Notes under the pieces: generated by a model
Database searches by the model: none
The model's input: the letters and a program-made list of their open reading frames with translations, nothing else
What the model was told of the DNA's origin: nothing
NCBI GenBank assembly: GCA_965219415.1
Contig: CBDCNP010000002.1
Span: forward strand, 5,088,001-5,152,000
Direction: 5' to 3'
DNA length: 64,000 nucleotides
Source of the DNA: Candidatus Marinacidobacterales bacterium
Lineage (GTDB): Bacteria > Acidobacteriota > Vicinamibacteria > Marinacidobacterales > DATDRI01
Program-made: the position numbers and the translations under genes
Shown here: one piece after another, positions 1 through 64,000 of the stretch
Layout: each line of letters opens with the position of its first letter
Position numbering within the stretch: position 1 is the first letter of the stretch

Positions 1-409
1 CGCGCTGTGTGTAGAGGCCTGCCAGCAGCGTCGTCGAGTACGGTTCACGACCGCGTCGAGGCTCGTCAACGAACTCGTCGAGGCCAAGGAGGAGCTCCAG
101 CTTTCTAAGGCTATTCGCAAGCACGCCCGCTTCGAACTGCTGTGCATCGACGAACTCGGCTACGTACCGCTCGCCGAGGTCGGTGCCGAACTGTTGTTTC
201 AGGTCGTCTCCGAACGATGTGAGCGCGCCGCGACCGTCATCACCACTAACTTGCCGTTCTCGGAATGGACGCAAGTGTTCACAAACGCCCGGCTGTGCAA
301 AGCGCTACTGGACCGGCTCACCGACCAGGCTCACATCCTCGAAACCGGTACCGAGTCCTATCGCTTCCGTCGCTCGCTCAAAACCCGGAAAAAGACGGCA
401 ACATCATGA
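1..409 (+). CDS. istB: IS21-family IstB ATPase, 3' part (runs off window start)
   Basis: LLCIDELGY Walker [21 protein letters not shown] and ALLDRLT motifs. Confidence 0.9.
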
Positions 410-514
410 CAGAACACGCTTTGCTCCGGTTTCACTCGAGGCGGCCTTCACTTAGCTCCGGCCGCAACAGAGGAAAGGGGCACTTATTACTTCTCTTCGT
501 GTGTAATCAATAAC

Positions 515-569
515 TTAGGGTGGGCCAAATGAAATGATCAAAGTGGGCCAGACCGGGTGGACAAAAACA
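515..569. mobile_element. IS21 right end
   Basis: Repeated GTGGGCCA motifs ending in ...AAAAACA downstream of istB; abuts an rve transposase fragment. Confidence 0.7.
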
Positions 570-765
570 TCCGTGAGCTCATTGTGCGCGTGGCGCGGGA
601 GAATCCGACGTGGGGATATACGCGCCTGCGAGGCGCACTCAAGAACCTCGGACATGAACTTGGACGCAACACCATCAAGAGGCTCCTCGCCGAGCACGGT
701 ATCGCGCCTGCCCCAGAGCGGGGCAAGAGCATGCCGTGGAGCACCTTCATCAAGGCTCATTGGGG
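570..765 (+). pseudogene. Internal fragment of rve-type transposase (family A)
   Basis: [28 protein letters not shown], nearly identical to the copies at 26011-27077 and 61181-62252. Confidence 0.85.
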
Positions 766-931
766 GGTGCTTGCGCTGTTTACTGTTGGTGATGTGTACG
801 TATCCCGTTGCAAAAAAAGCGCTTACGCTCCATTTAGCGCACGGCGAAGGTCGTGAGCGCTATTTTGGCTGTAATTTAATGCAGCGTAAAGTCTTAGCGT
901 CATCTCACCAACACTTAATGACGGAAGCACC
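766..931. mobile_element. ~165-bp IS1-family-derived MITE; other copies 7231-7395, 21978-22143, 34618-34782, 47099-47264, 59428-59593, 60153-60318; partial 21259-21323, 38668-38777
   Basis: GGTGCTT...AAGCACC inverted termini; one end matches the TIR after the IS1-like transposase at 6241-6268; conserved non-coding interior. Confidence 0.85.
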
Positions 932-950
932 TGCGGATTCCAAGGGCGTC

Positions 951-1003
951 TAAGCTGCTGATTTGTGGTCTATTTCAAAAGGGCCGAGTTTTGGCACAGG
1001 ACG
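951..1003. repeat. Orphan left end of rve element family A (TAAGCTGCTGATT...CAAAAGGGCCGAGTTTTGGCACAGGACG); ~24 copies in window
   Basis: Termini at 1003, 2836, 4629, 4742, 5544, 8424, 8647, 15525, 19005, 21044, 21360, 21417, 25891, 27205, 30373, 33163, 34581, 46223, 47397, 47748, 52363, 56286, 60345, 62380. Confidence 0.9.
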
Positions 1004-1530
1004 GGGTCTGTCCTACATCGACCTCTACGTGCTGGCCATAGCGAGACTCGGTTCCTTCGACTTGCGTCAGGAGAGCTCGTCTGACACCGCGGGTGCCGAC
1101 TTGGCAACAAGCTATGTCGATCTCTTGGAACAGCAGATGCACGCGCCCGGCTTCCACGCCTTCTACGAATTGTCGCAAGCCTCCGAGACCTTCGACCTGT
1201 TGCTCGCGGTGAACTTTCCGGACGTCCCGAGTGGCTCCTTGCAGGCGCTCGCCAAGAGATATGGGGCAACACTGCAGCGTCAGGTTCCGGTTGGGCGCAT
1301 GTCGGGTGGTGTGAACAAGCGGCTCGTTCGGCAGTTTCGGATGCCCGCGTTCCCGCTCGTACTCGTCACAACCGATGTGCTGCAGGAAGGGGAGGACTTA
1401 CATACGTTCTGCCGCTGTGTCGTGCACTACGGCATCACGTGGACGCCGTCCGCCATGGAGCAGCGTACGGGTAGGGTCGATCGCATCGGGGGACTGATTC
1501 AGCGAAACCTGGACGGCCGCGAGGCGACCC
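1004..1530 (+). pseudogene. SF2 helicase C-terminal domain fragment
   Basis: VLVTTDVLQEGEDLH and EQRTGRVDRIG motifs; cut on both sides by element ends. Confidence 0.8.
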
Positions 1531-2729
1531 CGTCTGGTCAAAATACTCGAACGCCCAGCGGGTCAGCAGTTTGCACCTTCGCAAAGGCCGCTTGAATCCG
1601 CCATCGCTGTCGGATACGTATTCCAGTTCAGCGGAAGGAGTTGCGATGGATTGGAAGACCATGCTGAGCTACATCTCAGGATCCGTGGATGCGGAGTTGC
1701 TCCTGCGCAACGAGTATCTTGTGGCCGAGAATCGAGTTCTTCGAAATCAGCTCCAGGGTCGCTTGCACCTGACCGATGGCGAACGGCGGTCTCTGGCCGA
1801 GCTCGGAAAGCGTCTGGGTAAGCAAGCCCTTGATGAGATCGCGAGTATCGTGAATCCCGACACGATCCTAGGTTGGCACCGGAGGCTTGTCGCGAAGAAG
1901 TTCGACAGCTCCGAGAACCGTCCGTATCCAGGGCGACCGCGGATCGACGCCGACATCGAAGAGCTGGTGGTGCGTCTCGCCAAGGAGAACAAGTCCTGGG
2001 GTTACGACCGGATTGCAGGGGCGCTAGCCAACGTCGGGCATGAAGTGGCCGACCAAACCGTCGGTAACATTCTGAAACGCCACGGCATTCCGCTCGCACC
2101 AGAGCGTCGGAAGAACACGACGTGGAGGGAGTTCATCCGCTCGCACATGGACGTGCTCGCGGCGACAGATTTCTTCACCACGCAAGTGTGGACTCAGGGC
2201 GGGTTGGTGACGTACTACGTTCTGTTCTTCATGCACCTGGCTACCCGTCGAGTCCACGTCGCCGGCATCACGCCGCATCCGAACGAACAGTGGATGACTC
2301 AAGTGGCTCGCAACGTGACCATGGCAGATGTCGGCTTTCTGTCCTCGAGCCGATACCTCATTCACGACCGGGACTCGAAGTTCTGCGAGTCGTTCCACCG
2401 GACCATCGAGGCGGTTGGCGTCGCGCCCGTCAAGCTGCCCGCACGGAGCCCGGATTTGAACTCGTTCGCGGAGCGCTGGGTGAAGTCCGTCAAAGAGGAA
2501 TGTCTCTCGAAGCTCATCCTGTTCGGCGAGAAGTCGCTCCGTCATGCGCTTAGGGAGTACGTCGTCTACTATCACCACGAGAGGAATCATCAAGGCAAGG
2601 AGAATCTGCTGCTGTTCCCAGCCAGCGACCAGTTACCTCAGTCCGAGCGCAAGGTGCGCTCCCGTGAACGGCTTGGCGGGTTGCTACGTTTCTACCATCG
2701 GGAAGCCGCATGAGTATTTTGACCTCACG
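1531..2729 (+). mobile_element. Full-length rve-type DDE insertion sequence (family D)
   Basis: TIRs CGTCTGGTCAAAATACTC / CGTGAGGTCAAAATACTC around a single transposase ORF; no TSD. Confidence 0.85.
1646..2713 (+). CDS. Integrase-core (rve) DDE transposase
   Basis: GGAAGGAG RBS; ATDFFT, HDRDSKF and AERWVKSVKEE motifs; ends [14 protein letters not shown]. Confidence 0.9.
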   Translation: MDWKTMLSYISGSVDAELLLRNEYLVAENRVLRNQLQGRLHLTDGERRSLAELGKRLGKQALDEIASIVNPDTILGWHRRLVAKKFDSSENRPYPGRPRIDADIEELVVRLAKENKSWGYDRIAGALANVGHEVADQTVGNILKRHGIPLAPERRKNTTWREFIRSHMDVLAATDFFTTQVWTQGGLVTYYVLFFMHLATRRVHVAGITPHPNEQWMTQVARNVTMADVGFLSSSRYLIHDRDSKFCESFHRTIEAVGVAPVKLPARSPDLNSFAERWVKSVKEECLSKLILFGEKSLRHALREYVVYYHHERNHQGKENLLLFPASDQLPQSERKVRSRERLGGLLRFYHREAA

Positions 2730-2984
2730 GCATAACCATCAAGGGCTTGGCAACGCGTTTGTATTTTTGGACACGACGGCGTCTAAGCTGCTGATTTGTG
2801 GTCTATTTCAAAAGGGCCGAGTTTTGGCACAGGACGGGAAGACTTTGTAATGCAATAGGTTACATCAGATTTTAACGTCACCGGACTTCAGCTTGCGCCA
2901 AACTGTGCATAAGTGCCGTCCTCGCACGACGACGTGGATGAGCCGGCAACAGTAAACGGAGCACGCACCCAGACCAGCAACAAA

Positions 2985-4406
2985 TTACACGGGCTCGATG
3001 CGGACGATGCGAAGCACATTGGTGGCGTCAGGTGTGCCAAAAGGCACCCCGGCAGTGATGACCACCGTATCGCCCGGCCCGGCGACTTCCTCAAGCGCAG
3101 CCGCAGCGACCGCCTTGCGCACCATTTCGTCGAAGTCCCGTACGTCCGCCGTATGCACGCTGTGTACGCCGTAGGTTAGCGACAGACGCCGTGCGGTTGC
3201 AAGTTCGGACGTGACGCCCAGAATCGGCTGCTCGGGGCGCTCGCGGGCGGCGCGCAACGTCGTCGACCCGGAGGTCGTGTAGGTTACAATGGCGGCGGCG
3301 CCGATGGTGTCGGCCACTTGATGGGCCGCCACCGAGATCGCATCCGCGGAGGTTGCCAGCGGCCGGCGATGGTCGGCGGCCGCAATGTGACGGTGCAGCG
3401 GGTCGCGCTCCACCCGTTTAATCACCCGGTCCATGATCTGGACCGCCGCAGTCGGATAGGCGCCGACTGCGGTTTCCGCCGACAGCATCACCGCATCCGC
3501 GCCGTCGTACACCGCCGTCGCTATGTCCGAGACCTCGGCGCGCGTCGGCACCGGCGCCTGGACCATGGACTCCAGCATCTGCGTTGCCACGATCACCGGT
3601 TTGCCGGCGTCGCGGCAGGTGCGGATGATGGTCTTCTGCGCGATCGGCACTTCCTCCGGAGGCATTTCCACGCCGAGATCGCCACGAGCCACCATCACGG
3701 CATCGGCGGCGGCGACAATCTCGTCGATACGGTCGAGCGCAGATGGTTTCTCGACTTTGACCAGAACATGGGCGCGGTCGCCGATCAGCCGGCGCGCCTC
3801 GACCACATCCTCCGGGCGCTGCACGAAGGACAGAGCGATCCATTCGCAACCGAGTTCGAGCGCGAATCTCAGATCGACTAGGTCCTTTTCGGTAAGCGGC
3901 GAGATCGGCAGCATCACGCCGGGCAGATTGATGCCCTTGCGGTCGCTGAGCCGGCCGCCGACCAGCACCTGCGTCTCTACTTCTGCATTGGATTTCGAGG
4001 TCACATTCAGCCGGAGCCGCCCGTCGTCGAGCAGCATTTCGTCGCCAGGCCGGACAGCGGCGAAGATCTCCGGATGCGGCACGGAAACCCGAACGGCGGT
4101 GCCGGGCCGGTCCGAACGGTCGAGCATGAAACGCCGTCCCGGCTCAAGCTCGACGCTCCCGCCTTCGAAGACGCCGACGCGAAGCTTGGGTCCCTGCATG
4201 TCGGCCATGACGCCTATGGGCCTGAGCGCATCCCGTTCCAACTCGCGCACGATCCGATGGCGCCGGGCGTGGTTCTCGGGTTCGCCATGGCTGAAATTGA
4301 AGCGGAAGACATCGACCCCTGCCTCGAACAGTGCATTGATGGCTGTTGCACTTGAGGTCGCCGGCCCCAGCGTCGCGACGATCTTGGCCCTACGTTTGCG
4401 GCGCAT
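2985..4406 (-). CDS. pyk: Pyruvate kinase
   Basis: KIVATLGPA, FRFNFSHG, MVARGDLGVE, ATQMLESM and DAVMLSAET motifs. Confidence 0.97.
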   Translation of the reverse strand: MRRKRRAKIVATLGPATSSATAINALFEAGVDVFRFNFSHGEPENHARRHRIVRELERDALRPIGVMADMQGPKLRVGVFEGGSVELEPGRRFMLDRSDRPGTAVRVSVPHPEIFAAVRPGDEMLLDDGRLRLNVTSKSNAEVETQVLVGGRLSDRKGINLPGVMLPISPLTEKDLVDLRFALELGCEWIALSFVQRPEDVVEARRLIGDRAHVLVKVEKPSALDRIDEIVAAADAVMVARGDLGVEMPPEEVPIAQKTIIRTCRDAGKPVIVATQMLESMVQAPVPTRAEVSDIATAVYDGADAVMLSAETAVGAYPTAAVQIMDRVIKRVERDPLHRHIAAADHRRPLATSADAISVAAHQVADTIGAAAIVTYTTSGSTTLRAARERPEQPILGVTSELATARRLSLTYGVHSVHTADVRDFDEMVRKAVAAAALEEVAGPGDTVVITAGVPFGTPDATNVLRIVRIEPV

Positions 4407-4742
4407 CGTCTCCGGTGCTCCGCAAAAACTCGATCCGTCGTTGATTCCGCAGTTTAGACCTGCCAGGATTGGCCGTTTCGCGGCAAGTGGTACGTCATCA
4501 TGGATCTGAAGATAACACCATCGGGCCAGACGATTGTAAAGCCCACAGCCCTTGGCCCGGTCGCAAACACAGACACTAAGCTGCTGATTTACGGTCTATT
4601 TCAAAAGGACCGAGTTTTGGCACAGGACGCCCTCGGGCCAGACGATTGTAAAGCCCACGGCCCTTGGCACCATCGCAAAACACAGACGCTAAGCTGCTGA
4701 TTTATCGGCTATTTCAAGAGGGCCGAGTTTTGGCACAGGACG

Positions 4743-5256
4743 ACGTTCTGTTCTTCATGCACCTGGCTACCCGTCGAGTCCACGTCGCCGGCATCACGCC
4801 GCATCCGAACGAACAGTGGATGACTCAAGTGGCTCGCAACGTGACCATGGCAGATGTCGGCTTTCTGTCCTCGAGCCGATACCTCATTCACGACCGGGAC
4901 TCGAAGTTCTGCGAGTCGTTCCACCGGACCATCGAGGCGGTTGGCGTCGCGCCCGTCAAGCTGCCCGCACGGAGCCCGGATTTGAACTCGTTCGCGGAGC
5001 GCTGGGTGAAGTCAGTCAAAGAGGAATGTCTCTCGAAGCTCATCCTGTTCGGCGAGAAGTCGCTCCGTCATGCGCTTAGGGAGTACGTCGTCTACTATCA
5101 TCATGAGAGGAATCATCAAGGCAAGGAGAATCTGCTGCTGTTCCCAGCCAGCGACCCGTTACCTCAGTCCGAGCGCAAGGTGCGCTCCCGTGAACGGCTT
5201 GGCGGGTTGCTACGTTTCTACCATCGGGAAGCCGCATGAGTATTTTGACCAGACGC
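4743..5256 (+). pseudogene. 3' half of family D rve transposase with right end
   Basis: Near-identical to 2217-2729; 5' part replaced by a family A end. Confidence 0.85.
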
Positions 5257-5544
5257 CCATCGTGTCGCGAGAGCGACTTGGGGGTATTCTCAACTACTAC
5301 TGCCGTGCCGCGTAGATGGTCGCTGGCGACGGTAGCCCCTCGGTGGGCCCGCTCGGCGTAGCGTGAAAACAGCTTCAGGAACACGCTTGGATATTCGCTC
5401 TCGACTAGGTGGTCATCTGCATGGTGACGACCCGCCCGCCCAAGACGATTGTAAAGCCCACGGCCCTTGGCCCGGTCGCAAACACAGACACTAAGTTGCT
5501 GATTTATGGCCTATTTCAAAAGGGCCGAGTTTTGGCACAGGACG

Positions 5545-6268
5545 AGATTCGCACGTTCGCGGGCAACAAGAAGACACCGAGTTGGGTCTTCGTTACAATC
5601 GAAGTCTGGTCTCGGCTCTGGCCATCGACGGTGACGGGAAGGCGAAGCTACCGGAACACTCACGCTCTGTTTCGCGACCTTTCGAGACGGATGAATTTCG
5701 AGCGTCTTCCCTTGATCGTCACGGATGGATTCGAATTCTACCAGAAAGTCATCCGTCGCTTCTTCGGTCCAGCGTGTCTCTACGGCCAGGTCCTAAAAAC
5801 GCGCAGGAACGATCGCATCATCAAGGTCGAACGCAGAGCGCTGCACGGAGCCGCGTGGCGATTCGAAGACGCGCTCAATAACTCCGAGGACTCTTCGACA
5901 TTGAACACGTCGTTCATCGAGCGGTTGAATCTGACCATCCGGCAAAGCTCGGCATACCTTTCGAGACGAACGCTTTCCCACGCTCGCTCGACGGAGAGGC
6001 TCGATGAGCACCTGGAGTTGCTCCGTTGCTATTACAACTTCGTCCGACCGCACGGAGCTCTGAAGTTCGGACGTGAGATCCGAACTCCGGCTATGCAGGC
6101 TGGTCTGACGACGCGACGGCTCACCTTTCGAGACATCTTCTTGGCGACGACGATTCCTTTGTGGTCGCGGATCGAGGTTTTCGTGCTCAGTAGGGTGCGC
6201 AACCCGGTCTCTCCCGCACCTGTACCACTGCCCGCAGCCGCGTAGCAACACTTGATGGCGGAAGCACC
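5545..6268 (+). mobile_element. 5'-truncated IS1-family transposase (CDS to 6245) plus right TIR
   Basis: DEI..F, IVTDG, NTSFIERLNLTIRQ, YYNFVRPH and TPAM motifs; TIR reads GGTGCTTCCGCCATCAAGTGTTG on the minus strand. Confidence 0.8.
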
Positions 6269-6424
6269 CACGTAGCAATATTTGATAGCGGAAGCACCCA
6301 GCTGCATCAACCGAAACGCAATGGTCGAAGCAGAACTCAAGAGGCGCAAATATGATGGATGGGCTCGCCAGGCGTCAACGCCAGCAAAGGCAAAGGCCCG
6401 GGATCCTTGGAGTATACTGCTGCG

Positions 6425-6721
6425 ATGAATGTCATTGCCGATCTCTGCATCGTTCCGCTCGGTGTCGGGGTCTCCCTGTCGAAGTACGTTGCCGCTTGCG
6501 AGCGCGTCATAGAAGCCGCGGGGCTATCGCACGAGCTGCACGCAAACGGCACCAACATCGAAGGGGATTGGGACGAAGTATTTTGCGTGGTGAAGCGATG
6601 TCACGAAGTCGTCCACGAAATGGGCGCACCGCGCATCCATACGAATATCAAGCTTGGAACGCGGACCGACCGAAGCCAGACGATGAAGAATAAGATCACG
6701 GGCGTGACGAGCAAGAAATAG
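6425..6721 (+). CDS. MTH1187/YqgV family thiamine-binding protein
   Basis: IVPLGVGVSLSKYV, GTNIEGDWDEV and IKLGTRTDR pattern; 98 aa. Confidence 0.9.
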   Translation: MNVIADLCIVPLGVGVSLSKYVAACERVIEAAGLSHELHANGTNIEGDWDEVFCVVKRCHEVVHEMGAPRIHTNIKLGTRTDRSQTMKNKITGVTSKK

Positions 6722-7420
6722 CTCGATAGTTCGGTGCTTCCGCAGTCAAATGTTGGCGGCCGCTGTGTAACCCTTAGTCCGAGCGCAAGGTGCGCTCCCA
6801 TGAACGGCTTGGCGGGTTGCTACGTTTCTACCATCGGGAAGCCGCATGAGTATTTTGACCTCACGCCTCGGAGTTGGAGCGTCTTGGGCGATGTCATTCA
6901 CCTTCACCGCGATCAAGAAGGCCGTTGATGAAGCGTAGCCGCTCAACTGTGCCCCGCAAAAAAAACGATCCAGCGTTGATTGCGCGGTTTAGAGCTGCCG
7001 CGCTCAGTTCCTTCTTGCCGGTCGACCCGACGACGCGACCGGCGTCTTAGGAACGTGGAGAGGCTTGCTCGTATATCGATCTGCTGGTAAAGGGCAATCA
7101 ACCGCCGCTCCTTTTCCCGACGGCTTAGCCCAGGCGATGCTCGGATGCGATCCCCGTTACGGCGTGCGTCGGCCGCCGCTCCCCGAATGCGGTTGATGGA
7201 TGTCCTGATTCGTTGGGAGGCATGTTGTCCGGTGCTTCCGCCATTAAGTGTTGGTGAAATGATACTAAGACTTTACAGTGCATTAAATTACAGCCACAAT
7301 AGCGTTCGTGACCTTCGCATCGCGCTAAATGGAGCATAAGCGCTTTTTTGCAAAGGGATGCGTACACGTCACCAACAGCAAACAGCGCAAGCACCGCGTC
7401 GCACTGAACGCTAGGTTCCC

Positions 7421-7514
7421 TGTGCTCCGCAAAAAGTCTATCCAGTGTTGATTGCGCGTTTTAGACCCGCCAAGGTCGGCTGCTTCTGGCCGGTTTTCTT
7501 TTTTGCGGATCACA
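7421..7514. mobile_element. Small MITE family E (TGTGCTCCGCAAAAA...TTTTTGCGGATCACA); also 39274-39329, 41651-41707; single ends at 4414, 6948, 22751, 32819, 33385, 39823
   Basis: Recurrent ~15-bp inverted termini with TG..CA ends. Confidence 0.75.
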
Positions 7515-7701
7515 GCTGTGCTTCGTACTGTCTGTGAGGAGGCCCAGGTGCATCTGGGCCAGAACGTGCAAGCCTGCTTACGTTTCGCGGCACCCCGGCC
7601 TTGATTCGAGAGCGCCGTCCGATCGGAACGCACGACGTACCGCCTGACCGGGCCGCTGATCTTGATAGAATTCTGAAACTCGATAGCTATCGGAGGAAAC
7701 G

Positions 7702-8423
7702 ATGAAGTTCCTAGCAACAAGCGTAGCCATTGCGACTCTCGTGACACTGTCGGTGGAATCGCGAGCCGACGACAAGCTCGAGTCGGCGGTCAAGGCGGAC
7801 TACGATGCTCACCTCGACGCGCTCTTCAAGCACTTTCACGCGAACCCCGAGCTGTCGTTCGTCGAGGTCAAGACCGCGGCGCGACTCGCCAAGGAGTTCC
7901 GCGACGCGGGTTTCGAGGTTACCGAGGGTGTCGGAAGAACGGGCGTGGTGGCCATCATGGAGAATGGCGACGGACCCCTCGTCATGATGCGTGCCGACAT
8001 GGACGGACTTCCCGTGAAGGAGCTCGCCGATCTTCCATACGCCTCGACCGTCACGCAGGTCAATGACGACGGACAGGAATTTCCCGTGATGCATGCTTGC
8101 GGGCACGATGTGCACATTACCTCTCTCGTGGGGACGGCGCGACGGATGGCCGCCGAGCTCGATTCCTGGTCCGGTACGCTGATGCTCATCGGCCAGCCTG
8201 CGGAAGAGTGGAAGATCTCGGGCGCTCAGGCGATGCACCAGGACCGGCTGTGGGAGCGCTTTGGCCAGCCGGACTACGCCCTCGCCTTTCATGTGGCTGC
8301 CGACATCGAAGCTGGAAAGCTCCACGTCGCCGAGAGTGCGGCGTACTCGGGTGTCGACAGCGTGGACATCATCGTGTCCGGCATCGGCGCCCATGGCGCG
8401 AGTCCCCACCGCGGAAAAGACCC
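7702..8423 (+). pseudogene. M20 family amidohydrolase, 3'-truncated
   Basis: Signal peptide; HANPELS, RADMDGLP, MHACGHDVH and QPAEE motifs; cut by a family A end at 8424. Confidence 0.9.
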
Positions 8424-8743
8424 CGTCCTGTGCCAAAACTCGGCCCTTTTGAAATAGACCACAAATCAGCAGCTTAGACGCCCTTGGAATCCGCGCGCCC
8501 CGAACCTGATCGATCTCCGATCTGGCGGGACTATGCCTGCATGATTTCGTCGTTTGTTCGTGCTCGGCCCTGGGCACGGCCGCAAACCAGACTCTAAGTT
8601 GCTGATTTATGGGCTATTTCAAAAGGGCCGAGTTTTGGCACAGGACGCCGTTCTCACACACCCGAAGACCAAGTCGGCGCTTAGACGCTGGTCGGACTCG
8701 ATCTGCCATTGCTGAAACTTCGCCAGTGTGAAGGTCGCTTTCG

Positions 8744-11593
8744 TCAGGCGCGCGTTTGACCGCGAGGCACTCGTCTTGTTCGGGCCCGGCGCTTGCCCTT
8801 GCCAGCAGCCTTTGCGGCCAGCGGGGCCTGCATGCGCTCGTACAAAGCAAAGAGGTACTCGACGCGCTCGCGCTCGGACGTGAAGCGCGCACGGCGGTAG
8901 AGACGGTCGACGGCGCGGTCCAGCGTGTGATGTGCTCTTCGAAGATTCGGCGGCATCAGGTCGGGGTCGTAGAGATCGGCCAGCGTCGCGTCCGGGTGAG
9001 CAGCGCGGGCGTCGAGCACGGCCTGCGCAAGAGGCTCCAGTGCCGACAAACTAGCGTTCTCGCTCTTGAAGCCGGGCGGTGTCGGGAAAGTGTTATAAAC
9101 GACACCGATGGAGTAGCGGTAATCGCTTTTCAGTCGCCCGCCGATGTGGCGTAGCCATGCCATGTGCATGGCCGAGGTCAGCAGGGCGAAATCAGCCAAG
9201 GTGGCATTCTCAAGTACGAAGACGAGATCACTCGGGATAGTCGGTGGCTCCAGCCAGCCGGTGGGGACATACTCCCGCCGTTCCGAACTGACCTTGGGAA
9301 CGACAAGAAATGGTGTGGTTGGAAGAACCTCGACGTTGTACCGCGTCGGGTAGTCGGCGATTGCCAAAGTGCTCTTGCGCCTGCTCTGCGACCGATAACG
9401 GCGTACCGAGGCCATGCGGTCCTGAACAAGCGGCAGCCGTTTCAGCGTGTTTGGCGATGCCTCCTGCAAGGCAAGTATCCAGCGCTCGCCGCCCTGGAGG
9501 TATCCACGGGCATCAACGTATGGGCGAAGGAATGGCGCAGCCTCCGGTTCAGCTTCCAGGAACGAGACACGCTCCTCCGAATCAAAAGTGTAGAAGCCAT
9601 CGTCGATTGGCTGCGTGCCACTCACGAGTTTTCTCATGCCGTTGATTGGTCCTGCTTCCTTGCGCACCACGAGGTGCGAATCGGCCAGCGCGCCGCCATC
9701 GAACAGGTAGGGTGTGATCACGGCGTGGCGGCTTTCGAGCGGCTCCCCGTTGAGGTTCTCGTAGGCGAACAGCCTCCTGTCTCGTGGTGCATGCTCTGTC
9801 GTGTCCAGTCCGATGATGACCACATGCACGTGGGCCTTGCCGCGGGCGTCAGAACCCCAGGCAAACGTCCGGTGGGCAAAGGCGATCTCCAAACGGTGGT
9901 GGTCAAGTAACACCCGCCAGAGCTGCGCGACCTGCTCGCCTTGGGTAATCGAGTTGGTTGCGACGAAGCCGATCCTCGGTGGCTGACTTCTGTTCTCCCG
10001 TTGCGTGCGCCGCACGTACTCACCGGCACGAATGAACCATGCGGCCACGTAGTCGAGCGTGCCACCGCCACCGCCAAGCGCCGCGATGTGGCGCACCTGC
10101 ACCCGCTGATCTGCCGACTGGAACTTGGCTCCACCAAATGGCGGATTGCCGAAGACATACGAGCACTCATTCGGCGACAACACTTCACTCCAGTCGATCT
10201 CCAGCGCGTCGGCGTGGTGGATGTGCGGCGACTTCTCGATCGGAATCCTCGCGTAGGTCTTGCCGAACTCCAGGCTCAGCCGGTTGTTCATAATGTGGTC
10301 CATCATCCAGAGTGCGGTCGCGGCGATGCGGGCCGGAAATTCGCTGATCTCGATGCCGTGGAACTGATCCACGTCGACCACCGACTGCACCTCGAGCTCC
10401 AATTGGGTGGCGTCCGTGCGCGACGCTATCGCCCGCAGCACTTCGATTTCCAGAGAGCGCAGCTCCCGGTAGGCGATGATGAGGAAGTTGCCGCAACCGC
10501 ACGCCGGATCGAACAGGCGCAGCGTGCCAAGTCTGTCCCGAAACTTCCGCAGATCGGTCATGCTACGGCCGTCCCGGCGTCCTTGAAGCTTCTGGAACTC
10601 CGCTCGCAGATCGTCGAGGAACAATGGCTCGATCACCTTCAGGATGTTCTTCTCGGTGGTGTAGTGCGCACCCTGCGCGCGCCGGTCGGCCGGTTCCATG
10701 ACCGCTTGGAAGAGCGCACCAAAGATGGCTGGTGAAATCGCCGTCCAGTCGAAGCGGCTCGCGTCGAGGAGCGCCTGCCGCATCGCGGCATTGAAATCCG
10801 GAATACGCAGGGTTTCGGCAAACAGCTCGCCGTTCACGTGCGGAAAGCGCGCCAAATCCTCATCGAGCGCCGCTTGACGGCGCTCAATTGGCGTGTTCAG
10901 CACCTGGAAGAGCCGTGCCAGCCACGGACCGAGGTCGGCTCCGTCGACCGATGTGCGCTCCTCAATAAACTGGAGAAAGATGTCGCGCGGCTCGAAGATC
11001 CCTGTGTCGTCGGCAAACAGGCAGAACACGATTCGGACCAGAAACAGCTCCAGGTCGTGGCCGTCGTAGCCGGATGCCTTGAGCGCATCGTGTAGGTGCG
11101 CGATCAGCTCGGACGCCTCGATGTTGACTGGATCATGATCGCGGAACGCCCGGCGTTGCACACCGATGATGAAGCCGAACTTCTCGACTTGCTGGGGCAG
11201 GTCGACAAGCGCGAAGCGGGTCTCCTCGCGTTCCTCCCGGTCAAGCAGCTCGAACATCTGGAAATCGCAAAGCAGCTGGTAGCGGGGACGGTCCCGCTCG
11301 GGAAGCGCATCGAAGTACCCGCCAGCTTGACGGCGCGCAATGGACAGGTCGCGACCAGTGCTCTTCTGCTCGACCAGCAGAACGCCCGGCCAGAACAGGT
11401 CGATGAAGCCGTAGGTGTTGTCCAGTCGCCGGACGTGTTCCTCGTACCGCGCGACGGTACGCCGCCGGACGCCAAAGATCTCGAAGAACTCGTTATAGAA
11501 GCTCTGCGTCTCACCTTTCTCGTATGTAGCGTCCGCCCACTCGCGGGCGAAGACAGAGGCGCGCGCCCGGATCTCGTTCCAGGAAAGCCTCAT
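8744..11593 (-). CDS. MmeI-like type IIL restriction-modification enzyme (N6-adenine methyltransferase)
   Basis: N-terminal IDL..EQK nuclease motif, GAHYT, DPACGCGNFL, GNPPF and C-terminal TLADLYDP. Confidence 0.9.
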   Translation of the reverse strand: MRLSWNEIRARASVFAREWADATYEKGETQSFYNEFFEIFGVRRRTVARYEEHVRRLDNTYGFIDLFWPGVLLVEQKSTGRDLSIARRQAGGYFDALPERDRPRYQLLCDFQMFELLDREEREETRFALVDLPQQVEKFGFIIGVQRRAFRDHDPVNIEASELIAHLHDALKASGYDGHDLELFLVRIVFCLFADDTGIFEPRDIFLQFIEERTSVDGADLGPWLARLFQVLNTPIERRQAALDEDLARFPHVNGELFAETLRIPDFNAAMRQALLDASRFDWTAISPAIFGALFQAVMEPADRRAQGAHYTTEKNILKVIEPLFLDDLRAEFQKLQGRRDGRSMTDLRKFRDRLGTLRLFDPACGCGNFLIIAYRELRSLEIEVLRAIASRTDATQLELEVQSVVDVDQFHGIEISEFPARIAATALWMMDHIMNNRLSLEFGKTYARIPIEKSPHIHHADALEIDWSEVLSPNECSYVFGNPPFGGAKFQSADQRVQVRHIAALGGGGGTLDYVAAWFIRAGEYVRRTQRENRSQPPRIGFVATNSITQGEQVAQLWRVLLDHHRLEIAFAHRTFAWGSDARGKAHVHVVIIGLDTTEHAPRDRRLFAYENLNGEPLESRHAVITPYLFDGGALADSHLVVRKEAGPINGMRKLVSGTQPIDDGFYTFDSEERVSFLEAEPEAAPFLRPYVDARGYLQGGERWILALQEASPNTLKRLPLVQDRMASVRRYRSQSRRKSTLAIADYPTRYNVEVLPTTPFLVVPKVSSERREYVPTGWLEPPTIPSDLVFVLENATLADFALLTSAMHMAWLRHIGGRLKSDYRYSIGVVYNTFPTPPGFKSENASLSALEPLAQAVLDARAAHPDATLADLYDPDLMPPNLRRAHHTLDRAVDRLYRRARFTSERERVEYLFALYERMQAPLAAKAAGKGKRRARTRRVPRGQTRA

Positions 11594-13162
11594 CGCCGCC
11601 CGCCCATCGGGTGGATGAACTCATTGGTGGCACAGCAGATGTCGAGATGGACGGCCAGCATCGCGTCAGTTACCGCTCGACGAGCATGGTCCTTGGCGGT
11701 TGGTGTGTGGGTTGCAAATCTCATATCGGACACCGTGTGCGGGATGTCGAGCACTGGCGAGGCGTGCAGGTGATGTCGCCTCACGCGAGGTGTTGCCGCC
11801 GAGCCGCTTCTTCTCGGCCCCGGAGAAACTCCCAGCTCCAGCGGAGCAACGGCATCGTTCCCTTGAGCGACGAGAGGGATCTTGCTTGTGGCGCAATGTC
11901 TGAACGGCCAAGGTCAAACATTGTACGTGCCCAAGCGGAATCCCGCGAGCGTCTACGGGCATTCAGGACGGTGTGGGCCAGTACCCGCCCGCCCGATCAC
12001 CTCGTAGCCCTATGTCAACCTCTCGCCCGTCACCGGGGGTAGCGTGACGGAGCGGCTCAAGGCCATCGAGAACGAGCCGTGGGGCGACGATGAACGGGAT
12101 ACTCTCAAGCCTTGCTGGACCATGGTTGAGGCCAAATCGGAGGCAAGCGAGGCAAGTAAGGACATAAAGGAGGCCCGGGCCGCAACTGGACCAGAACTTG
12201 CTGGGCCAGCTATGCCACGGTAGGTCCGGCCGCGATTCTGGCCTCTTGGGTGGCCTCTTTTCTGCTGCCGCACGGCCCCGGTCAGCGCCCGTCTCCTATT
12301 TGGCCCGAACTTGGCACTCGAAAATCGCGATTAGAGACGAATACCGAAAATGAGGCCTTTTCAGCCTTTCTAGCGCGTCTCTGGTGCCACCTACCCCTGC
12401 AAAACCCCGCCAACCGCGCGGAAAATCTCACCCGTCTCTGCAGTGCCACAATTGGCCGGACTGTGTGGCGGATGGTGCAGTTCGGAGCTATCCGGTCTCG
12501 GTAAAAGGTATTTATAGAGTTTATAGAGTGTTACGTCGCGCTTTCGCCGCGCGCGTGGTGGGGCAATGTAGCGAAAACTCAGAGAAGCCCTGGTGCCTAC
12601 GTCGTTCTATCCTCTTGTACTACAGTGATTTAAAGCCATCCGTCACGTGCTGGTCCCCGCACGCCTCATCGACGGGGGGTCGTTCGAGTTTATTTGCGAA
12701 TTGACATTAAATCCGATTTTCTAGACGGCAATCTCAACCTCCTTGACGCCTGAAAGAGGGCCGTGTCGTAAACTCTCCGACGGAGGCTCTGCTCGTAAGT
12801 CATTGTAGTGAAAAGCTATTACGCCTCATCGATGGACGCGTCGCCGACGGGAACACCTTTCCGACTATCGCAGTCGTAAGGCTCAAGTGGGGGCAAGTGG
12901 AGCTATTCGGGTCTTGGCAGCAAACAAGCAGTAACGGTGCAAAACAGGTCATCAAAATGCAATTGGAGGCCATTTCGGAGCTGCATCGAGCGCTAATCGC
13001 TCAGTTAATGGGAAAACGCCGTCGTGTCCAAAAACACAAACGAACTCAAGACCCGCACGCCGCCGATGTCATCATTAGTGAGGGGCGATGCCGTTCGCCG
13101 ACTGATGGAGATCAAGAGCGAGCGTGGCTGCGGCCGCAGGTTGGCTTACAACGTGACCTGCC

Positions 13163-14824
13163 TCACAGCGTTGCGACGAGGGCACGCTGCTCCTCCCAAT
13201 CGTCGGGAAGCGGATGATGGAGGAGGTAGCTCGAGGTCAGCCCAACGGGCTGACGGCCTTCGACAATGGCACGGACGATGTCGGGGGCCATGAAGGCATA
13301 ACGGATTGCCTTGCGCACGCGGGCCTTTGGGATGGCGTCTTCGATGGCAATCTCCTCATAGGTTTTGCCCGCTTTGATTCGGTCAAGCCAGGAGAGGGCA
13401 TTGGCGATATTGCGCAGGAGGGTGCGGTCAACGGATTTCGTGGGGTTGCCCAGAACGAGCTTGGTCTCGACGCCGCGTCGACGCAAGCGGAACGGTGCGT
13501 GGATGCGGAGTGCATCCTCGCGAATGCGGTCGGGTCCCATAGACAGGCAATCAGCGAACGTATTGCGGTCGAGCAGGATGGACACAGAGCCTGGGCTGAT
13601 ATCGACCCGCCGGATGAAACGGAGCAGGCTGGCTGCCGAGGCACTATCATCATTATTACCGGAACACAGCCCGTCTAAAAAGCGACGCACCGAGGCGAGC
13701 TCTTGCATCGTCGGAGTGTGGATCAACGAGGCCGAGAAGGTCGTGGTATCCACATGCTGTCGGATGAGATGCACGACGGTCTGTTCCAGCATCGGGGCGG
13801 GCAGTCGCCAGCCGGAGAGGTCCTTTTGGCCACTGTGCTGGATGAGGCGCCGGGAGACGTAGTAGCGGAGCCGTTGCCCGTTTTTCTTTTTGGTGTGGCT
13901 CGGCGTCAGTCGGTCCCCGGTTTCATCGAAGAGCTTGCCTGCCAGTGGGGAACGGGTTGCACGGCCCTTCGTCGTGCGTCTCCTTGGTTTGGCAGCCCCT
14001 GCCTGCAGCTGCGTTTGGACCGCGTCCCAGAGCTCCGGAGCAATGATCGATGGATGCTGGCCCTCGTAGACACGCCTCTGGTGCCGGATGCGGCCGGCGT
14101 AGAGAGGATTGGTCAGCAGGCAGTGGAGGTGTCCGCGACGGAACGGCAGCCCGCCCGTTAGGGTTCCATCCGCGGCGAAGCGTCGCTTGGTGCGCAGTCC
14201 CAGACGGTCCGCGTCGGCCTTCACCTGCCGGAGCGTTCCGTGCTGCCGGTACAGCGCATAGAGCGTCCGGACCGTTTCGGCCTCAGCCTCGTTGATGCGC
14301 AGCGTGCGCTCGTCCTTCTCATAGCCGAGCGGTACGCGGCCGCCCATCCATAGTCCCTTGCGCTTGGAGGCAGCGACCTTATCGCGGATCCGCTCGGCCG
14401 TGACCTCCCGCTCGAATTGTGCGAAGGACAGCAGCATATGCAGCGTCAGTCGTCCCATGCTGGTCGCGGTGTTGAAGGACTGAGTCACCGAGACGAAAAC
14501 CGCGCCGGCCGCCTCGAGCCGCTCGACGAGCTTTGCAAAGTCGGAGAGGGAACGGGTCAGCCGGTCGACCTTGTAGACCACAATCTGCTCGACGAGACCG
14601 GCATCGATGTCGGCGAGCAAGCGCTGTAGGCCCGGGCGCTCCAGGGTTCCTCCCGAGATCCCCGCGTCCTCGTAGACGGTTGGCAGCAGCACCCAGCCCT
14701 CCGCTTTCTGGCTTGCGACATACGCGGCGCAGGCCTCTCGCTGCGCATCGAGGGAGTTGAAATCCTGTTCGAGACCCTCTTCCGCGCTCTTTCGGGTATA
14801 GATGGCGCAGCGGATTTTCGTCAT
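13163..14824 (-). CDS. Large serine recombinase
   Basis: AIYTRKS catalytic Ser; RPGL, DRLTRS and FERE motifs; recombinase and zinc-ribbon-like regions. Confidence 0.92.
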   Translation of the reverse strand: MTKIRCAIYTRKSAEEGLEQDFNSLDAQREACAAYVASQKAEGWVLLPTVYEDAGISGGTLERPGLQRLLADIDAGLVEQIVVYKVDRLTRSLSDFAKLVERLEAAGAVFVSVTQSFNTATSMGRLTLHMLLSFAQFEREVTAERIRDKVAASKRKGLWMGGRVPLGYEKDERTLRINEAEAETVRTLYALYRQHGTLRQVKADADRLGLRTKRRFAADGTLTGGLPFRRGHLHCLLTNPLYAGRIRHQRRVYEGQHPSIIAPELWDAVQTQLQAGAAKPRRRTTKGRATRSPLAGKLFDETGDRLTPSHTKKKNGQRLRYYVSRRLIQHSGQKDLSGWRLPAPMLEQTVVHLIRQHVDTTTFSASLIHTPTMQELASVRRFLDGLCSGNNDDSASAASLLRFIRRVDISPGSVSILLDRNTFADCLSMGPDRIREDALRIHAPFRLRRRGVETKLVLGNPTKSVDRTLLRNIANALSWLDRIKAGKTYEEIAIEDAIPKARVRKAIRYAFMAPDIVRAIVEGRQPVGLTSSYLLHHPLPDDWEEQRALVATL

Positions 14825-14825
14825 G

Positions 14826-15257
14826 TCAGGCCTTGCGCTTGGGCGTCAGACCGAAAAAGCGTGGTCCCGACCAGTGTGTGCCGGTGATTCGCTTTGTGAT
14901 GGTGGTGAGGGACGGGTAGGTTTTGCCATCAAACCGATAGCCGTTGTCGAGTACCTCGACCTGATAGGTCCTGCCATTCCACTTGCGGACGAGATAGGTG
15001 CCGGCAGAAACGGACCCTGCGGGAGCAGAGTGTTTTGGTGTGCCGTTCGCCATGGCGGCCAGAGCGCGTCGGGTTGCGGCCGAATGCCCCCCATGGGTCC
15101 GGCATTGGCGTTCGTACGCAAGAACGCGGCGCAGGAGAGCGCGTGAGAGCGAGCTTGGCGGAGCGGACCCAAAGGTCTGCTCCCAGGCCCGCCGCAGGCT
15201 GGCGAGGTCCAAACCGTCCAGAACGACCCTCCGGCCAACTCTTGTATCCTGCGGCAT
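14826..15257 (-). CDS. DUF2924 family protein
   Basis: LVRKWNG and YPSLT.I...ITGTHWSGPRFFGL; lies directly upstream of the serine recombinase. Confidence 0.85.
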   Translation of the reverse strand: MPQDTRVGRRVVLDGLDLASLRRAWEQTFGSAPPSSLSRALLRRVLAYERQCRTHGGHSAATRRALAAMANGTPKHSAPAGSVSAGTYLVRKWNGRTYQVEVLDNGYRFDGKTYPSLTTITKRITGTHWSGPRFFGLTPKRKA

Positions 15258-15525
15258 TACCGGACGTTCGCTCTTTTGCGCCGTAAAGTCCAGTCCAATG
15301 GGCGCTTCCGCGGGTGCGCAGTTCGCGGCCTGCAGCTCGTCCTGCAGCCGATTTGAGCCAGCCAGCCGTGCGTACCCCAGTGGGTCTGTCGCCCGCCACC
15401 CGCAGCCCAGGGGTCGGAAGCACGCCCCGCGGCGCGAAATACCCTGGATTCTGCGCGGATTCCAAGGGCGTCTAAGCTGCTGATTTGTGGTCTATTTCTA
15501 AAGGGCCGAGTTTTGGCACAGGACG

Positions 15526-16556
15526 AGGAGGCGTCGCTTCCACACTTCGAAGCCTTCCGCGAAGAAGACCCGCTTCCAGAGCGAGTGTTGAATCAGATCT
15601 TGGTGGGGGTATCGACCCGAAATTACGAATCGAGTCTGAACAAACCCGCGGCCAAGTTGAAGTCTCGTGGCACGAGTAAGAGTGCCGCCAGCCGTCACCT
15701 CGTGAGCCAGACGACTAAGAAGCTCGAGGAATACCTGTCTCGGCGGCTAGAGGAGTTCGAGCTTGCGGCACTGATGCTGGATGGCCTTGAGGTGGCCGGA
15801 CAGACCGTCGTCGTAACTCTAGGTATCACAATAGATGGAACGAAGGTGCCCCTGGGTATATGGCTGGGCTCGACGGAGAACTCTCGGGTGTGCACCGCGA
15901 TGTTGCAGGACCTTCTCGAGCGAGGCTTGCGCGTCGATGAGTCGATTCTCTGCGTAGTGGACGGAGGCAAAGGCATCCGCAAGGCACTCGTCGACGTTTT
16001 GGGGGACCTCGCGGTCATCCAAAGGTGCCAGATCCATAAACTCCGAAATCTTCGCTCGTACCTTCCCAAGTCTCGTCACGCCTACGTGCTCCAGACGATG
16101 AAGGAAGCCTACAAGTGCAAGAGTGCCGACAAGGCGCGCAAGCGACTTCAGGCATTGGTGTCGTGGCTCGAGCGAAACGGCTACGACGAAGCTGCCGGAA
16201 GCCTTCGTGAAGGGATGGAAGAGACACTCACGGTCGTGAAGCTCGCGCTGCCCGCCTTACTTCGCCAGTCTCTTGCCACGACGAACGCCATTGAGAATCT
16301 CAACGGAACCATTCGCAGAGTATCGAGAAACCTCAAGCGTTGGAAGAGTCCTTCCATGGTTCGCCGATGGACCGCTCTTGGCGTCGTCACCGCGCAGAAA
16401 AAGTTCCGGCGTATCAAAGGCTATCGCCATATGGGCGCTCTCGTTCACGCGCTTAGAAGCAAACAGAAATCTCTTGACAGCGATGAGTTTGCTGCCTAAG
16501 AGTATTCACAGGTGCCGTCGCTACCCGACCAAATTCAACAGCGGCCGGGACATCCC
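15526..16556 (+). mobile_element. 5'-truncated IS256 element (CDS to 16499)
   Basis: GVSTR, LMLDG, VDGGKG, QRCQIHK and TTNAIEN motifs; end ...TTCAACAGCGGCCGGGACATCCC. Confidence 0.88.
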
Positions 16557-16756
16557 CCCCAGGATTGAGGCTACTGCCGTGGTAACTGCGGTTCCACAAC
16601 TAGATCGAGACGTGGGCGGCGAGTGCGCCAGCCCCGGATGGACGCCATTGCCTCTTCGGTCCTCTCATTGGCTCCTCCTTTGTAGGCTCTCCGCCGTGGG
16701 ACTACAGCCCCTCAGTGACGCTGTCAACTAGCTTAATTCCCTGGGTATTAGTGTTT

Positions 16757-17047
16757 TCAGTACTTAGACGGCGGCTCGGCTCTCTCGGCTGTCTCGGTAG
16801 GTGGGGTATATATCGCGACGCGGCGCTTTGCGGCGGCCTCGGGAGTCTCTTTGCGTCTCTGGATCGCTTCGTCGGCTATTTGGTAGGCGAGATCGGTCAT
16901 GCGCTCGACCATCATCCCACCGTATCGGCCGACCAGGCCCTCGAGGGCTTGTCCAGCAAACCAGTCGCGCAGACTCATCCCGCGATTAGCTGAGTTCGGA
17001 TCGTACCCAGGAAAAGCTGGACCGCCGTTTTTGATTGAATCTGCCAT
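16757..17047 (-). CDS. Phage-type hypothetical protein
   Basis: GGPAFP...GMSLRDWFAGQAL...AYQIAD motif recalled from small phage proteins; AGGAGA RBS. Confidence 0.7.
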   Translation of the reverse strand: MADSIKNGGPAFPGYDPNSANRGMSLRDWFAGQALEGLVGRYGGMMVERMTDLAYQIADEAIQRRKETPEAAAKRRVAIYTPPTETAERAEPPSKY

Positions 17048-17217
17048 GGTTCTATCTCTCCTTTTTCTGGCGGGTGCGCCGGGCGGAGGCCAGGAAGGCA
17101 GGCAGGATTGTCGCCCCCCCGAGGTTCGTGACCCAGCGCACCCATCATCTATTCGACGTTTTTACGAAACCCTAGCGTAAGCACGGCGATCATGAGCATT
17201 CGTCTTAGCATTTGTTC

Positions 17218-17435
17218 GGTACTTCCGCAATTAAGTGTTGGCGGCCAGCCCCTAACCGGTCTGCGTGCTAGAGTTTGAACCAGAATTCCGAAGACACAGT
17301 TCTCTCATCGTCAGAGCCGAGCCGAAGTGAAGAATCGCAGATGTCTCAATCTCACATGTCCGTTGCGAGGCAAAGTCAGTTCCAGAAACATCGTTCGCCA
17401 CGGATTCCACCGAACCAGGTCCGGGAAGCGCCGTC
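17218..17435 (+). mobile_element. IS1-family left end plus N-terminal zinc-ribbon fragment (from GTG 17327)
   Basis: TIR GGTACTTCCGCAATTAAGTGTTG; translates KNRRCLNLTCP..NIVRHG..RSGKRR. Confidence 0.7.
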
Positions 17436-17536
17436 GGTGCTTCCGCCATCAAGTGATGGAATGGACTCCTCCACTGACATAGACGGCATCGATGTGCCAA
17501 AGTCAGTCGAATACGCATCGAAAAGGAGGAGTCCGA

Positions 17537-18568
17537 ATGAAAGATACGACAATCGCTGTGGATCTTGCAAAGAACGTCTTCGAGATTGCCATCTCGGGAG
17601 AAGCGGGGAAGGTGTCCAAGCAACTCCGTGTGAGTCGACCCAAATTGGTGTCGTTCTTTGCCAAACAGAGCGCTGCCACCGTGCTTCTCGAAGCCTGCGG
17701 CTCGGCTCACTTCTGGGCAAGGACGTTCCGAAGGTTGGGACACGACGTCGTCCTGCTCCCACCTCACCTCGTGAGGCCGTATCGACGCGGGAGCAAGAAC
17801 GACCGCGCCGACACGAAGGCGTTGCTCGAGGCCTACAGGAACGAGGAGCTTCTTCCCGTACCCATCAAGTCCGTGCACCAGCACACCCTCGCTGCGCTCC
17901 ATCGCCTGCGCTCAGGATGGCTCTCCACACGGACCGCACGCATCAATGCCGTACGCGGGCTCCTGCGCGAACTCGGATTCATCATCCCAAAGGGCGCTCA
18001 CTTCGTCGTGCCCGCCCTCTTCGAACTCGTCGAAGACGCTGATTCTGATTTGCCCGACGTGCTCCGTTCGCATCTCCGTGATGCCTGCTCCGAGATTCGA
18101 GAACTCAAGGACAAGTGCGCTAGCATCGAGCACGAGCTCAAGGCGCTCACCAAGCAGCTTCCTGAAGTCCAACGACTTCTCGCCATTCCCGGCATCGGAC
18201 TTCTGGCCGCGACCGCCATCGTGGGCTTCGTCGGCGATCTTCGCCGCTTCCCATCGGGGCGCCGCTTCTCGAGCTACCTCGGCCTAGTTCCCAAGGAAAA
18301 CTCCAGTGGCGACATTCGCCGCCTCGGACGCATCACCAAGCGTGGCGACTCCTACCTCCGTATGCTCCTCACCCAGGGCGGGCGCGCCGTGCTCCGCGCG
18401 GCGAACGTCAGCAAGAGCCCGCCCGACAAGCTCCGCGCCTGGGCTCGGAAGGTCCACCGCTCGCGGGGACACAACAAGGCCGTGATTGCTGTCGCCAACA
18501 AACTCGCCCGGATCGTCTGGGCCGTCTCCACCCGCGAGAGTGAATTCCAGTCGCCGGTGGCCGCTTAG
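17537..18568 (+). CDS. IS110 DEDD recombinase/transposase
   Basis: AVDLAK, LLEACG, KNDRAD, PGIG, LGLVP..NSSG and AVANKLAR motifs; AGGAGG RBS. Confidence 0.95.
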   Translation: MKDTTIAVDLAKNVFEIAISGEAGKVSKQLRVSRPKLVSFFAKQSAATVLLEACGSAHFWARTFRRLGHDVVLLPPHLVRPYRRGSKNDRADTKALLEAYRNEELLPVPIKSVHQHTLAALHRLRSGWLSTRTARINAVRGLLRELGFIIPKGAHFVVPALFELVEDADSDLPDVLRSHLRDACSEIRELKDKCASIEHELKALTKQLPEVQRLLAIPGIGLLAATAIVGFVGDLRRFPSGRRFSSYLGLVPKENSSGDIRRLGRITKRGDSYLRMLLTQGGRAVLRAANVSKSPPDKLRAWARKVHRSRGHNKAVIAVANKLARIVWAVSTRESEFQSPVAA

Positions 18569-18599
18569 ATTTAGAGGCTCCACTTTCGTGTTTTCCTTT

Positions 18600-18800
18600 T
18601 TCCCTTCCAAAAGAGGCTGCGACGATACCCATCCAACTGATGGCGTACCGGTCGGACCGGCGCGGGGTCAAGCCAATAGCAACACTGGCCCTAAGAGGTC
18701 GTTCAAAGTGATTGGCTCCTCGCGCGCGGATTTTCCATCATGGCCCGGAGCACCCAAGACGCTCCTCACTGAGGCCGAAGATACGTTTGCAGTCTGACCC
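18600..18800 (+). ncRNA. Predicted bridge/seek RNA (boundaries approximate)
   Basis: Loop 18671-18717 carries TAGCAACAC and AAGTG (target); loop 18726-18790 carries TTCCATCAT and AGATA (donor junction). Confidence 0.8.
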
Positions 18801-19366
18801 ACTCGTCACGACGCGATGGATGCGCAGCTTCGATGGAAGATTTATTAAGAAAGGGGCGTGACTAGAAAGAAAGGGGCTTGACTAGAGGAGTCCAGATATG
18901 TTGGCGGCCGCCGCGTAACCTGTTCGCGTGCTAGAGTCTTAGCCTGATTTCGAGAGGCGCAGTTCTTTCGTCGATGCCGGCTGGGCCGAGTTTTGGCACA
19001 GGACGCGATCCCGTATGGTGCAAATAGTACGTCGAGCTCGCGTCGGCCTGTGGAGGGTTGATGACCGGATCTGCGCAAAGCGAGGATTCGATGGGCCGCG
19101 AGCCGAGGTCAATGCCACGACGATACGAAACCCACGGGGCGGCTCGGACGGCACTCGACGCTGGGCCCATCCGCGTCCTGGTCCTGGGGAAAATCGTCTA
19201 GCAAACGGTTGCCGAGACCCTGGTGATTTCTCCTGCACAGGCCTGGATCCGATGGCATCGTCAGACATATCGCCCCTTATCCAAGCACATTTGCCACGTC
19301 GGCTCGCTTGACCGGCGCATAGGCGCCCCGTAGGATACCGTAGGCCTCACCGAAAAGGAGCTTCCG

Positions 19367-21025
19367 ATGAGTATTCTTTCGATCCTTCCACTCGCCATCT
19401 TTCTGTCCGGTTCGGCAACACCTCGGATCGAGCCGGAGCTGCTGGGAGGCTGCATTTTGACCGCACCCCTGGGCGAAGTTCCTGATGATCTGTATCAAGA
19501 AAGCGGCGTTGTCGCGACCGACGCCTACGGCCCCTTCACGAAAAAGCTCACCGTGTACGGCATCACTTTGATCGCGCGCGGCGATGCCTCGGACGCCTTC
19601 CTGAAGAGAGTGGCCGAGACCATCAAGGAAACTTTCCCACAGGACGAGAGAATGGGCCTCGCGCTCCAAGAAGAGCTCATCAAAAACCTGTACCGGTACA
19701 AAACAACCATTCCCGTTCCCAAGGGTCGGGACATGAGCTTCATCGAGCCAGACGAGACGACATGGCAACGCGTCGAAAGCAAAAACTCTATCTGCGACAT
19801 CATTATGGAATTGGGGAGCGTGCCCGGTCAGGTGATGGAGGTCGTGGAGCACATTCTGCATTTCGTGAGCGACATTGGCCTTCACTACACGTTCCCGAAG
19901 GAGTGGGGAATCTCGAAGGAATCGAAGCTCTGGCAGGCGATGCAAGAAGCGGTGGAGAAAGGTTACTACGACATCTCGTCCTACGCCGACATCGACGACG
20001 AGAAGGTTCGCGACCGGGTAACGCTCCAAGAGTTTGCCTACTGGTTCATCTCCACAGCATGGAACCTGCAGGAGCCCTATGGACCGAAGGGCGAGGAGGA
20101 ATGGACCATCAAGGATGCCTCCGACCTGCAAGCCAAGCTGCCCGACTTCTACGAAGTCTATGAGCAAACGGCGCGAAAGGTCATGGTGGCGCCGAGCCTC
20201 GCGACGCTCGAGAAATTCGGTCCCAAGACGTCGGACGTGGAAACACTAGGCTACAACATCGTCCTTGCGGGCAAAGTGAAAGACGCCACCGAGCTCATCG
20301 GATTCAACACTTCCGACAACAGGAGCGAGCAGCTGACTTCCTCGGTGGGTTTCGCGGGTTTTCCGGTGTGGTCCCCCCAGGGCAACCGAATCGCCTTTCT
20401 CGCCAAGAAGGAGGGCGGCCTGGATCTAGTCGTGATGGACACCGACACCAAGAACATTTCCGTGCTCGTTCCCGACATCCGTGACCCGGCAGACTGGGGC
20501 CCGCAGGGCAGGCGCATGCTCGTCACCAAGCCTCTCGACGGCGGTGAGCGCGGCCTTTTCATCGTCAATCTAGCCGACGGGGCAGAAAAACGCGTTGAGA
20601 CCGGCAGCTCGTCGGACGCCTATGCCAGATGGTCGAGATCGGGTGACGCCATCACGTACGAGTCGAGCCGCGACGGAAACCCGGAGATCTACCGCACCGA
20701 GCTCGAGTCCGGAAAAACGACCCGCCTTACCAAGAATCCCAGCCTCGACGAATGGCCCTCACCGTCACCCAGCGGCAGGCGCATCGCCTGGGCCTCGGGA
20801 AGCGAGGAGGAAAAGGACCTTTGGATCATGCAGGCCGACGGCTCGGACAAGAAGCAGCTCACCCAGGGAATGTTGTTCGGAGACGGGTTTCCCGCGTGGT
20901 CGCCCAATGACAAGCAGATCATGTTGACGGTGCAAGAAAACGACGCATCCGTCCTGAAGCTCATCAACGTCGAGACCGGACAAGCAACCCACATCGCCGA
21001 GGGCTCCCAACCTTCCTGGCGTTGA
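19367..21025 (+). CDS. Secreted protein: unknown (zincin-like) N-terminal domain plus TolB-like beta-propeller
   Basis: Signal peptide; EHILH motif; repeated PxWSP.G PD40-like repeats. Confidence 0.75.
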   Translation: MSILSILPLAIFLSGSATPRIEPELLGGCILTAPLGEVPDDLYQESGVVATDAYGPFTKKLTVYGITLIARGDASDAFLKRVAETIKETFPQDERMGLALQEELIKNLYRYKTTIPVPKGRDMSFIEPDETTWQRVESKNSICDIIMELGSVPGQVMEVVEHILHFVSDIGLHYTFPKEWGISKESKLWQAMQEAVEKGYYDISSYADIDDEKVRDRVTLQEFAYWFISTAWNLQEPYGPKGEEEWTIKDASDLQAKLPDFYEVYEQTARKVMVAPSLATLEKFGPKTSDVETLGYNIVLAGKVKDATELIGFNTSDNRSEQLTSSVGFAGFPVWSPQGNRIAFLAKKEGGLDLVVMDTDTKNISVLVPDIRDPADWGPQGRRMLVTKPLDGGERGLFIVNLADGAEKRVETGSSSDAYARWSRSGDAITYESSRDGNPEIYRTELESGKTTRLTKNPSLDEWPSPSPSGRRIAWASGSEEEKDLWIMQADGSDKKQLTQGMLFGDGFPAWSPNDKQIMLTVQENDASVLKLINVETGQATHIAEGSQPSWR

Positions 21026-22143
21026 GCGAGCCGATCGTGACTGCGTCCTGTGCCAAAACTCGGCCCTCTTGAAATAGCCGATAAATCAGCAGCTTAGCGT
21101 CTATGTTTTGCGATGGTGCCAAGGGCCGTGGGCTTTACAATCGTCTGGCCCGAGGGTGTTATCTTCGGATCCATCATGACGTACCATGTGCAATTCCTAC
21201 TGTTGGTCAGGCAGCCGTTGTTCGATCGGGCAGCCCTGCTGCTCACACAGACCTCAAGGGTGCTTCCGCCATTAAGTGTTGGTAAAATGACACTAAGACT
21301 TTACGGTGCATTAAATTACAGCCATGGTCTTTCAAAAGGGCCGAGTTTTGGCACAGGACGGGTTCCGATTGTACTTAGCCTTTCCCCTCGTGTCCAAAAG
21401 GATGCGTCCCTAAGGCTGTCCTGTACCAAAACTCGGCCCTTTTGAAATAGACCATAAATCAGCAGCTTAGCGACTGGGCCAAGGGCCCCCTAGGCTTTAC
21501 AGTTACCCAAACCCGCGGTCGACCTTCGAGAGCCGCGGCCGTTTCACCGGACGGCAGAGGACGGCGAACTGCTGCCGAAGAGCGACATTGTCGAGAGCCA
21601 GCTCGCGATGAGCCTTGAAGGCGAAGATGAGAGCGGGAACCAACGACGAAATCATGCCGACATGGTGCCGACAGACCGGAGACTAATCAAGTTCGGGGCA
21701 CCCGGATGAAATAAATAGAAGGCACACCACGTTGTCCCTTCCATTTAATCGATACGAATGGCGTCGTGTCCAAAAACACAAACGAACTCAAGACCCACGC
21801 GCCGGGACGTTTCGGAATCATAGGTAGGTCCTGGGGTTCCCGGCTCCCGTCCTGTCCAAAAACACAAACGAACTTGAGATCCGCGTGCCGGGCCGTTTCG
21901 GATTAGAGGTGTCTAGGCTTGGTTGGCCATGGAAGCTAGAATCCTCGGTCATGAGGATGCCTATTGGTCGTCGCCCTGGTGCTTCCGTCATCAAGTGTTG
22001 GTGAGATGACGCTAAGACTTTAAGGTGCATTAAGTTACAGCCAAAATAGTGCTCGTGACCTTCGCTGCGCGCTAAATGGAGCGTAAGCGCCTATTTTGCA
22101 AGGGGATACATACATATTACCAACACTTAATGGCGGAAGCACC

Positions 22144-22585
22144 GGGCTTTGCTGACCACGGCTTGGTTGGTGGTCGATTCGATAATCGGCGACACATCGC
22201 CACCGTGGGTTCGAGCCCGGTACTCCGCTTCGATACGCAGCCCGTCAAAGGCATAGCCGACGCTCAGACCGCCTGTGAATCCGTAGCCCGGCGAGAAGCC
22301 GTTCGAGGAGAGTGCACGCGGCGTCGTGTCCATGCATTCTGGATCACTACTTGGTGCTAGGGCCGGACTGGCATAGAGCAGCTTGTCGCACTTCGTCGGG
22401 TTCGTTACCGCAGAGACGGACGAGTCCAGCCGCGCGGAGTTCGTGAGACCGACGTTGAGGCCGACATAGACACCGCGCCGGCTCTCCTGAGCGCTGGCCG
22501 TGCCGACGAACAGGTACGTGAGCATCGCTGCGACGGCAACCGTGCGGTGTGCGTGACGATTCCCCGTTTGAGAGAAGTTGTGCAT
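22144..22585 (-). pseudogene. Outer-membrane beta-barrel protein, 3'-truncated
   Basis: Signal peptide, GVYVGLNVG and GGLSVGYAFDGLRIEAEY; cut by a MITE. Confidence 0.7.
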
Positions 22586-22856
22586 GAGAGGAATTCTATA
22601 TCCGAGGGTGGGTGGTTGTGCAACGCACGCGGATGAATAAATAGAATGCACAGGACTTTCCTCTCATCCGAAACCGTTCGGCGCGACGGGACGTTTCGGA
22701 TGCCTGCGATGGTCGGCCGCTTCTGGCCGGGTTTCTTTTTTGCGGATCACAGCCAACTATAATTAATGATGAAGGACACGCAACCGACCTCGCATCGCCC
22801 AACAGGGACTGCAACCTGCTGACCCGCCGGGCCTTTGAGTATTTTGACCAGACGCC

Positions 22857-23207
22857 ATGCGCGCCTCGCGGCTGCCGGCCGTGAAGACGCTGGCGCAGTT
22901 CGACTTCACCTTCCAGCCCAGTATCAAGCGGGAGCAGATCGAGAGCCTGCACGAGCTCGGTTTCCTCGAGCGTGCCGAGAACGTCATCCTGCTAGGGCCG
23001 CCCGGCGTGGGCAAGACGCACCTGGCCATCAGCCTGGCCGTTGCGGCCGCCGAGGTGGGCCGCCGCGTCTACTACGGCACGTTAGCCAGGTTGATCGACT
23101 CGCTCACCGAAGCCAAGGCTGCGGGCAACCTCTCCCGGCGCCTGCGAGTGCTGACACATCCGGCGCTGCTCGTGGTGGACGAGATCGGCTACCTCCCGGT
23201 CAGGTAG
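22857..23207 (+). pseudogene. istB: IS21 IstB fragment
   Basis: FDFTFQP, GPPGVGKTHL and VVDEIGY motifs; truncated at both ends. Confidence 0.85.
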
Positions 23208-23563
23208 AGAGACAATCATGGAAATCCTGAAGCTGGAGAACGAAATTAAGAACATCACTCCACATTTTCAACCAGCCACACTGCCTTCTGATTTGACTGA
23301 AACCTAGTTCCGCCCTATAGTCCAACCTGCCAAACGAACCAGCGTGTGCCCATCTACGTCGGGTCGCCCGCTGAATAAAACACCCTCTCCATGGGGAATA
23401 GGTGGGAAACCTGCAAGTACGCATGCTGGTTTGTTTGGCGACTGGCCCGATGACCAATTTAGGGCGTCGGGAAGAAGCCAAAAGGAGCACCCAATGCCCA
23501 TGCCCGCCGAAAGTGACAACCGATACACATATACGCCGAAGAACAAGTGGTGAGGGCCAATCC

Positions 23564-23785
23564 ATGGGGACGAATACTCAAAACGCAGAACCCAAAGAGC
23601 CCACCTGGACGGAGAAGCTCGGTATCAAGAACAAGAGGACACGGAAGCTCATGGAGGCCGGCGGTGAGGGCCTAAGCCTTATCCTCCTGTTATACCTAGC
23701 TGGCTATGCGTTCGTTATTCTTTTCTCCATTGCGCTCCTGGGCGGCTGTATGGTTCTTTTCCTAACGATGGCTCTATCAATATAG
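23564..23785 (+). CDS. Small membrane protein (paralog 1)
   Basis: EPTWTEKLGIK followed by a hydrophobic tail containing GGC. Confidence 0.55.
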   Translation: MGTNTQNAEPKEPTWTEKLGIKNKRTRKLMEAGGEGLSLILLLYLAGYAFVILFSIALLGGCMVLFLTMALSI

Positions 23786-23811
23786 CTCTATGAGCTAACA
23801 GGGAGGGGCAG

Positions 23812-24064
23812 ATGACAGACAAACAAGAGAACGCTGGGCAGCATGTTGCAGACCCACAGCCGGAGCCGTCACACAGAGAACCGACGTTGCTGGAGAAGCT
23901 CGGCGTCAAAGAAGGCAGTACAGCACAGGGTCTTGTGGAAATTGTTGGCGAGAGCCTTCGGTGTTGGTATCTTGGTAGCCCTCGGGCTCATGGCGATCTT
24001 TGTTCTCATCGCTCTCGGCTTCATTGGAGGCTGTGTGGTCTTTCTGTCCAAGGCGGGTTCATAG
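23812..24064 (+). pseudogene. Small membrane protein (paralog 2), frameshifted near 23952
   Basis: GGGAGG RBS; EPTLLEKLGVK; hydrophobic GGC tail in the shifted frame. Confidence 0.5.
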
Positions 24065-24489
24065 CGATCACTGCCAACCCGTATGGTGCAAATGGTACGT
24101 CGAACTCGACGTCGGCCCGTGGAGGGTCGATGACGGAATCTGCGCGAAGCGAGGATTCTATGGGCGGTGCTTCCGCAATCAAGTGTTGGTGGCTGCCGCG
24201 TAACCCGCTCGTGTGCTAGAGTTTGAGCCTGATTTCGAGAGACGCAGTTCTTTCGGCGATGCGGATTGGGCTGACCACACGGTGCCTGACGTTCAGGGAC
24301 ACCTTCGTGTGCACGCCGACATCATTGTTAATGGCGTTCGCCGACACAGGCAGGCCAGCTGACACTAGCATTCAAACACGGCGTAGCAACATATCTGGAC
24401 TCCTCTAGTCAAGCCCCTTTCTTTCTAGTCACGCCCCTTTCTTAATAAATCTTCCATCGAAGCTGCGCATCCATCGCGTCGTGACGAGT

Positions 24490-24690
24490 GGGTCAGACTG
24501 CAAACGTATCTTCGGCCTCAGTGAGGAGCGTCTTGGGTGCTCCGGGCCATGATGGAAAATCCGCGCGCGAGGAGCCAATCACTTTGAACGACCTCTTAGG
24601 GCCAGTGTTGCTATTGGCTTGACCCCGCGCCGGTCCGACCGGTACGCCATCAGTTGGATGGGTATCGTCGCAGCCTCTTTTGGAAGGGAA
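24490..24690 (-). ncRNA. Predicted bridge/seek RNA, copy 2 (boundaries approximate)
   Basis: Same sequence as copy 1; target loop at 24573-24619. Confidence 0.8.
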
Positions 24691-24721
24691 AAAGGAAAAC
24701 ACGAAAGTGGAGCCTCTAAAT

Positions 24722-25753
24722 CTAAGCGGCCACCGGCGACTGGAATTCACTCTCGCGGGTGGAGACGGCCCAGACGATCCGGGCGAGTTTGTTGGCGACA
24801 GCAATCACGGCCTTGTTGTGTCCCCGCGAGCGGTGGACCTTCCGAGCCCAGGCGCGGAGCTTGTCGGGCGGGCTCTTGCTGACGTTCGCCGCGCGGAGCA
24901 CGGCGCGCCCGCCCTGGGTGAGGAGCATACGGAGGTAGGAGTCGCCACGCTTGGTGATGCGTCCGAGGCGGCGAATGTCGCCACTGGAGTTTTCCTTGGG
25001 AACTAGGCCGAGGTAGCTCGAGAAGCGGCGCCCCGATGGGAAGCGGCGAAGATCGCCGACGAAGCCCACGATGGCGGTCGCGGCCAGAAGTCCGATGCCG
25101 GGAATGGCGAGAAGTCGTTGGACTTCAGGAAGCTGCTTGGTGAGCGCCTTGAGCTCGTGCTCGATGCTAGCGCACTTGTCCTTGAGTTCTCGAATCTCGG
25201 AGCAGGCATCACGGAGATGCGAACGGAGCACGTCGGGCAAATCAGAATCAGCGTCTTCGACGAGTTCGAAGAGGGCGGGCACGACGAAGTGAGCGCCCTT
25301 TGGGATGATGAATCCGAGTTCGCGCAGGAGCCCGCGTACGGCATTGATGCGTGCGGTCCGTGTGGAGAGCCATCCTGAGCGCAGGCGATGGAGCGCAGCG
25401 AGGGTGTGCTGGTGCACGGACTTGATGGGTACGGGAAGAAGCTCCTCGTTCCTGTAGGCCTCGAGCAACGCCTTCGTGTCGGCGCGGTCGTTCTTGCTCC
25501 CGCGTCGATACGGCCTCACGAGGTGAGGTGGGAGCAGGACGACGTCGTGTCCCAACCTTCGGAACGTCCTTGCCCAGAAGTGAGCCGAGCCGCAGGCTTC
25601 GAGAAGCACGGTGGCAGCGCTCTGTTTGGCAAAGAACGACACCAATTTGGGTCGACTCACACGGAGTTGCTTGGACACCTTCCCCGCTTCTCCCGAGATG
25701 GCAATCTCGAAGACGTTCTTTGCAAGATCCACAGCGATTGTCGTATCTTTCAT
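24722..25753 (-). CDS. IS110 DEDD recombinase/transposase
   Basis: Same protein as 17537-18568. Confidence 0.95.
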   Translation of the reverse strand: MKDTTIAVDLAKNVFEIAISGEAGKVSKQLRVSRPKLVSFFAKQSAATVLLEACGSAHFWARTFRRLGHDVVLLPPHLVRPYRRGSKNDRADTKALLEAYRNEELLPVPIKSVHQHTLAALHRLRSGWLSTRTARINAVRGLLRELGFIIPKGAHFVVPALFELVEDADSDLPDVLRSHLRDACSEIRELKDKCASIEHELKALTKQLPEVQRLLAIPGIGLLAATAIVGFVGDLRRFPSGRRFSSYLGLVPKENSSGDIRRLGRITKRGDSYLRMLLTQGGRAVLRAANVSKSPPDKLRAWARKVHRSRGHNKAVIAVANKLARIVWAVSTRESEFQSPVAA

Positions 25754-26010
25754 TTGGACTCCTCCTTTTCGATGCGTATTCGACTGACTTTGGCACATCG
25801 ATGCCGTCTATGTCAGTGGAGGAGTCCATTCCATCACTTGATGGCGGAAGCACCGGTCTATTTCAAAAGGGCCGAGTTTTGGCACAGGACGGGGTCGTCA
25901 CCATGCAGATTGACCACCTAGTCGAGAGCGAATATCCAAGCGTGTTCCTGAAGCTGTTTTCACGCTACGCCGAGCGGGCCCACCGAGGGGCTACCGTCGC
26001 CAGCGACCAT

Positions 26011-27077
26011 CTACGCGGCACGGCAGTAGTAGTTGAGAATGCCCCCAAGTCGCTCTCGCGACACGATGGGGACAGCGCTATTCGCGCTTGCCGGCAGAGG
26101 TGTGAGGAGCTCGTTGCCGAGACCTTGGTGGTTCCGTTCTGTGTGATAGTGCACTACGTATTCGGTTACCGCTGTGCGCAGGTGTCGCTCACTGAGAGGT
26201 ACGAAGCGGTCGAGACACTCTCGACGTATGGAGAGAACGAATCTTTCCGCGTATGCGTTCAGATTCGGACTGTTCGCTGGAAGGCGGAGGGGCTTCACAC
26301 CTGAATCTCTCAAGAGCCCACGTACCGCCTCGGTGAATAGCGGGTCCCGGTCGTGGATGAGGTACCGCTTGCCAAGGAGGAAACCATCCCACAGGTCCGT
26401 GAGGTTTCTTGCCGCCTGCTTCATCCACTCCCCCGTTTGGGTCCGAGGTCATCCCACCGATGCACACGCAGCGAGTGGCGATATCGATGACAAACAGGAC
26501 ATGGTAGCGGACGAGCCCGAACGGGTTCACCACCTCGACGGTGAACAGGTCTGTCGCAGCGATAGCGCCCCAATGAGCCTTAAGTGCTCCACGACATGCT
26601 CTTGCCCCGCTCCGGAGCCGGCGCGATACCGTGCTCGGCGAGGAGCCTCTTGATGGTGTTGCGTCCGAGTTCATGTCCGAGGTTCTTGAGTGCACCCCGC
26701 AGGCGCGTATATCCCCACGTCGGGTTCTCCTGCGCCACGCGCACAATGAGCTCACGGATGTCCTTCGCCGTCGGAGGTCGGCCTGGGCTCCGGTTCTTGC
26801 TGCCATCGTACTTGGCTGCGATGAGGCAGCGGTACCAGCGCAGGAGCGTAGCGGGTGTGGCAACCGACGCAATCTGGGCCAGCGCCTCGCGGCCTAAAGC
26901 TTGGGCCTTGACGGCGAGCCTGCGCCGCTCGTCGTCCGAGAGACTGAGACGCTTGCCCCGAAGCCCGGCTCGGAGCACACGGTTCTCCTCTTGCTGGTAG
27001 TCGATCACATCCTGCTGCTGGCGGTTGACCCAGCCAGCTAGAACGAGCAGTAGGAATTGCACGTGGTACGTCATCAT
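26011..27077 (-). pseudogene. Family A rve transposase with frameshifts
   Basis: Split over three ORFs; ATDLFT, HDRD and AERF motifs; left end at 27205. Confidence 0.85.
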
Positions 27078-27279
27078 GGAGCTGAAGATAACACCCTCAG
27101 GCCAGACGATTGTAAAGCCTACGGCCCTTGGCCCCGGCGCAAACACAGACACTAAGCTGCTGATTTATGGCCTATTTCAAAAGGGCCGAGTTTTGGCACA
27201 GGACGGGGACACATCTATTGAATCTGTCATGTGCTACTCGTGACACTTCCCTGATCGGAAGCACCCGGCTTCCCATGGC

Positions 27280-29808
27280 TCATGCCTTCACAGTATACGG
27301 ATCGGCTTCGCCCCACACTCGCCCGACGGCCGCGCCGGTCTTCTTCTCGAAACGCTCGATCAACTCGTGATTGCTCTCGACAAGGGCTTGCTCGGCTTTG
27401 ATCTCCGCCACTATTTTTTTCTGCGTTTTGAGGGACGGTAGAGGCAACTTTGCCTCATTCAGACTGCGAATGGGCAATTGCGGCTGTGCTGCACCTGATG
27501 TTATTGCGCCGAGCTGGTCCTTAAAATTCTGAGATTGAAAGAATTGAAAAAGATATTCTCCAGACAGCTCATCCTCTGCAGGTCTGAAAATGAGCATCCC
27601 AGAATTGATCCTCATAGAGTCAAACGGAACAGAGTAATTGTAAAAGCCTGTGTTCCCAATAGTTCCACGTGTCGTAAGGACGGTATCTTCACGACGGAGC
27701 TTGCCCTTTTTCAAAGCCGCGTCTTTTTCTCTCGTTATAAATTCCACCTTCTCGAAGTTGAAGCCATTTGGTCGGACATTTTTTGTGTTCAGAAAGACAC
27801 AGTAACCATCTGCTGAAAAGTCCTCCTTCTTCGGATAGTTCACTCCTCTGTCTCCGTCGATGATCTCGAAAGGAGCTTCTGCAAAGGTCGGCATCGGCCA
27901 AGCGGGTTCGATGGGAATATGCGGCCTATAATTGTCGACGACGGCGCGGGCGCCGTCGATGACCTTCTGGTAACCCTCGATCTCGGCGACGATCTCCTTC
28001 TGCACCTCCAGCGGCGGCAGGGGAATTTCCAAGTTAGTGAAAGACTTCCAACCGATTCGCGGAAGTTGAGCACCCGTGAGCAGACTCAGAACGGCTTTGT
28101 TGAAGCGAGCGCTTCTGAACATGTGAGCATACAACACTGGCAAGACTCGGCCATCTGACGGACGAACAACGAATATATCGGTCGAGCAAATGCCTTCTTG
28201 ATCTGCGAACCAGACTTTATTTAGGTTTGGGCGTAGCTTACCATAGAGAATGTCACCAAGTTGAAATCTGTTCTTCAGGCTCTTGATCTCAGCAGGGTCT
28301 TCAGCCACTACGTTTCCTATTAATTTACCACTTGTCTGGGTGATGTTTTGAAGGCTGACGTAAGTAACAGGCCCAGGCAATGATTTCGGGAGAACCGTCT
28401 CATCCGACTTCTTGAACACATCCCTGATCGGAACCATCGGCCAAACGCTGCTCGTCGTCTGACTTTCCCGATACCGCTCCCCACTTAGGTTGTATTCACC
28501 GTTCGCCGCAATCTTCCCCTTTGCGACGATCAATCCCAGCTTCGGCTGGAAGTCGTCCACCGGTTCCTGCGCTCGTAGCCGTTGCAAGTAACCGACGATC
28601 TCTTCACGCGCCAGCGGCAGGTCGTTCTTGTCGATCGGTCGCCGCTGAGCGCCTAGGTCGAAGCCGTCGTTTTCGACCTTCAAGAAGGCGATGCGATCCG
28701 TCTTCTTCGCAAGCGACTTGTCGAGGATGAGAATCGATGTCTTGACGCCCGAATAGGGGTTGAACACGCCTGCCGGCAGAGAAATGACGGCGACCAGGTA
28801 CTCCTCTACCAGCATCTTACGAAGCCGTTTGTAGGCGTTCTGGCTCTGGAAGATGATCCCCTCGGGCACGATGATGCCGGCCCGGCCGGAAGGCATCAGA
28901 TGTTCGGCCATATAGTCCACGAACAGCACCTCACTCCGCTTGGACTGCACTGAGAAGCGGTTGTGGGGCCGGATGCCACCCTTCGGCGACATGAACGGCG
29001 GATTGGCGAGAATCACGTCGGCATACTCATCCCAACGCTCCTCGCTGGTCAGCGTGTCGTATTCGAAGATATGCGGGTCGGCAAAGCCGTGCAGGTACAT
29101 GTTCACGAGCGACAGGCGCACCATATCGGGCGAAATGTCGTAGCCCTTGCAGTTTGCCGCTAGCTGCCCTTTGTCATCCGGCGTTAGCGTGATGTCGCCT
29201 TGAGCGTCAGTGTTAGCTGCAAGAATGTACTTGTAGGATGAAATCAGAAACCCCGCAGTGCCGCATGCAGGGTCTATCACCGTCTCGCCTTTTTTCGGCG
29301 CGATGATGGCGACAATGAAGTCAATGATGTGGCGTGGCGTGCGGAACTGCCCGGCGTCTCCCTGTGAGCCGAGGACGGAAAGCAGATACTCAAAGGCGTC
29401 GCCTAGACGCTCGGAGTGATCGTAGGTGAACTCGTCGACGACCTTGAGGAAAGCGCGTAGGGTCTCGGGGTCGCGATAAGGCAGGTAGGCGTTGTTGAAG
29501 ATATCGCGAAATAAAGGTGGAATGCCAGGATTCTCAGGCATCTTGGTGATGGCCTCGGCGTAGAGGTTCAAGGTCTCATGGCCGCCGAGGCCGGCGCGCA
29601 TCAGTTTGGCCCATCCATAGCGGGCGAACTCGTCGGCGAAGAAGCTGCGCTTCCCGCCGAGCTCCTCGCTCTCGGCGTCCATGTCGTCCATGAACTTGTA
29701 AATGAGCGCGATAGTGATCTGCTCGACTTGGCTCTTGGGGTCTGGAACCTTACCGACCAGGATGTCGCGGGCTGTGTCGATGCGGCGCTTGGTGTTGGAA
29801 TCCAGCAT
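27280..29808 (-). CDS. Type I-like RM methyltransferase fused to specificity domains (HsdM-HsdS)
   Basis: GQFRTPRH, DPACGTAGFL and NPPF motifs; two TRDs with IPLPPLEVQ / LPLPSLKTQ helices. Confidence 0.9.
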   Translation of the reverse strand: MLDSNTKRRIDTARDILVGKVPDPKSQVEQITIALIYKFMDDMDAESEELGGKRSFFADEFARYGWAKLMRAGLGGHETLNLYAEAITKMPENPGIPPLFRDIFNNAYLPYRDPETLRAFLKVVDEFTYDHSERLGDAFEYLLSVLGSQGDAGQFRTPRHIIDFIVAIIAPKKGETVIDPACGTAGFLISSYKYILAANTDAQGDITLTPDDKGQLAANCKGYDISPDMVRLSLVNMYLHGFADPHIFEYDTLTSEERWDEYADVILANPPFMSPKGGIRPHNRFSVQSKRSEVLFVDYMAEHLMPSGRAGIIVPEGIIFQSQNAYKRLRKMLVEEYLVAVISLPAGVFNPYSGVKTSILILDKSLAKKTDRIAFLKVENDGFDLGAQRRPIDKNDLPLAREEIVGYLQRLRAQEPVDDFQPKLGLIVAKGKIAANGEYNLSGERYRESQTTSSVWPMVPIRDVFKKSDETVLPKSLPGPVTYVSLQNITQTSGKLIGNVVAEDPAEIKSLKNRFQLGDILYGKLRPNLNKVWFADQEGICSTDIFVVRPSDGRVLPVLYAHMFRSARFNKAVLSLLTGAQLPRIGWKSFTNLEIPLPPLEVQKEIVAEIEGYQKVIDGARAVVDNYRPHIPIEPAWPMPTFAEAPFEIIDGDRGVNYPKKEDFSADGYCVFLNTKNVRPNGFNFEKVEFITREKDAALKKGKLRREDTVLTTRGTIGNTGFYNYSVPFDSMRINSGMLIFRPAEDELSGEYLFQFFQSQNFKDQLGAITSGAAQPQLPIRSLNEAKLPLPSLKTQKKIVAEIKAEQALVESNHELIERFEKKTGAAVGRVWGEADPYTVKA

Positions 29809-29816
29809 GGCAGAGT

Positions 29817-30066
29817 CTACGGTACGAACTGGTTCAAGGAAACGTAGTCCTTGACGTATTCTGGAATGAGATTGCGGTATTTGTCCGGCACGGCACGGAA
29901 GTCGCCGGTGGAAAAGGACGGGTTGGTAGCGAGCTCGGCGAAACGTTTACCATCGATGATGTCGCGTACTTGGTTACTGGTGGCATAGGCTTTGAAATAG
30001 TTCTTGATCGCCAGGATGACATCCGCTTCGTCGGGTTTGCAATCGGCTACGAACTTCGCAAACTCC
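29817..30066 (-). pseudogene. C-terminal remnant of the upstream gene, probably the restriction (HsdR-like) subunit
   Basis: Open frame ending IPEYVKDYVSLNQFVP* 8 bp before the MTase start; cut by an element end at 30067; identity inferred from position. Confidence 0.55.
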
Positions 30067-30280
30067 TGTGCCTTCTATTTATTCATCCGGGCGCCCCGAA
30101 CTTGATTAGTCTCCGGTCTGTCGGCACCATACCTGCTTGATTTCGTCGTTTGTTCGCGCTCTCATCTCCGCCTTCAAGGCTCATCGCGAGCTGGCTCTCG
30201 ACAATGTCGCTCTTCGGCAGCAGTTCGCCGTCCTCTGCCGTCCGGTGAAACGGCCGCGGCTCTCGAAGGTCGACCGCGGG
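30067..30280 (+). mobile_element. Left end plus N-terminal fragment of rve element family F; also 21521-21726, ends at 22651 and 31479, fragment ~8490-8575
   Basis: TGTGCCTTCTATTTATTCATCC terminus; LALDNVALRQQ resembles the 50645 transposase. Confidence 0.7.
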
Positions 30281-30604
30281 TTGGGTAACTGTAAAGCTTG
30301 GGGGCCCTTGGCCCAGTCGCTAAGTTGCTGATTTATGGCCTATTTCAAAAGGGCCGAGTTTTGGCACAGGACGGGCGACGCTCGTACGGAGTACGGGACT
30401 GACTCGCTCACTCTCGCTCTGAGCGAACGCAACTGCAACACAGAGTAGAGAGGGGATGCCGGATAAAACGAAGGTTCTCAAGCGTCACCAAGCGTTTAGC
30501 ATTTGCTCGAAGCCTCGCCGCTGGACTTGCCGACGATGGTCGTTCCCCAAGAGAAAGACCATCATCGACTTGGCGGCGTCCGCCGCGAGTTCGAAGCCGA
30601 TATC

Positions 30605-31084
30605 TCAGTCGTATCGATGCCGTCCCGTCATGGCCCTGCCAACCAGACTCCAGTTCGCGATCGCCGATTCTCCAGCAGACGAACCAGTATGTGGGAATTC
30701 CGCGTGTCTGTTAAGCAACAGCACGTCAATCAGGTACGAAATCAACCGCGCGTCCCTGTCGTCATCCGTTCCCTCGTACTGCCGACGGTCTCGATTCACG
30801 TCCGCCTGAATCATCCTCCAGGTGCCCCCGTCTGCGGCGAAACGTACGACGTAAATGCAGAATCCGGTCCAACTCCGATGGAAGAACAACGCGTCATCCT
30901 TCCAGTAGATGAACCACTTGTCTTCCATGACCTCGGGTATCACTCCCTGGCGGATATGGTCCATTTCCTCCCGGGAGAACACTCGATCGAGCGTGACGGA
31001 CGCTCTACGCGCAGGCAGATCTATGGTCTTCCATGCGTTCGGGACCGCTGTTCTGACGTGCGTCCTCTTTTCGCTCCTTTCCAT
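30605..31084 (-). CDS. Conserved hypothetical protein (EDKWF...HRSWTG)
   Basis: 159-aa ORF with a recognisable conserved motif. Confidence 0.7.
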   Translation of the reverse strand: MERSEKRTHVRTAVPNAWKTIDLPARRASVTLDRVFSREEMDHIRQGVIPEVMEDKWFIYWKDDALFFHRSWTGFCIYVVRFAADGGTWRMIQADVNRDRRQYEGTDDDRDARLISYLIDVLLLNRHAEFPHTGSSAGESAIANWSLVGRAMTGRHRYD

Positions 31085-31141
31085 CCCGTGTCGAGTTTAC
31101 CCGTCCCGGGACGTTCCGGTCCAGAGCCGCTACACCTACGC

Positions 31142-31478
31142 TGGGCTTGATCCGGTTTCGTGGACGGTTTAGTTAAGCTGGCGAAGTCATCATCCGTCGT
31201 TCAAACTCGGCCGGACTGACCTGGCCGAGGGTCGAGTGTCGTCGTCTCTGGTTGTAGAATACCTCGATGAAGTCGAAGAGGGCCATCTTGGCCTCGCCGC
31301 AACTGAGGAAGTGCTCCCCAAGCTCGTGCTTGACCGTGGAGAACCAGCTCTCGATGACGGCGTTGTCGTAGCAGTGCCGCGGCTTTTTTTAACACATCGC
31401 GCTCCACCCGCAACCGCCGGTTCTCTTTGCGGAGCCGCCGCAGCTCCTCGCGTTCCTCGCTCGTCAAGCTCGTCCGGC
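31142..31478 (-). mobile_element. Internally deleted IS3-family remnant
   Basis: OrfA tail (EREELRRLRKEN) joined to OrfB tail (FDFIEVFYNQRRRHSTL); IS3-like TIR. Confidence 0.75.
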
Positions 31479-31680
31479 TGTGCCTTCTATTTATTCATCC
31501 GGGCGCCGGAAACGATTTGGTTGAAACCGGCTCCACTACGCCGGCTTCAACCAGCTCTTGTCAGCACCGAATGACTGAGATACAACGTGGTACTAACCTG
31601 GGGTCAGGTCAAACTCTAGCACGCGGCGAGTTACGCGGCGGCCGCCGACACTTGATTGCGGAAGCAACCCGAGCGCCAGC

Positions 31681-32697
31681 TTACTTGGGTTCGGCTGCGT
31701 ACAACTCCTTGTTATCTGCGCAGTGCTTCCGGACTTCATTCATCCATCGATCGTACCAGTACCAGGTGCGAGCGACTAGCACGCCATAGCCTTTGCCAGG
31801 GTTCTTTCCGTCCAGTTCCTTCCAAAGCTGGGTGTGGTGATGCATGCTAAAGTAAGAGTACCCTTCTTCACGCATCAAGGTGACGATTTCGCCCGGCAGG
31901 TGCTTCGGGCGCTCGACCTCCTTCAACAGCACTTGCTGGTACTTGTCGTTGATTGCCTTTCCTAGATCGGAGTTGAGCGGCACAAACTGGATTACCTCAT
32001 CAGCCTGGGCTTTCTTGCTGGTCACCACGGGAACAAATAGAAACCGACGTCGAAAGCAAGGTGATCTCATCTCTTGGTCTGACAGCTCTGCATCAAACTC
32101 CTGAAGGTATTTGGTCACGTTGGACGGCAACGGATCTACAGTCTCTTCACCAGTCGCAGTGGTTTTAAGGTCGCGAAATTGCAGTGTGAATGAGACTGCT
32201 GCACCAAGAGAATGTCGCTCACCGAATAACTTACAGATGTATCGCTCATAGTTGAGACAGCAAGCGAGATAACGTCCTGAGAATTGTTCGTCTGCCCCAG
32301 CAGACCGATGATGTTCGATCTCATGGCGTAAACCGATCAAAAAGCGGAGGTTGAGTTTGGTCGGTTGATCTAGCGGACAGACCTCTTCGTTGAGACAGCG
32401 CTCTAGCTCCCAGTACTTGAAGGCTCCCGATTTAGTCCGGTCGAATTTACGTCGCTTCGGGCCTTTCTCGTAGTAGCGGTATTCAACTCCTTTGCGCTTG
32501 TAATATGCATGCAGGAGGTACGTCCAGGCGATGACCACGAGGACGATGAATGTCTCGGTCTTGAATGTCGTGAGAGGGTTGTTGAATGTCTGGACAGCGT
32601 TAAGGGCTGCCTCACGCGACTTGAGGAGGAGTCCTGCCTTCACTGACGGGCCCTTCTTTCTAATCACTTTCCAACCTCCGTTATCACTGGTATTCAT
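31681..32697 (-). CDS. DUF3644-like protein, probably defence-associated
   Basis: KSREAAL.AV..FNNP, AWTYLLHAYY and RHEIEH (RxxxxH) motifs; low GC; follows an HsdS-like tail. Confidence 0.75.
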   Translation of the reverse strand: MNTSDNGGWKVIRKKGPSVKAGLLLKSREAALNAVQTFNNPLTTFKTETFIVLVVIAWTYLLHAYYKRKGVEYRYYEKGPKRRKFDRTKSGAFKYWELERCLNEEVCPLDQPTKLNLRFLIGLRHEIEHHRSAGADEQFSGRYLACCLNYERYICKLFGERHSLGAAVSFTLQFRDLKTTATGEETVDPLPSNVTKYLQEFDAELSDQEMRSPCFRRRFLFVPVVTSKKAQADEVIQFVPLNSDLGKAINDKYQQVLLKEVERPKHLPGEIVTLMREEGYSYFSMHHHTQLWKELDGKNPGKGYGVLVARTWYWYDRWMNEVRKHCADNKELYAAEPK

Positions 32698-32818
32698 CTT
32701 CGCCCCAGATGCGGGCGATGGTGGCGAGAATCTTACGCTCGAAGCGGTCGATCAGCTCGCGTTTAGCCGCGAAGATAGCTTGCTCGTTTTCGAGTTCAGC
32801 GACAATACCCTGCTGCAC
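32684..32818 (-). pseudogene. C-terminal remnant of a second HsdS/HsdM-S
   Basis: QQGIVAELENEQ...LIDRFERK...RIWGE aligns with the end of 27280-29808. Confidence 0.7.
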
Positions 32819-33657
32819 TGTGACCCGCAAAAAAGAAGATCGCGTATCGGCGGGCAGACAGCCATGAGAGCGACATCCTGCGAACTCGTCTTCGACGCGG
32901 TGGAAACTCTGCACGCTGTCGCCGCCGGGCCACCGACGCAATAACGTGCTCAAGAAAGAACGCATCCTTCGCCGCGAGAAGCTAGGTCAGTCAGGCGACG
33001 CGTGACAACCGGTAATCGTGATGGAGCCCACCAAAGACCGGCCTCGAGGCAACGGGGCACTGGTCGGGTAATGGATGTCGGTGCTGGTCCGGTTTCATCG
33101 GAAGCTCGACACAGGTGGGGGAAGGCCTGGCCCGAGCGATGAATGCGGTCTCACCCGATTGTCGTTCTGTGCCAAAACTCGGCCCAGCCGGCATCGACGA
33201 AAGAACTGCGCCTCTCGAAATCGGGATCAAACTCCGCCCGCGAAAGGGTTACATGACGGCCGCCAACATTTAACTGCGGAAGCACTCATCGGTGGCGTCG
33301 TCGGGTCGACCGGCGCGAAGCAACGACCGATCATGGCAGGTCTAAACCGCGCAATCAACACTGGATCGACTTTTTGCGGAGCACAGGTGTGCACGAGTGA
33401 ACTCCTGAGGATTTGAGTAGCGGAACTTGCGCCCGAGTGCGTCTGAACGTAGGCGTGCGCATCTCTGGTTCGGACAGATTCGGATAAGGAGCTACCAGCG
33501 CCCAGCCGTGATAGTCTTCACACTGAACCGAAGAAGAAGAGGTGGCATGAGATGGATACTGGCTCTTGCGTGCGCGCTGGCTGCCGTGGGCTGTAGCGGG
33601 AACACGCGAGTGGAGCCCTTTTTGGGGAACTCGGCGGAATCAGAAAAGGAGTGAGCG

Positions 33658-34428
33658 ATGTTCGGGCTACCTTTGGGTGGGTTTATTGGTCTTATTCTTC
33701 TCGCAATCTTTTTCCTCAACTGGATCAAGGTTCTCAACGAGTACGAGCGAGGAGTCATCTTTCGCTTTGGGAAACTCCTGCCCTACCCGAAGGGGCCGGG
33801 CCTCATTCTCGTCTTCAGTCCCATCGACCGCATGGTGAAGATGAGTCTTCGCCTGGTCGCGCTCGACGTTCCGCCCCAGGATGTGATCATGCGCGACAAC
33901 GTTTCGGTGAAGGTAAACGCGGTGATTTTTTTCCGCGTCGTTCACCCGATCAAAGCGGTGGTCGAGGTGGAGAACTTTCTCCATGCGACTTCTCAGCTTG
34001 CGCAAACGACGCTCCGCAGCGTCCTCGGTCAAGTGGAGCTCGATGATCTCCTATCCGAACGGGAGCGGCTCAACATGCAGCTCCAGGATATCCTAGACAA
34101 ACACACCGACCCGTGGGGCATCAAAGTCACCTCCGTGGAGGTCAAGCACGTCGATCTGCCGGCCGAAATGACGCGCGCGCTGGCCAAGCAGGCGGAGGCG
34201 GAACGGGAGAAGCGAGCCAAGATCATCCACGCCGACGGTGAGTTCGAAGCCTCTGATAAGTTGGCGGCTGCGGCGAAGATCGTCGGCCAACACCCGATGG
34301 GGATCCAGCTACGCTATCTACAGACTCTTACCGAAATCGCAACCGAAAAGAACTCGACGGTCATATTCCCACTTCCGATCGAGCTGATGCAGGAGTTCTT
34401 GAATCGGGCCAAGGGTGGCTCTTCGTAA
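33658..34428 (+). CDS. SPFH/band 7 (slipin, stomatin-like) protein
   Basis: [28 protein letters not shown] and QLRYLQTL motifs. Confidence 0.95.
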
Positions 34429-34956
34429 GGGGGACGTTTGTCGGAAGTTGGCCTCGTCTAATGACATGACGATGCAGGACGAGGAACTCAGCATACGGGG
34501 CTCGCTCTCGGAGTCTAGCCTCCACAAGGTATCGTCAAGTTAAGCAGAACCGGCGTGCTCATGACCGAGGATTTTAACCCCGTCCTGTGCCAAAACTCGG
34601 CCCTTTTGAAATAGACCGGTGCTTCCGCCATTAAGTGTTGGTGAGATGACGCTAAGACTTTACGCTGCATTAAATTACAGCCAAAATAGCGCTCACGACC
34701 TTCGCCGCGCGCTAAATGGAGCGTAAGCACTTTTTTGCAACGAGATACGTACACGTCACCAACAGCAAACAGCGCAAGCACCTGCAGCGTGTCCGAGTTC
34801 TGTGCAGCGTGTCCGAGGTCAAGCTCGTGATCATCATTACTCGGACATCGCAAGAACGTCTACCGTAGGTTGGAGTTTCCTGTCGTATCGCATTCGTCTT
34901 CTCGTGGCCCGTTGAGATAGGGTACGACGCGAACACTCCCGGAGGTGGCGATCTCG

Positions 34957-37935
34957 ATGAGGGTTTCACTCTGGACACTCGCTGTCAGCGCGACGATGTG
35001 TGGCGCGCTTCTCGGGCAAACGCGGGTGGAATTTCACTTACTTCCTGCCGTTTCTACCGGGCCGCTCTCTCCGAGCTGGAGCCCCGACGGGCGCTCGCTT
35101 GCCTTCTCTATGCGCGGCGACATTTGGACCATTCCAGCCGAAGGGGGTGAAGCCGTAGCGCTTACCGAAGGTCCGGCCTATCACTTCGAGCCGGCCTTCA
35201 GTCCAGACGGCAGCAGTGTAGCGCTCACCATGGACATCGACGGTAACCTCGACATCGGGATCGTTGACGCCACTGGTGGGGCGGTGGAGCGGCTCACGAA
35301 CGACCCGGAGGTGGACGTCGAGCCCAGTTGGAGTCCCGACGGCAAGAGTTTGTACTTCGTCAGTCGAAGGAGCGGGAGTTTGGACATTTACCGTCTGGGG
35401 CTGACGACAAGAGAACTCACGCCGGTCGTCTCTGGACCTCGCAACGAGTTTCAACCCGCGGTGTCACCCAATGGCCGCTCTCTCGCCTACGTCGCCCCGG
35501 TCCGAGGGCGAAGCGGCTCGGGTGGCATTTGGGTCATGCCGTTGCCGTCGGGGGAGCCTCGGCTGGCGCACTACGAAGAGACGAGCTATCGGGTAACGCC
35601 GAGCTGGTCTCCTGACGGGAGCACGTTAACCTACTCGAGTGATGCGGCGGGCTCGAACGACATCGCTATCGTTCCGTCGAAGGGGGGAAACAGAGCTCGA
35701 CTCACCGAAGATCCGCTCGATGAGTTCGACGTCGCGGTGAGCCCGGACGGGTCCAAAATCGCGTTCGTGTCTAACCGAGGAGGCCCGACGAGTCTCTTCA
35801 CGCTCTCGTCGGCGGGTGGCGCGTCGAGCACCTGGAAACGGGTGAACATCGAATCGCGTCGTCCGCGATATCCAACCGGTCGCGTGCGAGGCGTCGTCCG
35901 CAAACCCGATGGCAACGTGGTGCCGGCGCGCGTGATGCTAACCGCGAGCGACGGTCGTGGATACACGGAAGACGGCGGGTTTCACCGGATGGTATGGTCC
36001 ACAGGAATCCACTACCAGCACACCAGCGGCTCCTTCGAGGTTGAGATGCCCGCGGGCCCGGCCATCGTCGAAGCGATGCGGGGATTCGAGTTTCTTCCCG
36101 CCAAGGTGACCGTCGACGTTCCGACGTCCGGTGTCGCTGAGGTGGAGCTTGCGCTGAGTCGAATCACCGATCCTCGGGCGAGCGGGTGGTACTCCGGAGA
36201 CACCCACACGCACGATCTCCACGAGGGTCGGTTCGGGCTTACCCAAGAGAGCTTTTTCCATCAACTGGTCGCCGACGATGTCCACGTCGCGAACGCACTC
36301 ATCCACATGGATGGAACGAAGTTGATGGGCCGGTGGGACGATCTCACCGGGGAAGAGTACGAGCTCTCGACCGATGAGCACATTCTTCGCTACTCGCAAG
36401 AATTCCGCGGTTCGTTTGGTCACGTGGCTCTCTTGGGAGTGACTGAGTTCATCATGCCCCTCATCGGAGGTGCTTCGAATACACCGTACGCCTCCGACGT
36501 GCTGAAAGTTCGGCACATCGATTCCGTGCACGAGCAAGGCGGTATTGCCGGGTTCGTCCATCCGTACAACGCCGAGGTCAAAACACCTGCGGATGCCGCC
36601 ACCGCCGATATCGCGGTGCATGTGGCGCTGGGCAGGGGCGATTTCTTCGACGTGGTCTCGATCGCCTCCCGGGAGATGGACTCGGCCAACGTGTACTACA
36701 AGCTGTTGAACTCCGGCTTTCGCATCGCGGCGACGGGAGGCACCGACAACTTCTCCGACGTTTGGTACGACCCGTCCGGAGGAACGGCCAGAACCTACGC
36801 CCGCGTCGAAGGCGCTCTGAGCTTCGATGGTTGGTTGTCCGCCGCGAAGGCGGGGCGCACGTTCGGGACGAGTGGGCCACTACTCTTCCTCACCGTGGAA
36901 GGCCACGAGCCCGGCGATGAGATCCGGCTGAGCGCCGAGGACTCCGCGTCCCCTCGGGTCCGAGTCAACGTCGCTTCGATAGCACCTCTCGACACTGTAG
37001 AGGTCGTCGTCAACGGCGAGATCGTTCACACCTGGCGTCCGAGCGGAGACGGACCCAACTGGGAGCTCGAGACCACCGTCAACGTTCCGGGAAGTGCTTG
37101 GATCGCGGCGCGGGCGACGGGCCCACCGAGCCCTTACGTCGGGGATATCTTTCCCTTCGCGCAAACTTCGCCCATCTACGTCGTTCGCGACGGCCGGCAT
37201 TTCACGTCGGCGAGCGATGCTCGGTTTCTGCTCGAATCCGTCGACGAGCTATGGCGGCGGGTCCAGGAGCGGAACTCCTGGACGAACGAAGAGCAAAAGC
37301 GAGCGTACCGAGAGGGTGTCGAGGGAGCGCGGGCAGCCTATCGACGAGTTCTTCTGCTCCACCCAGACGACGATGCGTTCCAAGAGCCTGCCCCGGAGCA
37401 ATCCCGCATTCGGCTACGAACCAGCGAGGGCGATATCGTGATCGAGCTTCACCGTGACTGGTCGCCTCATGGTGTGGACCGTTTCTACAACCTCGTTCGT
37501 TACGGCTACTACGACGACACGCGTTTTTTTCGAGTACGGGAGGCGGACTTCGCTCAATTCGGGATCCACGGCGATCCCGAGGTCTCCCAGCGGTGGCGAA
37601 GCGAGCGCATCCCCGACGATCCAGTGGTCGTGAGCAATCGGCGTGGGCGTGTTGCGTTCGCGATGGGCTATGAGCCAAACGACCGCACGACGCAAATCTT
37701 CATCAGTCTGAAGGACAAGGCCGAGCTCGACGACACGCGTTTCGCACCGATCGGCGAGGTCGTCGAGGGCATGGCGGTGGCCGATGCGATCTTCTCAGGC
37801 TATGGAGAGTCCGCCGGGGGTGGAATTCGGGGAGGGAAGCAAGATCCGATGTTCGAGGGCGGAAACGCTCACCTCGACGAGAACTTCCCGGAACTCGACA
37901 GAATCGCGGAGGCGCGCATGATCGAGCGCCGCTGA
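34957..37935 (+). CDS. TolB-like propeller + CehA/McbA-type PHP metallohydrolase + C-terminal cyclophilin PPIase
   Basis: WSPDG repeats; GDTHTH, GH, HP and GGTD motifs; TSEGDIVIEL...YYDDTRFFRV...QFG. Confidence 0.85.
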   Translation: MRVSLWTLAVSATMCGALLGQTRVEFHLLPAVSTGPLSPSWSPDGRSLAFSMRGDIWTIPAEGGEAVALTEGPAYHFEPAFSPDGSSVALTMDIDGNLDIGIVDATGGAVERLTNDPEVDVEPSWSPDGKSLYFVSRRSGSLDIYRLGLTTRELTPVVSGPRNEFQPAVSPNGRSLAYVAPVRGRSGSGGIWVMPLPSGEPRLAHYEETSYRVTPSWSPDGSTLTYSSDAAGSNDIAIVPSKGGNRARLTEDPLDEFDVAVSPDGSKIAFVSNRGGPTSLFTLSSAGGASSTWKRVNIESRRPRYPTGRVRGVVRKPDGNVVPARVMLTASDGRGYTEDGGFHRMVWSTGIHYQHTSGSFEVEMPAGPAIVEAMRGFEFLPAKVTVDVPTSGVAEVELALSRITDPRASGWYSGDTHTHDLHEGRFGLTQESFFHQLVADDVHVANALIHMDGTKLMGRWDDLTGEEYELSTDEHILRYSQEFRGSFGHVALLGVTEFIMPLIGGASNTPYASDVLKVRHIDSVHEQGGIAGFVHPYNAEVKTPADAATADIAVHVALGRGDFFDVVSIASREMDSANVYYKLLNSGFRIAATGGTDNFSDVWYDPSGGTARTYARVEGALSFDGWLSAAKAGRTFGTSGPLLFLTVEGHEPGDEIRLSAEDSASPRVRVNVASIAPLDTVEVVVNGEIVHTWRPSGDGPNWELETTVNVPGSAWIAARATGPPSPYVGDIFPFAQTSPIYVVRDGRHFTSASDARFLLESVDELWRRVQERNSWTNEEQKRAYREGVEGARAAYRRVLLLHPDDDAFQEPAPEQSRIRLRTSEGDIVIELHRDWSPHGVDRFYNLVRYGYYDDTRFFRVREADFAQFGIHGDPEVSQRWRSERIPDDPVVVSNRRGRVAFAMGYEPNDRTTQIFISLKDKAELDDTRFAPIGEVVEGMAVADAIFSGYGESAGGGIRGGKQDPMFEGGNAHLDENFPELDRIAEARMIERR

Positions 37936-38133
37936 CTCACAGCGCTCGCTTCACGTACTCCGCGGACACGACGCGTCACAAACGCACTCAAGACCCACGC
38001 GCCGGGACGTTCTGGGATGATTTTGCCGGGGGTGCGCACGGCTGGCCTGATGGGTGGTGGGGCACGCCACGGGCGCGGAACGGCCCCCCGAGGCCGAGAC
38101 GGGACTGGACTTTGCCGGGGAGAAGAGCACCTG

Positions 38134-38655
38134 CTAGTGGTTTGAGAGGGGATTGAACAGCGGCACCGAGGAGCCACACTGCCGCGCGTGCACCACCTTC
38201 TCGTACTCTTCTCTGGGGACGGACGGTCCCTGTCGAGAGCAGTACTTGTCGAAAGCTTCGGTTAGGTTCTGCGCCACCATCTCGTCGTTCATCATCTCTA
38301 TATGCCGTCGCTCAAGCATGTGCACCAGTTCGCCGTCCTTGAAAAGGGCCACCGACGGTGAGCTTGGAGCAACGTCGACCATGTGCTCCCTAGCGCGCTC
38401 CGTGGCCTCACGGTCCACGCCGGCGAAGACCGTCGTGAGGTGATCGGGAATTGTGCTGTGTTGCAGGGCGCGAGTCACACCCGGGCGCGCCGAGCCGGCA
38501 GCACATCCACAAACCGAGTTCACCACCACGAGCGTTGTCCCGGGCCTCTTCAAGGCCTCGTCGACGTTCTCTCTTGTTTGCACGGGCTCCACCCCGCATT
38601 GGGCAAGCTCCTCCCACATGGGCCGAACACCCTCAAGATCGTAAAGTGGCTGCAT
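38134..38655 (-). CDS. BrxA/BrxB family bacilliredoxin
   Basis: VNSVCGCAAG, TVFAGVD and PSSPSVALFKDG motifs. Confidence 0.92.
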   Translation of the reverse strand: MQPLYDLEGVRPMWEELAQCGVEPVQTRENVDEALKRPGTTLVVVNSVCGCAAGSARPGVTRALQHSTIPDHLTTVFAGVDREATERAREHMVDVAPSSPSVALFKDGELVHMLERRHIEMMNDEMVAQNLTEAFDKYCSRQGPSVPREEYEKVVHARQCGSSVPLFNPLSNH

Positions 38656-39339
38656 TTGTCTCTCCTCGGTGCTTGCGCTGTTTACTGTTGGTGATGTGTA
38701 CGCATCCCTTTGTAAAAGAGGCGCTTACGCTCCATTTACCGCGCAGCGAAGGTCACGAGCGCTATTTTAGCTGTAACTCTGCACAGAGTGACAGGAGGGA
38801 TACTACGTGAGGGTGCTTGGTGGGCGTCAAGAGCGCCGTGGTGGAAGTTCCTATCGGGACATTACGTTTCCCGCTCATATTTTTTTAGTCAACTAGGTTG
38901 TTACCCTGAGTTCCACCACTTGACGATGCGCTACCGCTTTTTGTTGGCCGAGGTCTGTCAAGTTGACGAAAAACTAGCTGACCGACCCCCAAGATACTGG
39001 GCTCGAGCCCGTCGTGAACCTGCTATGTTGGGCATCAGGAACGGCTGTCAGCCTCAACTTGACAGTACCCTTACGATGGCTACTCTCGCGACGCTGTTCG
39101 ACATCTAGGTGCCGCGGAACAGGAGGGAGAGACGCCAAGATCGGGATGCGTGCCACGATGCACCGGGACTTCGGCGCTCGGGACCTCGGTCCGGCAGCTA
39201 TGGCCGCGGCTATTCCATAGAATCCGTGGCGCTACGGCCCCATGCCGGATGTAGGCTGAGCGAACCAAGTGGTTGTGCTCCGCAAAAAGTCGATCCAGCG
39301 GTACGCGATCTTCTTTTTTGCGGAGCACCGGAGGGTTAG

Positions 39340-39813
39340 ATGAAAAACCTAGCAGGATTTCTTCTAATTGTATTGGTGGCTTGCGGGGCGTCTACCCCGT
39401 CAAAGCAAGCGGCCGATTTCCTGAACCATGCGGCGTCATGTATCGACAAAAAGAGGGATGCAATTCTCGACCACTTGAACTCCAGCCAGGATGCGCTCAG
39501 GGAGCTTTCGGCCGACTTTTTCAGAGACAAATCAGAACAGGATTCAATGCCATCAGAGGAAGAGATCCCATCTCTTCAGTTCGAAGAACTCTGCGATATT
39601 GACTTAGACAACCTGACGGAAGAAGCCAGGGCCATCGTCGAATCCAAAGGCAAGCAGCTAGCGGCCAAGGTAATGCCGGTTATTTTTGGGGCAGCATTTT
39701 CAAGCCTTTCTGGAGATGCTGGAGACGCCAATGAAACCGTTCTTGATACAGTGATATCGGCCCTACGCGACGCCAGCGAGGAAATTCTGGAGGACGAGAA
39801 AAACGGAAACTGA
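39340..39813 (+). CDS. Hypothetical lipoprotein
   Basis: Lipobox LVAC; GGAGG RBS. Confidence 0.7.
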   Translation: MKNLAGFLLIVLVACGASTPSKQAADFLNHAASCIDKKRDAILDHLNSSQDALRELSADFFRDKSEQDSMPSEEEIPSLQFEELCDIDLDNLTEEARAIVESKGKQLAAKVMPVIFGAAFSSLSGDAGDANETVLDTVISALRDASEEILEDEKNGN

Positions 39814-40243
39814 TTTTAGGCCTGTGCTCCGCAAAAAGTCGATCCGTCGTTGATTCTCCAGTTTAGACCTGCCAGGATTGGCCGTTTCGCGGCGAACGGA
39901 TGAGGTAATCCGACGTCATTGTGAGCGTCGTGTCCAAAAACACAAACGGACTCAAGACCGGCGCGTCTGGACATTTCGGAGTAGACGTGTCTAGGCTTGG
40001 TTCGCCCATGGAAGCTAGAATCCTAGGTTATGAGTAGGCCGAGCCCGTCGTGTGCCGAAACTTGATCCACTGGCAACGTTACAAGCGAGCAGTTGACGTG
40101 GCGTGGACGGTGGGGCCCGCGATAATCATTGAGCAGACCTAACCTTATGAGCGGGTCGTCACCTTGCAGACGACCACCTAATCGAGAGCGAATATCCAAG
40201 CGTGTTCTCGAAGCTGTGGTTCCACGCCACGCCGACACAAGCC

Positions 40244-41591
40244 CGTCGTGTCCAAAAATACAAACGAACTCAAGACCAGCTCGCCGAGACGTTTCGGAAT
40301 AGACGTATCTACGCTTGATTGGCCAATGGGAGCTAGAATCCTCGGTCATGAGCACGCCGGTCCAGCCCTTGACCTTGTTGGTCGTCGCCATCGCTGGTTG
40401 GCTCCAGCGTGACCAACAGGCCGCTATCGTTTACTTGCTTGAGGAGAACAAAGTCCTCAAAGCTCGGCTTCGCGGGAGGAAGCTACGTCTCACAGACGAC
40501 GAGCGACGTCGGCTGGCGGTAAAGGGTAAGGCGCTTGGCCGGAAACTCTTGGCAGAAGTCGCCGATATCGTCACACCGGAAACCCTTCTGGCTTGGCACC
40601 GAAGGCTCATTGCGCGAAAGTGGAACTATAGCGAGCGGCGGAAACAGCTCGGACGGCCCCGGGTCATGGCCGAGATTAGCAAGCTTGTCGTAGGGATGGC
40701 GAAGTCGAATCCGAGGTGGGGGTATACACGCATTCGCGGCGCCCTCTCGAATCTCGGCCATACCGTAGCCAGGAGCACCATCGCCAATATTCTCCGAAAA
40801 CATGGCATCGAGCCCGCGCCGGAGCGAGGTGAGCGAACGCCGTGGCGCACGTTTCTCGCCGCCCATTGGGAAACCGTTGCTGCGACCGACTTCTTCACCG
40901 TCGAGGTCGCCACAGTTCGCAGGCTCGTGACCTACTATGTGCTCGTCGTCATCGAGCTGTCTTCGCGAAAAGTGCACATTGCCGGAATCACTCCCGGGCC
41001 AGATGGCCCGTTCATGATGCAGGTCGGTCGGAATCTCACCGACCCATTCGACGGCTTTCTGCGCGGCAAGCACTTGCTCATCCTGGACCGCGACAAGAAG
41101 TTCACCACAGAGTTCAGCGATTTGCTCGAGCACGCCGGAACTGACGTCATGCGGCTGCCGCACCGTTCGCAGAATCTGAACGCTTACGTCGAAAGGTTTG
41201 TTTTGTCGATCAAGAGCGAGTGCTTGGAGCGGATGATCTTCTTCAGTGAGCAATCGCTGCGCCGTGCCGTCGCTGAGTTCATCCATCATTATCACGGAGA
41301 GCGCAACCATCAAGGGCTGGGGAACGCGTTGCTCGAAGCGGAAGAATGCGTCGGTAGTGCCCACGGGAAGGTGCGATGTCGTAAGCGATTGGGCGGCTTG
41401 CTCAGCTATTACCACCGCGACGCCGCATAGGAGTTCGGGCGTGCCAGTTGGACGAAACGGATGGTCTGGAGGAGAGGGCTGCTCGGGAGCGCCTATCGCA
41501 GAGCCAGTGCCGCGTCGGCGGGTCTCCGCGAATCTCGAGAACGCCTCCAGGATTCGAGCTTTCGGCTACGTTCGCTTTTTCGGACACGACG
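40244..41591 (+). mobile_element. Full-length rve element family C; orphan ends near 2778, 13020, 21762, 21848, 39926, 43087, 52142
   Basis: TIR CGTCGTGTCC(A/G)AAAA; no TSD. Confidence 0.85.
40348..41430 (+). CDS. Integrase-core (rve) DDE transposase
   Basis: ATDFFT, LDRDKKF and VERFVLSIKSE motifs. Confidence 0.9.
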   Translation: MSTPVQPLTLLVVAIAGWLQRDQQAAIVYLLEENKVLKARLRGRKLRLTDDERRRLAVKGKALGRKLLAEVADIVTPETLLAWHRRLIARKWNYSERRKQLGRPRVMAEISKLVVGMAKSNPRWGYTRIRGALSNLGHTVARSTIANILRKHGIEPAPERGERTPWRTFLAAHWETVAATDFFTVEVATVRRLVTYYVLVVIELSSRKVHIAGITPGPDGPFMMQVGRNLTDPFDGFLRGKHLLILDRDKKFTTEFSDLLEHAGTDVMRLPHRSQNLNAYVERFVLSIKSECLERMIFFSEQSLRRAVAEFIHHYHGERNHQGLGNALLEAEECVGSAHGKVRCRKRLGGLLSYYHRDAA

Positions 41592-41752
41592 GGGCTGTTG
41601 TTCCCCGCCCGTGGCGTGTCCCACCACCCATCCGGTCAGCCGTGCGCACCTGTGCTCCGCAAAAAGTCGATCCAGCGGTACGCGATCTTCTTTTTTTGCG
41701 GATCACAGGTCGACCGGAGCTGGCCGGTCTTGGCTGGAAACCAATGAGAAAC

Positions 41753-43011
41753 TGAAGTGACCCCGCTTTCGTGGACAGGTTAAGAGTTAGGGATCAAGCG
41801 TCGCGATAGTACCTCCTTTCGAATTGGATAGGCGAGCAATAGTCGATGGCGGAGTGTCGTCGTCGCGGGTTGTACCAGCCTTCGATGAAATCGAAGGTCG
41901 CCATGCGCGCCTCAGCGTGGTAGCGAAACGACCGGCGCTCGATCAGCTCGCACTCGAGCGTCGCGAAGAAGCTCTCGCACATCGCATTGTCGTAACAGTC
42001 CCCGACCGAACCCATCGACGGTCGCACCCCGGCCTCCCGGCATCGCTGGCCGAACGCTAGTGACGTGTACTGCGTGCCCTGGTCCGAGTGATGGATGACG
42101 TCGCCGGGCTTGCGTTGGAACAGCGCCATGTCGAGGGCGCTCAAGACGAGCGACGTCCGCAGGTGGGTAGCCATTGCCCATCCGACGATGCGTCGGCTGA
42201 AGGCGTCCAGCACGACGGCGAGGAACAAGAAGCCCGACCACGTGGGCACGTAGGTGATATCGGCGACCCACAGGCGGTCGGGCCGGTCCACCTCGAAATT
42301 CCTGTCGACGAGATCGGGGGCGGGACGGGCGTCGTCACAGCGAATCGTAGTGTGCGCCCTCTTGCGCCGGTGAACACCTTGAATGCCAGCCTCGCGCATC
42401 AGCCGCGCTACACCGCTTGCGTGAGACGTGGAGCTCGTGTGTCTCTCGTAGCTCGTGGAGAATCCTCGGCGCGCCGTACGTGCTCCGCGACGCGGTGTGA
42501 ATCGCCCGGATCTTCTCAAGCAACTCCGCATCCGACACCGCGCGGGCCGACGGGGCACGCTCAAGCCACGCATAGTAGCCGCTGGCGGAGACGTCCAGCA
42601 GTCGGCACATCGTGGCAACCGGTAGTGAATCCTGGTTCGCCCTCACGAATCGGAAGGCTTCGGTGGTACCGACTCGGTCTCCCGAGCGAACCAGGCCGCG
42701 GCTTTTGAGAGGATCTCCCGCTCCAACCGTAGTTGACGGTTCTCCCGTCGCAGGCGGCGGAGCTCCGCACGCTCCTCACTCGTCAGACCGTCCTGCCTGC
42801 GACCCTCGTCGAGATCCGCCTGGTTCACCCAGTTCCGGATCGTCTGGCCCGAGGGCTCAAACTCTCGCGCCAGCTCTTCGGAGCCGCGGCCAGCTCGCAC
42901 CAGCTCTACCATTTGGCGCCGGAATTCGGCCGCGTATCTGTTTCCCTGCTTTGACATCGTGGACTCCTGTCTCCCAAAGGATTAGGTGTCCACGAAAGCG
43001 GGTCAAGTCCA
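41753..43011 (-). mobile_element. IS3-family element (orfA 42643-42957; orfB frameshifted)
   Basis: TG..CA TIRs; WVADITY, HHSDQG and ESFF motifs. Confidence 0.92.
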
Positions 43012-43206
43012 AAAACAGGGAAAAACAGGCAATTTGGGGCCATTTTGGGTCTGATCTTGAGTTCGTTTGTATTTTTGGACAGGACGGGCTTCGGCACGCC
43101 AAAGGCGGTTGCGGCAGTCGATCCTTTTCATAAAACAACATAGTAGCATCCAGCATTCGGGATTCCGGATGCTGTGATATACGATGCCCCCTTTGGGAGG
43201 TGCTCT

Positions 43207-44691
43207 ATGAAACGGCTCCTGGTGGTGACGACCGTTCTCTCTTCTCTCTTCTGCGCTCCGGCGAGCAACGTGCCGGTCGACGTGGACCTCGTTTTTCTTG
43301 GCGGGCGAGTCATGGATCCGGAGAGCGGTCTAGACGCGATCCGCAACGTCGCCATCGCGGACGGCACCATCGTCGCTATCACCGAGCAGCCACTCGAGGG
43401 CGAGCAAAGCATCGATGCGAGCGGGCTTGTGGTGGCTCCCGGTTTCATCGATCTCCACGCGCACGGGCAGGATCCGGTCAGTAACCGACTGCAGGTGGCC
43501 GACGGCGTGACCACTGCTCTGGAGATGGAGATCGGCGTATACCCGGTCAGTGCTTGGCTGGCCTCCCGGGACGGCGAGGCGGTCATCAACTACGGAGCGA
43601 CAGTCAGCCACGTGGGGGCGCGAATTAAGCTCTTCCATGACATCGATGTCGGAAGCTGGACGCTTAGTGACCCGAATGATCCAAACCGGGTGCGGCTCAT
43701 GCACGACACCGACTATGCCTACAAAGCTACTACCACCGAAGAGTTGGAGAGGCTCGAAGGAATGATGGTTAACGGAATCCGCGAGGGGGGCCTCGGGTTC
43801 GGCTTCGGCATCACCTATTCTCCCGGTGCTTCGCGAGAAGAGATCTTCCGTTTGTTTGAGATCGCAAAGCGAGAGGACGTCCCGATCTATGTGCACGTTC
43901 GAGGCGAGAACTCCGGCGGCACGCTAGGTGCGTTTCAGGAAGTGCTTGCGAACGCCGCTTCGACGGGTGCCTCCCTTCACATCGTCCACATGAACAGTAG
44001 CGCCGACGAGCTCGCAAGGACGACGCTGAAGATGATTCGAGGCGCCCACGAGCGGGGCCTGGACATCACGACCGAATCCTATCCTTACACCGCTGGCTCT
44101 ACACGCCTCGAGTCAGCGCTGTTCGATTCGTGGCAGGGACTCTCGGACGAGGAATATGGTCGACTCCAGTGGGTGCCCACCGGCGAGCGGCTCGACGCCG
44201 CGAGCTTCGAGCGGTTTCGCCAAGAGGGAGGCTGGGTCATCATTCATGGTCGCTCGGAGGAAACAAACGAGTGGATCCTCGCTCAGCCCGACGTCATCGC
44301 AGCGAGCGACGGTATTCCCTTCCTCCACGGACCGGCCCATCCACGCGGGGCCGGAACTTACGCACGGATACTTGGCCACTACGTGCGCGAGCGAAGAGCC
44401 CTCTCGCTGATGGATGCGCTCGGCAAGATGACGATTCTTCCCGCTCAAAGACTCGAAGGCGTAGCCCAGAAAATGAGGAAGAAGGGCCGCGTTCAGGTGG
44501 GTGCCGACGCGGATCTCACACTCTTCGATCCGGAAACGATTATCGACCGTGCGACATACGAAAAGAGCGATGTACCCTCCGCGGGCATCATACATGTGCT
44601 GGTCGGTGGCACGTTCGTTGTGAGGGACTCGGAGATTGTCGACGACGTGTTTCCGGGAAGAGCGATTCGGTCGAGCCCGAGCGGTTCCTGA
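43207..44691 (+). CDS. Amidohydrolase, N-acyl-D-amino-acid deacylase-like
   Basis: PGFIDLHAH, SDG, HPRGAGT and GADADL motifs; lipoprotein-like signal. Confidence 0.88.
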   Translation: MKRLLVVTTVLSSLFCAPASNVPVDVDLVFLGGRVMDPESGLDAIRNVAIADGTIVAITEQPLEGEQSIDASGLVVAPGFIDLHAHGQDPVSNRLQVADGVTTALEMEIGVYPVSAWLASRDGEAVINYGATVSHVGARIKLFHDIDVGSWTLSDPNDPNRVRLMHDTDYAYKATTTEELERLEGMMVNGIREGGLGFGFGITYSPGASREEIFRLFEIAKREDVPIYVHVRGENSGGTLGAFQEVLANAASTGASLHIVHMNSSADELARTTLKMIRGAHERGLDITTESYPYTAGSTRLESALFDSWQGLSDEEYGRLQWVPTGERLDAASFERFRQEGGWVIIHGRSEETNEWILAQPDVIAASDGIPFLHGPAHPRGAGTYARILGHYVRERRALSLMDALGKMTILPAQRLEGVAQKMRKKGRVQVGADADLTLFDPETIIDRATYEKSDVPSAGIIHVLVGGTFVVRDSEIVDDVFPGRAIRSSPSGS

Positions 44692-44947
44692 ACGCTCCAT
44701 CGGAGAACAGGAGCGCCATGGCATTCACGAGAAAAGGACGCCTGCTACCGGCGGTTCGGTCGCCGGCGGCCGATTGATATGGCCAAACGGATGAATCTCC
44801 GGGATTTGTTGGAACGGTTGTTTCCCGGCGCCTCATCCAACACAGTGGCCACAAGGACCTCTCCTGCTGGCCGTCTGGTCAAAATACTCGAACGCCCAGC
44901 GGGTCAGAGCAGTTTGTACCTTTCCAAAGGCTGCTTGAATCCCGTCC

Positions 44948-46206
44948 TGGACTTGACCCGCTTTCGTGGACACCTAATCCTTTGGGAGACAGGAGTCCAC
45001 GATGTCAAAGCAGGGAAACAGATACGCGGCCGAATTCCGGCGCCAAATGGTAGAGCTGGTGCGAGCTGGCCGCGGCTCCGAAGAGCTGGCGCGAGAGTTT
45101 GAGCCCTCGGGCCAGACGATCCGGAACTGGGTGAACCAGGCGGATCTCGACGAGGGTCGCAGGCAGGACGGTCTGACGAGTGAGGAGCGTGCGGAGCTCC
45201 GCCGCCTGCGACGGGAGAACCGTCAACTACGGTTGGAGCGGGAGATCCTCTCAAAAGCCGCGGCCTGGTTCGCTCGGGAGACCGAGTCGGTACCACCGAA
45301 GCCTTCCGATTCGTGAGGGCGAACCAGGATTCACTACCGGTTGCCACGATGTGCCGACTGCTGGACGTCTCCGCCAGCGGCTACTATGCGTGGCTTGAGC
45401 GTGCCCCGTCGGCCCGCGCGGTGTCGGATGCGGAGTTGCTTGAGAAGATCCGGGCGATTCACACCGCGTCGCGGAGCACGTACGGCGCGCCGAGGATTCT
45501 CCACGAGCTACGAGAGACACACGAGCTCCACGTCTCACGCAAGCGGTGTAGCGCGGCTGATGCGCGAGGCTGGCATTCAAGGTGTTCACCGGCGCAAGAG
45601 GGCGCACACTACGATTCGCTGTGACGACGCCCGTCCCGCCCCCGATCTCGTCGACAGGAATTTCGAGGTGGACCGGCCCGACCGCCTGTGGGTCGCCGAT
45701 ATCACCTACGTGCCCACGTGGTCGGGCTTCTTGTTCCTCGCCGTCGTGCTGGACGCCTTCAGCCGACGCATCGTCGGATGGGCAATGGCTACCCACCTGC
45801 GGACGTCGCTCGTCTTGAGCGCCCTCGACATGGCGCTGTTCCAACGCAAGCCCGGCGACGTCATCCATCACTCGGACCAGGGCACGCAGTACACGTCACT
45901 AGCGTTCGGCCAGCGATGCCGGGAGGCCGGGGTGCGACCGTCGATGGGTTCGGTCGGGGACTGTTACGACAATGCGATGTGCGAGAGCTTCTTCGCGACG
46001 CTCGAGTGCGAGCTGATCGAGCGCCGGTCGTTTCGCTACCACGCTGAGGCGCGCATGGCGACCTTCGATTTCATCGAAGGCTGGTACAACCCGCGACGAC
46101 GACACTCCGCCATCGACTATTGCTCGCCTATCCAATTCGAAAGGAGGTACTATCGCGACGCTTGATCCCTAACTCTTAACCTGTCCACGAAAGCGGGGTC
46201 ACTTCA
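44948..46206 (+). mobile_element. IS3-family element, second copy (orfA 45002-45316)
   Basis: Reverse complement of 41753-43011, same length and translations. Confidence 0.92.
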
Positions 46207-46222
46207 GACTACTGACCAATCC

Positions 46223-47004
46223 CGTCCTTGTGCCAAAACTCGGCCCTTTTGAAATAGGCCATAAATCAGCAACTTAGTGTCTGTGTTTGCGACCGGGCCA
46301 AGGGCCGTGGGCTTTACAATCGTCTTGGGCGGGCGGGTCGTCACCATGCAGATGACCACCTAGTCGAGAGCGAATATCGAAGCGTGTTCCTGAAGCTGTT
46401 TCCACGCTACGCCTGTCTAGCCCGCCGAGTGGCTACCGTCGCCGGCGACCATCTACGCGGCACGGCAGTAGTAGTTGAGAATGCCCAAAAGTCGCTCTCG
46501 CGACACGATGGGCCAGTGTCATTCGCGCTTGCCGGCAGAGGTGTGATGAGCTCGTTGCCGAGACCTTGGTGGTTCCGTTCTGTGTGATAGTGCACTACGT
46601 ATTCGGTTACCGCTGTCCGCAGGTGTCGCTCACTGAGAGGTACGAAGCGGTCGAGACACTCTCGACGTATGGAGAGAACGAATCTTTCCGCGTATGCGTT
46701 CAGATTCGGACTATTGGCGGGAAGGCGCAGGGGCTTCACGCCTGAATCTCTCAACAGCCCACGTACCGCCTCGGTGAATAGTGGGTCCCGGTCGTGGATG
46801 AGGTATCGCTTGCCAAGGAGGAAACCATCCCACAGGTCAGTGAGGTTTCTTGCCACCTGCTTCATCCACTCCCCGTTGGGGTCCGACGTTATCCCACCGA
46901 TGCACACGCAGCGAGTGGCGATATCGATGACAAACAGGACATGGTAGCGGACGAGCCCGAACGGGTTCACCACCTCGACGGGGAACAGGTCTGTCGCAGC
47001 GATG
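46223..47004 (-). mobile_element. 3' half of family A transposase ending in an inverted left end
   Basis: ATDLF...NYYCRAA followed by a left-end TIR. Confidence 0.8.
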
Positions 47005-47397
47005 GCCGTGAGGTCAAAATACTCATGCGGTTTCCCGATGGTAGAAACGTAGCAACCCGCCAAGCTGTTCACGGGAGCGCACCTTGCGCTCGGACTGAGG
47101 TGCTTGCGCTGTTTGCTGTTGGTGATATGTACGTATCCCTTTGCAAAAAAAGCGCTTACTCTCCATTTAGCGCGCGGCGAAGGTCGTGAGCGCTATTTCG
47201 GCTGTAATTTAATGCAGCGTAAAGTCTTAGCGTCATCTCACCAACACTTAATGGCAGAAGTACCGTCATCTGCATGGTGACGACCCGCCCGCCCAAGACG
47301 ATTGTAAAGCCCACGGCCCTTGGCCCGGTCGCAAACACAGACACTAAGTTGCTGATTTATGGCCTATTTCAAAAGGGCCGAGTTTTGGCACAGGACG

Positions 47398-47633
47398 GGG
47401 TTGTCTACCACCGACATCACGCTGGTGATGTTCGACTGCTGCAGCATCATCGGTTCGGCGACGACGTTGCGCGCGAAGATTTGGGGCTCTTCGGCGACTA
47501 CGCTGACCGTTTCAAGCCGCCGTGCGACCTGCAGGACGATCGAGAGCGTTTGGTGGCCGCCCGCCTCGACGGAGACCGGGAAGTCCACCGTCTCGAAGCC
47601 CGGCAGGATTGCAGTGACGAGGTAGTCGCCCGC
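47398..47633 (-). pseudogene. Fragment resembling the N-terminus of a TonB-dependent receptor
   Basis: GDYLVTAILPGF...LETVSVVAE pattern. Confidence 0.55.
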
Positions 47634-47842
47634 CCCGCGTAACTCGTTCGTGTGCTAGAGTTTCTCCTGATTTCGAAGAGTTTCTCCTGATTTCGAGAAG
47701 CGCAGTTCTTTCGTCGATGCCAGCTGGGCCGAGTTTTGGCACAGGACGGGGTCGTTTTACCCACAAGGAAGTTTTCCTGAGATCATGAACGCCGACTGCC
47801 CCGTGGCCAGCTCCTATCGACCTGGCCCACAATAGCCGGACG

Positions 47843-50383
47843 ATGACGGGTCCCCTCTACGAGTTGCTGCCCCGCGGCGAGGCAGGGAGCGACGAGCTTC
47901 TCGGTCGCTTCCTCGACTATGTCTCGCACCTGGGTCTCACACTCTACCCAGCTCAGGAGGACGCGATCCTCGCGCTCTTCGAGGGGCACAACGTCATCCT
48001 GAACACCCCTACCGGTTCAGGGAAGTCGCTGGTCGCCTCCGCGCTACACTTCATGTCTCTCGCTCATGGGCGACGTTCCGTCTACACCTGTCCCATCAAA
48101 GCGCTAGTCAACGAGAAGTGGATGGCACTCTGCCGCGAGCTTGGTCCTACGAACGTCGGTCTCTCCACGGGCGACGCCACCGTCAACCGCGGAGGACCAG
48201 TCCTCTGCTGCACCGCGGAGATCCTCGCGAACATGGCCTTGCGAGAGGGGAAAGATGCGGCGGTGGACGACGTGGTGATGGACGAGTTCCACTGGTACGC
48301 CGACCGCGATCGCGGGGTTGCCTGGCAGGTACCGCTTCTTACCCTGCCCCAGACACGCTTCCTCCTCATGTCCGCCACTCTCGGTGACGTGGCCTTCTTC
48401 GAGGAGGCGCTCACCGGCCGGAATGGTCGGCCCACCGTCACGGTGAAGTCCATTGAGCGACCCGTTCCGCTCGACCACGCCTATTCCGAGATCCCCTTGG
48501 CGAAGGCGGTAGAAAAGCTCGCCTCCGAGGACAAGGCGCCGATCTACATCGTTCACTTCACGCAGAAAGACGCCGCGGACAGCGCACAGGCTTTCACGAG
48601 CCTCAGGCTCTCGACCCGTCAGGAGAAGAACCAGGTAGCGGCGGCGATCGAAGGGGTCCGCTTCACGAGCCCCTACGGCCCCAAGGTCCGCAAGTGGCTC
48701 CGGCAGGGCATAGGTGTGCACCACGCGGGACTCCTTCCCAAGTATCGAGTGCTGGTCGAACAACTCGCCCAGCAAGGACTCCTCAAGGTCATCTGCGGCA
48801 CGGACACGCTGGGTGTGGGCATCAACGTGCCGATCCGGACGGTGCTCTTCACCAGGCTCTGCAAGTTCGACGGGCACAAGACGGCGGTCCTCTCCGCCCG
48901 CGATTTCCACCAGACCGCCGGGCGCGCGGGCAGGAAGGGCTTCGACGAGGAAGGCTTCGTGGTGGCGCAGGCCCCGGATCATGTGATCGAGAACTTGAAA
49001 CTCGGGGAGAAGGCGAAAGAGGGCAAGAAGGTCGTCAAGAGGAAGCCCCCCGAGCACAACTTCGCCAACTGGGACCGGCAGACCTATGAGCGGCTCATCG
49101 TCGCTCCCCCGGAGCGACTCACTTCCCGTTTCGACGTGTCGCACGGGATGCTCTTGAACGTCCTTTCGCGTCAGAGCGACGGGTGCCTCGCGATGCGGAG
49201 GCTTATCCGGGTGAGCCACGAGCCCGACCGCGCCAAGGGAGGTCACTTTCGACGGGGATGGCAGCTTTTCCGTTCCCTTTTGGCGCGCGGCATCGTCGAA
49301 ATCGTTCCCAGAACGGCGGAGGGCTCGCGGCTTCGTGTGAATGTCGAGCTTCAAGAGGACTTCTCGATGGATCAAGCCCTCTCGCTCTATCTTCTCGAGA
49401 CGCTCCCGCTCCTCGATCCGGAGTCGGAGATCCACGCGCTCGACATCCTCACGCTGGTTGAAAGCATTCTCGAGGACCCAAAGCTTATCCTGCGCCGACA
49501 GCTCGACAAGCTGAAGGGGAAGGCGGTCGCGGAGATGAAGGCCGAGGGCCTCGACTACGACCAGCGCATGGAAGAACTCGAAAAGCTCGAGTACCCGAAG
49601 CCTCTGCGGGAATTCATCTACGCGACGTTCAACGCCTTCGCCGACCGGCACCCCTGGGTCGATGAGGAGAACATCCGGCCGAAGTCGATCGCGCGGGAGA
49701 TGTTCGAGAGCTTTCGCTCGTTCTCGGATTACGTGCAGGAGTACGACCTCGAGCGGGCCGAGGGGCTCCTCCTGCGCCACCTCAATAGCGTCTACAAGGT
49801 TCTCCGGCAGACCGTGCCAGACCAAGTGAAGACCGACGAGGTCGTCGAGATGGAACTCTACCTGCGCGATATGTTGCGTCAGGTGGACTCGAGCCTTCTT
49901 GAGGAGTGGGAGAGGATGCGCGACTCGAACTACCGGCCGGAGGAGCGGGAGGAGTCGCGGCCACCACTTTCGGAGGAGGCACCGGACGTCACGCACGATA
50001 CCAAAGCCTTCACTGCCGCCATTCGCACGCGTGTCTTCGCCTTCCTCCGTGCGTGGTCGATCGGAGACGAGGAAGCGGCGCTTCGTACCATCGACTCGGA
50101 GGTTGACGCTGACGGAGGGCTCTGGAGCCCGGAGCGCCTGCGCGCGGCCCGCGAGGCTTTTCGCGTAGACCACGCGGGCCTGCGCCTCGACCCCGAGGCG
50201 CGGAACCTCCGCCACACGCACGTGAAACTCTCGGACGATCGGACTACATGGCGCGTCGAGCAGATGCTCGTGGATCTGGAGGACCTCAATGATTGGATCG
50301 CGGAGCTGGGGGTAAATCTCGAAACCTCGCGCGAGGCAGGACAGCCGATGGTTCAGCTACTGCGTCTCGAAACCCTGGTCTGA
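47843..50383 (+). CDS. Ski2-like DExH helicase with DUF3516-type C-terminus
   Basis: PTGSGKS, PIKAL, DEFH, SAT, HHAG and QTAGRAGR motifs. Confidence 0.92.
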
Positions 50384-50451
50384 GCGGCGTTCAAGGGCGT
50401 GAGGTCAAAATACTCATGCGGCTTCCCGATGGTAGAAACAGAGCAACCCCG

Positions 50452-50556
50452 GTAGGGTCGAGGGCTGGCGCGGTGCTCCGTAGGCGCGGCCTATCTGTTT
50501 CTCCCCGTTTCCTGTGGGAGTGGCTCACTAGCCGCACCGTAAGTCCGTTTCCAGCC
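50452..50556 (-). ncRNA. Group II intron 3' remnant (domain VI)
   Basis: Minus strand GGCTGGAAACGG...CCGCGCCAGCCCTCGACCCTAC; domain V and RT absent. Confidence 0.6.
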
Positions 50557-50644
50557 TGTGCATCGTCAAAACTGCTCCGCCCACGAAATCAAGGACTTAC
50601 GCTCCGCTTGAATTCCGGGCCGAAGACGGCGAAACTCCGCCGCT

Positions 50645-51695
50645 ATGCTCAACGTTGTTGTCTTCCTCGTCTCACTTGGTGTCCGTGCCATTCGGGCGAT
50701 GTGTCGGCGCCGCGCCGACCTGGTGTTGGAGAACGTCGCTTTGCGGCAGCAAGTGGTGGCGCTGAAGAAAGAGCGCCCACGCCCACCGCTCGGAGACACG
50801 GAACGGGCTTTCTGGGTTGCTCTTCGAGGTTCGTGGCCCGTGTGGGCGAGCCGCCTGCTCATCGTCCACGCGGACACCGTGGCCCGTTGGCATCGCGACC
50901 GATTCCGACGGTACTGGGCAAAGATCTCGCAGCGCTGCCATCCCGGTCGGCCTCGGATTGATGCCGAGATTTGTCGCGTCGTCCGCACGATGGCGCAAGA
51001 CGGCTGGGGGGCGCCACGCATCCATGCTGAGCTCACCAAGCTCGGTTTCATCATCTCCGAGAGCACGGTGTCGCGATACCTGCCGCGGCGTCCCGCGGAG
51101 CCCGACCAGCTGAAACGATGGATGGCTTTCTTGCGCAACCATAAAGACGATATCGCCGCCATGGATCTGTTCACCGTGCCCACCGCGTCGCTCCGGCTGC
51201 TGTACGGCTTCTTCGTCATCGAGCACGGTCGCCGGCACATCGTTCACTTCAACGCCACGTTCCACCCGACGTCTGCTTGGGTTATTCAGCAACTACGCGA
51301 GGCGTTTCCCTACGACACCGCTCCGAGATATCTCATCTTCGATCGCGACTTCATCTTTAACGCTGCGGTCATCGAGTTCATCAAGGCAACGGGTACAAAA
51401 CCCGTTCGCACTTCGTTTCGCAGCCCATGGTAAAACGGAACCGCGGAGCGGTGGGTCGGCAGCTGCCGTCGCGAGTTCCTTGAGCACGTCGTGGTTCTCG
51501 GCGCATGTCATCTCATCCGGCTCGTGCGAGCTTACATCAGCTACTATCATGAGGAGCGTTGCCACTTGGGGCTGAACAAGGACACACCGAGCTTGAGAAC
51601 GGTCACGCACCGACCGTCTCCTACGGCGAAAGTAGTCGGGACTGCCGCGAATCGGTGGACTGCACCATCGATACGAGTGGCGAGAGGCAGCCTGA
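50645..51695 (+). pseudogene. rve transposase with premature stop (51431) and frameshift
   Basis: AMDLFT, FDRD, SPW*NG.AER; tail GGLHHRYEWREAA; probable left end TGTGCATCG at 50557. Confidence 0.85.
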
Positions 51696-52052
51696 GTCAG
51701 CTTGGTCGCTCGCGTTACTCGGCTGGTCGCCGAGAAGTTCGTCCTCAGCACCTTCCCTCGCGCGCTGACCACGCTCTCCAGCATGTGCTCGAGGGCGGTC
51801 CGGGCCCTAGAGTCCAGTCCCGGACTAATCCGGACTAATGATGATGATGGACAGGGTTCAGACCCACGGTTCTCAATGAGGTCAGCAATTCCCCAGGTAA
51901 TGGGCCAAACAACTGGGCAGCGAGGTTCAGTAGCCCGGCAGCGCGGTCAGGAGTGAGACCGAGTATGAGCACCCGCCCATTGCGGCAGACACCATCCGCT
52001 CAAAGGTCGGTTGGACGGCGTCCGGCTCGCTACGGGTTGTGATTCTGACAAC

Positions 52053-52141
52053 CTACCGCCGCACGTCGGATTCGTGTTCGAATGGATTAAGGAGATCGAC
52101 TCCGAGTTGGTCAAAATCTCGCACGTTGCGGGTCACGACCG
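52053..52141 (-). pseudogene. PIN/VapC toxin C-terminal remnant
   Basis: VVTRNVRDF...LLNPF motif. Confidence 0.65.
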
Positions 52142-52493
52142 CGTCGTGTCCAAAAATAAAAACGAACTCAAGACCAGCCCGCCGGGACGTTTCGGAATAG
52201 ACGGATCTACGCTTGATTGGCCAATGGAAGGAAACGGGGGGTGCTTCCGCAGTCAAGTGTTGGTGGCCGCCGCGTAACCTGTTCATGTGCTGGAGTTTTG
52301 CCTGATTTCGAGAGGCGTAGTTCTTTCATCGATGCCGGCTGGGCCGAGTTTTGGCACAGGACGGGATCGTGAACATCGAACGTCTCCGCAGCGGCGCAAC
52401 CCTATATGCGGTCACGGCGGTGAAGGACTCCATAAAGCCGAATATAACAACAGAATTTTCCCTCTTGTTGGCAATCTCTAGTCATAAGTTTTT

Positions 52494-53205
52494 TTATTCG
52501 GAGCCATCGGATTCGACCCTTAGAGCGATGCCGTCCGTGAGAAGAATTGTCTTCGGCAACCACTCAGTTTTCATGTTTTCCAGCTTCGTGCTTTTTAGCT
52601 TCTGATGAGAATCAATAAACTGATTGTATTCCAGGGTGTATGATTCCTGTCGAGTTTCCCCAGCCGCTAGCGGATCATCCTCTTTTAGGTTTATATGCTG
52701 GATGAGGTCGTCAAAGAGGTCTTTGAAAGCGACGCTCCCTTCGAATGCTCGGATATCTTGCTCCAGCTTGTTCTCAAAAGAACACTTTGAACGTAATGTA
52801 GTCCTGATAGCTACGGTTCTGAAAACCCGTCTCGTACACGGTTACGTCAAGAGCATCCAGCAAAACTTTCCGTTGCCGTTCTTCTTCTGCTTTCGCAACT
52901 TCGCGTTTTCGGCGTTCCTCCTCGTGACGAATCTTTTCATCCTCGACGTACTTTCGTTGCTCCCTCGATGAGTTCTCCAATCCTCTTACCTACCGGCAAG
53001 CTCGGGTCTCCTCCACTCAGAGCTTCTCTCATTCCTTTTCTCAATATGTAACCTTGAAGTAGCTGGACTTCTTCGACGGAGAGATCACTGGTGTCCTTGA
53101 TCTTCTCTAGCAGCGAATCCTTATTCTCATCGGTTATCTCTAACTCTCGAACATCAACGCACGCGCCAACGAGTAAGACCGCCAAAGAACGATTCGGAGG
53201 TACAT
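52494..53205 (-). pseudogene. Lipoprotein with several frameshifts
   Basis: AAGGAGG RBS; lipobox VGAC; plausible coding sequence continues across shifted frames. Confidence 0.6.
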
Positions 53206-54166
53206 TCGCCTCGCCTCCTTTCCTTGCCCTAATTTGGGAAATTTTATATCGGTAAAGTTTGTTCCTTGCAACTTGATTTATAGGGAATTCGGTGCTTCCG
53301 CCATCAAATGTTGGTGGCCGCCGTGCCTTGGTGCACAACTCGCGATCTCGGTCCACAATTGTCCTGTACTCGCGGATACGAGGTTCCCCATGAGCATTTT
53401 CAAACGCACTCAGCGGAAGTATGTGAAGAAGGCCTATCGCGTGAGGAATTGGCGTGAATATGAGGCGGGTCTACGCAACCGCGGGAGCCTGACCGTCTGG
53501 ATCTCGCTCACCGCCGGCAAGCTTGTGAACTGGGACGCGCCCCGGCCAAGGAGGAGGAAACCGGGCCGTCAACGCAAGTACTCGAACCACGCCATCGAGA
53601 CGGCTGTCACCCTGGGCATGGTGTTTCATCTGTCATCTAGGCAGAGCGAGGGATTGCTGCGGTCGTTGTTCGCTCTGATGAAGCTAGACAGTGATGTGCC
53701 CGATCACACCACGATCTCGAGGCGCAAGCCGAAGCTGGGTAAGGTCCCCTTCTACCCAGTCAAGCAGAAGACGCCGTTGCACATCTTGTTCGACAGCAGT
53801 GGTCTCGCTGTCCACGCCGGCCAGCTGCGCAGAGCACAAAAGAGCAGGGACTATCGCAAGCTCCATCTGTGTGTCGACGAGCAGAGTGGCGAAGTCGTCG
53901 CCGGCGAGCTGACGAGCAAAAGAGCCCGCGATTCATCGCGGGTTGCATCGCTTGTCGGACAGATCGACAGTCCCATCTCATCGGCCAGAGCTGACACCGC
54001 ATACGACGCCGGCGGCGTCTATGAGGCAATCGAGAATCACAGCGCTCATCGCTCGCCGAGGGTGCTGATACCGCCGCGCAAGGGCGCCCTGCTCGCATCG
54101 GGGCCGGCGAGCAGCCGACAGCGCAATCGCAACATTGCAGCACAAGCTCGGCTCGGCAAACGAAAG

Positions 54167-55538
54167 GAGCTCTTGTCAATAGGTGTGTAAAAAAGTTCAG
54201 GCAGCAGCAACCTTCGACGACTCCGTTACCCTGTCTCCATCTTCAAATCGAACGCCCAGGTGAACCTCTCGCATCAGCTCCGGTGCGTTGAGCCGGCGAA
54301 AATTCTTCTCCGCAACCAGAAGCAGTTTGAAGATTGTCGCAGTGGCGGACTCGATTTTCTTGAACCTTTTGGCCGCATCCGTTCTCAATCTCAGTGCAGC
54401 GAACGGTGATTCCACGACGTTGCTCGTGCGAAGGTGTTGCCAGTGAGGCTTGGGAAAGGAATAGAAGCTGACCATCCGCTCCCAGTCCTCGTCGAGCACG
54501 TGCGCGGCCCCCGGAAGACCCTTGCGCAAGCACCAATCCTGGAACTTGGCCTTCTTCGTCTCGCACTCCTGCAGGCTGGTGGGGTAGGGGATCGCCGTCA
54601 ACAGCGGCTTGGCCTGCGCCTGGTCCCTTTTCGGAATCCGGTCCAGTACGTTGAGGATTCGGTGGTTCCAGCACCGCTGCTCCTCAGCTTCTGGAAATAC
54701 GTTTCGGGTCGCGGCACAGATGCCGAGATGACCGTCACCGATCACCAAACGGGGACATCTCAGACCGCGCTTCTTCAGTCTCCGTAGCAGCGACGACCAT
54801 GACGCTTCGGATTCTCGATGCCCGGCCTCCAGCGTCAGGACGATTTTCGTCCCGTCGGACAGGCCACCAACCGCAACTAGCACCGCCGCCTTGTCCTTCT
54901 CAAGGCCGGCCTTCACGTACACGCCATCTACCCACAGGGACACGAGCTCGAGTTCGTCCAGTGGGCGAGCTAGCCACTGCTCGTACTCTCCCTGCCATTT
55001 CTGTTTCAGCCGCGACACCGTGCTGGGAGAAAGTGGAGCGTCCTCCCCTAGAAGCCCGCGGAGCGCCAAATCGAAATCTCCGTGAGCTAGTCCATGCAGG
55101 TACAGCTCCGGAATCAACTCGCTCACCGTTTCGCTCCGACGCTTGAACAGCGGAAGCACTCGACTTTCGAACCTCTCCTCCACGTCCCCTACTCTCGGCC
55201 GGCGAACCGTCACCGTGCCCACGCTCATCGTCAGCTTCCGAGGCTTACCGTATCCATTTCGATAGCCCGCCGTTGTGTCCACGGGCTTCCGTCTCTCCGA
55301 TTTCTCACGCCCGAGAAGCTCCGTGACTTCGGCTACCATCAGCTCCTGCACCCAATCCTGGATCTCGAGCCTCGCCCACTTCTCCAGCGACTCCCAAGCC
55401 ACCCTTGACGAGCTCCGTCGTCCTGTGGTCTTTTCCTTCATGGCGGTGTCTCCTTCCGTTGGCCCCTTCAGGCCGTGTTTCGTGACGCGGAAGGTTACTC
55501 CGCCTTTACTTTATTTCCACACCTTCTGAGGGTAGCTC
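54167..55538 (-). mobile_element. Complete IS256 element
   Basis: Imperfect TIRs GAGCT....TCA..AGGTGTG; 8-bp TSD AACGAAAG (54159, 55539). Confidence 0.93.
54197..55441 (-). CDS. IS256 transposase
   Basis: YRNG, WVDG, IGDG, QRCWNH and TSNVVES motifs. Confidence 0.93.
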   Translation of the reverse strand: MKEKTTGRRSSSRVAWESLEKWARLEIQDWVQELMVAEVTELLGREKSERRKPVDTTAGYRNGYGKPRKLTMSVGTVTVRRPRVGDVEERFESRVLPLFKRRSETVSELIPELYLHGLAHGDFDLALRGLLGEDAPLSPSTVSRLKQKWQGEYEQWLARPLDELELVSLWVDGVYVKAGLEKDKAAVLVAVGGLSDGTKIVLTLEAGHRESEASWSSLLRRLKKRGLRCPRLVIGDGHLGICAATRNVFPEAEEQRCWNHRILNVLDRIPKRDQAQAKPLLTAIPYPTSLQECETKKAKFQDWCLRKGLPGAAHVLDEDWERMVSFYSFPKPHWQHLRTSNVVESPFAALRLRTDAAKRFKKIESATATIFKLLLVAEKNFRRLNAPELMREVHLGVRFEDGDRVTESSKVAAA

Positions 55539-56286
55539 AACGAAAGTGGCACACAGAATCGGGCTACAGCAAACGGAGCAAAGTCGAGACAACGTTCCAT
55601 CGCTACAAGGCTATCGTGGGCTCAGCGATGCGAGCGAGAGGGTTAGCGGCACAGAGAGGTGAGGCAAGGATCGGGTGCAAGATTCTCAACACCATGACGG
55701 CGCTCGGGATGCCTGATAGCGAGATGATCGGATGATGGGAGTCGGGGCCAAGCGAGCTCTCGGCCTCTATCGGAGTTGTGCACCAAGGCACCAATAGTCC
55801 GAATCTGAACGCATACGCGGAAAGATTCGTTCTTTCCATACGTCAAGAGTGTCTTGACCGCTTCGTACCTCTCAGTGAGCGACACCTGCGGACAGCGGTA
55901 ACCGAATACGTAGTGCACTATCACACAGAACGGAACCACCAGGGTCTCGGCAACGAGTTCCTCACACCTCTGCCGGCAAGCGCGAATGACGCTGGCCCCA
56001 TCGTGTCGCGAGAGCGACTTGGGGGCATTCTCAACTACTACTGCCGTGCCGCGTAGATGGTTTGCTGGCGACGGTAGCCCCTCGGTGCGCTCGACCGGCG
56101 TAGCGTGGAAACAGCTTCAGGAACACGCTTCGATATTCGCTCTCGACTAGGAGGTCATCTGCATGGTGACGACCCGCCCGCCCAAGACGATTGTAAAGCC
56201 CATGGCCCTTGGCCCGGTCGTAAACACAGACACTAAGTTGCTGATTTATGGCCTATTTCAAAAGGGCCGAGTTTTGGCACAGGACG

Positions 56287-57143
56287 GGGTCGGCATCCAG
56301 GGTGTCAGCGAAGACTACGTTTGGTTCTCGAACTACGACGCTGAACACGGTCGCCTCATCACGCCCACTGAGATTCGCCGGAAACGGCCGGTGGCGGTGA
56401 TCGGCTGGGATGTTGCCGATCGATTGTTCGCTGGAGAGAGCCCTCTCGATAAATCCATAAGAATCGAAGGAGTACGTTTTCGGGTGATCGGCGTCGGCGA
56501 AAAAAGGGGAGTCGTCTTCGGACATTCTCAAGACGAGTTCGTCATTATCGCCCTGGGCGCTCACCGGAAGATCTTCGGTGCGCGACGGGGTCTCACTCTG
56601 ATGGCCAAACCCACGCACCCAAGCCTCATGCACCGGGCGATGGAGGATGCACTGGTGGCCCTGCGCATTCACCGCAAGCTCAAGCCGCGCGAAGACAACA
56701 ATTTCGGAATGTTCACCTCGGGTACTCTTCTCTCCCTCTGGCACGCCGCCACGTCGGGAATCTTTGCCGTTTTGGTCGGCGTCGTGGCCCTCTCGCTAGT
56801 GGTCGGCGGGATCGTCATCATGAACATCATGTTGATGGTCGTCACCGAGCGAACGCGGGAGATTGGCCTACGTAAAGCGCTCGGCGCCCGGCGGCGTGAC
56901 ATCATTTGGCAGATCCTGACCGAGTCCGTCACGCTCTCCATCGTGGGCGGCTTGATCGGCACTGCGCTCGGCTTTGCCGTGGCCCTGACGATCGAGCGGA
57001 CGACCCCGGTGCCGGCCGCCATCGAGCTCTGGTCGGTTGTTCTCGGAATCTCGATGACCGCGGTGGTGGGCCTTTCCTTCGGTCTCTATCCTGCCCTGCG
57101 TGCCGCCGGTTTGAGCCCCATCGAAGCCCTCCGAAGGGAATAG
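56287..57143 (+). pseudogene. MacB-like ABC permease, 5'-truncated
   Basis: GGIVIMNIM...[14 protein letters not shown]; cut by a family A end. Confidence 0.88.
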
Positions 57144-57147
57144 CTGA

Positions 57148-58428
57148 GTGACGATTCGCACCGCGATCTTCCGCGAAATCGCGTCTATGGCACTGGACAC
57201 TTTGCGGGCCAACAAGATGCGCTCCGCCCTGACCATCGTAGGCGTCGTCATCGGAATCACCGCCATCGTCGGGATGACCGCGTTGATTCGCGGCTTCGAT
57301 CGATCGCTCAGAGCCATGATCCAAGAGTTGGGTCCCACCACCATGTTTGTCGCCAAGTTTAGCGGCGTGAGCTTCATGTCAGGGCAGGACTTCATTGACC
57401 TGATTCGGCGCCCCAACCTGACGCCGGAGGACGCCAAGGTCATTGGGAGGCTTCCATCGGTTCGGTGGGTAGACCTCTGGTTGGGAGGCAACCTCGAGAC
57501 CGTAATGGAGAGGATCGTTTATCGCGGTGAGAAAACGAAGGCGATGCCGATTCTTGGGGCGTCAGAATACTTCGGCCAGGTTGGGTTTATTCCGGTGGAA
57601 ACGGGTCGGTTCTTTACCTCGGCGGAGGTGAATCACCGACGGGCGGTCGTCGTCCTAGGTCAGACGCCCTACCGGTCGCTCTTCCCGCTAATCGATCCTA
57701 TTGGAAAACAAGTGCGCATCGCCGGCCAACAGTACACGGTAGTGGGCATCTTGGCCGAACGTCCGAGCCTTGGCGGCTTCAATGCCGGGCAGGACGATTT
57801 CGTCGTCATCCCCTACACGAAGTATCAGAAGCAATTCGGCGTGCCATCGATGCGCATTCATGGCGGCGTCCACCGGGACGTGACGTTCGTTGTCGTTCCG
57901 CGTGATGGAGAACGCGATACCGCGATGAGAGAGATCGAAGAGATCATGCGGATCCGACATGGGCTCCGTTTGGACGAACCTAATGACTTCGACGTTGTCA
58001 CACAGGACGCGGCGCTGAGAGTGTGGGACCAAGCAACGCGGGCGATTTTCTTGGGGCTTGTGGTGATCTCATCGATCGCCTTGTTGGTTGGCGGTATCGG
58101 GGTGATGGCGATCATGACCATGTCAGTTACCGAGCGGACGAACGAAATCGGACTCCGCAAGGCGCTTGGCGCACGACGGCGGGAGATACTTTGGCAGTTC
58201 TTGATCGAGGCCGCCGCTCTGACGTCAGTGGGGGGTGTCCTCGGCGTTGTCTTCGGCAGCGCCATCGGGCTCCTCGTTCATTTCACTGTGAACTTTCCGA
58301 TCTCTCTTCCGTGGTGGTCCTTCGCATTGGGTCTCGGCTTCTCCGCGGGCGTGGGGCTCGTTTTCGGCATGGCTCCCGCGATCCGAGCCTCGCGACTCGA
58401 TCCCATCGAGGCCCTGCGCCATGAGTGA
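57148..58428 (+). CDS. MacB/FtsX-like ABC transporter permease
   Basis: [26 protein letters not shown] and [10 protein letters not shown] motifs. Confidence 0.93.
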
Positions 58429-59183
58429 GCTTCTTTGACGGCAGGAGCGCCAGTTTGAGCCTCATCGAAACGCACGGGCTATGGAAAACCTACCCGATGG
58501 GCTCGGTGGAGATCCACGCTCTGCGCGACGTGGAACTGCGTGTCGAGACCGGCGACTATGTTGCTATCATGGGACCTTCCGGCTCCGGAAAGTCAACCTT
58601 CCTGAACCTTCTCGGTTGCCTAGATACGCCAACTCGGGGCCGGTACGCGCTGAACGGGCGTGACGTGAGCTCGATGAACGAAGATGAGTTGGCGCTGGTC
58701 CGTAACGAGGAAATAGGCTTCGTCTTCCAGACATTCAATCTGTTGCCGCGCGCTACCGCGTTCCACAATGTCGAATTGCCTCTTATTTATGCGGGGGTGC
58801 CGCTAGAGGGGCGCCGCCAACGTGGTCTCGAGGCTCTCGAGAAAGTAGATCTCGCCGACCGGGTCGAACACCGCCCCAACGAGCTTTCGGGCGGAGAACG
58901 CCAGCGGGTCGCCATCGCGCGGGCCCTCGTCAACAATCCTTCGCTGCTTCTCGCCGATGAACCTACCGGCAACCTGGATTCGAAAACCGGGCAAGAGATC
59001 CTTGCCGTCTTGGACAAGCTTCACGAGGACGGGCATACGTTGCCGGTGGTTACACACGAAAGAGACGTAGCTGCCAGGGCTCGTCGCATAGTCCATTTGA
59101 AGGACGGCTCCATCGAGTCGATCGAGGTCGTCGAGTCGAACGGTTCGAGACAGGCCGGCGCGAATCCGTCGAGTTCTACCTGA
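58425..59183 (+). CDS. ABC transporter ATP-binding protein (LolD/MacB type)
   Basis: [17 protein letters not shown] and ADEPTGNLD motifs. Confidence 0.95.
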
Positions 59184-59701
59184 TGATGCGGATTCCCCGA
59201 TCCGGCGGATACGGGAACTCGATGCGGCGCGGGGTGACGACGGCACCAACATGGAAGGCGATGTACATGTGTTTACCCTTGCCCCATTTCTACAGGTACT
59301 TCTTGGTGGGCACTATTTTGTAGGGATACAAGATTTGCAACAAAATCGCCAGTAAAGACACGGGTTTTATGCAAAGCAGCCGAAATCAACGCATTTTTTC
59401 CGGCAAATGATTGGAAACAAACGATCGGGTGCTTGCGCTGTTTGCCGTTGGTGATGTGTACGTATCCCTTTGCAAAAAAAGTGCTTACGCTCTATTTAGC
59501 GCGCGGCGAAGGTCGTGAGCACTATTTTGGCTGTAATTTAATGCAGCGTAAAGTCTTAGCGTCATCTCACCAACACTTAATGGCGGAAGCACCGCTTAGC
59601 GAGAAATAGGCAGGGTCCGCACAAACGCGTGCGTTACGAGTGGCATCCAGCCCGGTGACCCAATTCTGGCACTGGGTTTTTCCAGAACGGGAGAGGAAAT
59701 C

Positions 59702-60026
59702 ATGAGCGCAAAGTCAATGGAGATTAGGAGAGCTGCCGACGAGGAGTCGGTCGGAGAGTGGGGATTTCTGGCGTGGGTACTCTGGCCTGTTGCACTTCTC
59801 GTTGTCCTACATTCGGTCTCCGAAAATGCCGGACTCGATGCTCGAATCACTTGAGAAAGAAGGCATCGGTGACACCGAGATCTCAGCGCTGGAACAGGCA
59901 TACGTGAGACGTCTGAAGGGACGCCAGATCAAAGCTGCCTGGATAGGAACTGGGTTGTCCTTTGCAACGGTCGTCATTTTTATGATCATTGCGCCACAAG
60001 TGTTTTTAGGTAGGCCTCTAAGCTGA
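59702..60026 (+). pseudogene. Small membrane protein, frameshifted near 59800
   Basis: GGAGAGG RBS; two hydrophobic segments in different frames. Confidence 0.4.
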
Positions 60027-60429
60027 TGCTCACGATGGTGGTGTGCGTCATCGCCTCGATCGCATGACCCGTACCGCCAAGCGTCTCCGCCAGAAGCTCA
60101 CGTGCCTTGGTTTATGTCTGCCGTGCGAGGTTCATATTAAGCGCACGTAGGGGGTGCTTGCGCTGTTTACTGTTGGTGACGTGTACGTATCCCGTTGCAA
60201 AAGAGTCGCTTACGCTCTATTTAGCACGCAGCGAAGGTCACGAGCGCTATTTTGGCTGTAACTTAATGCACCGTAAAGTCTTAGCGTCATCTTACCAACA
60301 CTTAATAGCGGAAGCACCTGCGGACGGATCAGGATCGGCGCTCCCGTCCTGTGCCAAAACTCGGCCCTTTTGAAATAGACCATAAATCAGCAGCTTAGTG
60401 TCTATGGTGCGCTCCCGTGAACGGCTTGG

Positions 60430-60527
60430 CGGTAGTAGACCCGCCGTCCCTTCTGTGCCGCGGCGATCGCGAGGCTGATCGCGAGATGGGTCTTACCGAC
60501 GCCGGGCGGTCCCAACAGAACGACGTC
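60430..60527 (-). pseudogene. istB: IstB Walker A fragment
   Basis: VVLLGPPGVGKTHLAISLA. Confidence 0.75.
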
Positions 60528-60726
60528 AGCATCTTGGTTGTAGGCAGTTCGCCAATCTCATACAGCTCGAGTTTATGGAAGGGACAGGTAGCTCGCCAAC
60601 ATCGTGGTTCCACCATCCGCATCGTTGACGGCGGACGCCGGTGTCAAACCGTAGACTTTGCAACGAGTTATCCATCTGGAGCTCTTTTTTGCGATGGTGG
60701 CCGGAAAACGTTCCTATAATGGCGGT

Positions 60727-60957
60727 ATGGGAAAGCTTCTTTTGCTGTTCATCATCGTCCCCGCCGTGGAACTCGGTCTTCTCATCCAAGCGGGAATCTA
60801 TCTCGGTACGTGGCCGACGCTCGCGTTGATCGTCTTCACCGGCATCGTGGGCGCGTATCTGGCACGGCGGCAAGGTTCTCGGTTTGGACCCGCGCTGAGG
60901 AGCAGATGGACCGTGGCGAGTTCCCCGCGGGCTCGCTCGCGGACGGCGTCATGATCC
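60727..60957 (+). pseudogene. fxsA: FxsA family protein, 3'-truncated
   Basis: LLLLFIIVPAVEL...TGIVGAYLARRQG; cut by the family A right end. Confidence 0.8.
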
Positions 60958-62380
60958 CGTCCTGTGCCAAAATTTGATCCACATGCAAACGTTACAAGCG
61001 AACAGTTGACGCGGCGTGGGCGGTGAGGCCCGCGACAACCATTGAGCAGAGCTACCCTTTGGACGGGTCGTCACCTTGCAGATGACCACCTAGTCGAGAG
61101 CGAATATCCAAGCGTGTTCCTGAAGCTGTTTTCACGCTACGCCGAGCGGGCACCGAGGGGCTACCGTCGCCAGCGACCATCTACGCGGCACAGCAGTAGT
61201 AGTTGAGAATGCCCCCAAGTCGCTCTCGCGACACGATGGGGCCAGCGCTATTCGCGCTTGCCGGCAGAGGTGTGAGGAGCTCGTTGCCGAGACCTTGGTG
61301 GTTCCGTTCTGTGTGATAGTGCACTACGTATTCGGTTACCGCTGTGCGCAGGTGTCGCTCACTGAGAGGTACGAAGCGGTCGAGACACTCTCGACGTATG
61401 GAGAGAACGAATCTTTCCGCGTATGCGTTCAGATTCGGACTGTTCGCTGGAAGGCGGAGGGGCTTCACACCTGAATCTCTCAAGAGCCCACGTACCGCCT
61501 CGGTGAATAGCGGGTCCCGGTCGTGGATAAGGTACCGCTTGCCAAGGAGGAAACCATCCCACAGGTCAGTGAGGTTTCTTGCCGCCTGCTTCATCCACTC
61601 CCCGTTTGGGTCCGAGGTCATCCCACCGATGCACACGCAGCGAGTGGCGATATCGATGACAAACAGGACATGGTAGCGGACGATCCCGAACGGGTTCACC
61701 ACCTCGACGGTGAACAGGTCTGTCGCAGCGATAGCGCCCCAATGAGCCTTGAGGAAAGTGCTCCACGACATGCTCTTGCCCCGCTCCGGAGCCGGCGCGA
61801 TACCGTGCTCGGCGAGGAGCCTCTTGAATGGTGTTGCGTCCGAGTTCATGTCCGAGGTTCTTGAGTGCACCCCGCAGGCGCGTATATCCCCACGTCGGGT
61901 TCTCCTGCGCCACGCGCACAATGAGCTCACGGATGTCCTTCGCCGTGGGAGGTCGGCCTGGGCTCCGGTTCTTGCTGCCATCGTACTTGGCTGCGATGAG
62001 GTGGCGGTACCAGCGCAGGAGCGTAGCGGGTGTGGCAACCGACGCAATCTGGGCCAGCGCCTCGCGGCCTAAAGCTTGGGCCTTGACCGCGAGCCTGCGC
62101 CGGTCGTCGTCCGAGAGCCTGAGACGCTTGCCCCGAAGCCCGGCTCGGAGCACACGGTTCTCCTCTTGCTGGTAGTCGATCACATCCTGCTGCTGGCGGT
62201 TGACCCAGCCAGCCAGAACGAGCAGTAGGAATTGCACGTGGTAGGTCATCATAGGTCTGAAGATAACACCCTCGGGCCAGACGATTGTAAAGCCCACGGC
62301 CCTTGGCCCGGTCGCAAACACAGACACTAAGCTGCTGATTTATGGCCTATTTCAAAAGGGCTGAGTTTTGGCACAGGACG
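60958..62380 (-). mobile_element. Full-length family A rve element (CDS 61181-62252, one frameshift)
   Basis: TIR CGTCCTGTGCCAAAA at both ends; no TSD. Confidence 0.88.
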
Positions 62381-62598
62381 GGAGCGCACCGTGCGCTCGG
62401 GACTGAGGTAACTACTCGTTGCGCAGGACCAACTCCTCATCCACGGACCCTGAGATGTAGCTCACCATGGTATTCCAGTCCATCGCGACCCCTTCCGCTG
62501 AACTGGAATACGTATCCGACCGCGATGGCGGATTCAAGCGGTCTTTGGAAAGGTGCAAACTGTTGACCCGCTGGGCGTTCGAGTATTTTGACCAGACG

Positions 62599-63249
62599 GG
62601 GACTGTCGATCTGTCCGACAAGCGATGCAACCCGCGATGAATCGCGGGATCTTTTGCTCGTCAGCTCGCCGGCGACGACTTCGCCACTCTGCTCGTCGAC
62701 ACACAGATGGAGCTTGCGATAGTCCCTGCTCTTTTGTGCTCTGCGCAGCTGGCCGGCGTGGACAGCGAGACCGCTGCTGTCGATCAAGATGTGCAACGGC
62801 GTCTTCTGCTTGACTGGGTAGAAGGGGACCTTACCCAGCTTCGGCTTGCGCCTCGAGATCGTGGTGTGATCGGGCACATCATTGTCTAGCTTCATCAGAG
62901 CGAACAACGACCGCAGCAATCCCTCGCTCTGCCTAGATGACAGATGAAACACCATGCCCAGGGTGACAGCCGTCTCGATGGCGTGGTTCGAGTACTTGCG
63001 TTGACGGCCCGGTTTCCTCCTCCTTGGCCGGGGCGCGTCCCAGTTCACAAGCTTGCCGGCGGTGAGCGAGATCCAGACGGTCAGGCTCCCGCGGTTGCGT
63101 AGACCCGCCTCATATTCACACCAATTCCTCACGCGATAGGCCTTCTTCACATACTTCCGCTGAGTGCGTTTGAAAATGCTCATGGGGAACCTCGTATCCG
63201 CGAGTACAGGACAATTGTGGACCGAGATCGCGAGTTGTGCACCAAGGCA
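62599..63249 (-). mobile_element. Truncated second IS5/IS903-like copy
   Basis: Near-identical to 53324-53975; cut by a family D end. Confidence 0.88.
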
Positions 63250-64000
63250 GAGAAACGACAGAGTTCAGGAGCGAGCTGTTGCCCCGGTACGCGCGCCGGA
63301 CTCGTGGGTCGACGAGGCGCTCTTGGGGACGTACTTGTCGGGCGCGAATAGCCGCCGGATCCGCAAAGCGCTGAAACCACTGCTCGGTGAGGAGCACCTA
63401 TCGAAGAGCGCGGTGTCTTGCGTGGTTAGCCGGCTGAAGGAGCGCTTCGAGGAATGGCAGAACCGTGCTCTCAGCGAGGAGGTCTACGCGATCGTTTACC
63501 TGGACGGCTTCCACCTGAAAGTGCGGATGGCGAAACGTGTGATCAGCGTACCCGTACTGGCCGCGCTCGGGGTCGCGCCAGACGGGCACAAACGTCTGTT
63601 GTCATTGCGTCTGGCGGTGAGCGAAGCCTCGACGCATTGGGGCTCCGTGCTGGAGGGACTCCAGGCTCGAGGACTCCGGGCTCCCAAGCTAGTGATCAGC
63701 GACGGCCACAAGGGGCTGACGAAAGCGCTGGAGAAGTGGCCGGGGTGCCGGTTGCAGCGATGTACCGAGCACAAGCGCGCCAACTTGCTCCAACATTGCC
63801 CGGCGCACGCACGCCGTGAGCTCCGGCGTGACTACAACCGGATCGTCTACGCCAAGAACGGGTTCGATGCTCGCAAAGCCTATGACGAGCTCGTCGCCAA
63901 GTGGACGCCTCTCGCGCCGGCCGTCGTCCGAAGCCTAGAGGAGGCCGGTAATCAGCTGCTGACCTTCTACGAATTCCCTCGTGCCCATGTGGAAATCGAT
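63250..64000 (+). pseudogene. IS256 transposase fragment (5'-truncated, runs off window)
   Basis: LSKSAVS, VYLDG, ISDGHKGL, QRCTEHK and LLTFY motifs. Confidence 0.85.

What the first reader, a model, noticed from the sequence alone, without database searches (positions are those of the whole stretch)
17436..25854. Both IS110 copies sit at the same nucleotide of an IS1-family terminal repeat: a transposon targeting another transposon's ends
Copy 1 splits GGTGCTTCCGCCATCAAG-TG-TTGGCGG (an IS1-type left end). Copy 2 splits CGTAGCAA-CA-CTTGATGGCGGAAGCACC, identical to the intact right TIR at 6241-6268, and follows an IS1 transposase tail (~24255-24385). Copy 2's site matches the left guide fully; copy 1's matches only 5 of 8, implying mismatch tolerance. 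More than ten related unoccupied TIRs (MITEs, orphan ends) are in the window. Known analogy: IS4321/IS5075 target Tn21 TIRs. Inference: insertion gives a self-expanding safe harbour and would disable the IS1 end, possibly restraining IS1-driven deletions. The inverted pair could also invert 18899-24391.
Basis: partly seen in the sequence, partly recalled or inferred. Interest (0 to 1): 0.8.

Follow-up and report, generated by a model that had tools for sequence, protein, structure and literature searches.

The report
RNA-guided IS that targets IS1-type ends
A small RNA-guided jumping gene of the IS110/IS1111 family has copied itself about thirty times in this genome, each time into the same nucleotide of the end-repeat of another jumping gene (an IS1-family element and its miniature derivatives), a clear new example of a behaviour already known from a few other such elements.

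Summary
The two window copies (17456-18900 +, 24390-25834 -) are 1445-bp IS1111-type elements differing by one base. The genome holds 30 full or near-full copies plus fragments. All 33 left ends abut the outer 20 nt of one terminal inverted repeat (TIR). 29 of 30 right ends abut TTGCTA, the inner part of the right TIR; window copy 1 is the only insertion in a TTGGCG-type left end.

The TIR belongs to a 1.2-kb single-ORF IS1-family element and its ~244-bp MITEs. Occupancy is 28 of 115 TTGCTA-type sites against 1 of 362 other TIR-like sites. The copies are nearly identical (two alleles), while their host elements all differ, so these are separate recent insertions.

The 3' non-coding region encodes a bridge/seekRNA-like fold. 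Its guide segments match target and element ends, and they co-vary with different targets in three diverged relatives.

Precedents are in print: IS1383 into IS1384 inverted repeats, and IS4321/IS5075 into Tn21 TIRs, including the "safe harbour" idea. Verdict: a new member of a known kind. Effects on IS1 mobility and inversion remain untested.

The parts
17436..17455 (+). Outer 20 nt of an IS1-family TIR (GGTGCTTCCGCCATCAAGTG), the left flank of copy 1. TG at 17454-17455 is the shared core.
17456..18900 (+). Copy 1 of the IS1111-type (IS110 family) element, 1445 bp, counting the right-hand TG.
17462..17471 (+). Left subterminal inverted repeat TGGACTCCTC. Its partner GAGGAGTCCA is at 18885-18894.
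   Evidence: read
17537..18568 (+). DEDD transposase/recombinase gene, 343 aa. It matches PF01548 and PF02371, scores 302.9 bits against NF033542, and carries the GLVPKENSSG motif.
18650..18799 (+). Predicted bridge/seekRNA scaffold in the 3' non-coding region: an outer stem enclosing a target-binding arm and a donor-binding arm.
18677..18686 (+). Target loop, 5' guide UAGCAACACU. It is complementary to the top strand AGTGTTGCTA (core TG plus right flank).
18702..18710 (+). Target loop, 3' guide UUCAAAGUG. AAGUG has the same sense as the left flank AAG plus core TG, so it would pair with the bottom strand.
18733..18740 (+). Donor loop, 5' guide UUCCAUCA. It is complementary to TGATGGAA (core plus the element's left end).
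18779..18785 (+). Donor loop, 3' guide AGAUACG. It has the same sense as the right end AGATATG, matching 6 of 7. The match is perfect in the 94% variants and in G008/L062.
18901..18989 (+). Inner part of an IRL-type IS1-family end (TTGGCGGCCGCC...), a ~90-nt fragment. It is the host of copy 1 and the only non-TTGCTA site occupied in the genome.
   Evidence: (family D2)
24166..24389 (+). Body of the ~244-bp IS1-derived MITE that hosts copy 2. Its left TIR starts at 24166 and the inner part of its right TIR ends at 24389.
24390..25834 (-). Copy 2 of the element (transposase gene 24722-25753 on the minus strand). It differs from copy 1 by one base.
25835..25854 (-). Outer 20 nt of the MITE's right TIR, the left flank of copy 2.
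6241..6268 (-). Unoccupied right TIR of an IS1-family element, showing the uninterrupted target GGTGCTTCCGCCATCAAGTG|TTGCTACG.
17218..17435 (+). Left end and first ~218 nt of a 1.2-kb IS1-family copy. It is cut off by the TIR that carries copy 1 (nested insertion).
   Evidence: (compared by eye)

Best explanation
The repeat is an active or very recently active IS1111-type member of the IS110 family. It is 1445 bp long and has a 343-aa DEDD recombinase gene, 10-bp subterminal inverted repeats and a long 3' non-coding region.

Proposed mechanism: the non-coding region gives a bridge/seekRNA. One internal loop of that RNA pairs with about 11-13 nt of target DNA, (C)AAG-TG-TTGCTA. A second loop pairs with the element's own joined ends. 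In this genome that target string occurs almost only at positions 16-26 of the right terminal inverted repeat of a 1.2-kb IS1-family element and its MITEs. The element therefore inserts after nt 20 of that repeat, always with its left end towards the outside. Each transposition of the IS1-family element or its MITEs creates a new landing site.

Shown by the sequence:
- the site, the orientation and the site-type preference;
- the independence and recency of the insertions;
- the guide-target and guide-end complementarity, and its co-variation in relatives.

Inferred, not shown: that the RNA is made and bound, that transposition goes through an excised circle, and any effect on the mobility of the IS1-family host.
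For: SITE. 33 of 33 left ends follow the 20-mer, 30 exactly and 3 with one mismatch. 29 of 30 right ends are followed by TTGCTA.

PREFERENCE. 28 of 115 TTGCTA-type TIR sites are occupied, against 1 of 362 other TIR-like sites. Four more occupied sites have truncated copies. Fisher p = 7e-18. The empty 11-mer AAGTGTTGCTA occurs 80 times, 79 of them inside a TIR.

INDEPENDENCE. 24 of 29 complete copies are 1445 bp with only two alleles, 16 and 8, differing at one site. The host flanks fall into four types (A 15, B 11, C 2, D 1) and are all distinct. Type B flanks average 84% identity over 200 nt. 28 of 29 outer 60-nt flanks are distinct.

FAMILY. NF033542 'IS110 family RNA-guided transposase' scores 302.9 bits against a cutoff of 140. 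Both Pfam domains are present, as is the GL-P----SG motif.

RNA. The predicted target arm has stems enclosing a loop with UAGCAACACU on the 5' side and UUCAAAGUG on the 3' side.

CO-VARIATION OF THE 5' GUIDE WITH THE RIGHT FLANK:
- here, AUAGCAACAC with GTGTTGCTAc;
- L040, AUAACAAUCG with tGATTGTTAT;
- G008, GGCAACUGCG with CGCAGTTGyG;
- L062, GGAAGGAUCGU with ACGATCCTT.

DONOR GUIDES co-vary with the element ends:
- left end ATGGAA with UUCCAU, ATGGGA with UCCCAU, ATGAGA with UCUCAU;
- right end AGATACG or ATACACG with AGAUACG or AUACACG.

GUIDE ORDER. The top-strand match lies 5' of the bottom-strand match and the two overlap in the target. This is as described for IS1111 seekRNAs (PMC11187229, section 9).

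RELATIVES. The same element (90-98% aa) in five other genomes of the order sits at the same TIR nucleotide in 43 of 50 left ends. The off-TIR insertions keep AGTG on the left and often TTGCT on the right, with unchanged guides.
Against: - No RNA evidence. Rfam has no matching family. The only RNA run is a small-share metatranscriptome kept as contigs.
- The 3' target guide matches only 5 contiguous nt (AAGUG). The donor 3' guide has a C where the right end has T.
- The structural co-variation rests on 6 sequences, about 4 of them independent. 8 of 43 predicted pairs show compensatory change, and the covariation energy term is only -0.27.
- RNAalifold pairs part of the putative donor guides with each other.
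- No circle junction or locus-specific empty site was seen.
- The target 11-mer is almost confined to TIRs. Within this genome one therefore cannot separate recognition of a short string from recognition of the whole TIR; that separation rests on the off-TIR insertions in G016.
- Terminal extensions beyond the subterminal repeats are 8 and 4 nt (6 and 6 if TG is assigned to the right), not the 7 and 3 described as typical.
Confidence: 0.85

Rival explanations
1. Hitch-hiking. One or a few original insertions into a TIR were then multiplied because the IS1-family transposase moved the composite (outer TIR + IS1111-type element + MITE or IS body) as a unit.
For: The outer 20 nt of the TIR stay intact. 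The left junction reads GGTGCTTCCGCCATCAAGTGaTGG, close to the left-end type ...GTGTTGG. Ten composites of 1660-1700 bp share one architecture.
Against: The IS1111-type copies are 99.97% identical with two alleles. Their host elements are of four types and all distinct, with type B at 84% mean identity. Only 3 of 15 type-A hosts are even full length. Off-TIR copies exist in G016.
Confidence: 0.05
2. Protein-directed targeting. The recombinase, or an interaction with the IS1 transposase bound at its end, recognises the TIR as a whole. On this view the RNA complementarity is incidental.
For: In this genome every insertion is in a TIR, and 79 of 80 empty copies of the 11-mer are also in TIRs, so the two models are confounded here. 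No RNA was observed.
Against: The guide sequences change together with the target in L040, G008 and L062 while the scaffold is conserved. Insertions in G016 at non-TIR sites such as TTTCAAGTG|TTGCTTGA and ATCAAGTG|TTGCTGAG share only the short string. Experiments on IS1111-family members show the seekRNA is required (PMC11187229, abstract and sections 9 and 13 read).
Confidence: 0.07
3. Mis-set boundary. The 20-mer GGTGCTTCCGCCATCAAGTG is the element's own left terminus, so nothing is 'split'.
For: The 20-mer is included in the near-perfect repeat reported by the repeat finder and by blastn.
Against: Uninterrupted sites with the 20-mer directly followed by TTGCTA are common (87; 89 with the 23-mer pattern). 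The 20-mer varies in 3 of 33 copies while the element does not. Seven copies in relatives start at ATGGG/ATGGA after unrelated sequence.
Confidence: 0.01
4. Assembly artefact. A collapsed or duplicated repeat was placed twice by the assembler.
For: Near-identical 1.4-kb repeats are hard to place. The genome's contamination estimate is 8.45%.
Against: The two window copies differ by a SNP and have different flanks on both sides. Thirty copies have distinct unique flanks. The same arrangement is seen in five independently assembled genomes.
Confidence: 0.01

Closest known systems
IS1383 of Pseudomonas putida H, which integrates into the inverted repeats of IS1384 (Muller, Lauf & Herrmann 2001, Mol Genet Genomics 265:1004). 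I saw only the title, in the reference list of PMC11208160. The paper is not held.
   Same: An IS110/IS1111-type element whose specific target is the terminal inverted repeat of another insertion sequence.
   Different: The target IS, the host phylum and the target sequence all differ. The scale here is about 30 copies among about 480 TIR-like sites, including MITEs. I could not read the paper, so position within the repeat, orientation and end preference cannot be compared.
IS4321/IS5075 (IS1111 family), which target the TIRs of Tn21-family transposons (Partridge & Hall 2003). I saw the title in reference lists. Their behaviour is described in PMC8269217, of which I read passages.
   Same: One fixed position and orientation in a transposon TIR. 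Occasional insertion into look-alike sites (ureC there; IRL-type and non-TIR sites here). The 'safe harbour' reading is stated in PMC8269217.
   Different: The target there is a 38-bp Tn3-family TIR on plasmids of Enterobacterales. Here it is an IS1-family IS and its MITEs on the chromosome of an acidobacterial lineage. Here only one of the two ends is preferred, and the guide match explains why.
IS1111-family seekRNA elements ISEc11, ISKpn4, ISPa11 and ISPst6 (Siddiquee et al. 2024, PMC11187229: abstract and sections 6, 9 and 13 read, plus passages), and IS621 bridge RNA (Durrant et al. 2024, PMC11208160: passages read).
   Same: A DEDD recombinase of 330-350 aa, subterminal inverted repeats and a long non-coding region downstream of the gene. 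The RNA has one segment complementary to the top strand lying 5' of one complementary to the bottom strand, overlapping at the core. No target duplication. Natural re-programming among close relatives.
   Different: The targets of those elements are REP sequences, attC sites or other sites. The terminal extensions here are 8 and 4 nt rather than 7 and 3. The RNA here is predicted only.

Membership tests
IS110 family (DEDD recombinase IS) | Recombinase with an N-terminal DEDD/RuvC-like domain and the C-terminal IS116/IS110/IS902 domain. | tested here: met
   PF01548 scores 45.9 bits (cutoff 29) and PF02371 scores 85.5 bits (cutoff 21.3). NF033542 scores 302.9 bits (cutoff 140).
IS110 family (DEDD recombinase IS) | No long terminal inverted repeats and no target-site duplication beyond a shared core. 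| tested here: met
   Occupied sites compared with empty ones show that only the TG dinucleotide is shared.
IS1111 group | Subterminal inverted repeats (usually 11-13 bp; 7-17 bp according to Durrant et al.). | tested here: met
   TGGACTCCTC at 17462-17471 pairs with GAGGAGTCCA at 18885-18894: 10 bp, perfect.
IS1111 group | The longer non-coding region lies downstream of the recombinase gene. | tested here: met
   The 5' non-coding region is 81 nt (17456-17536) and the 3' one is 332 nt (18569-18900).
IS1111 group | Recombinase of 330-350 aa with a GL-P----S(t)G motif. | tested here: met
   343 aa; the motif reads GLVPKENSSG.
IS1111 group | Asymmetric terminal extensions of 7 (or 6) bp on the left and 3 bp on the right beyond the subterminal repeats. 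| tested here: not met
   With TG assigned to the left, the extensions are 8 and 4 nt. With TG assigned to the right, they are 6 and 6. This is a minor departure, and it depends on where the repeats are taken to start.
Bridge RNA / seekRNA-guided recombination | The non-coding RNA has segments complementary to both strands of the target, overlapping at the core, and to the element's joined ends. | tested here: met
   Complementarity is shown. Co-variation with different targets and ends in L040, G008 and L062 is shown.
Bridge RNA / seekRNA-guided recombination | The RNA is expressed, binds the recombinase and is required for transposition. | not testable with these tools
   Rfam has no matching family. 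Only Logan contigs were available.
IS1 family (the target element) | Transposase with an N-terminal zinc finger, a helix-turn-helix and an IS1-type DDE domain. | tested here: inconclusive
   NF033558 scores E 9e-24 but 84.5 bits, below the cutoff of 100. The IS1/IS1595 zinc domain scores 19.9 bits, below 28. PF03400 scores 21.6 bits, below 24.1. However, many 65-86% identical relatives carry precomputed PF03400 and are named 'IS1 family transposase' by JGI.
IS1 family (the target element) | Terminal inverted repeats starting GGT, and 8-9 bp target duplications. Both criteria are recalled from general knowledge of IS1, not taken from a call. | tested here: inconclusive
   The TIR of about 23 bp starts GGTGCTTCC. 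No flanking direct repeat of 4 bp or more was found at 0 of 29 full-length copies and 0 of 19 MITEs.

The most novel reading that the evidence does not exclude
The element may be an obligate 'parasite of a parasite' whose spread tracks and limits an IS1-family lineage. It fills the right-end repeats until few remain. G034 has 2 empty 23-mer sites against at least 23 occupied TIRs. G016 has no empty sites, 6 of its 11 left ends lie off-target, and a re-programmed guide variant (L040) has appeared in G034. By separating the IS1 end from its body, the element would immobilise the copies it enters. In this genome full-length IS1 copies are occupied less often than truncated ones (3 of 32 against 12 of 40, p = 0.04). 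This would be a natural system in which guide re-programming is driven by exhaustion of target sites.
Probability: 0.2. Interest if true: 0.55.

Novelty: new member of a known kind. Interest (0 to 1): 0.35.

Why it matters
This is a large, clean natural data set for an RNA-guided recombinase. There are about 30 near-identical donors and roughly 480 related candidate sites in one genome. The preference for the site type that matches the guide is 24% occupancy against 0.3%. One insertion has three distal guide mismatches. Sister genomes show site saturation, off-target use and a naturally re-programmed guide.

That is useful for understanding the specificity and mismatch tolerance of IS1111-type bridge/seekRNAs. 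It is also useful for annotating IS-rich acidobacterial genomes, where nested IS1/MITE/IS1111 composites will otherwise be mis-called.

It does not reveal a new principle. IS110/IS1111 elements that target the ends of other transposable elements, and the safe-harbour argument, are already in print.

Tried and rejected
- Rfam scan of 17300-19000 at E up to 1: only a sub-threshold miRNA hit inside the recombinase gene (22.5 bits against a cutoff of 70), taken as chance. No bridge or seekRNA family matched.
- Sigma-70 promoter scan of 17350-19000: none found. Two terminator-like sites, no more than in the shuffles.
- Sequencing runs: 24 runs were listed, all kept as Logan contigs. Four were laid on 16800-19600. 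The contigs break at the repeats. The joints and loose ends seen (for example TIR 20-mers joined to TTGG...) are other copies of the repeat families. No right-end-to-left-end circle junction was seen, and no empty site or inversion could be assigned to this locus. The RNA run X20 gave a few contigs at 92-99% identity over the recombinase gene; this does not show transcription.
- Whole-region MFE folding: z-scores were only -2.9 and -1.7, and part of the putative donor guides was paired. I relied on comparative evidence instead.
- Target-site duplications of the IS1-family element, wanted as a way to test hitch-hiking: none were found, so the test was uninformative.
- The papers on IS1383/IS1384 and on IS4321/IS5075 are not held. 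I know them by title only. Supplements of PMC11187229, which may list other IS1111 members with IS-end targets, were not seen.
- Searches for a printed case of an IS110-family element targeting an IS1-family end found none. These were keyword searches of open-access text only.


Full report
WHAT IS THERE

The window lies at G000:C3:5088001-5152000 of an 8.05-Mb, three-contig genome. The repeat finder reports an inverted pair, 17435-18903 and 24387-25855, of 1469 nt. Reading both copies shows one difference: G at 17535 in copy 1, A in copy 2 (99.93%).

Each copy has a 343-aa ORF (17537-18568 +; 24722-25753 -). The protein carries both IS110-family Pfam domains. It scores 302.9 bits against NCBIfam NF033542 'IS110 family RNA-guided transposase' and has the motif GLVPKENSSG.

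The element has:
- a short 5' non-coding part of 81 nt;
- a long 3' non-coding part of 332 nt;
- perfect 10-bp subterminal inverted repeats (17462-17471 and 18885-18894).

This is the IS1111-type layout as described in PMC11187229.

BOUNDARIES

Occupied sites were compared with uninterrupted ones. An example of the latter is 6241-6268, whose reverse complement reads GGTGCTTCCGCCATCAAGTG|TTGCTACG. The comparison places the element at 17456-18900 and 24390-25834, 1445 bp. A TG is shared between target and element, and there is no duplication.

GENOME-WIDE

blastn finds 30 hits of 1431 nt or more, plus fragments.

- All 33 recognisable left ends are preceded by the 20-mer: 30 exactly and 3 with one mismatch. 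Upstream of the 20-mer the sequence is unrelated.
- 29 of 30 right ends are followed by TTGCTA.
- The one exception is window copy 1, which is followed by TTGGCGG.

The orientation is always the same: the element's left end faces the outside of the host element.

THE TARGET

The 20-mer begins the roughly 23-bp terminal inverted repeat of a 1200-bp element. That element has about 30 full-length copies (29 of 1190-1215 bp) and many MITEs of about 244 bp.

Its single ORF is best matched by the NCBIfam IS1 model, with E 9e-24 but 84.5 bits, below the cutoff of 100. Relatives 65-86% identical carry Pfam PF03400, and JGI names them 'IS1 family transposase'. I accept 'IS1 family' with that caveat.

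The two ends of the element differ just inside the insertion point:
- the left end reads ...AAGTG TTGGCGG;
- the right end reads ...AAGTG TTGCTACG.

SITE CHOICE

The genome has 481 sites within 3 mismatches of the 20-mer.

| Site type | Occupied | Empty |
|---|---|---|
| TTGCTA-type | 28 | 87 |
| TTGGCG-type | 1 | 90 |
| Remaining types | 0 | 271 |

Four further occupied sites carry truncated copies with no right end in range. TTGCTA-type against all other types gives Fisher p = 7e-18.

The empty 11-mer AAGTGTTGCTA occurs 80 times, 79 of them inside a TIR. None of the 138 empty TGTTGCTA 8-mers outside a TIR has a neighbour copy.

INDEPENDENT, RECENT INSERTIONS

- 24 of 29 complete copies are 1445 bp long and fall into two alleles, 16 and 8, differing at one site.
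- Their hosts are of four kinds: 15 in ends of the 1.2-kb IS, 11 in the 244-bp MITE, 2 in a third type and 1 in a left end.
- Every host flank is distinct. MITE flanks average 84% identity over 200 nt.
- 28 of 29 outer 60-nt flanks are distinct.
- Only 3 of the 15 IS hosts are full length, against 29 of 57 unoccupied ones (p = 0.04).

This pattern argues against spread by hitch-hiking and against assembly artefact.

THE GUIDE RNA

In the 3' non-coding region a conserved scaffold folds into two arms closed by an outer stem.

The first arm has an internal loop.
- Its 5' side, UAGCAACACU (18677-18686), is complementary to the top strand AGTGTTGCTA.
- Its 3' side, UUCAAAGUG (18702-18710), ends in AAGUG. 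That has the same sense as AAG plus the core TG, so it would pair with the bottom strand.

The second arm carries two segments.
- UUCCAUCA (18733-18740) is complementary to TG plus the element's left end ATGGAA.
- AGAUACG (18779-18785) has the same sense as the right end AGATATG, matching 6 of 7.

The order of the matches (top strand 5' of bottom strand) and their overlap at the core follow the description of IS1111 seekRNAs.

Comparison is decisive here. Relatives keep the scaffold but change the guides together with their flanks.

| Element | 5' target guide | Right flank |
|---|---|---|
| L040 (94% aa, in G034) | AUAACAAUCG | tGATTGTTAT |
| G008 (61% aa, two copies) | GGCAACUGCG | CGCAGTTGyG |
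| L062 (46% aa) | GGAAGGAUCGU | ACGATCCTT |

L062 also has a 3' guide GUCUUUG beside the left flank GTCTTTG.

The donor guides track the element ends:
- left ends ATGGAA, ATGGGA and ATGAGA go with UUCCAU, UCCCAU and UCUCAU;
- right ends AGATACG and ATACACG go with AGAUACG and AUACACG.

The sample is small: 6 sequences, 8 of 43 predicted pairs compensatory, and a covariation term of -0.27. The RNA itself is not observed. Rfam has no matching family.

The guide explains the preference for one end. Copy 1 is thus a natural insertion with three distal mismatches.

RELATIVES

The recombinase is found at E up to 1e-30 in 7 of 41 genomes of the same order, counting G000. That is 0 of 7 in the same family, 6 of 17 in a second family and 0 of 16 in a third.

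In the species collection, the close relatives (89-98% identity) all lie in five records titled 'Candidatus Marinacidobacterales' MAGs. The next best hit is 46% identical.

- Of 50 left ends in those five genomes, 43 follow a TIR-type 20-mer, and all 50 follow AGTG.
- Of the 7 that are not in a TIR, 6 are in G016 and one is the re-programmed L040.
- The G016 copies have unchanged guides.
- Their sites, for example TTTCAAGTG|TTGCTTGA and ATCAAGTG|TTGCTGAG, share only the short string with the TIR.

This shows that a short sequence, not the TIR as a whole, is recognised.

Empty 23-mer sites (at most 1 mismatch) number as follows.

| Genome | Empty sites | Element found? |
|---|---|---|
| G000 | 89 | yes |
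| G034 | 2 | yes |
| G016 | 0 | yes |
| G018 | 31 | yes |
| G014 | 14 | fragments |
| G026 | 71 | fragments |
| G022 | 44 | no |
| G003 | 27 | no |
| G002 | 19 | no |

The target is therefore more widespread (13 of 41 genomes) than the element.

WHAT IS KNOWN

- IS110/IS1111 elements use a bridge RNA or seekRNA (PMC11208160, passages read; PMC11187229, abstract, sections 6, 9 and 13, and passages read).
- Targeting of transposon ends is known for IS4321/IS5075 in Tn21-family TIRs (title seen; behaviour and the 'safe harbor' wording in PMC8269217, passages read).
- Targeting of another IS's inverted repeats is known for IS1383 in IS1384 (title only).
- Keyword searches found no printed case with an IS1-family target. 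They cover open-access text only, and supplements were closed.

VERDICT

It is a new member of a known kind, an IS1111-type element with an IS1-family TIR as its natural target. It is documented here at unusual depth, with a guide that explains the preference for one end.

Still untested:
- whether insertion disables the IS1 end;
- whether it restrains IS1-driven deletions;
- whether the inverted pair flips 18901-24389 (one search had contigs only).

The left junction regenerates a TIR-like 24-mer, GGTGCTTCCGCCATCAAGTGaTGG. Loss of IS1 mobility should therefore not be assumed.

Noticed in passing
genome-wide; examples at L001:101-1300 and window 24166-24389: The 1.2-kb IS1-family element and its ~244-bp MITEs show no target-site duplication. 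None of 29 full-length copies and none of 19 MITEs has a flanking direct repeat of 4 bp or more. This is unusual for IS1-like elements.
   Followed up: partly
window 15472-15529, 21037-21108, 21418-21476, 25855-25896, 27141-27212: A second repeat family has ends GTCCTGTGCCAAAACTCGGCCC...GAAATAGAC(C). At several loci it directly abuts the IS1-type TIR, including the outer flank of copy 2 and of four other copies. This suggests nested or preferential insertion between IS families.
   Followed up: no
G034 and G016 (loci L024-L061): G034 has only 2 empty 23-mer target sites but at least 23 occupied TIRs. G016 has none, and 6 of its 11 left ends are outside TIRs with unchanged guides. This looks like site saturation followed by off-target insertion.
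   Followed up: partly
L040:1481-2841 (G034): A 94%-identical recombinase variant has a re-programmed target loop, AUAACAAUCG / UUUGCAGC. It is inserted at CTGCTCCAGTG|ATTGTTATCC, a non-TIR site matching the new guide.
   Followed up: partly
L024, L032, L033, L036-L039, L049: Partial tandem or self-insertions occur. The element's right end is joined to internal sequence of another copy, for example ...CCAGATATG|ATTGCTGTCGCCAAC inside the recombinase gene, at sites that resemble the target.
   Followed up: no
window 18851-18890: There is a 20-bp tandem duplication near the right end (two GGGGC(G/T)TGACTAGA units). It is present in the 1445-bp copies and absent from the two 1425-bp copies in this genome and from the G034 copies.
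   Followed up: no
G000:C3:5595310-5599470: Two element copies in inverted orientation face each other across 1226 bp made of two truncated IS1-family right-end fragments placed head to head. This may be a rearrangement product.
   Followed up: no
window 19367-21025: The segment between the two copies carries a 552-aa ORF with PD40 / DPP-IV N-terminal beta-propeller repeats. This ordinary gene would be flipped if the pair recombined.
   Followed up: no

Follow-up and report, generated by a model that had tools for sequence, protein, structure and literature searches.

The insertion sequence and its transposase

The window, by which we mean the whole 64,000-nucleotide stretch of DNA that was analysed, carries an insertion sequence of 1445 bp at 17456–18900, counting one TG. 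The ends of the element were read exactly from 80 uninterrupted AAGTGTTGCTA sites and from filled sites in the same genome. The sole overlap between filled and empty sites is the dinucleotide TG, found at 17454–17455 and 18899–18900. The element consists of a left end, a transposase gene, a 3′ non-coding region, and a right end, whose parts are listed in Table 1.

The transposase matches the Pfam domains DEDD_Tnp_IS110 (PF01548; 45.9 bits) and Transposase_20 (PF02371; 85.5 bits), both above their cutoffs, and the NCBIfam model NF033542, “IS110 family RNA-guided transposase,” with 302.9 bits against a cutoff of 140. Residues E52, D89, D92, S256, S257, and G258 are invariant across 19 homologues (59–94% identity), and D9 is nearly so. 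The C-terminal domain aligns to ISCro4 and IS621 in the PDB (E = 2e-8 and 9e-8). According to excerpts of PMC11187229, the IS1111 group is defined by the motif GL-P----S(t)G with the catalytic Ser-Gly; this motif reads GLVPKENSSG in the window transposase and aligns with ...ESG of ISCro4.

The other features that mark the IS1111 group concern the DNA. Subterminal inverted repeats, for which a length of 7–17 bp was taken as characteristic, measure 9 bp (GGACTCCTC/GAGGAGTCC) at distances of 7 and 5 nt from the ends, with conservation among relatives. The non-coding DNA measures 81 nt upstream of the gene versus 330 nt downstream, and insertion occurs in one sequence and in one orientation, with a duplication no larger than the shared dinucleotide. 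Judged from the letters, all features that define the IS1111 group are present. The genome (8.05 Mb, three contigs) holds about 30 full copies of the element with 99–100% identity, and the non-coding region of 28 colinear copies differs by singletons only, which points to a recent spread. The copy at 17456–18900 is intact, and the element belongs to the IS1111 group of the IS110 family and was active recently. A protein search of seven other genomes of the same taxonomic family, at E ≤ 1e-30, returned no relative, and inside the integrated element we found neither a sigma-70-like promoter nor a plus-strand terminator.

The ribosome-binding region GGAGGAGTCC (17525–17534) repeats the right subterminal repeat (18885–18893) and complements the left one (17463–17472), an arrangement that is also seen in most relatives in the left-end alignment. 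In a transcript that reads into the element from its left side, this ribosome-binding site could base-pair with the left repeat. Two further arrangements were noted among the copies and relatives. One copy (G000:C3:3315411-3316874) is joined by an extra non-coding region of about 300 bp, arranged in tandem at 3315110–3315411; after the right end of this tandem region stands GG-CTGCGACG, letters with which the conserved non-coding part begins (~18616) and which bear a loose resemblance to the target. In L061, a 98%-identical relative in another MAG, the right end is followed by CG and then by TGTTTTCC..., with which the non-coding region of another copy begins, and this suggests an insertion into, or a rearrangement with, a second copy. 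Upstream of the element, a 328-aa open frame at 15513–16499 looks, by eye, like a transposase of the IS256/mutator type.

Table 1. Positions of the element, its predicted RNA parts, and its flanks in the window
Feature	Position	Strand	Basis
Left target half: outer 18 nt of IS1-like terminal repeat (GGTGCTTCCGCCATCAAG), outside the insertion sequence	17436–17453	+	Found at 330 uninterrupted termini
TG core, left copy (crossover dinucleotide)	17454–17455	+	Filled versus empty sites, own genome
Left end, 81 nt, terminal ATGGAAT	17456–17536	+	Sequence; left-end alignment, 32 elements
Left subterminal inverted repeat GGACTCCTC	17463–17471	+	Sequence; left-end alignment, 32 elements
Ribosome-binding region GGAGGAGTCC	17525–17534	+	Sequence; left-end alignment, 32 elements
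Transposase/recombinase gene, 343 aa	17537–18568	+	Pfam, NCBIfam, homologue alignment, PDB
Pyrimidine-rich spacer after stop codon, poorly conserved	18569–18635	+	33 non-coding regions aligned
Segment U, TGATGG, equal to core plus first four left-end letters; predicted to pair with CCATCA 18735–18740	18638–18643	+	RNAalifold; 4/6 pairs compensatory, 95% of cells paired
Small hairpin CCGG-TCGGA-CCGG	18648–18660	+	3/4 pairs compensatory
Target-binding stem-loop, outer stem CGC-GGGG...AGCCAAT/ATTGGCT...CCTC-GCG	18661–18724	+	Fold; helices 3 to 6: 11/19 pairs compensatory
5′ target guide TAGCAACACT; antisense to top-strand AG-TG-TTGCTA (core with right half)	18677–18686	+	Covariation, occupancy
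Inner hairpin of target loop, GGCC/GGTC	18687–18690/18697–18700	+	Fold, RNAalifold
3′ target guide TCA[A]AG-TG, sense of left half TCAAG-TG, one extra A	18703–18710	+	Covariation with left flanks
5′ donor guide TTCCATCAT; antisense to A-TG-ATGGAA (core with left end)	18733–18741	+	Sequence, relatives, shuffles
Donor-loop inner hairpin GGCC...GGAGC/GCTCC...GGCC	18742–18776	+	Helix 8: 99% of cells paired, 1/4 pairs compensatory; fold
3′ donor guide AGATA-CG, sense of right end AGATA plus core-like CG	18779–18785	+	57/64 elements
Right end (18878–18898): TTGACT, −35-like	18878–18883	+	Sequence; conserved in relatives
Right subterminal repeat GAGGAGTCC	18885–18893	+	Sequence; conserved in relatives
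Terminal AGATA of right end	18894–18898	+	Sequence; conserved in relatives
TG core, right copy	18899–18900	+	Filled versus empty sites; 32 right ends
Right flank, TTGGCGGCCGCCGCG-type repeat, atypical target half	18901–18960	+	Only TTGGCG flank among 32 right ends

Fold of the 3′ non-coding region

A preliminary description of this DNA had proposed that the 3′ non-coding region (18569–18898) encodes a bridge-RNA-like guide with a target loop and a donor loop, and every segment that it named was found in the sequence where it had been placed. The plus strand folds with −122.3 kcal/mol (z = −3.3), which none of 100 shuffles equalled, and the minus strand gave z = +0.2; G–U pairs in the fold exist on the plus strand only. 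A search for related loci returned 80 loci from Acidobacteriota, Proteobacteria, Gemmatimonadota, and other groups, with 39–98% protein identity, and the 3′ non-coding regions of relatives from several phyla align well. In the consensus fold calculated with RNAalifold from 24 non-redundant sequences, 91.2% of 911 cells are paired and compensatory changes occur at 20 of 38 pairs, with none of 500 shuffles as good. When the fold was slid along the alignment by 1–3 columns, 26–46% of the cells paired. An Rfam scan of 17000–19300 with E-values up to 10 yielded chance-level matches to microRNAs and snoRNAs only, with no Rfam 15 family near its gathering score.

In the predicted scaffold, a small hairpin precedes a long outer stem, which encloses the target loop and its inner hairpin; a second hairpin follows, and 18638–18643 (segment U) forms a long-range helix with 18735–18740. 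The stem of the target loop, AGCCAAT/ATTGGCT, occupies 18671–18677 and 18711–18717. The outer stem that had been claimed for the donor loop, GCGGA (18726–18730)/TTTGC (18786–18790), includes two G–T pairs and holds in part: three of its five pairs are conserved, being invariant, but the last two form in 14 and 6 of the 24 sequences, respectively.

Contigs assembled from four RNA-library runs cover the gene and pieces of the non-coding region, as data that carry neither strand nor transcript ends and possibly include DNA carry-over; they were left out of the evidence for the RNA. One contig of 187 letters, from a marine-sediment RNA library (run X18, record 14), keeps the scaffold at 18647–18667 and 18771–18797, with 99 other letters in place of the 103 that hold the guides. 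This contig probably represents a relative with other guides, which is possibly transcribed.

Covariation of the target guides with the flanking DNA

The two arms of the target loop carry one guide each (Table 1), the second of which includes the AAGTG at 18706–18710 that had been pointed out before. To put numbers on their match to the flanks, we compared each guide with the junctions of its own element and with those of other elements. For 41 non-redundant elements, the 5′ guide scored 7.39 of 10 against its own right junction and 5.01 against those of other elements, and the 3′ guide scored 3.68 of 6 against its own left flank and 2.03 against others; for both guides, 0 of 20,000 permutations did as well. 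The permutation set excludes L061, L064, and L089, in which the flank is another copy or aberrant, L090 and L114, in which the non-coding region is misaligned, as well as elements without a readable left junction and duplicate guide pairs. Permutation tests of this kind are inflated by relatedness, yet the guides differ widely between close scaffolds. Covariation among homologous non-coding regions and with their flanks, which the preliminary description had named among the ways to check its proposal, was found for the fold and for both target guides, and the target loop that it had drawn agrees with these 41 relatives as well as with the occupancy of sites described later.

Relatives with other guides sit in other sequences, and about 40 relatives with readable guides and flanks document natural retargeting on one conserved scaffold. 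The extra A of the 3′ target guide seems not to be confined to the window element, since Proteobacteria-type relatives appear, by eye, to have an extra letter in the same place. The 3′ target guide keeps a single register throughout the relatives. The register of the 5′ guide relative to the crossover is offset by 3 in the window element and L101, by 4 in nine elements, and by 5 in most, and these differences of 0–2 nt, unexpected for a rigid ruler, weigh against the guide-RNA reading. A crossover placed 2 nt further left, which would fit the register of most relatives, was considered and rejected, because filled and empty sites overlap at TG only.

The target is the terminus of an IS1-like element

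The target TCAAG-TG-TTGCTA adjoins 30 of 32 right ends in the genome. It also flanks the second copy in the window (24387–25855, minus strand) and is found uninterrupted at 6243–6253 of the window. The target that had been reconstructed from the guides is real, but the right flank of the window copy itself reads TTGGCG.

The target is part of a terminus of about 29 nt that occurs 362 times in the genome, nearly always on contig C3, and whose outer 20 nt are common to all occurrences. Convergent pairs of this terminus bound a 1193-bp element and miniature elements of about 240 bp. The 354-codon frame of the 1193-bp element is IS1-like, with scores that stay below the cutoffs for both NF033558 (81.7 bits; cutoff 100) and DDE_Tnp_IS1 (22.1; cutoff 24.1), and it has no ATG, GTG, or TTG start within its first 100 codons. 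The two ends of the 1193-bp element are unlike, being of the TTGCTACGCGG type and the TTGGCGGCCAG type, for example, in L165 (G000:C2:26241-27441). In the window, 17219–17435 is the truncated left end of one copy of the IS1-like element. We also considered whether the constant 18 nt that precede the core are a piece of the insertion sequence itself. This was rejected, because these letters are present at 330 uninterrupted termini and because, within the genome, this left target half covaries with the family of the right flank.

The termini share a common left half and diverge after TG-TTG, so that the genome contains what amounts to a natural specificity experiment, in which 32 insertions of a clonal element can be compared with 330 uninterrupted termini that differ in the right half. 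Termini of the TTGCTA type are filled in 30 of 103 cases (73 empty), versus 2 of 259 for all other termini (257 empty; Fisher p = 4e-16). The letters that discriminate used from unused termini are those paired by 18677–18682. Hence, site occupancy in the genome follows the right-half target guide. The tolerance of right-half mismatches in vivo can be read from the same data: two or three mismatches nearly abolish use.

Candidate donor guides and the helix with segment U

The second hairpin is flanked by two segments that match the ends of the element itself. In 57 of 64 elements, the 3′ donor guide reads the same as the final five right-end letters, and this holds across four variants (AGATA, ATATA, ATACC, and ATACA). 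In three of the seven misses (L100, L104, and L134), a matching guide is visible by eye; in some loci, the first pattern match was a false anchor, and five loci were flagged as having several matches. For most relatives, the 5′ donor guide was seen by eye to change with the fourth left-end letter, which is variable. Because both ends of the element are highly conserved, there are few independent changes with which donor guides can be tested.

The donor loop of the preliminary description is supported, less directly than the target loop, with respect to the right-end guide but needs revision for the left-end guide, which it had drawn as a loop segment and which lies in the covarying helix with 18638–18643. 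In the consensus fold, the left-end guide is paired with segment U, so that the naked RNA is predicted not to expose this guide as a loop. In Proteobacteria-type relatives, a pair of this helix is switched from G–C to C–G, the left junction stays TG, and the left-end guide does not follow the core G. Since segment U repeats the core and the first letters of the left end, it may be a mimic that masks the left-end guide until the recombinase or the donor DNA opens it.

Taking target and donor segments together, we consider it probable that this IS1111-group element encodes a bispecific guide RNA (a bridge RNA or long seekRNA) of about 157 nt, at 18636–18792 on the plus strand. A clearly less probable reading, although one to be taken seriously, is that only the target stem-loop (~18661–18724, 65–90 nt) guides, that the protein reads the ends of the element via the subterminal repeats, and that the donor segments serve structure or processing. 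The behavior of ISEc11 speaks for such a division of labor: excerpts of PMC11187229 state that an 82-nt seekRNA without a donor part is enough for transposition and that this short form moved mini-ISEc11 more efficiently than the long form. The CCATCA at 18735–18740 is, moreover, part of a helix with 4 of 6 pairs compensatory, and the G–C to C–G switch with an unchanged TG junction indicates that the position does not follow the DNA core. Against this reading stand the 3′ donor segment, which follows four right-end variants, and the 5′ donor segment, which follows the fourth left-end letter in most relatives. The 9-nt antisense match of the window element to the left end at its circle junction, which 55 of 2000 shuffles reach, points in the same direction. 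Donor-complementary letters have also been described in the multi-loops of IS1111 bridge RNAs (excerpts of Durrant et al., PMC11208160), and the pairing of the left-end guide with segment U fits such a placement.

Core dinucleotides at the two junctions

The left junction is TG in 58 of 59 relatives, and the right-junction dinucleotide varies, being CG in 37, TG in 15, GG in 6, and another dinucleotide in 8 of 66 elements. Among the 64 elements with a usable anchor, the core letters of the 3′ donor guide are CG except in the three closest relatives, L064, L089, and L133, which have TG at this place. The core mismatch that had been noticed in AGATACG of the window element is present, but decay of this copy is excluded as its origin: the C is family-wide and matches the CG at the right junction of 37 of the 66 elements.

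Empty sites are informative with respect to the core of the target. In G008, 19 of 24 empty sites read CACCA-CG-GGCTGCTAG, and filled copies have TG on the left (8/8) and CG on the right (10/10). For this one lineage, on which the assignment of a CG target core rests, it follows that the element brings TG as donor core to targets with a CG core and that the outcome does not vary. G009 has a single empty site (CCACC-CA-GACAAGTGAA), and a pattern search in G011 and G012 returned no empty sites. With a donor core TG and CG in most targets of the family, the AGATA-CG guide matches the product junction. In IS621, the right donor guide pairs with the incoming target core, according to excerpts of PMC11208158. 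Read in the guide's own frame, the junction pattern, established for the G008 lineage, agrees with an IS621-like top-strand exchange 3′ of the core.

These observations can be combined into a tentative proposal, which we put forward as a possibility rather than an expectation. The donor and target cores, TG and CG, would be naturally different, with a fixed outcome; the 3′ donor guide would be preset to the product junction in a “core handshake”; segment U would possibly mask the left-end guide; and the direction of exchange and the engagement of the donor would be set outside the IS621 model. If true, direction and donor engagement would depend on features that are absent from the IS621 model. 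The TG/CG core asymmetry and the left-end mimic helix pose testable questions for the engineering of IS1111-type recombinases.

Proposed mechanism

The 3′ non-coding region very probably encodes a guide RNA that steers the recombinase to the end of another mobile element. Comparison with relatives shows the target guides in one covarying stem-loop, with the 5′ guide antisense to the core and right half and the 3′ guide sense of the left half and core. Two putative donor guides are arranged around the second hairpin, the 5′ one antisense to the core and left end and the 3′ one sense of the right end. Insertion takes place at the TG within the terminal inverted repeat that the IS1-like element shares with its miniature derivatives. 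By analogy with IS621 and ISEc11, the guide RNA and the transposase message would be produced together, probably by transcription from a circle-junction promoter (TTGACT, 17 nt, left end); this junction would read ...CCAGATA-TG-ATGGAATGG.... The study of ISEc11 reportedly found a junction promoter in the circle, and the TTGACT located 17 nt before the left end resembles it. On the same two precedents, the guide RNA would bind the DEDD/Ser recombinase, pair with both strands of target and donor, and place a staggered exchange at the core. The earlier reading of the locus as an RNA-guided recombinase is supported by protein typing, the covarying fold, the guide–flank covariation, and the occupancy of sites; that it is also a candidate programmable tool would follow from homology.

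Two readings that dispense with a guiding RNA have little in their favor. It is very improbable that specificity resides in the recombinase or the IS1-like transposase recognizing the terminal repeat as DNA, with no role for RNA: the 362 termini do share their outer 20 nt and all insertions are at the same TG, but termini with the same left half and another right half are filled in 2 of 259 cases, versus 30 of 103 for TTGCTA termini, the discriminating letters are exactly those paired by 18677–18682, and relatives with other guides sit in other sequences. Just as improbable is a structured 3′ untranslated region or protein-binding DNA end that guides nothing, with matches due to chance or shared repeat ancestry, for although the matches are short in isolation (11 of 2000 shuffles of the non-coding region reach the 10-nt antisense match to the target, and 2 of 2000 reach this and the 9-nt circle-junction match together), such a reading is countered by the guide–flank covariation across phyla (0 of 20,000 permutations, twice), the strand-specific covarying fold, an occupancy that follows the guide, and the experimental precedent in the family, as given in excerpts of PMC11187229 and PMC11208160.

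Comparison with known guide-RNA elements

The guide-RNA mechanism is already known for the IS110/IS1111 family and was published in 2024 (Durrant 2024; Siddiquee 2024). What the window contains is, on sequence evidence, a real and well-supported guide-RNA gene of an IS1111-group element. Like ISEc11, ISPa11, ISKpn4, and ISPst6 (PMC11187229), the window element encodes a transposase of some 340 aa that carries the GL-P----SG motif, has subterminal inverted repeats, and keeps its long non-coding region on the downstream side of the gene. A single stem-loop holds both target matches, the top-strand one 5′ of the bottom-strand one and with an overlap at the insertion point, as in IS1111 seekRNAs (Siddiquee et al. 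2024, PMC11187229), and the ~157 nt predicted here compare with 145–170 nt for the long form of the seekRNA. Unlike in the seekRNA elements, the target is an IS1-like terminal repeat and the 3′ guide has a one-letter bulge. Durrant et al. predict that 93% of IS1111 elements have a bridge RNA in their right end, in many cases with the donor letters in a multi-loop (PMC11208160).

Similarities to IS621 and ISCro4 (PMC11208160, PMC11208158) extend beyond the homologous C-terminal domain. Left halves are read via the bottom strand and right halves via the top strand, the core comprises 2 nt, and, as in IS621, the core of the target stays with the product next to the right end, with top-strand exchange 3′ of the core. 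In contrast to IS621 and ISCro4, the window element has its predicted RNA downstream of the transposase gene, with the guides in the opposite order relative to that gene, long subterminal repeats, and donor letters that belong to a multi-branch structure instead of a simple internal loop. Donor core (TG) and target core (CG) seem to differ in most relatives, whereas IS621 uses CT in both.

The choice of target also has a counterpart among known elements. Partridge and Hall are said to have described, in 2003, that IS4321 and IS5075 insert in the 38-bp terminal repeat of Tn21-family transposons. Like these elements, the window element belongs to the IS1111 family and uses a fixed position and a single orientation within a terminal inverted repeat that belongs to another transposon family. 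The host repeat differs, being the ~29-nt terminus of the IS1-like element and its miniature derivatives.

Flanks of the window copy

The right flank of the window copy is atypical. It reads TG-TTGGCG, which is the sole TTGGCG among 32 right ends, and it pairs with only 7 of the 10 letters of the 5′ target guide. On its left side, the window copy has the half-site GCCATCAAG, the form shared by all 73 of the 73 TTGCTACG termini. The right-flank repeat occurs in 17 uninterrupted copies, all of which have a different left half, GCAGTCAAG. A left half-site of the preferred type next to a repeat that otherwise has another left half indicates that the flanks (17436–17455 and 18901–18960) are chimeric; our guess is that copies were rearranged after an off-target insertion.
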